The notes below the pieces were generated by a model that had not been told where the DNA came from, did not search any database, and was given only the letters and a program-made list of their open reading frames with translations. DNA of 64,000 nt from Lama guanicoe (lineage: Eukaryota): assembly GCA_013239625.1 (NCBI GenBank), contig MU055594.1, forward strand, positions 20,512,039 through 20,576,038, given 5' to 3'. The position numbers and the translations under genes were made by a program. This document shows positions 1 through 64,000 of the stretch, piece after piece (position 1 is the stretch's first letter; every line of letters starts with the position of its first letter).

Positions 1-273
1 GACTACATGTTATCGGACCTTCCCCGAAACACACGTTTGATAGCATCGTGAGGATAAAGGGTGACCGATACTCCCGGTCCCAGGCTCCCGGCCAGACAGC
101 CGGGGCTGTAAAGATTTTCTAGGCGGGTCCCGACTGGCTAATGACGTGGTTCCTCACAGGCCAGCCTCACCTCAGAGTCCAGGGCAAGTTAATCAAATGA
201 CCCAGCTCCTACTGGAATGGGGAACTGATGGAGAAATCCCATGGGCTCTACTAGGGGAGGCTTAAGAATGAAT

Positions 274-500
274 GTGGGGGGAGGGATAAGTCAGGAGTCT
301 GGGATTTCAGACACTACTGTATATAAAGTAGATAAACAACAAGGTCCTACTGTGTTGCACAGGGAGCCATATTCAGTAACTTGTGATAACGTATAGTGGA
401 AAAGAATCTGAAAAAGAATACATACACATACCTCTATCTGAGTCACTCTTTTGTACACTTTAAACACTGTGAATCAACGATACTTCAGTAAGATGTTTTA
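274..500 (+). mobile_element. L1 3' UTR fragment (5'-truncated)
   Basis: Motifs ataaacaacaaggtcctactgt...gaaaagaatctgaaaaagaata...aatcaac...acttca are shared with the other L1 ends in the window. Confidence 0.85.
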
Positions 501-534
501 AAAAGAATGAATGAGAGATGGGAGCCACCTGTAC

Positions 535-763
535 CTTTGGTTATAAAGGAGCCGGTCCTGCTCAGGGCCGAGGAGCCGCTGGACGTGGAGTCGCAGCGCA
601 GAAGGGGCTCGGACTCGTCCACGAAGAAGCCCTTGTTCTTGTCGAGCGGGGAGGGCTCCACCGTCAGGAGCGTGGAGTTCTCAAGTTTCGTGTTGGGGCT
701 GGGCATGGGGCTCGGGCCGAGGGGGCTGGGGCTCATCGGGAGGGCCAGCTTGTCCGTTTCCAG
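535..763 (-). CDS. TNFRSF21: TNFRSF21 coding exon 5 (Ser/Pro-rich cytoplasmic linker); the final exon lies outside the window
   Basis: Acceptor ccatccacag|CTG, donor AAAG|gtacag; 229 nt; [19 protein letters not shown]...[28 protein letters not shown]; no stop codon within the exon. Confidence 0.97.
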
Positions 764-812
764 CTGTGGATGGCAACAAACAACGTTCAATTACAGACTT
801 TGAAAATTACAG

Positions 813-995
813 AAACTATAATGGAAAAGAATCTGAACAAGATTATATATACATTCGTATAACTGAATCACTTTTGCTGTACCCCAGAAACTAACACAAC
901 ACTATAAATCAACTATACTTCAATAAAAATAAAATTAAAAAGTAAAATAAATTGTTTAACTGATGAAGGAAAAAAATGAAAAAAAAAAGAAAAAG
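813..995 (+). mobile_element. L1 3' end with A-rich tail
   Basis: aactataatggaaaagaatctgaa...ctaacacaac...aatcaactatacttcaataaaa followed by an A-rich tail. Confidence 0.85.
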
Positions 996-1273
996 CCCTC
1001 CGCAGATGCTATTTTTGGTTTAATTTAATATTTTATAAATTCTCCCATTTGACAGTCTATAACATATTATCGCTAGATACACACACACTGTTAAGCTCTA
1101 CAAAATATACGTGAGGATACGTATGAACATCAAAAATCAGGAGGCATATGCACCAAGCTGTCACCTGACGGGAGTGAAACTGGACAAGGAAGTGAAGAGG
1201 CAGACCTCTAACTTAAAATGTAATTTTGTATCACTGGAAATGGTCTCAGATAACACCCAGCATTTCTCCTCCG

Positions 1274-1620
1274 TGACGGGTGGAAATATGTGCCCCTCAA
1301 AAATTCAGGTGTTGAACTCGTAACTCCCTGTGCCTCAGAAGATGACTGTATTTGGAGACAGAGCCTTTAACAAGGCAATGAAGGTACAGCTGGGCCCTAA
1401 TGCAATGTGACTGGTGTCCTCATAGGAAGAAAAGGTTAGGACGCAGACACAGAGGGGAGCCATGTGAAGACACACGGAGAAGACGGATATCCACAAGCCC
1501 AGGAGAATCAACCCTGCGGACACCTTTATCTCCAGCGTCTAGTCTCCAGAATTGTGAGAAAATAAACTTCTGACTTTTAAGCATCCCACTCTTTTACAGC
1601 AGTCTTCGCAAACCAATACG
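1274..1620 (+). mobile_element. MaLR (MLT1A/B-like) solo LTR
   Basis: Typical MLT1 motifs: gactgtatttggagacagagccttta, gggccctaat..tgactggtgtcctcataggaaga, ccagaattgtgagaaaataaa. Confidence 0.8.
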
Positions 1621-3486
1621 CCCTCTCTTTACACATAAGGAAATTGACCTAGAGAGGCTACGTGACTGTCTTCAGGGCACCCAACCAGGAAGAGGCAGAA
1701 CGCAGACTAAACCCTTCATCTCCTGACTCCCATCTCAAACTAGCTCAGGAAGTAAATCAAACTGCTGGAAAAAAGGAGGACAGGAAAACACCGGAGGCAA
1801 AAGCTGCTGGAAGGAGAGGGAGGACCACCTAGCCAGGGGACCGGCTTGTAAGGATGTAGTGGAGACCGTGAAGCTTGCATTGTGGGGTGAGGGTCAGAGA
1901 GACAATAACAAGAACGCAAACAAGTAAGATGGTTACAGGTGGAGAGAGCCAGCTTCATGGCCACTCTGGCTGCTGTGTGGAGACTGGATCTGAGGGAGGC
2001 AAGAATCAACGCAGAGAGAGCAGTTAGGACACTGCTACAGTGACCAGGTGAGGTATAATCACAGTTTGTACCAGGATGCCCGGTGGAGACGGGCGGAGGT
2101 GATCGGTGGTATCACCCCATTGTACAGGTGAAGTGACTAAGGCCCAGGGAGGGCACACAGACCCTGGCGAAAGCCAGTGCTCTACTAAGGTCTGCTGGAC
2201 ACGTCTGCTTGTCCCTGTCCTTTGACACTACATGTGAGGGCTCTGGCAGTCACTCATGGCATCTCCTGCTGGGTTGACTTTATCTTTTTATTGGCTCTTC
2301 TGGGATGGAGGAATATCTGGAAGCCGGGTGGCCAGATGACACAGGGCAGGGTTCAGGAAGCAACATACACTCCTCTCGGAGCTGTTAATCACCGCTCATT
2401 AGAAACCACATGACTCCCCTCATGAGAAGTCAAGCGAAACATTTTCAAGTTCCTCAATCAGACAGACATTGACCCTCATTTCAAAGTATGACGTTGCCCA
2501 GTTGTAAAACACACAAAGCAAAGTGCAATTGCCTCTTTTACAACCTGTAAGGCCTTAGAAATTCTTGCCACCGACTGCAGATTCTGAAGACCTCTGATGA
2601 CACCATGTCTAATGTTCCAGCAGCGCCTTCCCCCATACCCACATCCTGCCTCTGCTTCCTGCGCAAGTTTAAGACTTGGATATCAAGCATTCCCACCAGC
2701 CCCTTCTGATCCACAGACAAGTTTTATGGCTTTTAAGATTTTAATTCATTAGACCCAGGCATGTGCCCCTCCTCCCTGAAAATGCACACAGCCATGCAAG
2801 CCAATACACATTTTTCATTCACTCCATGAGACAAAGAGCACTTGTCTACACTCTGGTTCTCAGGGACAGTACATTGGGCGACACGGTCAGTCAATATAGT
2901 GCCCTGTTCTTGCTTACAAAAGGAATTAATTCCCGCCCACAAATCACATGCTGGCAGACTAAGAAGTCCACCCACCTATTTCCTGAACTTGGTTCAAACC
3001 TTTAAATATTTCATTTCCCCCCCTACCTTTGCCAAAGGATCTTATCGGTGGAAAGGAAGGCCATGATGGCCGACATAATTTGGAGAGACAGAATGCTGAA
3101 GTGATGCTGTCTTATAATTAACAGTGAGTCAAAATGAATGTGAAAATGCCCGTAGGAATGGTTTTAGCATCTCCACCACCATGAGAGCCAGAGACCATCT
3201 GACAACCATCTCTCTAGAAAATCCATTCAGCTACTAAGCACAGCTCTCCATCACTATGTAGAGGACACTCAGGAGCGGGTTGCATTCCAGGTTTCTCTGA
3301 AGTTACTTGCATTTATTCTCTAGAAGAAAAAAAAAATGCTCCTGGAAACTTAGTTCTTTCCTCCCTTTACCTTAATATTGACACCATCCATCAAAATTGG
3401 TTTGCAGCTCCGCAACTCAAGCATCGTGTTAGCTGTGATTTCTCTAATGAGTAACTGAAGCCTCAGGATGGGTGGGTGAAATTAAT

Positions 3487-3646
3487 TGTTTTTTTTTAAA
3501 TTTATTTTTATTTAATTTATTTTTATTTTGTGGTTGTGGGGGGCAGGTAAGTAGGCTTATTTACTTTTTAATGGAGGCACTGAGAATTAAACCCAAGACC
3601 TCATGCATGCCAGGCGGGCACTCTACCACTGAGTTACACCCTTCCT
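3487..3646 (-). mobile_element. tRNA-derived SINE (Vic-1-like)
   Basis: Reverse complement carries a tRNA-like head (gtaactcagtggtagagtgcccgcctggcatgcatgaggtcttgggtttaattctcagtgcctcca) and an A-rich tail. Confidence 0.85.
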
Positions 3647-4219
3647 CACAATTCTTTATTAGTTCAGCAAAGTTCATGGTTCAGTACTGAGTTCACAGCA
3701 CGTTAAGAACACACACAATAAGACTTAGATACTAAAAAAGAAGACATGCGCTAAACAAGAAAGTCCATTAAAAGAGGGTTTTATCCTCTTGAGCATAAAC
3801 TTATCAAAACATTCACAACGTAGATCATGAGTAACTTAGTTTATTCCTGATTCTTCTCTAAGCTTCCCAAGTTCTCTACAGGGACATATTAACTTTCGTA
3901 ATTAGAAAAACAATAAATGTTATTTTTAAAAGCCATCACCACCGAGGAGTATGCTTTCTCGCTCTTCACTTGCAAATGTTGTGGCCGCAGCAGCCCTTAT
4001 TTACAGCAGGAGCCAAGGCACAGGGCAGTTGGAAGACCATCCACTTGGCTGAACTCCCCTCTATACTTTTCGCAAGCGTTCACGGGCACAAAAGGACAAC
4101 ACTCCTCCCCAACCTACTGCAGCGAGGCAAATATTAAGACTTGAAAGACAGGTCTCAGGGAAAAACTTGGCCAGGGAAGGCAAGATATCTGAAGCTCCTT
4201 TGGAGAAACTTGAAAAGTC

Positions 4220-4760
4220 AAGTTCTCTTTGTTCTGCAGAGGCGAGCGAACCATGTTAACTTGGGAGACTCCCTCGAGAAATAAGGCAGAGAGATGGTAA
4301 GACAGACTAACAAGAGTGGAGGGTGGCAGGGATAAGGAGGGGAGAGCTCTCTGAGCAGCCTCAAACAGCTCGGACCCCTCGTGTGAACTTCAAGAGCAGG
4401 CAGCTTACTTTGGCCAACAACGTCCTCCGGATCAGTTTCCATGCCCATACGCTTTGTCCTTCCGGATCCTTTATTAGCCTGAACTGATAAGGGAAGAGAG
4501 ATAAATGGCTCACCTTACTCGACAGCAGCTGAATCACACCTATCGCTCCATGGCTGACCTGACTGCTCTCCTTTCTGATGAGCAAAACCACTGAGTTAGG
4601 AACCAGCCGGAACGGATGAGGCAAACAAGGTATGGATTGCAATTTGTGGGCTTGAACGTCTCTGGGCTGCCGAGATTTGAGTAGCGTTGGTGAGAACAAT
4701 GACTTCACTTGTATTTGCGTTGTACTGGAATGAGCCATCTCCAGGTGTGTTCTGGAAACC
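4220..4760 (-). mobile_element. Possible ancient RTE-X/L4-type LINE reverse-transcriptase remnant
   Basis: Colinear degraded peptides across frames (FQYNANTSEVIVL; AIGVIQLLSSKVSHL; YGMET; CLRLLRELSPPYPCHPPLLL) resemble C-terminal RT-region motifs of RTE-like LINEs. Pattern recognition only. Confidence 0.35.
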
Positions 4761-5899
4761 CTCCATCCCTCCCCAAACTGAAGTGCCCACTCTGGGTGCT
4801 CAATTCAGTCACAACCTGAAACTGAAGCTCAAAAATACCAACCCCCCAAATCACTTCCCTGTCGACTGGCCCTTCCTAGGATGACACACTGTGGAAGGCT
4901 GCAGTGTTTCTCCAGTCCCGGGGATGGTGGAGCCATGGATGGTAGACTGATAGTCATGGCGAAGGTGGTGTATGAAGGAAACAGGGTTTGAGACAACTTT
5001 GCTCCTCTCCTGTGAGGGAGCAGCAGTTCTGAGCATACTCTGCAAACTGCAAGGGGCAGGGGACTCCGGCCTCAGAAGCTTCTTTTCAGCATGAGTATCA
5101 TGTTCTTCACAGTCAGCTCCTAAGAATCAAAGTCATGAAAGTCCTGGAACATCATGGCAAGGGGAAAAAAGAAATCTACCACCAACTAGCTGTGTGGTCG
5201 GGGACAGTGGATACACTCACCACTGGCAGAAAACCACACCCCTTTTCAGCCCTGTTTCCTCATTTCTAAAGAAAAAGATTACTCTAGGTCATTCTTCCTC
5301 AAATTATGTCTTCACATTGTTTGTCTTATCATACCTGTTTCATGATGCCACCTCCCCACCTGTGGACCCCAATTCCCTTTCTCCCTCCAAGTTACCCCCA
5401 ATTGGTTCACTCAACTAAGATACCACCGAGTTATTTTCAATTACTACCCAATTACAATCTCCTGGTGGTTGCACAATCTGTTTTCATAAAACTAATTAAC
5501 AACTTTGATGCATCAGTGATCCCCTGAAATGAAGCCTTAATTACCCAGCCTAGATGCCCCTTTGCCAATCTGCTAAAATGGTTCAACTTAACCCCTTGGC
5601 TCCTGGCATCACCCATTCAGATTCCACAAGATTCCTTTTCTCCCTGCTCTATCGCCAGATATGCCTGATAGACTCAAGAAGAAAGCTCCTTACAATCAAG
5701 ACACCATTTCAACTGAACTTTCCCTCCAGACCTCATCCAACACTTAGAAAGAAGGAAGAGTTCTTTTGTGACATTTGTGAAAATTTCTATCACTTTAATG
5801 ACGGTTTTCAAAAACTCATTTGCTAAATTCAGTGGAAACTAATTGGTATTCCATCCGAGTTGACCAGTTTGTTACTCAGATCCAGTAAACAAAAAGGGA

Positions 5900-6100
5900 C
5901 TTAACGAAATAAGCCATCATCAATACTGTGCTAAACGAGTCGGCATGAAATATATGGAATCCAGATGACATTAAGGTAGCTTTTATTAGCTCCATTTTAC
6001 AGAAGAGAAAACTGAGACTCTCAGAGCTTTAAGTAACCTCCCTATGGTCACAGAAGCCAAGATTCGAGATCTGGTCTGGTCTAGTTTCCAAGTAATCTTT
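5900..6100 (-). mobile_element. MIR SINE
   Basis: MIR core: ccattttacagaagagaaaactgagactc...taagtaacctccctatggtcaca. Confidence 0.75.
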
Positions 6101-9079
6101 GCTGAGCCAAGTCACTTCCTTATCTGGACCTACTAAGGTTAGAGAAATTGGCAAACCCTGTAAACTCAATATAAGACGTCATCTGGCCACCAAGGGCTGC
6201 CCTGGCCCTGCAGCCAGAGTGAAGGGGCCAGAGGCAGGGTCTGCAAGGACCTATAACCCAAAGGCAGATTTTGCACGCTGGCTGGGTGATTGCCCAGAGA
6301 TAAAGATGAGCGATTATGTAAAAACTTCAACTGGAGCCAATAACTTTGTTTCCTATTTGAAAATATTTCAGATCCCAACAGACCAGTGACTATTTAAAAA
6401 CAAACAAATTCAATTTCCACTAAAGGTTTATCTCAAAAGAATTACAGTCGCAAATAAAGACATAACTACAACTATTTAAGGATGATGTTATTATCTCTTG
6501 TTTCCCCCCTCCTCCCAACTGCCTGTGTAATCAAGACAAAACTGGATTTCATGACCTCCAGCAGATCCATGTAGGTATGTAACACTGGGCTGATAAAAGC
6601 AAGCACTAGCCTCCTTGCCATATAAATCTCTCTCATATCAGAATCTCCATATGATACAGTCCCTAAGTTTAGAGAAAAGGAATTCAGATAATAAGAAATG
6701 CTGTATTGTTCCAGGACTTCAGATCTAAATGAGGATTCAGATAATGAAAGCTACCAGGCCTATCTCCAAAAATGTATCTGAATCTATTCAATTCCTAAGT
6801 TCAGATACTAAAGAATACCTGTATACGGTGATTTCTTCTTTAAAAAATAAATAAGAATGAAAACACCACCCCCAACAAAAAGGAGAAAAAGAAGCAGGTT
6901 TCCTTAAAGCTCCAGAAGATATGAAACAATGATTTCATTTATTCTTCTGAGTGTGAGTTCTTGTTCAAGCCAACCCGAAGTAAGGGGACTTGAAAAGAAT
7001 AAATCCAAATTGACTCAATAAAAAATTTTTGCAAACAAAAAGTAAAAAAAAATTAAGAGAAAAATGAGAAGACGCTGATTCCTAAACCTTTAAAAGAAGG
7101 ATTATCAGTGGTTAAGAAACTTGGAGGGAAGTCTTGGAAACAGGAATACGGACTGAAAATATTTACACGCGTATATAGGTAAAAGCAAAGATGTCAAAAG
7201 AGGAGTAATTACTGAATCTAGGTAGTAGGTTGTGGGTGTCTGCTGTACCGTGTTTTAATTTTTCTTTGTTTCCTAAGTCTTCTTTTCAAAATCCAGGAAA
7301 AGAAATAAAAAAGAAGGGCTAAGAGCCAAACAACCTTAAGACAAAAATTCCCCAAACTTTTCCTAAGCGTCTGACTGTTTAGTTTTTTGTTGTCCTTCTT
7401 TCTTCCTCGTTCTCCTGCCAAGACTACAGGAAACGGAGACAAGGAGGTGCTTCCACTGCATACGCAGGGGACAGCGCTAACACGTAAATCTACGTTGTCA
7501 TTGGCGGGTGGGTCTCGGCTGTCTAGATCTCCCTGGGGTCATGGTAGGTCATGGGGCGGAAGCAGGAACAGGACTTCAGATCTTCAGATCTAACAAGGCC
7601 AAGACGTCCCATTCAGCTTCCCTGGGAACCCACTCAAGACCACAGAGGTAACAGAGCTGAGTGAATGCTGACTCTGCGCTGCTCAGGGGAGCTGGGGGCC
7701 AAACAAACTCCCCGCAGGAGGCTCACAGGATTAACCTGACCAAAAAATGCCAAAACCACTGGGGAATTATTTTAAAAGACACCCCACACCCACCCTAGGT
7801 CTGCCCAAGCATAGGATAATTGGAGGCCTTTGTTTCAGCTGCAACGTTACCAAAGACTATATTTAAATATTAACCCAGGCTAGCTGGCCAGGGTGTGTTT
7901 CTCCCTGAAGTACCTCGAGCCCCCATCAAGGCAGCTGCTAGATAGTCTTGTGTGTATATGTCATCGGCTAATTCTGATCACGTCTAAGAGTTAAGTTTCA
8001 AAACTGAATCCCAAAGGCTACAAATCCATCCGCATGTAAACCAGGGTGTTGTTGGTGGCCAGTCCCCGCCATCAGCAAGAAAACTTAAGGCGGGAGGACT
8101 GGTGCACAGGGGACAAGCCACAGGAAGTCACGACAAGTCGGGCTGTGCGAAGCGGCCGGAGCTGGTAAGAACCAGCTGGCTCCGGAGGGCGTGTCCTGCC
8201 CAGCTGCCGGCGTGTGTCTGCAGGCTGTCCCCGCTGCTGACATCAGCCCTAAGGCTGCGGCTCTGGGCTGACTCACCGACTAGCTTCCTCAAAAAGGGAA
8301 GTGAGGGTAGTGGGTCGGGGGCTCCCTGGGTTCAAGGCTGGAGCCCACTCACAGTCAGATACACTGCCAGCCCTGCTAAGAGCTCAGCCTCATCCATGCA
8401 TGAGGAGTTTCCCTAAATGTCACTCAAAGAGACCTATTAGGAAGCCTTCCCCGCCCCCACATACTCTTGGACAATTCTAACCACGAAAAGAGGTGGCACT
8501 TATCTTACACGCTTGCCTGAAGACAAGAAGGAAGACCAAACTGTATAAAAGGAGGTCTTGTGTGTTCCAGGCTGGCACCTGTATACTGAAGATAAGACCT
8601 ACAGAGACCGACTGTACAGTAGCTCCGCCCCGTTCATTGGGGCACATGAATCTTGCGGTATTTCTCCAGCGAACACCAGACTAAAGGCTTTAGAACGTTC
8701 CAAAAAACAGTTGAGGAGGATGGAAAATAATTTCATAGGAAATTTTCTTGAGGTGAGAAAGCTCAAGCTTATCTTTGTGACTCAAGTTTTCTGAACTTCC
8801 CACATTGGATTAAATTAGTGTTATTCCTAAAAGCCTTAGTTGGAATTCTGCCATTCGAACGAGAACATACATGGCACACAATTCCATAGGTACCAGTGGG
8901 GACTTTGAAAACAGGTCTCCTTTACTAACCTGACTTCGGCTACTCAGCTCCCCTCAGAGTGTTAACTTTTACCAGCTCCCCACGTATTCATCCAGGAATA
9001 GTCCATCCATACTTACACCAATTAGTACGTACAAATATTCTCCACCCCACCCCAGCTCTTCTTTTTCACCCTTAACAAT

Positions 9080-9960
9080 TTTTTTTTAACAACAGGGTGG
9101 CACAGTCTAGGTATACACTGTTATGCACCCTGCCCTTTTCCACTTAAAAATCCTTCTTGAGGTTAGCATGTGAAGAGCTGACTCACTGGTTTTGACTCGT
9201 GCATGCTGTTCCACTGTGTGGATGTCCCCTCACTTACATAACCCATCCTCTACTGAAGGGCATTTGTGTTGCTTCCACTCTGTTGTGATCCCAAGTGATG
9301 CTACAGTGGACACTTGGACTTGCGTCATGCTGCACACATGTGGGATGCACATAAGAACAGATGAAGAACATAGTCCTAGGAGTGGAATGTCAGTGGTCAG
9401 CGGACACGTACTGTGGGAGATGAAGCCAGATGGCCTTCCGTGGGGGCGGGGCTCACGCACAGATGGACCAGCGATGGGTGCTGTTCTTAGTCCCTCACGA
9501 CACAAGGATGGTGTCGTACCTTTTCCTCCTTGCCAGTAAAAGAGGTTAAAACTGTATCTCAAATAAATATTTACATGTTTTAAAAGATCGTATCTCAGTG
9601 TAGATTTCAATTTGAATTCTCCTTATTCTAAGCAAGGTTAAAAAAAAATCTATATACCTTTAAGAGCCCTCAGTATTTCTTTCAGTGCACTGTCTTGTTC
9701 ACAGACTAGCTATTTTTTGGATGGTTGGTCTCTTAATTAATTTGCAAAAGCTCTTCATCGTTAAAGGAAATTAACTCTATGAGGCCAATAGCTTCCCCAG
9801 TTATTATTTTGTCTTTTGATTTGCATATGGTTTTTTCTGGCTTGTATGTTTATTGTTAAGGAGTTGAATCTCTTGCATGAATCTTTCTCAGAAGAGCCTT
9901 ACCTCCTGCTGTGATTATTAAAAACGAAAACAACCTCCCTGCTTCTCCCCAGCACTTTTC
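9080..9960 (-). mobile_element. Old L1M (L1ME/MC-like) ORF2-3' remnant
   Basis: Degenerate antisense L1 motifs (ttaaccatcctctactgaagggcatttgtgttgcttcca; tcctaggagtggaatgtc). Confidence 0.6.
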
Positions 9961-10156
9961 TGGTGGTAAGTCATCTTAATGGTTGGTCATTCCAGCCTGT
10001 CCCCTGACTCAGCCCAACTGTGGATAAACCAAAATTCCTTCTGAAAATAAAAAAGGAGGATGCGAATCAGGAGTGACAGCTGTCTCTCCCAAGGGAACGG
10101 TGACAAATAAGTGATTAAAGTGTTGAAATTAAACGGTGTACGATAAAACCTACTGC

Positions 10157-10310
10157 AAGGGGGAGGGTATAGCTCAGTGGTAGAGTGCATGCTTAGCATG
10201 CAAGGTCCTGGGTTTGATCCCAGTGCCTCCATTAAAAATAAGTAAGCAAACCTACTATCTACCCTCCAAAAAATAAAAAATAAAAAATAATTTTAAAAAA
10301 CTTAAAAAAA
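10157..10310 (+). mobile_element. tRNA-derived SINE (Vic-1-like) with target-site duplication
   Basis: ggggagggtatagctcagtggtagagtgcatgcttagcatgca...ggtcctgggtttgatccc; flanked by aaaacctactgc / aaaacccctactgc. Confidence 0.9.
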
Positions 10311-10809
10311 ACCCCTACTGCTGTCCACAATGTAATTCCTCATCCGTAAGCATACATGCTTTTGGCACTTGGATTATAACAGATCAAGACACAGTCTCAA
10401 AATCATAGGACCAAGATGCTAGGACAAAACTTACAGCTACGAAGCTTTATCTGAAGAAGAATTCTGGCTTTAAAACAAACAAGAAAAAGAAAATACAATC
10501 TCCAGCACTGGTGACTGATGGCGAAAACAAGCTTCATTTCACAATATTGATTCTGATTTCCCTCCCGTGCAGTTTTTGAGAAAGCCAGGAAGCGGGTGGA
10601 TTAAAGGGCTGCGTATGTCACCAACTAATAGACTCAAGTTTTTCTGAATGTTGAGACACGGTGTCTCAGGAAAAACAGAAAAACTCACGGCAACTCCTCT
10701 ACATGGCGGTTTCACAGAAATATATTCTAAAGTTCGGCGCACGTGCGCAGCCTGCCTGTAACACTGCCGGTGTCTTCAGGGATGATCCCGTTTTTGTGTT
10801 TGTGTGTGT

Positions 10810-11165
10810 GTGTTTTTATATACAGTTTTTAAAGGTTACACTCTAAGTACAGTTGTTACACAATATTGGCCATATTCCCCATTATATAATATATCCCTCT
10901 AGCCCTGTCTTACACCCCGTAGTTTGTACCTCCCACTCCCCCACTCCTGTATTGCCCCCGCCGACCCCCACTGGTAAGCACTCATTTGTCCTGTCTCTGT
11001 GAGTCTGCATCTTTTTTCTTATATTCACTAGTTTGTTGTATTTTTTTTAGATTCCACCTATGAGCGACATCATACAGTATTTGTCTTTCTCTGACTTGTT
11101 TCGCTATGCGTAATCCCTGCAAATGGCAACGTGTCCTTCTTTTTTATGGCTGAGCAGTATATACT
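10810..11165 (-). mobile_element. Older L1MA-type 3' UTR, sense to the gene
   Basis: tagtttgtacctcccactcccc...ctgtgagtctg...tttttagattccac...atcatacagtatttgtctttctctgactt...ttttttatggctgag. Confidence 0.8.
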
Positions 11166-11273
11166 GTGCGCTTTCATTTAGGATCTCCAGTGCCTGGTGC
11201 AGGGCTCAAAATGAAATAGGTGTCCCATTAATGTCTGCTGAAGAAATTGCTTGTGCCAAACCATCTCATCTTT

Positions 11274-11376
11274 TTCTTTTTCTTCTTTTTTAATGAGATA
11301 CTGGAGATTGAACCCAGGACCTCGTGTATGCTAAGCATGCACTCCACCACTTGAGCTATTACCCACCCCCACCCCT
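11274..11376 (-). mobile_element. tRNA-derived SINE (Vic-1-like, short form) with 16-bp TSD
   Basis: TSD aaaccatctcatcttt (11258-11273) / aaaccatcttatcttt (11377-11392). Confidence 0.9.
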
Positions 11377-11519
11377 AAACCATCTTATCTTTAAAGAATT
11401 CTTGGGAAAAAAAAAAAGCACGTGTGAGTGTGTGTGTGTTGGGGAGGGGGAGTGTGTCAATACCAGACATCTGTGTCCCAGACTTTTCTCCTCATAACCC
11501 GTTCACTTCAAGCGCAACT

Positions 11520-11700
11520 ACCGTATTTCATTAATTCCATGGTGCATTTTTTTTTCGCATTTTAGCACCTCTGAAATAGGGATGTATCTTACAACTGCTT
11601 TTATTGCTTTCTTAATGGTACCCATAATAACGGTACATACACAATGTACATGGCATTCAACAAAATACAGCAATATATCTTGATTCTAAAACCTACTGCT
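11520..11700. mobile_element. MER104/Kanga-like Tc2 DNA transposon remnant
   Basis: Begins ccgtatttcattaattc...tttagcacctctgaaatagggatgtatcttaca. A similar remnant lies at ~27480-27625. Confidence 0.55.
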
Positions 11701-14539
11701 GTCTCACAGGACCATGAAGCTTTCCAAATAAAAGCAAACGCAAAGCACCCAGACAGTGCTTGGGACGCAACAGGTACTCGGCCAACACTGGCTCCCTTTC
11801 TCCTTAACGTGCATGTACAGACAGTAGAGTGATGTTGCTCCTGGGTCAAAAACAGGAGAGCGTGGAATTCAAATGCCAACACAGAAAACAGTAGCTAAGA
11901 TTCCCTGAGCCCCCAGTACAAGTCAGAGGCAGGACTGGGCATTTACAACCATCATTTCTAGCAGACACACCCTGTCTCTAATCTTACCAGATGCTTCTAA
12001 GACAGTGAGCAGTTCCAGAAGCCAAAAGTCAAATTGTTGGCTATGTCAGTTCCTTCGATTAGTTCCTGGGGATTCAAAGTTCCAACTCCAGCACTTGACA
12101 TGAAGTGGGACATTGGAACCTCGTTCCTGTACCTTTAATATTGTCGAACAGTGAGCAGTTCTGATAAGCTTCCTCCTGAACCAAACAAAACAAGGTGCCA
12201 AGTAAAACAGACGTTCTTTGCCAAGTCAAAATTCTGAGGTGCCCTTAGCGTGAAAAAGCAGGTGGCTCCCTGAGCAGAAATCAGATGAGAAAATCTTGGA
12301 GAAGACCACAGTACAGTCTTGAAAGAAGCTATAGTCTGTTTTTTTAAGAAATGACTTTCCAATGGAAATACATACATGTGTTGTGTGTGTTATTTTCTAG
12401 GTCTATTTTGGTGTGTTGAGTGTCCCTGCCTTCTGGTGCCATAATTCCTCGTGCACACCTCTATTATAACATTTGCTTATTCCACTGAACTGTCATTATT
12501 TGCACTCATGTTTCCATCTCGGTGAGTGAGCTATTGAAAGGCGCACACCTTCCTTCTTTACATAGTACCAGGCACACAGCTGGTGCTCGACAAAAGATGT
12601 TGACTTACTGAATGAAACTTTGGAAAATGATAAGTTGAATGGCCGGAAATGTCATTAAAAGTCTAAAGGCTTATTCATACACATGGCTTCTTTGTACACA
12701 ACCACCACCTTCAACACGAGCATCACTAAATGCACCCGGGCCTCTCATGTGTCAGTAATCTCTTTACGTTCCCTTCTCACCACCACCCAAGTCCCCCAGA
12801 GCCTGCAGTCACACCCTGCAAGTTAAGTCACCTTAAATGACCCTCTGTGCTGTGGGAACACAGCAGAAGGAAGGGCCTTGATACATGCGAGTTTAGCTAA
12901 CATCTTAAGGCCTTATGACAATAATCCCTATTTCCCAAGAGCCAATCAACTGGCCAATTAAAGACAAAGGCAAATTTGAATAGCCCAAAAGCCAACAGTT
13001 AAAGGCACAGCTGGTATTTGCTGCAATTCGCCCCCCACTATATTTCATTTCTGAAAATATCTGTTCTCAGTTGGACCGTTGATAAAGACGAATGCAGCTG
13101 GGAAAGCAAAGGATGAAGCGTCTCTAACAAAGAATCATTCTATCACACAGACGTTAAGGACAACAACACTGGCTTCGGGTCCACTAGTAATTATATTACA
13201 GCGTAGTCTGAATCTAGCTAATCTCACGGAAGGAGGGAGGGAAGGATATGGGCTGAGATACCCAAATCCCCTGCCTGATCATCACCAATTCTTTGCATTT
13301 GTGAATCTCTGGTCAAAGGCAGATAGGTAAAGTAACACTTCATATTCTTTTAAATGATTGTGGCTGTTTTTGAATATTATCATTTTTAAATGTACATAAA
13401 ATTCTTTTTTCCTCCCTTTTTCCAAAATGAAACTAGAAAGGAATGCTGGAAAATTCGTATCACCACTACTTCCGAACCTAGCCAGGAAGCATCACTTTAA
13501 TGCCTCGCTTTTTCATCTCCTACAGTTTAACAAGTGATTCCCGGATTTTGTTCTGAAAAACACTTGAATGCCCATTTTAAATAGAAAAATCTGAGTCAGA
13601 GAAATCATTTGCCCAAGGTTTCCTATGGAGAAAAAAATCAAGTCCAAGGTGAGGGTATCAAGAAAACAATTGCACTGGGCAAGGCTATCTGAATACACAC
13701 AATCCTGAAAAGAGAAAATAGAAACTATAAAAGGGAAACCTAGAAATCCGGTTGCTCAATTTAGTGTCCTTTTTCTGACAGCTACTGGGAGAGCGGACCG
13801 TTGTCCTCACACGTACCATCACCTCTGTTTCTTTGTTCGAAAAAACATCCCTGGCGGCCCAGGAACACTCACTCAGGCAGTAAGGAATAAATATTTACAA
13901 TTCGCTGGAATTTCCAGTTCTTGGGCACTGAACTTGGATGGCAACCCTGCGCTCACCCGTCTGCGTGAAGCATTCTTGGAACTGGCGGTCCCTCCCGACC
14001 TGACACCAAGTAACCCTTGGCGCTCAGGATTTGAAGGCTGTTTTACGTGAGTTGGAGCTGGTTAGGAACACTCTTCCAGCCCGCCTGCCTCTAGAGCATT
14101 CACCAAGTGCTTCCTGTGGGTCACGTTCACATTGGACAGGTGCCAATGGTGTTCCCATTCTCTTAGGGAAAAACTGAGGCAAGGAGGCCAAGTAATTGAC
14201 CATCACATCACCAGTGTGATATGCTGCCCGGACAGGAACTGAACCCGGCACACATCTCCACCCCAATGTCCCTATTTGGAGCCTCAGCGCTGATGAGTTG
14301 TACGTGCAACACTGCCCTCCCCTCCCCTTGTGGATTTACTCCCTTAGATGAAAGATGCATACGTTTCTTCCCTTCCGTGGTGAGCTTCCCTGACAGCAAT
14401 GACTTTGTCTTACTTGTCTTTGCATTGCCCAAAGTGCCCAGTATAGGACTGTGCGTGTAATGTGTTATGCAACAGAAATTTAAAAATAAAATCGCATCCT
14501 CTCCTTGGCTGTTTAGCAGGGGGAACTTAAACCCAGGCA

Positions 14540-16400
14540 AGAAAGTACTGGAAGAAAAATAACCGTCAAGCTCAAGCTCTATTTCCAACTAGCCTTCAAA
14601 AACAAAACGGCAAATCAGGCAATGTATTCAGTGGGCATTTTTCAGACAAAGGAAAACATTGCTTATTGCTGGAAAACGACATGAAGTATTCTTTAGGCCG
14701 AAGACAAAAGATCTCGGGTTGAGGTGGAGGCTGCAGGCAGGAGTGAAGAACAACAGAAAAGATCAATAAACAGGTAAATCTACGTGCATCCTGACTGTGT
14801 AAAACCATGATAATTATGCCTCTTGGGGGTTAAGAAATGTGTAGCGTCAAAATGTATGACAACAAAAACAGAATGCAAGAGAAGGATTAAACAGAATTAA
14901 AGTCTTTTAAGATGGTTGTATTGTCTCGAAAATAGTAAAAAGGACACATTTATAAAACGGCTCATAATTGAAGTATGCATGTCCTCATCTCTGGGGTATC
15001 CATCAAAAGTAAAGTAAAAAATGTATAACAAGTTAATAGGACAGGAAAAGTAGAATAAATAAGAATATTTTATTAACTAGAAAGGAAAGGAAGGGAGAGA
15101 ACAGATTGGATGAATACAAAACAAATAATAACATGGTAGATTTAAACCATTTAAACCAAATATATGAGCAATTACATTAAAATGTAACCTCACTGAAATT
15201 CTCCAATTAAATGACAAAAACTATCAGAATAGATTAAAAAAAAAAAAACAAACCTTAAATATATGTTACTTACAAGAGAATACTTTAAATCAAGCCACAG
15301 GAAAAAAAGTCCAAGTGAAAGGATGGGGAAAAAAAGGGAGGAGGGTATAGCTCAAGTGGTAGAGCGCACAATTAGCACACACAAGGTCCTGTATTCAATC
15401 CTCTGTACCTCCTCTAAAAAACATATAAATAAATAAGTAAACCTAATTACTTCCCCCCAAAATTAAAAAAATGTATAAAAACAAAAATTTGTTTTAAAAA
15501 GACGGGGAAGAGTTAACATACAATTTGGAAAGCTGTATTAGGGTTTTGCTTTGTTTTTTAAATAGTTTTGGCAAAGTCCCAGTAACTTCCAATGATTGTC
15601 CCACTGCTTTGCTACTGGCCCCCAAAAGCTCATGCCCTGGAGGGGAAGAATAGGTAAGACTCTGGAAGGCTGGGCTCAGTTTGGATGTTGAACTTCAAAG
15701 AAGAGCACACTGAAAAGTCCAGCTCACACCTCAGATAAGGACAGAGTCAGGCAGGTGAATGGATGAATAAATGGTGGTGCATCCAAACAACAGAATACTA
15801 TTTAGTGCTGAAAACGAGTCCACTGACAAGTTCTTAGACAGACATGGAGGAAGCTTAAATGCCCAGCACTAAGTCAAAAAAGCCAACTTGAGAAGGCTGC
15901 CCACCCTATGATTCCAACCATATGACATTCTGAAAAAGGCAAGACTACATGAGCCAATTAAATGGTTTGTGGTTGACAGTGAAGGGGTGGGTAGGGAGGA
16001 AGGGAAAAATAAGTGAAGCACAGAGGATTTGGGGGGCAGGGAAAATAGCCTGTATGATATTATAATGATGGACGTATGTCATTACACATTTGTCAAACCC
16101 ATAGAATGTCCGACGCCAACAGTGAACCCTGAGGTAAACCATGGACTTAGGGTGATTATGTTATGTGTCAATGCAGGTCTACACTTGGTAAAGAATGTAC
16201 CATTCTGGTGAGTGACGTTGATAACGTGGGAGGCGACACACATGTGGGAGCAGGGAGTATATGAGAAATCTCTGGAACTCCCCCCTCAATTTTATCTTAA
16301 ACCCAAAACTGCTCTAAAAAATCTGTCTTGAAAAAAATTCCAAGAACAGTAGAATAGTACACTAAAAAGTGAATTTTACTATCTAATTTGTTAATGCATA
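14540..16400 (+). mobile_element. Old L1M fragments (ORF1 end/ORF2 start, then L1MC-type 3' end), interrupted by a SINE
   Basis: ORF2-start-like aacatggtagatttaaacc...caattacattaaaatgtaa; 3' end gtcattacacatttgtcaaacccatagaatgt...gtgaaccctgaggtaaaccatggactt. Confidence 0.7.
15335..15496 (+). mobile_element. tRNA-derived SINE (Vic-1-like)
   Basis: gggagggtatagctcaagtggtagagcg...; TSD aaaggatggggaa / aaaagacggggaa. Confidence 0.88.
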
Positions 16401-16584
16401 AAATTAAAATTAAAAAGTCAGACTCAGGCCATGTTTAATTAATGGCAGATGAGCCACTATGGTTAATAATGGATGAGATGCTCCTGCCAGAGGTAACTGG
16501 AAGGAACATTGGCGTCCGTCCTTTGAGTGGAACACAACATAGGTGTTCTCAGGCTCATGAATAGGAAAAAACATTAACTGCTTT

Positions 16585-16586
<2 letters not shown>

Positions 16587-16623
<37 letters not shown>
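16587..16623. repeat. (CA)n microsatellite
   Basis: About 18 perfect CA units. Confidence 0.95.
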
Positions 16624-16627
<4 letters not shown>

Positions 16628-18686
16628 CATTTTTACATATTAAGAGTCCATTAACTCCTGGGGCAAAGTCTCAAGTCACCAGCAGTACCACAGTACACAC
16701 AGAATACAAATCCACCATAAGATTATGCCCGCCACGTTCTGATTCTCTTGTTTGACTCGACAAATCTCAGAGATGAACTATGAACAAACTGTGTGATTAA
16801 CAAGAGCTGGCAGCCAGAAATCCATGCTCGCTGGCTATTAAAATCAGAGTCAGAGCTGGGTCCACAGTGTTGCTGCACAATGATGGACAGTACTGAAACA
16901 CGGAACAAGAAGCTTAATATGTCCTTCATCATAACAAGGTCTCCATCAAGACACACAGGCTACACAGGACCCAAGGAGTAAGCTATAGGATGTCTTGATA
17001 CCACTGTTTCTTACAAAATAGATGCTAGAATCTTTTTGTATATAGAGGAGATAAAGGGAGGAAAGAACTAAAGGCAACAAGAGTTTGGCACTTGGATATA
17101 TCCAGAGAAAACTCTATTTGATAAGGATACATATTCAATAACATGACATTAATATTTATGCATTTTCATTTTCCTATGCTTGTATTTGTTTTTTTCTAAT
17201 GAGAAAGCTTCTTTTGAGCCCTTAACAATAACATCACAATCATCCTTCCACTTTATTAAATATTCCATTGAACCAAACCCTAGCATTGCATCAGCTGCAT
17301 TTTATCTCTCTTGTAGGCTTTATCCAGGAGAGCCAGGGGCTTATTCTCAAGTGTCTAAATCCTTCTTCAAATCTGCTGCTTGCCCCACCAGCTTTTCCCT
17401 TTAAAGCCAACACTCCAAGGAAGCACAATAACATTTTGCCTCTGGAGTCCCTTGTTTGAACTGCAGCCATTTTATTTAACTGGAGGTCAAACAGCTCCCT
17501 TTCCTTTCCCCAAATCCAGCTACTTGAAGCCTTGTTTTTGCTGTGAACCATACTTCATTGAGTCATTTCTCAAAAAGTCACAAGACACCGTGCCTTTGAA
17601 TGTTTATCCCTGCATCTATTAGTAAATTTGTTTTTCTGAAATTCCACATTTCAAAGAAGTTAAAAATACACCAGGAGCTTGAAAGACTGCCTTCAGAGTC
17701 AATTAGCACCTATAAATTTTTATCCAGTCACTTAGATAAAAGACCTACCTGATGAATGTTTACTTCAATAATGAAGAAACACAAGACCATGAGTATACAA
17801 AGATAAAAGCACTTGGATTTCTTAAATCTATAAAATTGAATCCCTTGATAGACAAAATTTGGTGCAGAAAGATAGTGGGTTAGAGTTGATGGGGGAAAAA
17901 ATTTCTCCCCCGCTCTCCCTCGCTCTTTTTAGGCAAGGAGTTTGAACCACTGGAAAATAACACAGGCAGAACGGCCTTTTAAATTTTAAGTGGGTTTTAT
18001 CAAGTCTCAGTGGTAGCGTTTTTACTTTGGGAATTCGCTGCAAAACTTTAATAGAAGTTTGTGGGAAATGATTCAATAGCCAAGTTTGTACCTAATTCAT
18101 GGCCTTTCAGGGAAGCACGTTATGATTAAGGAAAGGCTACGTAAAACGAGTTACGTCATAACCATGACTACCCCTGGAGAACACCTTCAGTGCATCACGC
18201 ACTGCGTATACTTTATTCCTAGTCTTAATAAATCCTCTAAATGTGGCTTACAAGTGAGATAACAGAGGCAGAGAAAGTTGAAGGAACTTACCCCTAGCCA
18301 TCCAGCTAGTTAAGTGGCTGTCCGACTCCAAAGCCAGGGCTCACTGACCAACAACTATGAATAAACCACACCCCTGGGTCCCCCTGGTTTCATCAGACGT
18401 TCTGATTGAACGAGCCCAAGGAGAAACATCAGTCCTGTTACTATTGCCAGCACCACCTGCGTCCTCAGGAGGCAAGATGGAGCCTTCCTAAAACCACATC
18501 ACAGAAACCACCCTCCGGAGGGGGAAGGGAACGCAAAAGAAAAAGTCTCCTTCTTGCTTCGGTTCCAGGTGTGTCATGCAAAATGAGACTGCAAATTGGG
18601 TAGCAAAGAACAGAAGAAGCTGTACAGTCTGAGGCCAGAATCTACCCCAAAGACAATGATTCTCAACTTTGCACACTGGAATTCCT

Positions 18687-18737
18687 ACAGAAACTAACAC
18701 AACCTTGTAAATCAACTATTCTTCAATTAAAAAAATA
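18687..18737 (+). mobile_element. Very short L1 3' tail
   Basis: cagaaactaacacaaccttgtaaatcaactattcttcaattaaaaaaa. Confidence 0.75.
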
Positions 18738-18764
18738 GACGGGTAGCCTAATTGATTAGTTAAT

Positions 18765-18912
18765 TTAAAAAAATACTGATTTCTAAAAATTCTGATTCCT
18801 AGTCCTCTCCCTAGAAATTCTAATTTGACTGGCCTACGTGGGGTACAAATACCAGGATTTTTAAAAAGTTTTCGAGATGATTCTAATGGAAAACCACTGA
18901 GAAGCACTGCCC
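18765..18912. mobile_element. MER5-like hAT DNA transposon remnant
   Basis: aaaaatactgat...agaaattctaatttgactggcct...gatgattctaatg...tgagaagcactg. Similar remnants lie at ~41275-41460 and ~57705-57920. Confidence 0.6.
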
Positions 18913-19056
18913 CGTAAGAGAGACGCGGGTGTGGGTGGTTGTGTGAATCTAAGCGCCTTCCATCGGCTCTTTTTCCTCCTTCCCTGTGCCTGGACACGTC
19001 GGAAGCACGGGGCCCTGCAGGTCAGTGGGAGAGGCAGCCGGGCCGGGCCGCGTTAC

Positions 19057-19322
19057 CTGGGCCGTATCTTCCATCAGGCCCCGGATCTTGTCCACGACGT
19101 CGTTGCGCCGGTGCTGGCGCAGCGCGCTGATGAGCTGGGCCAGGCTGGCCTCGGGGCCGCGGATGGTCCAGTGCTGCAGCGCCGCGTACGCCCGCTCGTG
19201 GTCCGCCGTGTAGCCGTTGGAGAACGCGGCCACCTCCCTCTCGCTGGCATTGCACAGAAACTGATAGATATCCTTCCACTGGCTGCCCACTTGGGCTGCT
19301 ACAAGCTTCAGGATGTCAATAC
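19057..19322 (-). CDS. TNFRSF21: TNFRSF21 coding exon 4 (death domain)
   Basis: Acceptor gtacag|GT, donor CAG|gtaacg; 266 nt; [88 protein letters not shown] is the DR6 death domain. Confidence 0.98.
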
Positions 19323-19577
19323 CTGTACCGGAGACAAAATCAAGCCGAAAACAAACACAGGCGTGTGAGGGGAGGGCTCTCTATCAGGCCGCTCTGTCTG
19401 CACGAAGTAAAAGCAGCCGGCTTTCTCACGGCTACCATCTGTCAAAAGGATGCAGTGCTTTTAAAAACACTTGGCACACGCAGCTCATCCTGGGGACTAG
19501 TTCGGTACTTTCCAGCAAATGCGGAACCAGAAGAAGGAGAAACCTGGAAGTATATAGTAATAAATGTACATAAAATG

Positions 19578-19666
19578 ATTTTTTTTTAATACAGATACTG
19601 GGGATTGAACCCAGGACCTCCTGCATGCTAAGTGTTCGCTCTACCACTGAGCTATACCCTCCACCC
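19578..19666 (-). mobile_element. tRNA-derived SINE (Vic-1-like, short form)
   Basis: tactggggattgaacccaggacctcctgcatgctaagtgttcgctctaccactgagctataccctcc. Confidence 0.9.
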
Positions 19667-19984
19667 TGTCAGAGGATGTTTTGAAAGCCAAACCCAAACC
19701 ACTCACAGTGATTCCTTTGTCGCTGCTAAAAACAAACGGAAGCAAATAATTTAGAGGCTCCCCAGACTTAGAAAGTGGTGACTTCACAAAATCTAGAAAA
19801 AAGTAAGCCATAGGTTAAAACTGCGGGGAGTTTATCGAACACTGTCGGGGTAAAGGGTGTCCCAGAGTTTAGCTATAGTGTCCATTATACCAACTGACGA
19901 AGTACCCAGCTGACCCTGCCCAGTGGAGGCATTCCTGAAGAACATCTAACTTCTCACTCTCTAAGATACAGTGCGTGTGGGGGA

Positions 19985-20090
19985 AGGAGGGAGGGGTAGA
20001 TAGCTCAGCGGTAGAACGCATGCCTAGCACTCACAAGGTCCTGGGTTCCATCCCCAGTACCTCCACTGACAATAAAATTCAAGAAATGAA
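19985..20090 (+). mobile_element. tRNA-derived SINE (Vic-1-like)
   Basis: gatagctcagcggtagaacgcatgcctagcactcacaaggtcctgggttccatccccagtacctcca. Confidence 0.88.
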
Positions 20091-21299
20091 ATTCTCTGCT
20101 CAACAAGCCCTTTTCTGATCTAGTATTCAGTCTCCTAAGTTGATGTGCACAGTTATAACGAAGACAACCACAACATTACAGTATATAAACAATAGCGGTC
20201 GTCTCCCAGGTATTACATGAAGGCACTAGCTCATGGAACATCTTTCCAAAGCATTCACATTCCAATTGCTCAGGTAAGGGGACAAAAAAACCAAAGAAAC
20301 AAAAAAACACACACACAGAAAATTTAGGCTATTTGCCCAATATCATCAAGGCATGTGGGTTGGGTTTTGAATCCAGTGTTCTATATTGTTATTGTGGCTC
20401 ATCTGCTCCTTGTAAACGCAGCATGGCTCTGCCGTCCCCAGACCTGATGAACAGAGGGGGAAATGCCAAAATCGTAAGCACCTGGGACTCACCCTCCGTG
20501 AGGTGAGGGTTTCCCTGAGTGTCACCCTTTAGTGTCTTTCCCTTTAAGATGCCTTCTCCGTGCAATGACGCATTGGCTTTGCCCACATTAATCCATGAGT
20601 GCATATATCACCTCACAGTAAGAGCTCTGGTGTTTTTTTATCAATAGGTGGATAAGTCTTCATGAGTCAATACTATGGCTTTGGATGAAGCCATACTTAC
20701 ATGCTCAGATACCAGAGTTAGTATAGTTAACAATGTCTTGAAAACATTTATTACTCCAACAACAACAACAACAACAAAATGGAGTCAAGTTCCCAAGTGA
20801 AGCTTAAGGGAATAAAAGAGAAGGATAAAGGAGTTTGTTGTGATGGTTAATTGAATTTTTTTGGTTTAACTAGAGGTTAGTCAGGAGGAAAAAAAAAAAC
20901 TTTTTTTGCTCCAATCCTTTGTTGGGGAAAATATTTATTAAATGAGCTATCAATTTTTGTCTAAGAAAGGAGCACTAAGAATTCCAGAAGTTTCCTTGTA
21001 AATGGAGGATTTTGTGGTTCCTCCGTGGAAGCCCTTCCTCTGCTGTGCAATTTTACTGAGACAGATGGTGTCTGGAGGACGGCGTGGACCTCCTGAACCA
21101 AACCCCTGCAAATGGTTTCAGAAAGGAAGTTCCTGCTTTCTTGTCAGCTGTAAAAGCAGAACACTACAAATTGAGACATTACTGTACTTCCCACACTGTT
21201 TTCCCTGGCAGTGCGAAATATACTTGAACCCGCTGCTTTCTGGTTTTCATAGCAATGTTTAGCCAGATACAGAGCTTTTAATTTCAAGCAAACAGATTC

Positions 21300-21300
<1 letters not shown>

Positions 21301-21332
<32 letters not shown>
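21301..21332. repeat. A32 homopolymer
   Basis: 32 consecutive A. Confidence 0.95.
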
Positions 21333-21335
<3 letters not shown>

Positions 21336-24300
21336 CTGTGGTTGATGTGGTAGATTCTTCCGAACACCAAAAGGCTTGTTAGTCCCTGAATCTTAATTTA
21401 GGTCAATTTAACGGAGGCTCACAGCATCTTGCATGACTGCGCTTTTTTTCTTGTACGTGGGACCTTTGCTTACATCTTTGTAGTGCCAGTGACAGTGCGG
21501 CTTTGGGCAAACCACTAACTGTCATGTTCGTTTCCTCATTGGTACAATGGAGATACTCACTCCGGGCCCTGGGGAATGGGGCTGCTTAACATTTTCTATA
21601 GAGTCGATTTATTTTTGGAAGTACCCCATCATTACAAATGCTCCATATACTGGGCACCAAAATTGAAAACTACATGCATTTCTGATGCAAACGCACAGCC
21701 TTTATAGAGTAATTACAGCGTTTAAAAGGCTTACGCTTAACAATAGCTCCTTCTTCCGTAACCCAGTATTTTATACTCTTTTTCAGCCACAAATTTTTTT
21801 CCCCAAAAAAAGGGAAAAACACAAAGAATGGATACAACGAGATTTTCCTTCAACTAAAATTGACTGGAAGCTAAATTTAAGGCCCACACATCAAGTTTCA
21901 TCTTGTTCTTTTACTATGTAAACATGGAGTCAACTCCCGGGAACCAGCCAGGGGTCGGCAAGGTTCCGGGCCACTGCCCGCTCCCATTGCAGAGCTGATC
22001 AATCTAGAGAAGGCAGAGACCCCAGCCTCTCAGCCTAGCACATGATCACAAGCCTCGGCAGGAGAAGGGAGGACCATTCTGAACTAGCCCACGAGTTTGC
22101 CGGACCTGGTCCCCACCCCACCATTGCCACCAGAGGGAAAAGAAAACCCTTGCGGAATAGTTCAGGAGTATTTCTTGGGCAGGCACTGTGCGTCCCTGTG
22201 TTTGCTGGACTGAAAACTGATGAGATTTTAAGACAAAAGAGTTTATCACCAAGAGAATGAAGGAACGCCAATGAAGCACAGGACTGGAAAGTGTTCTCTG
22301 CTGAGAAGAAAGTTTGGGGCAAAACTAACCAGTCCAGCTACAGGGAAAAGCAACAGAATGATTAAACTACACTGAGATGCCTGCCTCGGGGGCAGGAGGG
22401 AGACGAGACGTTACCGGACAGGTGAGCAGAGGGGACGTCAAAGGTCTTCACAAGGTTCCATTTCCTAAGTTGGATGGTGGGGAAATGGGTCTTCTTTTTA
22501 TTTTATTACTGTATTTGATATTTATTATTCCTTTTAAAACTATGCATATAATATATATATGACTCACTGATATGTGACATGTATGTATATATCCTTTATA
22601 TATATACATACTATTATGTGGGATATATAATTTTTTTAACTGTTTAATTTTACTGGGGAGGAACTTCCTGTAGAAAGGTTATTGATCAGTACAAGGTGGC
22701 CCAGCGAGTTAGTGGTCCCTCTGTTGTGGTTAATGGGGGATGTGGTATCGTAGAGGAGCATGATTATGGTCCTAGGACACAGCCATCTAGTCCATGTGTG
22801 AATGCAGTCCAGGTTGGCCATGATGTGTGTGTTTCCTGGCCTGTTATTACTGACCAAGAAGATGCTGGGTAAGTTTCTCTCTGGGGCTAGCAAGTGTTGT
22901 CCTTTCCTTTAAAACTACGGTCCCTTTAAAAAAAAAAAAGAAGAAGAAAGAAAAAAGGACGTTTCAGCAAGCTTTTTCTGTACAGGTTAAGGCTATATAT
23001 TTTCAGTTTCTGTTGGAACGTGACAGCAACCACGGACGACACAAGAGGCCCAGGTGCTACAGCCCCTGCAACCAGCAACTTAGAGAGGCCGTAACTAGAC
23101 GATCAAGTGGCTAAAAGATTTAGAAAAGCATCGTGTTTAAAAAAAAAAACAAACACAGATACCCTCAAAAATGAACGTTCCCACCCAATTATTAACCTCA
23201 GTGTGAAATGACAGTAAGTGAAGTAGGGAACAAATCTCTGCTTGCCAGGGCGCCCTGATCATCCGCCCGCCAGGGCTCTGAGAATGTTCGTCTAGAATGG
23301 ACACAGTCACTGTGCGGAACTAATCTGACTTGTTTAGCCTAACAGGATGCCAGGTGTCTGTTTTCTTAGGATGAAAAGCAACACAACCCTCAACTCAGGG
23401 AAATGCTGACTGATGGGGCAATGAGCCTAACTTTGCTCTCGTCGTGATGGCAGGTTCTGAAGCTCTGGGGAATGGCTGGGATTTCTAAAGAAGTCATTGA
23501 AGGAGCCAAGCCCTCTAAACCAGGGACTGTACTTGCCGGGAGCTGTGTCTGAGAAGGTGGCCCTGTGTCGAGGGAAATGACTTGTCACTTCCAAGGTGCA
23601 GGTAGTAGGAAGATTATGAACTTGGCAATCACAAGATACGGTTTCAAACTCCATGACTTGTTCGTTGGGCAAGTGACCTCTAAGATTTCAGTGTCCACAT
23701 GGGTAAAACGAAAATGCTACCTCTTCTCTCATAGGCTGGGTACAGAGATGTATGGGGTCAAACCAAAAAGCACCATGGTTCTCTTCCCTTGGCCCCCTCC
23801 ATTTTTGTGTGGACAAGAGTCACTGGGGCAAGGAATCTGAAAGGTGGGAGGAGTTCTGCATACACATTGGTTTTTGCACCAGGATTACAGGTGCTGAACA
23901 GTGGAGCCAGGCACCAGCATCCTAGCTTCACTAGTACGTGTCCGAAGGGTCACGACAGCACAAGAGGCATCATCCAAAGAAAGGCACATTGAAAGGACAA
24001 TGTTGCCCCTCTGTCACACGCAGGGCATCATGACAGCACCCCACTGGGTGAGCAGACACTGCCCTGATCCACCATGAAAAAAGCTCAAGAAAAAAGGCAT
24101 AAGGTGTGCAGCTGGGTTATCACAGAAGGCACGGTATTTTCCTGTCCGTTAAAAAACCCTGAATCAGATCTAACCTGGGCGATAACCCTCCTTTGAGGTT
24201 CATTTCTTTGAACGCTCACTGTCAAAGCCAGTATGCAAAAAAAAAGGATTCCTCCTCTTTTAATAAGAACTTGAGTTGACCTTTATAACCAGAGAAGGTA

Positions 24301-26004
24301 TTAAAGCTCTTGCCTTTTGGAGATTAATATCTGAAATGAGCACCATCATTAAGAACCCATATTAAAGCCTTCCCTGGAAGATGCATGAAGGAGAGTGATG
24401 AGAGGACAAAGGCCACCTGGAACCCACAACACAGCCCGCTGGACTTCACACTGTGCAACCACGCTGCGTACAGAATGGGTGCAGGGAAGAGATGGATGTG
24501 TTTATAGAAGCTTTTTGCTGGTACTGCATTCTTATCATTTAAAAGGTTCAAGTATTCCCACTGCATCTCCCGTACTTGTTAACGTAATGGCAGTTCTCAT
24601 TATTCTTCTAGAAAAAAAGAAGTGGAGGGACAAATAATGGGAGAACTCCCATGGAGGCAATTAATCCACAAACTCCTCCCAGGACAGACGACGCCACAGT
24701 TATCCCCGTGCTGGTTTCTACACACAGACACACACACACACATAGCAGTCTCCCCAGACGTCCATGTGGGAAACAGGACACATGAGCTCAAAACCACTTT
24801 CCTTCTGCCACCACCTTGACCCCCCATCCCAGACATGCTCTTCATCAGCATGTGCTGTGACCTCTGGCTTGCAAACTACAGACACAAGGGCAAAGATGGA
24901 CACAATGCATAAAACATAGGTCAAGTTTGGAAATCTGATGAAAAGCCTGGCTTGAGCATCCCATGACGTTCTTCCCTGTACAGCAGTCATGTCCTCAGAG
25001 ATGCCTTTGCTGACCACCTCCTGCCCAAGCCTCATATCTACTCTGATTATCTCCCAGAGCCTAGCACATAATGAAAGTACAAAGAGTATCTGTTAATGAA
25101 TGAATGAGAGCCTTTTTTGTCATCCTTCCCCTCTTGCCTAACCCTCCCCCCATTTATCATCCGTTAACTGAAGTTACATCTTCTGTAACTGAAGCCCCTG
25201 AGAACATGAGGGACCAGATGCATCACACCCTTGTCGCTTGGTCCTGCCAGATCCACAGTCTCTACGATAAGGAGAAGGCAGACCCACGGGTGGCCAATGT
25301 GGGGAACCTGGGCTTCTGGTGCACGAACCTAGCAGTTGTGCAAGAGCCCCTCCCTCTGCCGGCGTCCTCTTCCCATTGGTCCACCGTGTCCATCAGGGCC
25401 CAGAGCTCACCAGGCAGAGATGTCCCACCTCTCCCTGCGGCGAAACCCTTCTACCGCCGTCTGTCTGGCCTGATAACATACTAAATGCTCCTAAAAGCAA
25501 CCAACCCCCACGTCTGGGTGTGTTGTGGGAACTAGCATGTCACAGGATGGTTAAAACACAGTGTCTCCAGTGATCACTCCTCACGTCATCACGCAGGAAA
25601 CTGCATCCCAGCACCAGGAACTTGGTTTGCCCCAGGTTAAAAACTCTTTCCTTATTGAGGTGCAAAATGGAAGGAACTGCTTAGTTTTCATTTCAAACCC
25701 CTAAAGTCATTTCCAAAGCAGACTGAATCACGGTCTTGTTGAAGGCTCGGTGGGCAATCAGAGTAACCTCAGACCTCAGGAGCCACCAAAAAGCACCACG
25801 CAAAGGTCTCGTGGTTCATGGATGGACTGCTGACCGACGGCAAACTCTATCAAAGCAGGAGACAGTTTTCCAGATGGGAGACATAAATTTCACTGATGCA
25901 GTGAGGAAAACTAACCACCTTTTATTTCATCCCATAGGGGAAAACACACAAAAACCCACAAAGTCAAAAATGCCTCCTCCCTCCATGTCTTAGTCTGTGT
26001 TTGA

Positions 26005-27420
26005 AGGTGTTTGTTTATTCATTCGACAAAGATGGACTGAGCAACGCAGCAGTGAACAAGGCAAGATGAAACCCTTTCCTGGTGAAGGCTGTGTTCTGGT
26101 GCGGGATGCGGGAAGTAATCAAGTATTCCGTCTGTTAGACAGCGGGGAGGGCCAATGGCAGCAGGAGAGCCGGGGAAGGGGATGGAGTGGGCAGGGCTGC
26201 AATTTTAGATACAGGGCCCCCTTCCCCATGTCTAAGAGAAGGCTCCACTGAGCTAACGTGGGAATCAAGCCCTAACGGGGGTAAGAGAGTAAGCCCAGAG
26301 AGGGAACAGCACGTGCGGAGGAGGCAGGATGCTGGTGGAGATAAGGAGGAGCAGGGGGGCTACGGTTCATCTGGAGCAAGTGAGCACTGAGGACACATGG
26401 TATGCGTCCGAGCTTGGAGACGAGGGCCGGGAGGGGAGTATAGATGCACTGGGTTTTCCAGCTGCTCCTTTGTGTGCCAGTGGCAAGTCACCGGGGAATT
26501 TGACTTTTCAATGACAGGAATGACACGATCTGACTTACACTGAACAGGATCACTCTGATCGTTGTGTCAAGAATAAACTAAAAGGGGCACAGGCAGAAGT
26601 GGAACAATCAGTTAAGAGGCCATGGCAACGATCCAGGAGGGAGGTACCAGTAGCTTGGGTCAGGGTGGTGGTTGTGAAAATGAGAAGCAATGGTCGGCTT
26701 CTGCACCTATGTTGAAAGTAGAGGCGGGAGGGTATAGAGCTCAGTGGTAGAATGTATGCTTAGCATGCACGAGGTCCTGGGTTCAAGCCCTAGTACCTCC
26801 ACTAAAAAAAATAAATGAATAAATAAACCTAATTACCTCTTCTCCCTCACCCCAAAAAAAATTTAAAAAAAGGAGAGCTGATGGGATTTGCTAATGCATG
26901 GAACACAGGGTGAGAAAAAAGGAAAGGAGTTGAGGACGGTGCCAAGGTTTTGCTCTGAGCAGTGGCAAGCCCCGAGGACCCATCTTCCACATTGGGTAAT
27001 GGATGTGGATGGATGGTTTGGGTTTCAGGTTTATGTAGCTACAGGGGGAGGAGCCGGCTGGACACCTGGGTCTGTCAGGCAGGTGGGAGGCTATCTGTGT
27101 GTCAAGGTCAGGTACAAGATCCAGGCTGGACAGGGAATTAGCAGCAGACAGGTGGTACTCAAAGCCATGGGTAACCCGGGGATGGAGACCGCGCAGGTAG
27201 AAGAGAGGTGCAAGTCCTCACCCCGGGCTCTCCACTACTTAGAGGTCGGGTCGGAGAGGAGGAACTAGCCAGGGAGCTGGAGAAGAGACAGAAGGAGCAG
27301 GTGGGAAGAGAACCAAGACAGGGTGGTGTCCGGGAGGCCAAGGGAAAGTGTTTCCAGAAGAAGGGAATCTGGGCTGCCAATGAGTCAAGTAGAGGAAAAC
27401 CCAGAACCGAACAACACAGT
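26005..27420 (-). mobile_element. L2 LINE remnant with nested SINE
   Basis: Starts with the L2 3'-end signature in reverse (ttattcattcgacaaa...actgagc), followed by purine-rich L2 body motifs (aggatcactctg, atgttgaaagtagag). Confidence 0.75.
26722..26870 (+). mobile_element. tRNA-derived SINE (Vic-1-like) inserted in L2
   Basis: gggagggtatagagctcagtggtagaatgtatgcttagcatgcacgaggtcctgggttcaagcc; tail aaataaacctaattacctc. Confidence 0.9.
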
Positions 27421-28879
27421 TAGAACTGTGTTGTCAGACTATGTAGAAAAGAGGCAAGACTAGGGCTAACACACTGGCATGTTTCACTGATTCTAAGACA
27501 TCTGAATGCCTTTTTAATCAACGCCTTTCCATAGCTCGAATCCAGTGTTTTTTTCCCCTTGTGGTGTATACATAATAAAAGACCCATCCCACAATCAGTG
27601 GTGTCTTAGATTTGATGAACTATCATAAGAATCGTTATTTTTTAAACTTGTACCCTTGAAGCCACCTACTTTTTACAACTTGCCATATTACCAGCAACCT
27701 AATGTGTCAAATTCTGTATGTACACGGCAGCGGTCACAACCAATTCCTTGTGAAGAATGACCAACAGAATTCTAGAAATTCCTCCTCCTCTGCAAAATCT
27801 GCTTACATAACACCTGACCGGGTGGATTCAAGGACACTAACTTGCAAGAACTTTTTTTTTCCCTACTTGTATTTTAGCCCTACCAGGGGGAGAATGCTGA
27901 TGTGTTTTTCAACATCGCAAACAGCTTAAATTCAAAAGCTGTTAGTTAGATAAATTAGAGAATAAAATATACATTAAAAAAAAAATACCTGCCCTCTAAA
28001 GCCGAGAAGAAGCAGCCCGCAGTGGGTACGCCTGGGAACAACAGCAGCCTCCCATGGGCAAAGGCCACGTCTCCCGAGACTTGGTGCACAAGATAATGCT
28101 TTTTAGGCCATCGAAATAAGAGGCTTTTCTCCTGCGATGGGTCTGCGGGCTTTATAACCCTCAAACATCCTAGAGGTGGAACCGAACGGTGCTGTCTACT
28201 GGAAATAGCATTACTGGAAGCAAAGGTGGAAAAGCCGGGGGGGGGGGGTAAGGGGTGGAAAACAGCCCGCCTGTCCCTGCCTGTTCTCTGTAAAGTGACA
28301 GAAGCCCCACGGGGCAGAGCAAGAACCCAGCAGCCTCTTAAAAGGAATCATCTGCTCCCTTCAGCCCAGCTTCCTGGTGTTAACATTTCAAGGCTACTTC
28401 CCCTAGGAAATTCGGGCTGACAGACAGGATGACTGTCTGGAATTTTTAGTCCAGGAGGCTTCTGGCAAAGAAATGGAAGGTTTCTTTGGTTGCAGCGGCG
28501 GCTGCTGCCGTCTGGGGCTGAGAAAACCCCCCAGTGCAACAGATGTGAGTTCTGATTAGCAGGACTCCATCACCTCTGACTTATTTGAAACAGCCTTAAT
28601 TGTTTTCAAACAGCCCTCAGCGCCTTCAGCCATTGCGTATCTGGCTTTAGAAGTTTTCCATTTCAAGCATTCCAAGAAAAAAGTGAAAAAGGAGGAAATC
28701 AGAGGGAATTCTACGGAGGAAAACTCACCATTTGATGACAGTGTTGTCGTTGTTTTATTTCAGAACAAGTTGGGATTTGCTAAGGGAAATAAATTTTTCT
28801 TGATGGAGCATGATTACAAAAAAAAAAAATCAACCATGGACACCTAGAAATTTCTAACACTGAAAAATTAAAATCCAGA

Positions 28880-29120
28880 TGTTTATAAATCCAGATGCTA
28901 AGAATCAAGAGGCAGGGTCTAGAGTCAGACTGGTGTCTGAATTTAAAACCCGGCCCTGCCTCTTTGTAGCTGTGTGCCCTTGGGCAAGTGACTCTCTGTA
29001 CTTGTTTTCCCACCTGCAAAACGGTGATGATTGTGGCCAACCTCATGGGGTTCAGAAAATTAAGTAAATATTTATAAAAATGCTTAGAACAGCCTACAGC
29101 ATTCAATAAGTATGAGATTA
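28880..29120 (+). mobile_element. MIR SINE
   Basis: tagagtcagactgg...tagctgtgtgcccttgggcaagtgact...gttttcccacctgcaaaacgg...tgcttagaacagcct. Confidence 0.8.
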
Positions 29121-30024
29121 AGTCTTTGTTGAAATTAAGTAGGCAATGAAAACTTAATGGTAGCAGAAATCTTTCGCATGAGGTTAGAAAATTATATTAG
29201 TAAGTCATCATCTTCTGTCCCCCCCAGATCATCTATGGGCAGTAGCAGGCTCCGAATAACCTCACTCTAGGAAAAAAATTAAGTGGAGAAGCACTTACTA
29301 CTGAATTCCTAACGCACTTCACTTGCTCTTTATTCCTGAACACTGCATATGGTGGTGAAAAAATGAAATGTTTTCTTAAGCCATCCCTGAAACCTGATTG
29401 GAGAGTGTATTGCTATTGTTCAAATACAACAAGGACATAGTTTCCAGTTACTCATCACCTGTCCCTAATTAACCTTCGCAACTTTGGGGAAATATCTGTA
29501 CTAGAAACACAATCACAGCTCCACTCCTACAATTAGACTGCACCTTGCTGCTTCCCCTGGAAGGAGGATGAAGTCTGCAGAGTTGTGAATCTGGGAGATG
29601 CATTTGCTTCCTACGCCCCAGTAAAGACCAGTTCTCCCACACTGGATCAATCATAGATGAGGAAACACAACTGGGGAAAAAAGGAAACATTTTTTCTCAA
29701 CCTGTTGTTGGGATGCGTAAGGACCCAGAACTGAGAACAGGGTTGTTACTGAGTAAAATCTAAAGACAACAGAGATCAGAGGGGATGTGTTTCTGCTTGT
29801 TTGCCAGGTAAGGTGGGATGATGTCATAGTGGATAGGACGGAAGAAATAAAAAATATCTTACCAGAAACTCAAGGTCTAAAATGTAGCTCAGTGCAAGCA
29901 AGCACAGTGCCGGAACCTTTTAAGTAAGTGCACTAAGCAAATTATGTCCTGTTTCTCAAGCAGGATTGCTTTCCCTAAGAACAGGCTTCACGTACAGGTT
30001 AGAACATCAAAGTTACGCAAATAA

Positions 30025-30428
30025 CATGGATAGACCCAGAGATGATCAGACTAAGTGAAGTAAGTCAGATAGAGAAAGACAAACATCATGATGTCACTTA
30101 TATGTGGAATCTGAAAAAATGATGCAAATGAATCTATTTACAAAACAGAAACAGATTCGCAGACATAGAAAACAAACTTATGGTTACCAAGGAAGAAAGG
30201 AAGGACGAGGGAGGAATTAGGAGTTTGGGATTAGCAGATAGTAACTACTATATATAAAACAGATACACAACGAGGTCCTACTGTATAGCACAGGCAACTA
30301 TGTTCAATATCTTATAATAAACTATAATGGAAAAGAATCTGAAAAGAATATATATTTACATATAACTGAATCACTATGCTGTACAACTGGAACTAACACA
30401 ACATTGTAAATCAACTACAACTGTTTTA
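30025..30428 (+). mobile_element. L1 3' end (ORF2 C-terminus + 3' UTR) with 16-bp TSD
   Basis: TSD aaagttacgcaaataa (30009-30024) / aaagttatgcaaataa (30429-30444). Confidence 0.92.
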
Positions 30429-31123
30429 AAAGTTATGCAAATAAGAGGTTCAACCACTAAGCCAGCTGGTCTGTAATTCAGTCTTTAGGTTTCAGGCCTG
30501 AGATATGCAAAGGAAGGTTGCGGGTTGTTTTCAACTTCACCTTTCAGGTTTGGCATCAGTGAAGAATAGGATTTTAGAATGGAAGGTTAGAGATATCTGA
30601 ATCCAAGACCTTCACTGGACAGGTGAGCAGAACCAGGCCCCGCAAGGCCCCCTTGGCACAGCCTCCCTCTCCCAGCCAATCGCGCCTCCTCCTGAGGTTC
30701 CCGGTTTCCCCTGTGCCCAGGGTCTTTCTCTTCCCCTCGTTCTCCCAGGCTTCACCATCAGCTCAGCAGGTGCTCCTCATATTTGCAAGAGCAGGTAATG
30801 TGACCAAAGGTTCTTCCTTCCTAGATCGATTAGAACCAGACTCCACGGGCCACATTTTCTATTCTAGCTGGTTCTGTACTGGTCCATCAGACCTCAAGGC
30901 ATTTTACGGCCAAAGTTCCCAGCACAGATTTTTCCCTGCAGCCATTTCTCCCGGCCCCTATAACTCATTACATGTGACCCTTAATGGATTTCTACTTGGG
31001 TTGAAATAGATAGAAATCTGATCCTCCTGGCCACATAAGGTCTCATCTTGTGTTCCCACCACTAGGATTCTGTGAAAGCAGGGTAGCAGTTTTGTGGAAT
31101 TTGACTTGAAAACCATAAATCCA

Positions 31124-31381
31124 GGGAGAGAGGGGAGAGATGAATCGGGAGTTTGGGATTAACAGATACACACTACTATATATAAAGTAGGTAAACAACA
31201 AGGACCTATTATATAGAACAGGGAACTACATTCAATATCTTGTACTAGCCTATAATGGAAAAGAATCTGAAAAAGAATGTATATCTGTATAGGTATATGT
31301 ATAATTGAATCACTTTGCTGCACACATGAAACTAACATAACATTGTAAATCAACTACACTTCAATTAAAAAAAAAAAAAAG
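31124..31381 (+). mobile_element. L1 3' UTR with poly(A)
   Basis: gggagtttgggattaacagatacacactactatatataaa...cattgtaaatcaactacacttcaattaaaaaaaa. Confidence 0.9.
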
Positions 31382-32405
31382 ACAAAACCCCTAAGTTCAT
31401 GGAAGGCAGAGAGGGATGAGTGGAGCCAAATAAAGAGGTTCTGGTTGGCAAGGAAGATGAGGACCCCTGGCCTGGCTTCAGAGTGCCAGGGATCTAGATG
31501 GCATTCAGGAACACAGCACCGTCTGCTTAAGGTGAGCAAAGCTAAGTGAGGTCTTACGTGACCTCCTATACAGAGCACCCACATTTAGGTGATTTTAAAC
31601 CCACCTTCATCCTCATGAACAACTCAGTGTGAAATGGATAAGGACCAGAGAAAGATCTTATTATACAGGATTCTTTGCTGCCCAGAACTGAGCGCAGTCA
31701 GATCAACAAGGTATTGTTTCCAGAGGCCTCTCTGAGCACCTGGAATGGTTTTTATTAAACAGAACCTCTCTTTGTGATGGGATTTTAAACTGGTTGTACC
31801 TTTGAGAACAGCAATTTGGAAAGAAGAGAATTTCCTTTTTTTAAAAAAAAAAAAACCACCTTAACTATAAACATCCCAATACAAAATCTTGCGGGGAAAA
31901 AGTTAAACTACTGGATGAGACCTGAATGAAACAGCTGTGATTTAGCTGGAAAAGTCTATTGCTGAAGTCCTGCTTTCACGGAAGGCAGGGTCAGGTTTTG
32001 TTTGGCACTTCCATTCTTTCTACAAAAGAGAATATTGTTTCAAGGACAAAGGCATAGGAGTTTACAAGGTTACAGTGGCCCTGACTATGCCTAAGACCGT
32101 TGTGTGAAGTTGCTTTCTGAGGCTGGACCAGATTTACTTCGACAGCTCCCTGTGGTCTCAAGAAATCTGAAAACTGCACTGCAAGGGAATACAGCTGACC
32201 GTAACCTAATCCATAAATGCAGCTACTGACTGGAATGGCTTCTTTAATAAATGGAATAATGAGAAGAGCGTTCCAAATACTCACATATTTGAGCAAAATG
32301 TTCGCGCTACCATAATTTTCTTAGTCATTTCCCTAAAACTGGCCCTTTGATTATTTCCAGTTTCTATTTATTATACGTAATGCTGAATTAAAAGTTCAAG
32401 ATCTT

Positions 32406-32785
32406 CAGGGGAGGGAAGGATAAATTAGGAGCTTCAGATTAGCAGGTAAACACTACTACATATAAAATAAATAAACAAAGACCTACTGTATAGCACAGTG
32501 AACTACATTCAACATCTTGAGGCAACCTATAATGGAAAAGAATCTGAAAAAATGTGTGTGTATGTGTATGTAAATGTGTGTGTGTGTATATCTATATATA
32601 TATGGATAACTGAATTACTAAGTTATACATCTGAAACTAACACAACATTGTAAATCAACTATACTTCAAAAAAAAAAAATCCCAAAGCAAATATATGGTT
32701 ACTATCAGGAGACAGTATAAGTAGACCAGTAAATGGTCTGAAGAATGGAATAAAAGTACAAGGTTTCTCAAAAAAAAAAAAAAAA
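32406..32785 (+). mobile_element. L1 3' UTR + poly(A) + 90-bp transduced sequence + second poly(A), all inside one TSD
   Basis: TSD aaaagttcaagatctt (32390-32405) / aaaaattcaagatctt (32781-32796); A12 at 32668-32679; AATAAA at 32749-32754; A16 at 32770-32785. Confidence 0.85.
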
Positions 32786-33473
32786 TTCAAGATCTTTGTG
32801 CTTAAATATTTTGTGTGTGTTTCTGGTTTTTATCTTTCTGGTAGATTCACAAAAATAGAACTGCTGGGCTGAAAGGTATGAAGATTTTTAAGGCTCAATA
32901 CAAAAGGCCAAACCACTTTTCAGGAAGGTAAGTCTCAGCCTTCATCTTTAAGGAGAAAGATCCCAAATGGAATTATCAAAACTTCGGGCTGAAATTTCAT
33001 TCAATATTAAGGAAAGGGAAGTTACCGCCACAGTCTGAAAACTGCAGCCTTCAACTCAAACTTAGCTGCTAAGACAAATTCTAGAAGTTAGTTTTTGCTT
33101 TCAAAAGAGGAAAAACTGAGATTTCCCAGCCTGGACCCACCACACACACTGACCACTAAGGAAAAGATACAGAACCCAGCATCAGACGACCATCTGTAAA
33201 CTAAGGTTCAGGTGTCTGAACTCCAAGAGACCTTCCTATCTTCCTGATAGAAATGGGGTCCTAAAAATGTAAGAGGGGAAAAGTACATGTGAGAAAAGGG
33301 CTAGGAATCTAAAAGCAAGGTTCAAATTCAAAAAGACAAACTTAAGGCAAGCTGTATTTATTTTTGCCTCCCTCTTATTTTCTTAGCAGACTCGTGGGAG
33401 GAAGTGAGGACTCCAAAGTCGGGAGACACTGAGTCAGTCCCATCTGTCCTGAACCAAAGACTACCCTGGGTCA

Positions 33474-33820
33474 CATGACATCACTTATATGTGGAATCTA
33501 AAGTGACACAAATGAACGTACTTACAAAACAGAAACAGACTCACAGACGTAGAAAACAAACTTACGGTTACCAAAGTGGAAATGGGGGGATAAATTGGGA
33601 GTTTGGGATTAGCAGACACGAACTACTATACGTAAAACAGAAAAACAATAAGGTCCTACTGTAGAGCCCAGGGAACTATATTCACTATCTTATAATAGCT
33701 TATAATGAAAAAGGATATGAAAAGGAACGTATATATATGCATAATGGAATCACTAAGCTGTACACCAGAAACTAACGCAATATTGTAAACTGACTATACT
33801 GCAATTGAAAAAAAAAAAAA
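33474..33820 (+). mobile_element. L1 3' end with perfect 18-bp TSD, inserted into a MIR-like element
   Basis: aaagactaccctgggtca at 33456-33473 and 33818-33835. Confidence 0.93.
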
Positions 33821-34162
33821 GACTACCCTGGGTCAGCGCAGCTAAGCCTCTCTGAACTTGATTCCCTCGCTTGTTAAATGAGAAGGTTGAACAAAGCCCC
33901 TAGAGGTCATTCGCAGGTCTCTGATCCCACAACACTCTCCTTTAAACATGCCAGGAGAACCGGGGGCAGAGGGGTGATTCTCCCTGAACGTAGGGCGTCG
34001 AAGGCTGACCACCTCATCTTTCCTAACGCAACTAGATCAGCCAGCATTTGGTGCACAGAAGAGATTCCAGAAACTCTGCATGTTCCTTTCCTTCTGCCAA
34101 CAGGGACTAGGGAGGGAGAGGCTGGGGCATCGGGAAGTGAGGAGAAAAGACGGAAGGCTCAC

Positions 34163-34660
34163 CGTGGCCGTTGCAGTAGTAGATCCACTTCTCCCGCTGC
34201 GGGGCTGGGGTCATGGACTTCTTCAGCCCGGCCTTTTCCACGATGGCGCTGGGGTCCTGCCGCGGCCCCTTCTTCAGTGTCCTGGAGCTCTTCCGGACAC
34301 TGCACACCACTATCACCACAAGCACCAGCAGCAGGAAGAGCACGATCATCCAGGGCAGATGCTCATTGATGTCGAAATGCTTGTGGGGGTTCTGCCTGGG
34401 GTGGCCCCTCTTGAGGCCCTTGAGGGGCGTGCTGGACTTCTCGCCCCCCGTGGCCTCCATGGACGGCAGCAGCTTCAGGATGTGTCTGTGGTGGGGGCCT
34501 TGCTGGTGGCTGACGACCTGGAGGCTGGGGAGGGTCTGGTTCCTGCCTTCCTCCCGCTTCGCTGAGCTTGTGTTGTCAGGGACGGTCCCCTCCCGGATGC
34601 CGCTCGACGGCACCTTTGGTCTAACAGAGGCAGAAGAGTTGGATTCTGTTGAGTTCGTGC
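34163..34660 (-). CDS. TNFRSF21: TNFRSF21 coding exon 3 (stalk, transmembrane helix, juxtamembrane region)
   Basis: Acceptor ttttttctag|GC, donor CACG|gtgagc; 498 nt; contains [38 protein letters not shown] and KWIYYCNGH. Confidence 0.98.
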
Positions 34661-36193
34661 CTAGAAAAAAGAGTAAGGAGTGGGGAAGAGCTTTTCTATA
34701 GGTGGGGTCTACACACTCCCTCCTCTGCCTCATCATCTCCAGACCAGGCCAGATAATCAAAGAAGAGATGAACTTCAGAGCTTAAGAATAAAGAACAATG
34801 CATGTTTTCATAAAGACCCTAACAGCACCATTACGTGGAAGGTAGAAACTCAACTTAACAGCTAAACTCATGTCCTTATGTTAAGGCCAAGGGCATCCTT
34901 GAGGAATCCAACATGTGAGCATCACAGCAGCTTGTCCTGCTCTGCACACACTGAGTCCACTCTTAAATGTTTCGATTATTCAGAGAACTAGTTCCAGCTG
35001 AATTCCTTTGTCCTTTAATTCCTTTATTCCTCCTCTCCCACCTTTTGGCTATTTCATGACCCCATCATGAAATAAATCTCCATCGTAAAAGGGAGAATGT
35101 AACTAAGCGTATAGAAAAGAGCTCAAACTCAAATTCAAGTGTGACCAGCGAATGGTATGGTGACATAGGTCAGTGAGATAAGACAGGGCTGGCTCAGTAT
35201 GTGCTATTATTAGAGAAGCAAGATGGGGCCGGCAGCTTAGTGGACTTCCAGAGAAGCTTCCACAAGTGTTCTTCAAAAGGGGTGTGAGAGCCAGGGATTT
35301 CGAGTCCCAAGGCCTGGCCTGCATCAGCCTCTGAGGAAACCTGGACAGGTCACATAAGCTCTCCGAGCCTGTTTCTTCACTTCCAAATGGCGGTCGCAGG
35401 AAGGCCCTCCTTACACGACCGTCAAAGGTAACCACTCGTGAGAGTTCACTGGAAAGCACAGCTCACGTTGGGCTACTATCTCATGGAAATTCAATTCAAT
35501 CAAAAAGGATTTAAAAATAAAAAACTAAATTTTATTCTTGCCTATGGTTCAAAATGCATTCTGGGGGAAACCGGGATATACTTGATGGAGAACATAAAGT
35601 TCAAATCGTCTGAACAAAAGAAACTATTTTCCAGAGAGTCACCTTCAGTGTGATGCAACTATGTTTGTTTCCTGAAGCGTCTGCCCTAGTTTGCTGTTCT
35701 CTGCCCCACCTCACACCCAACAGTCATCCCTTCCCTTCCAGATGTCATGGTATTTCTCTCCCCTTCTTTCTGACCTTCAGGCTGTGTCTCTCCAGGACCT
35801 ACTGGGTGTTGGAAAACTTTTCAACTGGAAGGGACCTTAAAACATGTAAACCACTCATTTACTGTGTCTTATGATTGCCAAGTTTGAGACCAAGGCCTGA
35901 GGAAGTTCAGCGACTTACATGAGGCCCCCCACTGACCTTGTTTCTCTGCGTTATTTTCTAGCTGGAGGTAACCTAGTTTTCAGATACTTGATCCCCCCAA
36001 TAGATAACTTCTGAGTCTAAATGTCTCTAATGGGTCCAAAGGAGCCAGAATTTAAAGAGCCACAAAATGCAAGGCCCTTCTTCAAGGAGTGACTTTCGAA
36101 TATGGAGAGCACATCCCGGGTCCAAGCCCATTCTGGGCACCTCCGCTGGGCTCGAGGCCTTCCACAAACACGTAACTCACGAGGTTAAGTTAC

Positions 36194-36842
36194 CTTTGGG
36201 AACGTAAGTGGAGGAAGGGACGAGGTGGGGTTGCGTGTGCTCGGGGCGTGAAAAGATGGCTGTGCCCGGGGAAGGCGGGGCTGGGCTGGAGGACGGAAGC
36301 GGGCCGCAGACGTTGTCTGCTTCCTTGGTCCCCGGTTTGATCACCACCAGGTTCTGACTCAGACAATCTGTGTGGGCTTTGCATCGCATCACACTGGAAG
36401 GCACATCAGAGAAGGTACCCCGAGCGCACTGCTTGCACCGCACGTCCTCGGCCTCCGTCCCTTTCTTCCGCACCCCCCAACCCACAGGGCACACCGTGTG
36501 GGGGGCGCAGGTAGCATTCGCCTGGAACATGCCAGGTGGGCAAGTGCATTCTCGGTCAGTCAAGGCAGCACAAGGTAATTTCTCCACCATCGGCCAGGGG
36601 CATGGCAGAGTACACTCGTGGCATCTCTCTATGCCATTCTCGTGTCTGGTGAAGGTCCCCACGGGGCAGCGGCTGCAGACACGCAGGCTTGTGTTGGTAC
36701 AGTGTTCAGACACATAGGTTCCTGCCGGACACTTGTCACAGATCAGCACCTGGCCGGTGACACGGTCAACATGGTGGTATTTGCCAGGGATACTCGGGGC
36801 CTTCTGTTCCGGCTGAGCCATGGTGGTACTGAGAAATCCAAG
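36194..36842 (-). CDS. TNFRSF21: TNFRSF21 coding exon 2 (end of signal peptide, four TNFR cysteine-rich domains)
   Basis: Acceptor tctttcag|CTT, donor AAAG|gtaact; 649 nt; translates [14 protein letters not shown]...[22 protein letters not shown]...TYVPK, the DR6 CRD region. Confidence 0.98.
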
Positions 36843-37296
36843 CTGAAAGAAAGAAAGGGATGGGGGAGGAATAAAACCCAAGAAGGTGTTATACAGGAAG
36901 AGGAGGAGGACAGATGGGACAATCCCAACCCCACCATCACCCTTCCTATTAAAGGTCTGACCAGGACTGTATCCTCTTGACACTAGGGCTGCAACAAAAC
37001 AGAAAGCGAGAAACAAAAATTCCATCCAGTTCCATATGGGGCCTGAACTGCTGGCTGTGGAGCTTTGGTTTTGTTGCCTTTTGACCTTAGCCTCGCTTCC
37101 GTTTTTCCAGTCTGTAAAATGAAGCGGATGGTACCTCTCAGATCAATTAGAAATTCAACTGAGAATGTGAATGTGAAAGCACTTTGTGACTTACATTAAA
37201 AATGCTACACATTTTTAATCCTAATGTTAAATCCTATTGCAAGAGAAAATAACTTGCCAAATAGGGTCTTCCTTCCGTGGCCCAACAGTTGCCGTC

Positions 37297-37516
37297 TCTT
37301 TTTTTTTTTTTTTGATGGGGGACGGATGTAATTAGGTTTATTTAATATAAATATAGTAAGTAAATAACTAGGCTTATATATCTAGATAGATAGATGATAG
37401 ATAGATAGATAGATAGATATACACACACATTTTTTAATGGAGGCACTGGGGATTGAACCCAGGACCTCGTGCAGGCTAAGCACACATTCTACCACTGAGC
37501 TATACCCTCCCCCCAT
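37297..37516 (-). mobile_element. tRNA-derived SINE (Vic-1-like) with internal (GATA)n repeat
   Basis: SINE head 37435-37515; TSD ttgccgtctctt / ttgccatttctt; (GATA)n at ~37383-37418. Confidence 0.9.
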
Positions 37517-38549
37517 GCCTTGCCATTTCTTGATACCAGGACAAATCAACCAAGAAGCAAGACGGCAAATACTTGAGCTGCTGCTTCCATAAGACCAGGT
37601 GGCCCAGTTGGAGTTACCCAGTAGACATGGCAGGATTTTTTCAAAGGTTTCGTCTTTACAAAGCTGAATCCTGCTTGTTTTTGCTTTTATTTTGTGAAAC
37701 AGAGGCAGCCCCTTGACATTCTTAATGTGCTTTAAACAGCAGAATTAATGCTTTTAGAAGCGCATCCTGCTCGATGAGCCTCTGAAGGCCGTGTCATCGG
37801 TGTGGATGACCTGCAGCCACCCAGGAGCCCAAGCCCAAAACTGGGCCTGACAAGAATTCAATAAATATTTCGATTTAGTTCACAGAACAGAAATGTCATC
37901 AGCTAGACAGGATTTTAGACTAGTTTCCCGAAAGAAAATTTGAGGGAAAGGAAATTATATCTGTGGTTCAAAATCCTGAGGTCCTGCAGAGCAGGGGCGG
38001 GGGAGACATTTAAGAATGAATATTAAAAATGAGCTTTTCTGCATGAGTGAAGACTGAAAGGTTCCAACAAGAAAAGTCTGCACTGTCCTTTTCAAAATGG
38101 AGAAAGGTTATATGTCAAGAAAATAATGCCTGTCTCAAACTGCCTGCCACCCTACGAGGCAAATTCCTTCCAAATCTGCCGCTATACCAGCTGCTGAGAG
38201 AAAAAAGCAAAAAATAAAAATTAAATTTTTAAGTGAACAGAGTTCCTGTTCTCTCAGCAACCTGAAACTTAACCCTAAGATTCAAGTCCCCTTCGTCTCA
38301 AAATTTAACTATTTGAGCCCCAAATTTTTCCCCTGAAGTCCTTCCCCCTATCCCAGCAATGCCTCCAGTCAAATGACAATATTAAAAACAAATTTTCAGC
38401 TGATAAGCATAGATTCATCTTTTCTTTAATCTGAGACCAAAAAAAAAAAAAAGGGAGAGTGGCTGATTTTCTTGGTAAGAAACTTAACTTCATATTGGGC
38501 TCTAAAGAAAAAGGATCTTGCTCTTGCTTAATCATAATAAATCCTGTAT

Positions 38550-38720
38550 ATACAAGATCTTGTGGTAGCTCACAGGGAGATAAAAAATGTGACAATGAAT
38601 ATATGTATGTTCATGTATAACTGAAAAATTGTACTCTACACTGGAATTTGACACAACATTGTAAAATGACTATAACTCAATAAAAAAAAAAGTTTAAAAA
38701 TAAATAAATAAATAAATAAA
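38550..38720 (+). mobile_element. L1 3' end of a distinct (probably younger) subfamily with (TAAA)n tail
   Basis: cttgtggtagctcacagggagataaaaaatgtgacaatgaatatatgtatgttcatgtataactgaaaaattgt...gactataactcaataaaa. Confidence 0.85.
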
Positions 38721-39991
38721 TTCTATAATATCTTCCCTTTCTCTGGCTTTATCTTTTCTTTTTCTTGCTCCTTCTAGTTGCAAAATCAGCCCCAGCCTCC
38801 CCTTTCTGGGCACAGCAGACGCATGAGATTGAGGGAAGAAAACCTATTACCAGCTTGGGCTCCCAAGTGCCACTTGGCAAGTCCATGAGGACACATCTTG
38901 TCCCAGTCTCCCCAAAGCTAAGGACCCAACCCAAGAGGCTACAAGAGTGGCCCTGTGCCGCACTTCCTCTAGCCACTTGGAATCTAGTTCTAAGTGTAAA
39001 AGCAGTTTTGGATAACCACAGTGCTCTGGAAGTCTGAGACACATGAAAATAACAGGTTACTCCACTTGTGCAGATTACATGAGCGCAGAGAATGGGAAGG
39101 ACAATCTGGTCAGAGAGCAGTGATCGGGGACCAGCATCGCCTGATTCATTGTGGGACTGGAGTCTGGCCGCCTATCTGAGCAGGAAGGCTGGGTAGTCAG
39201 CCAGTCACACACCCAGGGGGGTGGCTCGGCAGAACACGGGGGTCATGAGTTCACTGCAGGTGTGCCTGGGTGTGGGGTTGGGGCTTGGCTTCCTGCAGCT
39301 TCGTATGTCTCCCCAGGGTACGCACGTCTAAACCTAGTCTCAGGGATGTTACTAGATTCTGCATCAGTCTCCTGATGTCCGATTCCCAGAGGTCACCCTC
39401 ACACCACACAAAACCCACCTCCAGATCCCATACACCCACACGTTTCCCCACTCAATTCCATGGATTTTTCAGTTCTTTGTTCATTTAGAATAACTGGGTA
39501 AGTTTCTAATTAAAGCAAAGCTCAGGGATCTTTCAACTGCATCCCACTAGGTAACCCACTTTGGACAACGTGGCTCTAAAAATGGACCTTTAAATCACCT
39601 CCTGCTACCGGAGGCAAATCCAGCGCCTACAAGTGAGAGCTAAGATGCAGCCAAACCCCGGCTGAACACTGGAAATGAGGTTTGTGTAAAAACTGGACAC
39701 TTAATTCACGGGACAGATATTTACTGAAGACCTACTATGTGTGTACCAGGCACCGGGCCCACGAGCTGACCGTTGGATCTTGAGAACTCTATTCCAGCCC
39801 TTATGGAGTTGAACTTACGGAGCTGAGGGGTGGAGAAGCAGTGCCTAACTCTGGGCAGGGGAAGCGGAGGAGATGAGGCAGAAGGAGCCTCAGAGTGAAG
39901 GTCTGAAACAGAAGGAAATTTCTGAAAGCCTTTGAGGAAACCTCAAGATGCACCACAGTGGCCATAGTTAAAATTGGAGAAGTGCCACATC

Positions 39992-40078
39992 ATTTTTTTA
40001 AAAGGGGGTATTAGAGATTGAACCCAGGACCTCGTGCATGCTACGCATGCGCTCTACCACTGAGCTATATCCTCCCCC
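39992..40078 (-). mobile_element. tRNA-derived SINE (Vic-1-like, short form) within an L2 remnant
   Basis: gattgaacccaggacctcgtgcatgctacgcatgcgctctaccactgagctatatcctcccc. Confidence 0.88.
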
Positions 40079-40814
40079 TGGTTCCACATTTTGATCTTAA
40101 TCCAAAATGCAATGAGGTCATGACATGTGTATATTGGAGGATGGGGGGAAGTGGCAGATAATCACATCTGTGAATAAAAATGCTATCTGGCTGCAAAGAG
40201 GAGGGTGAAAGGGGTTCTGGGGTAAGCGGAGTAGATAAGAAAATCCACTTAAAAGGTGGAGACCAAGGTGAAAGTTGGGGGTGACTTGGACTCAGGTGGT
40301 GGCTGTGAAAAGAGGCGAAGGCAGCAGACTTGAGAGGTCAGATCAGCTGGATCTGGGGAACAATGGCCGATGGAAGAAGAAAGGGGAAGAAGTCACCGGT
40401 TTTCAAACTGGACCCAAGAAAGCACGTCGCAGAGCACAGCTCTCAGGGCTTTCCCTCGGGCGGGGACGGGAAGGAGGGCTCTAAGCGCCCCCATTTCTGC
40501 CTCAGACACAGCAGCTCTGATTTACCAATCTGCCGGGGGGGTCCAAGTAAGAATTCATTGGAAGGAAGTTTCAGTCCTAAAACAAGTTTTAAAACCATTG
40601 CCCTGGAGAGACTGCTAAGAGCTCTCCCAGCTTCAAAGTTAACAGCTAAACCCATCTGAGCTACAAAGCTAGGGAAACTGCTCCCTGGGCTCTTCATTGT
40701 CACAGAAACTCTGTCGAGACGAAGAGGGGGCAATGTCCCCTTCTCTTAACAGACATGCAGGTGGCACCCGAGAAAAGTTATTTTCCTAAGGCCTTTTAGT
40801 CAATTTAAAATTAG

Positions 40815-40933
40815 AAGAATATGAAAGAAATATATATATATGTATGTGTGTGTGTATAAATGAATCACTACGCTGTATGCCAGAAATTAACATGACATTG
40901 TAAGTCAACTATACTTCAGTTAAAAAAAAAAAT
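40815..40933 (+). mobile_element. L1 3' tail
   Basis: agaatatgaaagaaatatata...tgaatcactacgctgtatgccagaaattaacatgacattgtaagtcaactatacttcagttaaaa. Confidence 0.85.
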
Positions 40934-42764
40934 AGAGCTTTTCCCACTAGATGGGTGGCAACCCTCTGGTTTCTAAGAAAATCAAAATGACGTAAAAACT
41001 CATCCTCAAAGACGATTCTGGGGGTGAACAATGGGGAGATGGGGGGACAGCAATCAAGGTCAAAAACAATATTGAAGAACATTTCCTGTAAAATGTGAAA
41101 ATAAGTTCAGATGATACTTAAAAGCTAATCTTGGGGAAAACAAACCTGAATCGGGAGATAGAGTCACTGAAAAAAGTTCAAGAGAATAGGAACCAGAATT
41201 CCTGAAGCTCGTTCTGCCTGGTCAAGAGCCCTGCTTCCTCCTCTGCACAGAGGCAGGGAAATTAAACCAAAGTTTTAAACAAAGCCTCAGGCCTCAAATG
41301 CAGAATCAAAAAATTGAGAAGCTTTTCAACACATCCACATCTCCAGCCCATCACCTGAGATCATGTGACTCTGCAACGGGGCCAGGAATTCAGGGTTTTG
41401 GTTTGTTTTGTTGTTAAATTTTCCAAGTGATTCTGATGCCCAACTCAGTTTTGGGACCCCCCTGAACTAATAAGACAGCCCCCCTCGGGCCCTAATGACC
41501 TCGGATTCTGGGAATCAGAGCCCAGTTCCACGGTCAGAGCCCCTCCCTCTGCCTCTCACCCAACGTGGACCCTTTTACTGTTTTCATATTGCTCTTTTTA
41601 AATTATCATGTCTACAACAAAAATACACATTCTTGTAGCAATTCTCTTAATTGTAAAATAGAGTAAAAATGTTTAAATCTCTGCTCACATCTGCCCCCTC
41701 CCCAGACACTCACTGTTCATTTCACTGTGCATCTTTCCAGACCATTTTCTGAGCATTTACACATAAAACACACATACACACTTCCAGTTGGCCATTTCAG
41801 CCACTCTTGGTTTGGTTTGGTTTTACACATATAAAGGGGACAGGTCATACACACTGTTCTGTGATCTGCTTTTGTTCACTTCCTAATACTACATCACTGA
41901 AACCTTTCTATGTTGGAACACAGAGGCTACTTCCTTCTTTATAACAGTCAGGTGCTCTTCAGTAGTATGGCTATGACTTTGAACATGCCCATCTTGAAGA
42001 ATTTAGAGCTTTTTCCTCCTGAGGCTCATGGATTGTTTCCTTGTCCATGTGTTGGTGTGCACAGGAATGCTTCTATAAAGTAAGTTTGCTTCCTTCTGCT
42101 CCCACTCTACATCCCGGCTTCTCTTTGCTTTCCTTCTCATCCCAAATGACAGCTACACCCAGGCTGCTCTCAGTCTTTTGAGGACCCCTTTCCTTCAAGA
42201 ACAAAAGAAGTCTCCATTCAACCCTTAGCTTGGAACCTCTCCCTTCTCCTACTCTATTATTATTATGACTCTATGAGATACATATTTCCAGCCTGCGGGA
42301 GGACCAGACCTGAAATAAGAAGAAGAACTGGGCAAAGATCTAGAGAACAGAGGACTTATATTCTTATCCAGACTCTCTGCCTTAAGATCAAATGGACCTG
42401 GCTTTACATGCGTGTTCAATTAGCAGGTTGGACTAGGTTGTATTCAACTCGAACCTTCCAGGTATCTGTGATCATTTGTCAAGTTCCATCTTCTCCAGGA
42501 AGCCTTTACAACCATTCCTAGACACTCAGATTCCAAGCCAATGAGCGAACTCTCCATCGTATTTCCTGTTTTTGTCCATCATTTTGGTGCCTAATTACAT
42601 ATTGCCATGTAATGTCTGTTGATGGCTTCATAACTGTATATATTTATCTTCCCGTAATGATTATAAGCAGCTCCAGGCCAGGGACAACCACATAGACTGC
42701 ATTTCCTCCCTTGCTCAAGCACCTCAATGATGAAGATCACAGAAACGATAAACAAAGCATCCTC

Positions 42765-42970
42765 TGAGCCAAATGTCGGCAACTGAAATCCTGCACGCCA
42801 CCTGTTCTGGTAAATAAGTTTTATGGACATTCATTTAGGTATTGTCTACGGCAGCTTTCACGCTACAACAGCAGAGGTGGGTAGCTGCAAAAGAGACCAT
42901 ATGGCTGCAAACAAGAGTATTTACTATCTGGCCCTTTATAGGGGGGAAAAAAAGCCTGCTAATACCTCTG
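42765..42970 (+). mobile_element. MER58A-like hAT DNA transposon
   Basis: gtaaataagttttatggac...tattgtctacggcagctttcacgctacaacagcagag...gagaccatatggc...tatttactatctggccctttatag. Confidence 0.8.
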
Positions 42971-43786
42971 CTGAGCAGTCAAAAAAAAAAATGTCAAAAT
43001 ATACAGGGACCAGGAGCTCACGCACAGGAACCCTCAGACCTCCTCAGAGAGTCTAGCAAAGAGTAGTGAGCTTGTGGCTTCCTTTTTTGATGCCCAGTCC
43101 AACTCACATGTCACATCTGATCCTTTCCTCCCCTGCTTAGAACTCTCAATGGCTTCACTCAGGGCTTAGGATGAAATGCAAAATCTCACTAGAGTCGGGA
43201 CTTCCTCTGAAATGCCATCCCTTCCCTCCCCTTCCCAACTTAAAGCAGGTGTCAAGTTCTCCCCTCATTCCCAATTTTTTCCTATAGGACTACCATAATT
43301 TTGTAGTTACACAATCATCTGTCTTAGTGTGTCTTCCCCTCTGGAGCACAAGCCCTGTGAGGATAAGAACAGAATCTCTTTACGGATGCTCTCCAAGCCC
43401 TCGAGGACGGTGTCTGATGCGTAGTGTAACTGACAAGGGTTTGCTGACTAAATAAATGAATGCATTTGCAGACCATCACTAATTAGAAGCAGCACATTAA
43501 TGGGTGATGGTGGAGGAGGTTGCCGGGATGACACAGGTATAGAAGCAAGTGTGAGGAAGCCAAAAGGCCACCATCATGTAGCCACAATAATGTAGGAGAT
43601 TCAGCAGGCTGGGATCCTTCAGAGTAAGAGCAAAGAATTTCACCTCCAAAGACTCTGAGGATATCACTCTGTTTTAACAGAGCCATAACTGGTTTATAAG
43701 AATTATGCTCAGTGTGGAGCTTGAGGTGACTAGCAAATGTAATGGGGAATTTAAAACATCCCCTCTCATTTGATAAAAAAGATTAC

Positions 43787-44345
43787 ACTCAAAAAGATAC
43801 ATGGACCCCAAAATTCATAGCAGCACTACATACAATAGCCAAGACACGGAAACAATTAAATGTTCAACAGAAGACGATAAAGAAGATGTGGTATATATAG
43901 TGGAATATTACTCGGCCATAAAAAAGAATGAAATCATGCCATCTGCAGCAACATGGATGGACCTAAAGATTATCACACTAAGTGAAGTAAGCCAGACAAA
44001 GACAAATATCATATGATACCACTTCTATGTGGGATCTAAAAAGTGATATAAATGAACTTATTTATAAAACACACAGATGCACAGACATAGAAAACAGCTT
44101 ATGGTTATCAAAGGGGAAGATGGGGGAGGATAAATTAGGAGTTTGGGCTTTGCAGATACTAACTGTTATATATAAAATAGATAAACAAGGAACTACTGTA
44201 TAGCACACAGAACTATATTTAATACCTTATAAAACCCCATAATGAAAAAGAATATGTATGTATACTTGAATCATTTTGCTGTACACCTGAAACTAACACA
44301 CCATTGTAAATCAACTATACTTCAATAAAAAATAAAATATAAAAA
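43787..44345 (+). mobile_element. L1 3' end incl. ORF2 C-terminus remnant, with TSD
   Basis: ORF track peptide EYYSAIKKNEIMPSAATWMDLKIITLSEVSQT is the L1 ORF2 C-terminus; TSD aaaaaagattac at 43775-43786 / 44342-44353. Confidence 0.93.
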
Positions 44346-46504
44346 AAGATTACCCTAACTTGGTGCTTAGAATTATAAGCAGCATAAGGAGATTATTTTC
44401 CAGAAGTCATCTACGTTCCATCCTAGTTTAAACTTCAGTTATTTGAAAAATTTCATTTACTTAGGACACTTTATTTCACCAACAACAATGGGTAAATGAA
44501 CAAATATCAAGTGTACCACCCCAAACTGTGCAGGACATAGGAGCACTACAAATGCTTAGGGAGTGAGTCAAAGATAAAACACAGGAGAAAGCAAATTTCC
44601 AAGGGCAGCTCCAAAATGACCAGCAATAAAGGCTTCCCAGGTGTCCACACTCACCTTGGTGACCACACCTATCCTGTTATGTCACCTCTGCTCCAGGGCA
44701 CAGAGATGGACTTGACTGAAGCCCCCAGATGTGCTGACGCAATGTAGGATGCTGCTGTCTATTTCTCTCTTAACAAGTCTTATCCCATGACCTCATCCTT
44801 CAAATAAATGGGGGAAAAAAATCCTGTGCCGTTTCTAAGTGCAACACGTTTATGTCATTCCTGTCCCTTACCAAATTCCCATCATTTCTAATAGAAAATG
44901 AGCCCATTCAAGGCAGTGATCAACTTTTGTCTATTCCTCATGGACCAGCAGGAAGACCACTTGCGAGTCTGAGATAGAGAATTTTTTAATGCTGCATGAA
45001 ACTAGTAGGTCAAAAGGAATCTCAGTTACTGTGGATATTATAACAAAGAAAAGGGAACCAAGTTATTCCTGAGATGGTGCTGATAAAACCTGCTAACAGA
45101 TGATCAAAAGGCAAAAGCCAGGCGGCGTAGACACCTCTAGAATTTCTGACCATTTTATTTCTAGCACTGCATTAAATGTGGCATCACAAGACATCGGCTG
45201 CTGGGAATTCTCTAGATTCGAAGGGAGAAAAGAATGCATGAAGAGGAAGGCGCCCAGGAGAAAGCTTCTACAAAAGCACAGGCAGGGCTGTTTCCAGTTA
45301 TGTTATATAAATTTGGTTGGCTTTGGCATTGCCTACTCTCCTGTCTGATTTAAAAAGCCTCTGTTGCTAGGGCAAGAGCAGGGACTGCTGTTTCAAGCTG
45401 GTGAAGACAGAGAATGCCAAGGCTGGAACGTGCTGATGACATGATTGGAGGGAGGCAAGCTATGAGGACACGGGGGAAAAGCGGGAAAAAAACAGGCAAG
45501 ATGGAACTAAGCTAGATGCTGTCTTCCCTGGAACCTACCACGCAGAAGAGTGTGTGCACTCAGCCTTCGGGCCCTGGACCACAGAACTGCATCCCCCTCC
45601 ATCCACCACCATGGCTACTGCTTAGGCCAAGACTCCACCTGCATGGAGAAGCCATGTTATAAAGAAGACAGGGGTAAAGGTGTGAGGAGATTACACTTCT
45701 GTGCTCACCAAGAATTTATAGAATCCTTAAATAAACCAAGGCAAAACTGGCGACACCAGCCAGGGCAGCAACTCCAGCCTGAAAGTATAAACAAAACCTA
45801 TTTTAGTCTGAAGTGTGCTAAGCAAGCCGAGCTCTACCAGGTTCTCGCTGGGGAGGAGGGGATGGGGGAGGGGCGTGGGGGAAGGGGACTTGATCTGTGT
45901 CTCCTGGTTCTTATTTGTATAATGGATATAATAATAATACAATTAAATAATAGATTACATAGATAATTTAAAATAATAATATGATAAAAAATAATGCTTA
46001 GCATAACAATCCTACGATTGTTTTCAGAATTAATTGTGACAACAGATAAAGCCCGTAGAACACACATGACACAAGGAAGTTCTCCGTGAATGTATTTTAA
46101 TCATCGCTCCTTCTCCTTATTATTTCACCCCATCTCAGCTTCATTCCCTTGGGATGACACAACCTTTTAAAACAGCCCAATTAAAAACACAAAATATCCA
46201 ACTCCTGACACGGGAGTCAAAGACTTCAGATTCTAAAAAACTGTAATCCTAACACATACGCTACAAGGCTTGGAGCCCATCACAAAATGAAAAATACAGA
46301 CTGAACAGCAAAGCGGTAAAAGACAAGCCAGAGCCAAGTGGCATTTCCACGTAGATTTAGAATATAAACTTAGTAGATGGCAAATGAGAAAACACAAGAG
46401 GAGAAAGGATGTGCTGTTAATAAGTACACTGTAGACAAGTGGAGCAGAAGTTAACTAAGCATTTTCCAGAGTGAGTTCCCCAGATCTAGTCCCACAGGAT
46501 GTTA

Positions 46505-46857
46505 ATGATTCTAGGGTTTAAAACACGGCTGAATAAACTCCGGCCAGCTGCCTGCTTTTTTTTTTTTTTGAATAACCCACAAGCATAAGAATGGTTTCTA
46601 CATTTTAAATAGTTGTTGGGGGGGGAGCAAAAGAGTAAAATTTTGTGACACATGAGAATTATTTGAAATTCAGAGTTCAGTGTCCACAAGTCAAGTTTAG
46701 TGGGAAACACAGCCACGCCCATTCTTCTGGACCTTGCCGAGGTCGGCTTTCAAAGCACAGAGTGACAGCTGAGTGGTTTCCATGGAGATGGCAGGGCCCA
46801 GAAAGCCAAAAACATGATCAAGCTCTTGACAGATCAAGTTTATCAACCCCTTGTCTA
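46505..46857 (+). mobile_element. MER58B-like hAT DNA transposon
   Basis: taagaatggtttctacattttaaatagttg...tttgtgacacatgagaattatttgaaattcagagttcagtgtccac...ggaaacacagccacgcccattc. Confidence 0.8.
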
Positions 46858-46988
46858 AAAGTTTAGGAAATGCTCCAATTGCAGCCCTCTCTTGGAGAGA
46901 CACAATTGTGACAGTGAGAGTGACAGAGAGACAGTGGCCTGATGATGGGTCCAGGAGGACCAGCAGGACAGCTGTAGAAAGAGGTGAC

Positions 46989-47800
46989 ATATGAAAACAC
47001 AGATATATATGTACATGTATGACTGAAACATTGTGCTGTACACCAGAAATTGATACAACATTGTAAACTGACTATTCTTCGTTAAAAAAAAAAATGGTGA
47101 CTCAGCTGGACCCAGACTTATCTGACCATGAAACCCTTCACTCACACAAGGAGTATGATCATCCTGTAGAACAGAGTGATATAGTGCTCACACCACCCAT
47201 GCTGAAGTCCAGAAAAGTAGAAGAATCGTTTATTTAGCCCATCTGTAAGATCAATTTCGGACTCTTAAATCAACAACGAAAAAGAAGATACTCTCAGACA
47301 AAAAACAAAATGGGTTTAAGAATATTAACCTACACAGGGAACTATATTCAGTATCTTGTAATAGCCTTTAATGAAAAAGATTATGCAAAGATACATATGT
47401 ATAATTGCATCACTACGTTGTACGCCAGAAACTAACACGTATTATAATTTGACTACACTTCAATTAAAAAAAGAGTATTAACCTGAATTTTTGCGTTATG
47501 AAATATAACAATGTTAAAAGTAGGTTGCAAAAATACATGCCATATACAACTAATAAAAGCTTATAACTAATGGGAGTTTGAGATTTGCAAATACTAACTG
47601 CTATATATAAAATAGATAAACAACAAGCCCCTACTGTAGAGCACAGGGAGCTATTTCAATACCTTGTAGTAACCTGTAATGAAAAAGAACACGAAAAGGA
47701 ATATATGGAGGTATACATATGACTGAAGCATTATGCTGTACACCGGAAATTGACACATTGTAAACTAAATATACTTCAATCAAATTTTTTTTTAATTTTT
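46989..47800 (+). mobile_element. Three separate L1 3' ends (46989-47094, 47332-47472, 47569-47800), the latter two within an older L1M remnant extending to ~48390
   Basis: TSD pairs aagaatattaacct/aagagtattaacct (47318, 47471) and aaaagcttataact/aaaggcgtataact (47555, 47801). Confidence 0.85.
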
Positions 47801-48496
47801 AAAGGCGTATAACTGAAAACGTAAAGAATTAATACAAATAAGATTAACACAAATTCCACTCAATAGATCAGGCAGAGTAACTACAAAGGCAATTGTCACG
47901 TAAATACATTTACGACATCCCTAGCAACTACTGAAATGTAAATTTGCACAACCAAAGACACTTCCATATCTATATTAAAGCAGCATAAATAAATTAAAGT
48001 GATAAACTCCAACGTTGGCAAGCTTGTGGGGTAGAAGGTACATTTACAAGCTGCTCGTGATGCTCTAAATGAATTCAGTCTTTCTAAAGACAGTCTGGCA
48101 ACACACAGCAAGAGTCAGAAAGCCATTCATTCATTTCCTGTGACCCAGCAATCCCGCTTTGGGGAATACACATCAGATACACCTCAGTTTTGGGAACAAC
48201 CCAAAAGGAAAAAGAGCAATTGTTTTGTACAACGACAACTTTGTTAGTGTTGCTTGCTGGCAGTCAGAAGACAATGACAACAACCCAAGTGTCCAACAAA
48301 CAGTAGGATGACTCAACACACTGCCAGCCAGAGGCGAGGTGGCATTAAAAAATGGCAGGCATGAGGGTTGAACTGACATGAATCAAAGGACTTCAAACCA
48401 CATCCAAACTTTCCCCACTCCCACCCACCCCTTCCTCAGTCTCCCCTTTAAAGTAATCAGACCACCAAAGGCTCAGCTCAAGAAGCAGAGAGTCAG

Positions 48497-48640
48497 GGGG
48501 TGGGGTATAGCTCAGTGGTAGAGTGCATGTTTAGCATGCATGAGGTCCTGGGTTCAATCCCCAGTAACTCCATTATAAATAAACAAAAACCTAATTACCA
48601 TCCCCCCCCCAAAAAAGTTTTTTAAACTTAATTTTTAAAA
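48497..48640 (+). mobile_element. tRNA-derived SINE (Vic-1-like) inserted in an L2 (~48400-49300)
   Basis: ggggtatagctcagtggtagagtgcatgtttagcatgcatgaggtcctgggttcaatcccc; TSD aagcagagagtcag / aagccaagagtcag. Confidence 0.9.
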
Positions 48641-50577
48641 AAGCCAAGAGTCAGCCTTGATGACTCCTTTCCTTTCACCTCACTTATCTCTTGTATCTCA
48701 CCGTCAGTAAACTCTCTCCAAAATCCCAAATCTGATGACCCCCACCTTCACTGCCACCAGCCCAGACCCATCATCTCTCCCCTGAACTATGGTAAACGAC
48801 TCCAACTAGTCTCCTCCATCTATGCTTCCTCTTTCTAACCCACTCCCCACAGAACTGCCAGAGTCATCTTTAAAAATGTTTGATTTTTTTAAAAAAAACT
48901 ATTATAACCCTGCTTCCCACTGTACTCTGAATAATATCCTGACGTGGTCACATCTTTAAAGGTCTTGTACAATCCGGCCCCTGCCTACCTCATCAACCCC
49001 AATCCACACTCCTTCTGTTTGCTAAGCACCAACCACAGTGGCGTTCCTTCCAGTCTCTGAACACATAGCCTCTTTCCTACCTCTGGGCCATCCCACGTGC
49101 TGTTCCCCCTTCCTAGAATATTCTTCCTTCTGCTCTTTAAGAAGTTCAGTCCTTAAACATCAGCCCTTCTGTCTTCCCTGATAAAGTATGAACTCCAAGA
49201 GGGAGGGACCATTACTAGCCTTTCACTATCATATACCCAGAGTCTAGAAATGCCTGGCATTTAACAGATGCGCCATAAATATTTACTAAATGAATAAAAA
49301 ATAGAACTGTATGTCTGCAGGGTCACAGAAGATAGTTACACGAAGAAACACAGGGCACAGGCAAGTATATACATACTAGTTTTCACCATTCAGAACTGTT
49401 TGTATACCATCAAAGCATAAGAATGAACTGGGAAGACACATAAAGAGAATTCCGTACCCGCTAGGTTCCTCCAGCCTGTCAACTTGCTTATGTTTAAAAT
49501 GCTCTTCGTTAAAAACTGCAATGCCCTCGAGTTGTAGCTCAAACACTGAAAAGGAGATCAAGCTCCCACTACTCCCCCACTTGCCTAGGATGAATGAACA
49601 GTTAGTTGAGAGGAAAATTCTTCTGGAATTCATTCAACAATCATTTATTGCTTAACTACTACCTGTCGGGGCATTGAGCCAGCAATGCAAAGATGAACAG
49701 CACATTGTCCGTTGTCTGTAAGAAGCTGAAACCGAGTAACACCGTTGGCCCTAAGCATTCCATGTGAGAAGGGAAACATACCCAAACTTTGTCCGATTTG
49801 GGACTTTTCCTGTATCAGGGATGCAGGATGTCAACCAAAGAGGAGAGAGGGGGCCGTGGACTTCCAGAAGTAAAGGAAGAACAAAAAGTGACTAATAACC
49901 AGTTAGATTATTCTGGGAACCCATCATCATTTGCCTTTGAAACTTTTGCCCCCTTCAACCCTGCTGCCTCTCTTAAGCCTGACTGAGCCGACCTGGACAT
50001 ACCTATGACAAAGTCCAAGAATGGTCTTGTCTCAGAAGGGCTCTTTAGGGACCCAGAACCAATGATGAAATCTCTTCTTGCCCTTTGCCTTTCTCAGGTC
50101 TCCTCAGCTTCTACAGTCTGTGAAGATATATGCTGAAAAGCCGGCTCACGAGAGCGCTACGGTGTGGTAAACCACACACAGGCACATCCCACATCAGACT
50201 GTGCAACTCATGGAGTTCAACCGGCTTCTGAGACACCCGAAATGAGAAGTTCACAAAGAAAAGACTAATCACGGATGATGCAAACCCCTGCCCTAATCCT
50301 ACACAAATAGTCAGGCTGGCAGCAGAGGACAGCCTGAGAGGCCCTCAGGTTCTGAGGATGAGTTGAAACTACACGGCTCAGCAGAAACCCTGTCATTCTC
50401 TTACTCACTAAGCAAATATTTTTCAAAATGACCCAAGTAACAGGAAAGCAAAGCCTCTGTTCCCTATTTATAACACTTCAATTTGAAAGAGTATCTTTCC
50501 ATCTTAGCCATGGCACCATGGCCCCGTAGAGTCACGCCAGAGGAAAACGCATGCCAGTAGTTCCACGCCCCCACATC

Positions 50578-50578
<1 letters not shown>

Positions 50579-50617
<39 letters not shown>
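50579..50617. repeat. (CA)n microsatellite
   Basis: About 19 perfect AC units. Confidence 0.95.
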
Positions 50618-50619
<2 letters not shown>

Positions 50620-53600
50620 CTGCCCTTAATTTATAATCTTCCAGTGGAGCAGAATTGCTCACCTGATGGAAAGAGAATATTCAACTCTCAGGGAAAATCA
50701 TTCCTTGAATGGGAAACAGAATTCCAGTAAGTGCAGGTTCCTTGTCTCCTGCCCCCATTTTGGCAGGAAAAGTGGTGGGTACGAAGATCTGAATCCTCTC
50801 TCTGGCACTTGCCAACTGCCTGACCGGAACCTCTCCCCAGCCTCATCTCCTCACCGGTAACATGGGGCTGATGCCACTACCTCATGGATGTGAAGATTTC
50901 CTGCCATCACTGGTGGAAGGCGTTCAACCAAATGTCAATGCACGTACTCAGGAAAGAGGAGCTTACAAGTATCTATCTATGATTAATTTAACAGCCATTA
51001 ATATTCCTCCCCTCTGGGCTGTCAGAGACAAAGCCCTCTTGAATGCACAGCTGCTCTCACTTGGACCCAGGACCCAGGGGCTCGCTCCTCTCCTCTCTCC
51101 TAAATCCACAAAACCCATGTTCCTTCTCCCAAAACAGATTTGCAAATGGCACCCACCCCGGGGACAGAGCCACCAAGCAGTCCTGGTGGCAAAAGAGCAA
51201 ATGGGAGACTCTATCACGATCAGATAATGAGGCTTGCTGTGATTTTGCTTACTAAGCCCCCTCTCCTTTCTTTAAATTTTGTTTCGGTTTCTAGTTTAGA
51301 ACAGCACCTTCGACAAAATGTTCGGATAGTCTCAAGAGAAGATGGGGCTATAGCTCGGGGCCCTGACTACCCACCCACTCACCCATGCCCTGCCCAATCC
51401 CACCCTGCCTGAGGGCTCTCTGAACACAACTCTCCCACCACTGCACGCATCTGTCACTCCAAGGCCAGAGTGCTGACACGTGGGAAAACTCCAGATAGCC
51501 AGAATCCAAGCGAATGGACCATTCCCGGTGGCCTTCAGCATTCCTCAAGAAGAGTGAGGTCACCACTGCTCTGAATTAACAGCCTAAATCCCTGTGAGCC
51601 CCACATTTCTGCAGCCCCGTGAGTGTTCAGCACACACTGATGTCTGCCAGGTTCCTCCCTACTTCTAACCGCTGCCCCGCTCCTCTCCTCTGGGACTCAG
51701 GCTGGAGATGGGAGGGGGTAGAGAAGCCAGGTAGCATCACACAAGCCCACTTAGGATGCCTGGGAACTTTTTGGTGCTTGACAAATACAAACACGGGGGC
51801 GAGGCCAGGATTCATTCATGATGTCACTTCATTCCTAAAGAAGCAGAGCCCAGCAACTGCCGCTCCAGCAGTGACAAAGCCCAGTGTCCTGCCATCAATA
51901 AACGGGGACTCAGTCCGGGGGACCAGCTGACTCCTATTGCAACTTCAGTTCTCCTTTGGCCAGGCAGACAGATTTGCGCCTGATGGTCTAGACCGCATCT
52001 GCTCCGAACAGTCATCCAGGAAACGCCCAAAGCTGAGGAGAGACACCTGTCACCCAAGAGAAGCATCTGAGTTTTCCAGGAAGTTGCCAGTGACCTGGCA
52101 TCACTGGAATTTGCCAGGCCTGCTTGGGGAAAGAGGGCCAGCTGAGTGCTAGTGCTTACTGGAAAACAGGCATTGCCATTTACAAAAAGAAAAGTCACTC
52201 AATTCACACTGGCCCCAAATAGTCTGATGATGCATCTGACCTTTTCCCATCACACACACCCCTGAAAAAATAAAAGTTTACTTAAGCCAATTAGAGTTTA
52301 CGTGTTTCATAGAGGGTCAGCTGAGGACAAAATCAATTTGTAACTTGTCTATGGAATCTCCAAACAGACTTTACCTCTCTTCCTCACAGATGGAGTCAAG
52401 TGTAAAAAAAAAAAAAAAATTCTCTACATTCTGATCCATAAGCAGACAGGACACAGAGCACCTGCTGGAGCCAGTCCCACAGCCCACGCCGCTCACCCCA
52501 TCCACTAAGGGCACACCTTGAGCGAGGGGCCTTCTGCAAACAGTGCTGGCAAATTCAGCATTAACTGTGCTGGCCGCACCCCACTGGAAAGACTTCATCC
52601 AAATTTAGCCACACAAAAATATGTAATTTAGCCAGTTGGTGGATCTATGCTGATTTAGTCTCAGGTGTTTTTTCTCAGCTTAAGGTAGTATATATGTTCC
52701 ATCACAAGAAATTTTTTTTTCTTGCTGATTTGGTGTGTTTGTGTATTTCCTTTATACTGTAGGTTGTTTTGGACCAAACCTGAGGCCGATTCAGCCATAT
52801 GCCTTTAGAAACACTTCAGATGAGAAAGTTCGATCTCATTCTAAACATTTTGGTAACAGAGATGGGAGATTCACGGGGTAAGTGAGAAACTCTGCCCCCC
52901 AGTACAAGTCTGCACACCCCATTCTTCTGCTTGTAAGTCACTTTTCCTACCGAGGCTAATGTATGTTACTCTGAGACTTGGCACCAAGTTTTCTTCTTCA
53001 GACTTTCAGGCTAAAAGCCAAAACTACTTCAAATAATTTAAAGATTTTAACATCCATTACATTTTGTGTATTACTTTGAGTATAGTACATTTATCCACTG
53101 ATTCTTTCTAAACACGAGAAACCCAACCAGCACAACTGATAGCCATGTATGTTTCATACAGCAGATAAATTGTATCCACGGGGCAAGATTCAAATACTAA
53201 TTCATCCCTGTGTGCCGCCACCTAGTCCAGTGCCTCTCTCAGAGTAAGCACTCAACGTAGGTTTGTCAACATGAAAAAATAATGTACTTCCCCAATCTAG
53301 GCTGTTTTATTCCCTCCAGTTTTCCCTTCCGGCTTTCACATTCTAGGATTGCGGAGTTAAGGTATATAGAAAGGAGAAAATCTTTTGGACAGAACATCGG
53401 CTTGAATTCTGAGCTCTCCTTGAACTTGTCACCAAGTCCATGCAGGACTTCAGCCCTGACCAGCCCCTCCACATCTACCCAAATAGCCAAAGTCAAATGC
53501 CAACATACTAGATAACTTTGATGAGCAAAGGTCAGGAGGTGGCACTAAGCTCGACGTCTAAGTCTCCGTGACAGTGACAAACATCGGTCCTTGGGACCTC

Positions 53601-54328
53601 CTAGGCTGGCACACAGCTGAAGGCTCTGACTACAACTGTCCTCCTATCTGGAATTCATAAGACGTGCAGGTTAGTGGTTTCCAGCATTTCAGACCTCATT
53701 TCCCTATCAGTGGTGCCTTCTCTTCCTTCTGACTGCCCCACTGCCAGCGTTCTATCTGACCGGGCAAAGCAAGCTCCCTGAGGGCAGCAGGCACGTCTGA
53801 GTGTGCAGGTCACACCAGGCAGGCCCTTCCAGGGCGCTCCTTCACACTGGCACAGACCTCAAGGACTCACTTACCTGCTCTCCGGACTCTTGGCCGGGAA
53901 CACACGATGCTGTGCTTTTCAGTCTGTGGTTTACTTTCCAGTATCCTGCAGACACCTCCACGCCTCAGACCCAGAAGCGCAAGCAGCAAGAACACTTTCG
54001 TCCAAAGGCGCTCATGTAAGTCTCATTAACGTTCCGCAGCGAGCCAAACCACCCGCCTCTACTCTCCCCCAGACAGCCTTCTCTGCTCTTATGTTTCATC
54101 ATCCAGCAATTCGGAGTTGTGAAATCACAGAGTGGCCCAGGAGTGAGGAGTGAAGGGGAGGCAGGCAGTCCTAGGTCCCAGTGCCATTATCACTTGAGAG
54201 TTGGGTGGCCCAGGACAATGAAGTTTTGCAGCCTCCACTTTCCCATCTGTAAAATGGAGCTAATCCCACCTGCTTCCCAGAGATGTTGGGAGTAAAAGAG
54301 ATACTCTGTATAAAGCACCTGACATACG

Positions 54329-54332
<4 letters not shown>

Positions 54333-54368
<36 letters not shown>

Positions 54369-54372
54369 TATA
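54333..54372. repeat. (TA)n(CA)n microsatellite next to a MIR (54170-54325)
   Basis: About 14 TA units followed by CA units. Confidence 0.9.
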
Positions 54373-56845
54373 TAATATCATATTATGTTCACATATCATA
54401 TCTTCTGTAAGTTTTTTAAAGTTTATAGTAAGTTCTTTCAGTTATCCTGTCATCACAAGAAAAAAGTGTCCAAAATGAGGATAATAACAAATATTGTCAC
54501 ACCAAACGGAGATATTTGAGAGAAGAGGGGTAACCGAAAGCCATAATAAACAGGACATTTTATTGGGCTTATTATTTGTTAAGCTAACTGCAATGACAGG
54601 GTAGGTCGCCACCCGCCACTGGCCCCAGCAGCGGTCTACACACACTGCGGTGCCTACCTGGGCCCCAGGACCTGGCGTCTGCCATTTTCACATGGCCAAG
54701 AATCCCAGTGGGATAAAGAATCCTTATAACAACGTCATAAAATCATCATTTTATACGCCAACAATGCCTGTCCTGAGGACTGGAACTTGCAGAGCAGGAA
54801 AAATAAAAGGCATTGTCTTCCCACCCTGGTGACCCCTGGCCCACCCCCTCCAGTTTCCCTTCAGGGCAAAGAGGTCAGCTCCAGGCCATTGCACGAACTG
54901 AAGTGCAACCTTTCTTTTATAATTATCAGGAGAATAAGGATTCTGATTTTAGTTAACACCTGGAGATTGCTTCTCAATTCCACTGTAAATTTCCTTTTTC
55001 AAAAAAAAAGATGGTCAAACTTAAATTCTCAAGTCTTCAGTTGTAAATGCAGGGCACAATTTTTAGGTCAACTGAACTTAATGATTTAAGAACAAGAATC
55101 CTCTTTCTCAGTTGGTTAAAGAGACCCATGCTTTGACTACATGGAGACCTTACTTTAAGCAACTATCTCATGCAGAAACATAAAATTAATGAAATATCGC
55201 ACTGACTGAAGATTCAACCTAGGAGTGAACTCTATGGAAAGCGTAGCAATCAGATGTGCTGAAAGGACTCAACACACAGCAGGGGAGGTACACTAGTAGA
55301 TGTGAGGCTGCAAAGACAGAGCTCAAGGATGCCCTAACTCCACTGATACTAGGATCGGTGTTCCCCTGGACTTAGCTGGTCTTCTCTCCCCACCACGACT
55401 GTCAATGCAGGTTCACTGCTTGAAGGAGACGGTCCCCTTCTACTGCTCACCACCCACCACCCTGGTTTCACCCATACAAATCTTGACTTTGCCATTACTA
55501 TAAAACGGGCAGGAAAGCAGCTTTGAAGGGAGATTGGGACTTGCCTCATTAGAAATGCTAACAGCACCAAACTTTTCTTAAGTCTCTCTCTCTTCCCCTT
55601 AAAACACACACTCACACAGGGAACCAGAGTGTCTGTAGGATGAATTCCCAGGCCGTAGCAACTACAGTGCTCTGGGATCTAAGAGCTCTTGGCTGGCCAG
55701 GCATTAAGCCCTTTTCGGGAAGGAGACAGCAAGCCTGCCTTCCCCTGACACAGCCCTGCTCTGAAAACAGGCTCTTGCTTTTGTTTTTGTTTGGTTCTTA
55801 GCTAAGAATCTCTTTCCTTCCTTGCGGAGACAAAAAGGCACGGGAAGCTTAGGGCAGCTCCTGGGTTTGATATCAAATAAATTTTCTTCCCTAATTCATC
55901 CCATCCCCACCAACATCTGAAAAGCAGCGGAAGAGATCTGGGGAAGTTGGGCCTAAGTTTTGGGTCAAGGGTGCGTTCAGGCTTTGACCAGGTAAGTGAT
56001 GGAGAGGACTAGCTATAGGGCACGCCCTGGAGCTGAATGCGGCCACGGTGCAGAAGAAGGCAGCTGCCCCACCCTGCAGGCTCACCTGCCTGGCCACAGG
56101 TAAGCGACGGATGGGAAAGACTGGAAAATTCAGCTTCCTTTATGTAGCGCTCTGCCCCCTCCCCCCACTCAAGTGCCGGCACGCCGGCTGGCTGGCTGGG
56201 GGCAGGCGCTTCGGAGGCGCCTGAGTGGGTCTCGGGGTTCCTTCCTGGGCGTGCGGAAACCAGGACCCACCCAGCCAAGGCGGAGAGATGGGGGAGGGGG
56301 CTCGGCGCCCCTGGGGCGGGCGAGGCGCGGACGCACCCCGCGGTTTCGGTGGCGGGCGCGCACCGGTCTCCCACTGCGGTAGCATCCCGACATGACACTG
56401 CAGCTGCAACAAAGCGGCGGCCGCCGCGAGCCTCGGCGCCCACCCGCCGCCCCAGCCCCACGCCACGCGGAGGGGGCAGCGGCTGGTGGCTGTGGGGGTG
56501 CACGGAGGAGATGGGGGCACTGGAGGGGTCGAGGAAGGGGAAAGCCCTGAAATGCGCAGGAAGCCCGGCGGCCACCTCTAGCGCCTCTCCCAGCGCCGCC
56601 GGACTGCAAGGAAAACAATTCGCCTTCATTCCCGAGTCCGGGTAGAGCCCCGCAGCTCCCCCAGATGACCCGATCGGAGCCCCCGGCTGTGTCGCCCTCC
56701 CTTGCTTGCAACCCCCGCCGCCCCGCTGGCCCGACCCCAGCCCCCCGCAGCCCCGGCCGGGGGAGCCGCCCCGCTCCCGGCTCGCCGCCGCCTTCTGCTC
56801 CGGCGCGGCCGCGGTCCCAGAATCTCCCCCTCCCCGAGCGCTCAC

Positions 56846-56935
56846 CAGGAGAAAGGAGCCCGCGATCATCGCGGCTCCGGCGACGCGGCTGCAGGAGGCC
56901 AGGGCGGTGCTGCTGCTGCTCGCGGAGGTCCCCAT
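56846..56935 (-). CDS. TNFRSF21: TNFRSF21/DR6 coding exon 1 (start codon, N-terminal part of signal peptide)
   Basis: ATG at 56935 in GCCATGG context; translates MGTSASSSSTALASCSRVAGAAMIAGSFLL, matching the DR6 N-terminus; ends at CTG|gtgag donor (phase 0); lies in a CpG island. Confidence 0.96.
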
Positions 56936-57050
56936 GGCTGAGCCCGGAGCTCGAGGGGCGCCCGGGGCGCGTGGCCCCCCGGCAGCTGGAATCGGCGGCT
57001 GCTTCTGCCCAGCGCCGCATCCACCGCCGCCTCCCGAGCCGGGAGCCCAT

Positions 57051-57068
57051 CTACCTCCAACACCCCAT
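57051..57068 (-). other. uORF2, MGCWR*, directly followed by the ATG of an overlapping uORF
   Basis: Minus strand reads ATG GGG TGT TGG AGG TAG ATG. Confidence 0.65.
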
Positions 57069-57132
57069 GTGCACTGCGGCAGCCGGACGGCCGGGCAGAG
57101 GAGGGAGGCGGTGAGGGAGGCTCCGGGGGCGC

Positions 57133-57279
57133 TCAGCACCTGCCCAGCTGCGCGGCTGCCCGGGCGGGGAGAAGCAGCCGCGGCTGCAGCCCGCGCCTCC
57201 CCGTGCTCTCCTCCGACAGCGGCTGCGGAGAACCAGGGAGGAGGCCTGGGCGCGAGAGAGCGAAGGAACAACTTCCCAT
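57133..57279 (-). other. uORF1, 48 aa (MGSCSFALSRPG...AAQLGRC)
   Basis: GCTATGG strong Kozak context; ends at TGA 57133-57135, upstream of the main ATG. Confidence 0.6.
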
Positions 57280-59779
57280 AGCGAAGCCTCCAGCCACTGC
57301 CAACCACCCTCCGCTGCCTAGACCGGCCGGCGAGGGACTAAGTCGGGTGGCTGCCGGGCGCGGGGACACACGTGGTGGCGCCGAAGGGGCGGGGGATCGG
57401 CCCTTTGTGATGTCACCTCGAAGGAGGCCGGGCTCTTTGTGCGATCAGAAATGGGAAGGCGTTCCAGGTGGCGCGAGGAGGGAGAGGGTGCCCCTTGCCG
57501 TTCGCTGAAGAGATTGCAGCAGCTTAGTGACCCAGGGAAAACGCTGCGAATGCATACATATTTCTGACCCAAATTTACTTCTTTTTTCTAAGATGATTCT
57601 TAGTAAATTATTTCTGCGACAGACGCCTTTCTGTTGTTTCTTGCATAATGATTAAAGACAGCCAAAGAACATAAAACATTTAGATCTACTGCGTGCCGTG
57701 AAGAGACCAGCGAGTTGGTTCTCAAACTTGAGTGCGCGGTACAATCTCTTGGAGAGTCTAAAACATACGGTGATGCGTGGTCCCACACTCAGAAATCCTG
57801 ATTTAATCGAAACAGGGTGTGGCCTGGGCACTGGGTTTTTTTGTTTTTTGTTTTTTGTTTTTTTTTTCAGTTCTCCTGATGATTTGGGGAGATCACGTGG
57901 CAAAATTTGAAACCCTCTGGGTCAACGAATGCACCTAAGGAAATCCAGACTAAAGATTCCAAACCCAGCATCCGCGGAGTTGGGTCTGTGAAGGACCTTC
58001 CAGAGGCCTTGGAAATCCTTGAAATATGTGGGCAGGTGCGTTTTTCTAAATAAAGGATCCCCAGAGTTTTGAATCAAATTATCACAGAGAGAAGAAACAC
58101 CCTTCTTCCAAAAAAGTGTTAAAAAAAAATTGAGTTGAGTTCCAAATGCCTTTGCGGGATGTGGGTGGGGAGAAAAGGAGGCAGTGTACAGCTTCAGAAG
58201 TAGAAACAGCCAGAGCATTCCCTTGGATGGGCTGGCATCTCCTGCATTTCTGAATGTGAGTGAGGACCTGGCATCCCTTTCTGTCTCAGTGAGGGGAGGC
58301 AGAGTCTCCTGGTTGTGGTACAGCAGCATCCACCCTCTAGGTACTGCTGGTCCGCCACACACTGTTGACATTACATCTTTGGCCATCTGGTTCACTCCAT
58401 TCATGTGTGAGCCCTTTGATGCTGCACTTATTCTAGCTTTCCTTGACCCCTTCTACGTCAAGATAGCACCCTTTCTCAATTACCTGCTTTCAGACTCAAT
58501 ACCCAGTTCTCTTGAAGGTCACCTACTAAGGCAGAGGTGCCAACTAGTTGTTTTCTTATTAAAATAATGTGCTTTGGTCTTTGTCCTGTGCACACTTGGG
58601 AGATGCTAAAAATTAACATGATGGTTAATGTCAACCTATTCTTTCAAATATCTGTCAGTAAAGAAAAGGATTGTCCATGACTATTGCAGCAGGGAAAATT
58701 CACAGAAGTGCTAGAAATTATTACTGCTAAATATGGAGTTTGGGGGAGAGGGTTAAGTTTGGACTTGAATTTTTCTAGCTAGTTCCACAAGTTCAAAAGC
58801 GGAAAGAAATACATTACATCTCCATATAGAACAGATTCAATGGAAAAAGCAGATTGGCTGGAAATAGACTAAAGGAGAGGAAGGAATTAACAATGATTTT
58901 GCGGCTCAAAAACTGGGAGGATTGTGCAGCAGGAGCAGAAATAAAAAAGCCCAAAGCTGGGATGTATGGGAGGAGACGGACAATTTTATGGCAAAGATAC
59001 AATGAAACTAATCCGTACACGTTACTGAGTTTCTATTCTTTCCCAGAAAAGGAATATGTCTATGTGAGCATTCTGAAAAGGTGGCCATGAGCGAATCAAC
59101 AGTTGAAAAAATTGAAGAATTTACCCAAGGTGAAATGAAAAGCATTTCTATATTTTAACTCAGAGTAATAAAGTTTTATACTCCACTTAGATTCAAACTA
59201 CTTGCAATCTATTTATCACTCATGTAGAGGGACGTTTATTTAAATGTTAGCAGGAAACGGGATGGAGGGAATTTTTCCTCTCTCAAAACGAACAATATCA
59301 AATTTGTGTGATCAGTGCCACACCGGGAAATGAGGAGACTTGAACGTAGTGGAAGCACAATTCAGATTTCTTTTAGGTTCAAGGATGACAGTTGAGAAAG
59401 GACTTCCACCTGCAAAGTAACCCAAACTCTAAATGCTCAATTTGCCCGACTTCACGGGGAAAATCAGTCAGGTTCTACTTTGAGAAATGTAAGTTTGGAG
59501 GGAAGGAGTTAAGTGGACAACTGCTTTGAGTCTCTTTCCCCCGCCCCTTCCTCCCCCCTCTTTTTTTTTAATGTCTATGCAACTTCTTTAAAAAAGAAAA
59601 AAAACTGATGATGGTATTGAGCAGTCCTTTGAATTTTTGAAGAAATATAAATTGAATCTGTTATATATATGGAGACATAATGCATCTCCATTATCATTTT
59701 TCTCAAATTGTAGTTCAAAGTCTTGATAAAACACCTCATTCTGATCTCTGTTTATGATGCAACCCTCCCACTGCTGCAA

Positions 59780-60300
59780 GGTTGAGTAGACACGCACAGA
59801 TTTGGCACACGGAGCCTTTGCTTCCTATACCCAGCTTAGTTTTCGACCCCCACTGCCTGCCAATCCCTACAAACCCCAGCTTCTGCATACTAATCCCATT
59901 AAATCATTGTGTTTCATAACTACCTTGTCCCTGTCATACTTCTAAGCCTTTGTTGGGTGTTGTTTTCTTTTCAACTCTCCTCCTGTGCTCAGTGAATTGC
60001 TAGGAATCTACCCTTTAAGACCATCCTCAAGGGGTACCTTACCTAAGAAGTCTTTCCTAATGTCCTCTCTCCACCTCTTCTACCCTCATTTGAGAAACCA
60101 GTTCTTCCTTCCTCTCATTCTTTCCTACACGGCTCTGTTATAGCGTGTATGACATCATGCTGTCCTTAGATTACCTCTCTGTGCCACTGGCCAGATCTTG
60201 AACCCTTTGGGACCAAAGTCTACGTCTTAATCATCTTGGGATCTCCATAGTCAAGATTCAAGATATTCACCTGCCTCAATAAATACTTGTGGAGTGAAAC
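59780..60300 (+). mobile_element. L2 LINE 3' remnant
   Basis: Pyrimidine-rich body ending ctcaataaatacttgtggagtga. Confidence 0.65.
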
Positions 60301-60995
60301 AAACTTGGAAACGTTTGACAAACCATGGAACAGTTTGCACTCCTGATGAACCTTTTCCTTCTCCAAGCCTTAAATCAAACATCCTGGGTTGTGTTATACA
60401 CACAATAACAGGCTTAATCTCTTGTTTTGCTAAGGTGCCACATCCCTGATTTGGGTTAAGTGTTTTGTCCATAGTTTTGTTTCCTTAAACTAGCTCATTT
60501 CAGAACTTGCCATTCTTCGGCCCAAGAAGGAATATCAGCCCTTTGGCAACAGATTGCAAGATAAAGTGCATGAGCATGGTTTGATCAAGTCTCCACAGTT
60601 ATGTTTTACAAAGAAGGCATTCTTGGATCAGATCAAGTGGGAACAGAATTGCAAAGCAGGCATGATTCTGGAGGCTCTCTTGGATGATAAGAGAGGGGTG
60701 ATTGGAAAAATAAAATAGCCAGTTCTTTTAAGCTATGACACCTTTGTTTCACTCCCAAGAACTGTAAGGTGATTAAATTAGTTCCTTTCTCTGAAGGAAG
60801 ATTCTGCAGTGCTGTGAGAAGTGGTACTCATCTTGAATTGTCCATCATCCATCTGCTTTAAGAGTTTACACCTGGAGTGTTCTCATTTTGCCATAAGCAT
60901 TTCCACCCAGGGCCCCAAATCATTTCTCACTTCTTGGGAGAGTTGGTGAGAAAATAGACCTCATTTAATAGTTTAATTGAAAGACAATGGATTTG

Positions 60996-61252
60996 GCAGA
61001 CTCACAGACATAGAAACAAACTCATGGTTACCAAAGTGAAAAGGCTGGGGGATGGATAAATTAGGAGTTTGGGATTAACAGATATAAACTACTATATATA
61101 AAACAGATAAACAACAAGGACCTACTGTGTACAACAGGGAACTATATTCAATAGCTTGTAACAAAAAATAATAAAAAAAATTATGAAAACTATGCTGTAC
61201 ACCAGAAACTAACATAACATTGTAAATCAACAACTTCAATGAAAAAAAAAAA
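60996..61252 (+). mobile_element. L1 3' UTR inserted into a MIR
   Basis: TSD aaagacaatggatttg / aaagacaatgagtttg; cagactcacagacatagaaacaaactcatggttaccaaag. Confidence 0.9.
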
Positions 61253-62279
61253 GACAATGAGTTTGAAGGGCCACCAAATATAGGATCAAATTTCCATTAG
61301 ACAATTTATTAATTGAGTAGTCATAGACCTTAATCTTTTTGAGCTTCTTCATGTTTAAGACAGTAAAAACTATCTCATAGTGGTGATCTGAGGAATAAAT
61401 GAGATAGAATATGTAAAATTTCCAGCACAGGACTCAACGTTCCTTCTCCAATTCCCTTTCTTGAGAAGATTGTCTTTTATAAATGACTCTAATTAGAGAA
61501 GAAACAGTAGGTTGGGAAGTTTGAAATTTACTCAGAGACATATAGAATTGGGGGCTAAGATGGAAAGGAAACTGCTCACTCTGACATGACGCAGTGTAGT
61601 GTCAAGACATCTGATTTCTGGTCTCAGCTCGGGCCTGAGCCAGCTTTGCACTGGGACAAGTCACTGCACTCGTCTGTATCTGTTTGGGTTTGTTTAAGCC
61701 CCCTGATGTGTAAAATGATAAATGTGGACCATGTGATCTTTCATGAGCCTTTTAACTCCTGACGTTCAAGGATTCTAATTGGCTCCTGTAGTGTACTTTC
61801 TCCTGGCCAAGATGAGTTCAAGCTGCTTAAAGTAGGAAGACAGAGAAATTGAAGGAAGAGTTCTGGGAGGAGGAGGTCCAAGCAGAGGCTGGCAGGTGTG
61901 CAAAGAGCATGAAACACAATTAGCTCCTGTTTCAGAGCTGCCCGTCCAGTTTGGGATTTATCAAGTCACTGGCTTCTCCGCTTTTCTCACTAGCTCTCTG
62001 TCTGGTCTCCTTCAAGCCACTGAATCACTGAGTGGTTATAGAGGGTAGGCTTTGGCCCAGCACTTGCTAAGAGGCAGGATTGCAGATAGAATATCAAGCA
62101 AGTTGTCTGCCTTCCAGAAGCTTCCAATAAAATCAGGTAGATGAGATGAAATGCATGAAAACACATAGGACTAGACTATAGTTTAGTGCCGAGATGTGTG
62201 GCCTGAGCTGTACAGGATAGAAGACAGTAGGATTGTTGAGGGTTTGAGGACTTGGGGCAGGCAGGATGGGGCCTTCCCT

Positions 62280-62520
62280 TACTAATAGTCACCAACATGT
62301 ATTGAACGTTTGCTAAGTATCAGGTACCACGTAAGTCCTTTACATGTGTTATTTCATTTGATCCACACAACAAGCTTTAGGAGTATGTATTATTGGGATC
62401 ATTCCCACTTTACAGATGAGCAAACTGAGGCATATAGAGGTTTTGTAACTTACCAAGGTCACATCCCTAGCCACGATGGAGGCAGGATTTGAACCCAAGT
62501 CTTACGGCTTCATAGTGTAC
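62280..62520 (-). mobile_element. MIR SINE
   Basis: cccactttacagatgagcaaactgaggc...taacttaccaaggtcacatccctag...ggcaggatttgaacccaagtct. Confidence 0.85.
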
Positions 62521-62942
62521 CTGCTCAGCCAATACATAGGAGACAGCCTCACAATAGTTAGTCTTTGGTTGAAGAAGATCCTTTGGATAAATACATACTC
62601 CAGCGCCTCTCATGAGCCCTTCTTTACGCTTTTGTAAGTGATAAGAGCAGCATTAAAAGCCTCTGACAAATGGGCAGAGAAATAGCTTCATTAGCAAGAG
62701 AAAACTGGATTCAGATTAAGCAATATGATTGCATACCCCCCAACTCTCCATCCCACACGCACACCCTGCCTCACCCTTCCAAGAATTTGTAGGGTTTTTT
62801 GGATGTTGGTCTTTGGTGCCCTGTATCCTTCAACTGACCCAAGGAAAAAGGAATTTTTTTTCTCAAGAGGGAATTTTCCTTTCTGATTAAGTCTTTTCAC
62901 TTTTATTCTCCACAGCACTTACTATATATAGTGTTTGAAAAA

Positions 62943-63370
62943 AGATGTCCCAAAGGTCTTAGTGCAATTTAAAACTTTAATACTTTCAGAAGTATATATG
63001 CTATAAACTTTAAAAGCCATTTGACCCAACATTGTAGATCAACCATCCTTCAATTTTTGAAATATAAAAATTTGAAAAAATTTTAGAAAACCATTTGAAA
63101 GTTTAGTTTTTTAACTTTTTTGTACACTACATGTTTTAATGTTTTGAAATAATATTAACTTAATTTAATTTTTTGCCCCTCTAATTGATGTTGGTGAACA
63201 TTGACCAAAACAAAGAAAATTAAAACATTAATCATTTAGAATTCATCAAAATGCATAAAAGTAAAGAAATTGAAGAACCATTTTCAAATGATTTTTTTGT
63301 TGTTTGTAACATAAACACTGTTGAAGTCTTTAAAGCTTAAAACCACATTGAGATTTTGGGGCTACTCTGT
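62943..63370. mobile_element. Non-autonomous DNA transposon with long terminal inverted arms (Tc1/mariner-like MITE), carrying a nested L1 tail
   Basis: 5' arm gtcccaaaggtcttagtgcaatttaaaactttaatactttcagaagt pairs with the reverse complement of the 3' arm (ccccaaaatctcaatgtggttttaagctttaaagacttcaacagt). Confidence 0.65.
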
Positions 63371-64000
63371 TCATTCTGTCTTAGGCTCAACTGAAGTAAC
63401 TTACTTGTATCTGAAATCACTTCTTAAGCAGCATGAACTTTGCTTGAAAAATAATCATTTTACTGAAATATCTAAAATATTTAAAAGCCTAAATTAATCA
63501 ACAATGTGGTTGTCACTCTGTGAGATTTTCAGCCATCTCTCTTCACAGCACTAAAGCTAACATTACATTAAAAATTCATAATGATCAATGCAATGAATAT
63601 TTGTAGCTTAAGGCAGGCTTTTCTAGAACAGATTTATGAATGGTATTGCTTGAAAACCCATCCTTCTCCCATGTCTACTCCTCAAATCAGTTAAACTCTG
63701 TCTTTAATATAGAAATGTTTACTATTTTTAAAAGTAAGGATTGTGAGCGACTTTATTGATTGCTGAATTGGCATTTTATGCAGTTTTTCTCTTAGAAGTG
63801 ATTGCAAAAAGTAGTTTCATTTCAAGGCATTAAATTCCTGTTACTTTAATAAATTAATTGTGTCTGTTTACAAGCAACTAAAAAATAGCTATACCCTAAT
63901 TTCTGTTGCTTTTTTTTCCCAAATTTTCCTGCCGAGTGGGCTGAAGACAGAGAGATTTGCAAGGCAGGGAACAGGATTTAAGGATGGGGAAGCCAGAGGT

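Follow-up and report, generated by a model that had tools for sequence, protein, structure and literature searches.

The window analyzed here is a stretch of 64,000 nt of the Lama guanicoe assembly GCA_013239625.1 (contig MU055594.1, positions 20,512,039 to 20,576,038), and all coordinates refer to it unless stated otherwise. Its minus strand carries the gene TNFRSF21 (DR6): the encoded protein presents TNFR and Death domains and its best PDB match is TNFRSF21. A composite insert made of the 3' end of an L1 element, an A-run, 90 bp of additional sequence (hereafter the tag) and a second A-run is located within intron 3 of this gene, which bears out the location proposed in the original prediction. 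The features of the locus are the following, those of the insert being read from the sequence:

19323..34162, minus strand: intron 3 of the host gene TNFRSF21, placed by domains, PDB match and exon mapping
32308..32389, minus strand: putative left part of an older, decayed L1-like fragment (profile positions 140-218)
32390..32405, plus strand: 5' target-site duplication (TSD), preceded by TT, which forms the endonuclease consensus TT/AAAA (32388-32393)
32406..32667, plus strand: 5'-truncated L1 3' UTR fragment of 262 bp, ending without an AATAAA of its own and antisense to TNFRSF21
32668..32679, plus strand: first A-run (A12)
32680..32769, plus strand: the tag (90 bp), whose counterpart is G000:C2625:1938906-1938995 (minus strand) in an intron of CSTPP1
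32749..32754, plus strand: the tag's poly(A) signal, AATAAA, shared with the counterpart
32770..32785, plus strand: second A-run (A16), whose final five A are shared with the 3' TSD
32781..32796, plus strand: 3' TSD
32797..32868, minus strand: putative right part of the older, decayed L1-like fragment (reaching profile position 297)

The entire insert is bracketed by two 16-bp copies of one TSD that are identical at 15/16 positions, and the L1 3' end and the extra sequence are therefore enclosed by a single duplication. As a control for chance, agreement at 15 or more positions was observed in only 2 of 2,000,000 random pairs of 16-mers drawn from the window. The insertion lies at a TT/AAAA site and ends with a poly(A) tail (A16); an excerpt of PMC13141329 gives TT/AAAA as the L1 endonuclease motif. 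This succession of TSD, L1 3' UTR, A12, tag, AATAAA and second A-run had been proposed previously, and every one of its coordinates was confirmed in the sequence. The window contains at least 10 further pieces of the same L1 3' UTR (276-61231), all on the plus strand and antisense to TNFRSF21. Antisense placement of L1 pieces within a gene is the usual orientation bias.

To approximate an outgroup empty site, the flanks of the insert were compared to a profile derived from an old copy of a repeat (73 hits in 748 kb of DNA, the test region being masked). When joined at one TSD, they align as a single piece over profile positions 140-297 with a score of 14.9 bits; taken separately, they score 2.5 and 5.5 bits against the same repeat profile and in unchanged order. 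This alignment has a spacing discrepancy of about 15 bases and therefore provides modest support that all the DNA between the TSDs was inserted, and modest support that the insert interrupts an older antisense L1-like fragment (32308-32868). An earlier flank-joining test against one repeat copy was weak (z 3.5), and the right flank used as a genome query returned only its own locus.

A genome search with the L1 fragment yielded 5,740 candidates, the best 40 of which were scored; among the matches listed, 39 other places are near-full-length and present 77-81% identity to the fragment. We take these sequences to be L1 from the general look of the 3' UTR, the A-tails and the copy number. The 3' ends of 29 of these 39 sisters were retrieved and compared after excluding microsatellite columns. 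The mean p-distance is 0.16 between the window copy and the sisters and 0.15 between sisters, and no single sister is conspicuously close to it, the largest overlap being 6 of its 22 private sites. The sister ends comprise 11 AATAAA, 3 ATTAAA, 13 other ends and 2 pure A-runs. The AATAAA/ATTAAA that had been noted as missing from this copy is indeed absent, which is not unusual considering the other ends (13/29) and the pure A-runs (2/29). Only the pure A-run is uncommon, and such an end fits a source element that needed a downstream signal. The 90 bp had also been described as following no other L1 copy, which held both in the window, where the best chance match elsewhere has an E-value of 2.1, and among the sisters, none of which (0/29) carries the tag. 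This places the tag outside the end of the L1 subfamily. Directly 3' of one L1 match (L029), the A-tail is followed by a repeat of internal L1 3' UTR sequence, an arrangement which suggests a tandem or rearranged L1 end.

Across the 2.05-Gb assembly, only one other match to the tag was found, at G000:C2625:1938910-1938995 on the minus strand (E 3.7e-16), and we refer to it as the donor. The alignment is ungapped, with 71/86 identical positions, 14 transitions and 1 transversion, and two of the differing sites present the CA/TG pattern of CpG decay. This identity, the 14:1 ratio of transitions to transversions and the CpG-type sites indicate true homology rather than a chance match. The limits of the match are the base that follows A12 and a CA located 15-16 nt past the common AATAAA. 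Beyond this CA, the donor is T-rich and has no A-run: the next 40 bases are 45% T, a value reached by 8% of nearby 40-nt windows. Since the donor presents no A-run after the first A, the A16 was not templated there and represents a tail added to an RNA. The extra sequence in TNFRSF21 maps to this second locus, and its end coincides with what looks like a genuine poly(A) site there.

The donor is found on the sense strand of CSTPP1 (C11orf49), in a 63-kb intron that separates the exons at 1986030-1985899 and 1922680-1922588. This locus lies beyond PACSIN3 and ARFGAP2, and the search for a PDB match to the CSTPP1 exon returned none. The last part of a long CSTPP1 isoform (minus strand, 1886065-1885763; L007:6490-7065) overlaps the region of a plus-strand ARFGAP2 exon. 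A match to Ribosomal L29e in a CSTPP1 intron (L010:2102-2551, plus strand) is probably a processed pseudogene. The donor tag is preceded, at a distance of about 100 bp, by a second AATAAA in the terminal part of an L2-like repeat.

The start of the tag lies 6 bases past TT/AAGA, and the 1,090 bp of donor sequence examined contain only one further endonuclease-like motif (background of 4.3 per kb). Over about 1 kb of the donor, 11 A-rich clusters were counted, and the tag's start also coincides with one of them; of the six bases at which the presumed source TSD would begin, two differ from the A-run. Because the junction is also an A-rich cluster, microhomology is possible, and a former L1 insertion site is favoured rather than proven. 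From this donor junction, A12 can be read as the genomic tail of a source L1 followed by the A-rich start of the source TSD.

The tag had been expected to mark the source locus of the L1. It does lead to a specific site in CSTPP1, but no source element survives there. Upstream of the donor, we detected no A-run, TSD or L1; instead, the 3' end of an old repeat, which we presume to be L2, is present, and the upstream 400 bp are single-copy in the genome. The donor is therefore not the immediate 3' flank of a same-strand L1, and it constitutes a single tag locus without an adjoining L1, as in transductions termed parentless. Within the 190 kb scanned, the closest L1 3' ends on the donor's strand lie 50 kb upstream and 27 kb downstream, each at a p-distance of 0.245, farther than any of the 29 sisters. 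Spliced read-through from the copy 50 kb upstream was considered and rejected: this L1 is too distant (p 0.245) and has its own AATAAA, and the AG before the tag is not preceded by a pyrimidine tract. One old L1 in sense orientation to CSTPP1 (L019:49-3331, minus strand) retains remnants of the endonuclease, the reverse transcriptase and the 3' UTR in about 3.3 kb; this is shorter than an intact ORF2 span, and the copy is probably internally deleted.

Donor contigs from two DNA runs of other organism codes match the insert only from 32680 onward and continue without interruption, which indicates that the donor lacks an L1 tail there as well. No filled donor allele, i.e., one with the L1 present, was seen in this genome or in the contigs of these two runs. 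Sibling insertions were searched with the tag, with the donor tag plus 300 bp downstream and with a 30-letter degenerate pattern allowing 3 mismatches (its reversed-pattern control gave 0 matches), and these queries returned only the window and the donor. The anticipated family of sibling insertions was thus not recovered at the sensitivity of these genome searches, which score the best candidates only and may miss a more diverged sibling. The genome search proposed for the tag revealed the L1-free donor and, apart from the window insert itself, no locus where the tag adjoins an L1 poly(A).

We then considered whether the poly(A) site of the donor is used today. Each of the two RNA runs (X15 and X16, from two studies) yielded a single contig that carries donor alleles across the tag; these contigs stop at positions equivalent to 32755 and 32772, i.e., 1 nt past AATAAA and 2 nt past CA. 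DNA contigs continue for more than 800 bases on either side of the donor tag. No contig of the four runs corresponded to the window's own copy of the tag, a gap that carries no weight as to the presence of the insert in relatives. By rough arithmetic, the chance of a 1-kb contig ending in such a 25-nt window is about 2-3%. These ends were judged through the window tag, which is 82% similar to the donor, and because the contigs have neither strand nor true ends and DNA is possible in RNA libraries, they constitute only a weak hint that the intronic CSTPP1 poly(A) site (C2625:1938906-1938995; AATAAA, CA and T-rich tract) is in use. A functional signal would fit an L1 transcript that read into the flank as well as a CSTPP1 RNA that ended there, and it gives the latter a weak hint of plausibility.

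The divergence between tag and donor is 0.17 (95% CI 0.10-0.27), or 0.13 without the two CpG-type sites. It is similar to the divergence between the L1 fragment and its sisters (0.16), which points to similar ages. The two values agree with a single event, although two events would also fit values this noisy. At a neutral rate of around 2e-9 per site per year, the event would be roughly 30-45 million years old, a soft estimate.

Our results suggest that the insert is probably an old parentless L1 3' transduction, whose source L1 was never fixed or was lost. The original prediction of 3' transduction is retained as the best explanation, based on the tag being absent from the sisters, the single donor, the poly(A) signal and the endonuclease-like junction; its source L1 and its siblings were not found. 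A full-length L1 without a good poly(A) signal would have landed in the CSTPP1 intron in sense orientation, and its RNA would have read through about 90 nt of flanking sequence before being polyadenylated at the flanking AATAAA. ORF2p would then have nicked TT/AAAA in intron 3 of TNFRSF21, and target-primed reverse transcription (TPRT) would have proceeded from the new tail and halted once about 260 nt of L1 had been copied. The daughter in TNFRSF21 would have become fixed, and the source allele would have been lost through drift or through selection against sense intronic L1s, leaving the empty allele. Stronger selection against sense-oriented intronic LINEs is reported in an excerpt of PMC3088655. 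The insert itself would today be neutral, decaying DNA. The absence of a source L1 at the donor, the absence of any sibling, the 2/6 mismatches at the start of the presumed source TSD and the A-rich junction all stand against this interpretation.

Alternatively, the tag could be the 3' end of a CSTPP1 transcript polyadenylated within the intron, with no L1 ever present at the donor. We consider this unlikely, whether the RNA entered the A-tail of a pre-existing L1 as a retrocopy made in trans, with its TSD hidden in the A-runs, or was joined to L1 RNA in one event by template switching or ligation. The donor is sense to CSTPP1, possesses a full poly(A) signal and has no L1, and the X15 and X16 RNA contigs end near its poly(A) site while DNA contigs continue; a host RNA with such a 3' end may thus exist, as this explanation requires. 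Chimeras of L1 with other RNAs formed by template switch or ligation are also described in an excerpt of 10.1101/2025.02.02.635956, but the chimeras in this excerpt carry the foreign RNA 5' of the L1, not 3'. A host RNA would moreover require two rare things, namely that a minor intronic isoform was retroposed and that it landed exactly in an L1 tail. The junction falls on an endonuclease-like motif, of which there are two against 11 A-rich clusters, and a working poly(A) site is equally required by transduction. It is quite unlikely that the donor never held an L1, that a CSTPP1 RNA 3' end was fused behind an L1 tail, in the opposite order to the usual chimera, and that this intronic poly(A) site has stayed in use over tens of millions of years.

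The empty donor would also be expected if the source L1 had been fixed and later excised cleanly through recombination between its TSDs. Clean excision of an L1 is far rarer than the loss of an unfixed allele, and the donor contigs of the two other organism codes are also empty, making this scenario highly improbable. Finally, the tag might be decayed L2 tail DNA, resident at TNFRSF21 or captured as filler, with C2625 being only the best of many old paralogues. The tag does weakly resemble 20 local L2-like 3' ends (mean z about 1; the L2 label is presumed), yet their best score is 37 and the donor reaches 112. This score gap and the lack of a profile hit on either copy of the tag largely refute an L2 paralogue. 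The donor match is also ungapped, is dominated by transitions and has limits that coincide exactly with A12 and the poly(A) cleavage site, and the tag is located inside the TSD with flanks that join without it. We regard this last explanation as almost certainly wrong.

L1 3' transduction is an ordinary, well-described by-product of L1 activity, and the process exemplified here is well known. No publication on the TNFRSF21 insert was found in the literature searched, which consisted mostly of open-access texts. It would be a clean fossil of a source L1, in which a fixed daughter is left and the source itself has vanished. One dated event ties intron 3 of TNFRSF21 to an intron of CSTPP1. The insert may be useful as a marker in phylogeny, and it draws attention to an intronic poly(A) site of CSTPP1 that is possibly live. 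If a fusion with host RNA were true, some parentless transductions would be host-RNA captures and not footprints of lost L1s. No function is expected of the insert, since the moved DNA consists of 90 non-coding bases antisense to TNFRSF21.

Human partnered L1 3' transduction, in work attributed to Moran 1999, Goodier 2000, Pickeral 2000 and Szak 2003, reportedly involves a transcript that passes a weak L1 poly(A) signal, ends at an AATAAA in the flank and is then inserted by TPRT. The TNFRSF21 insert would have formed in the same way; unlike these cases, it has no surviving source element or sibling family. It also resembles the L1/cellular-RNA chimeras in the excerpt of 10.1101/2025.02.02.635956 in that L1 and non-L1 sequences are found in the same orientation within one TSD, but its foreign part is 3', behind the L1 tail. 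The parentless transductions of dogs are the most similar: in the parts of PMC7980453, PMC13141329 and PMC13756887 that we cite, they combine an L1 3' end, a tail, a unique tag and a second tail within one TSD, with a single L1-free tag locus. Parentless cases are the large majority there (17/18 in PMC7980453 and 24/27 in PMC13141329, both from excerpts), in keeping with a parentless origin of the TNFRSF21 insert, and one was resolved when the parent was found in another assembly (excerpt of PMC13756887). These proportions refer to recent, dimorphic inserts (a 95% identity filter was applied in the excerpt of PMC13141329), whose parents may still segregate, and not to fixed inserts as old as the one described here. 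The TNFRSF21 insert is presumably fixed and 17% diverged from its donor, a divergence that makes its parent most likely extinct. The TNFRSF21 insert differs from the dog examples only in its age.
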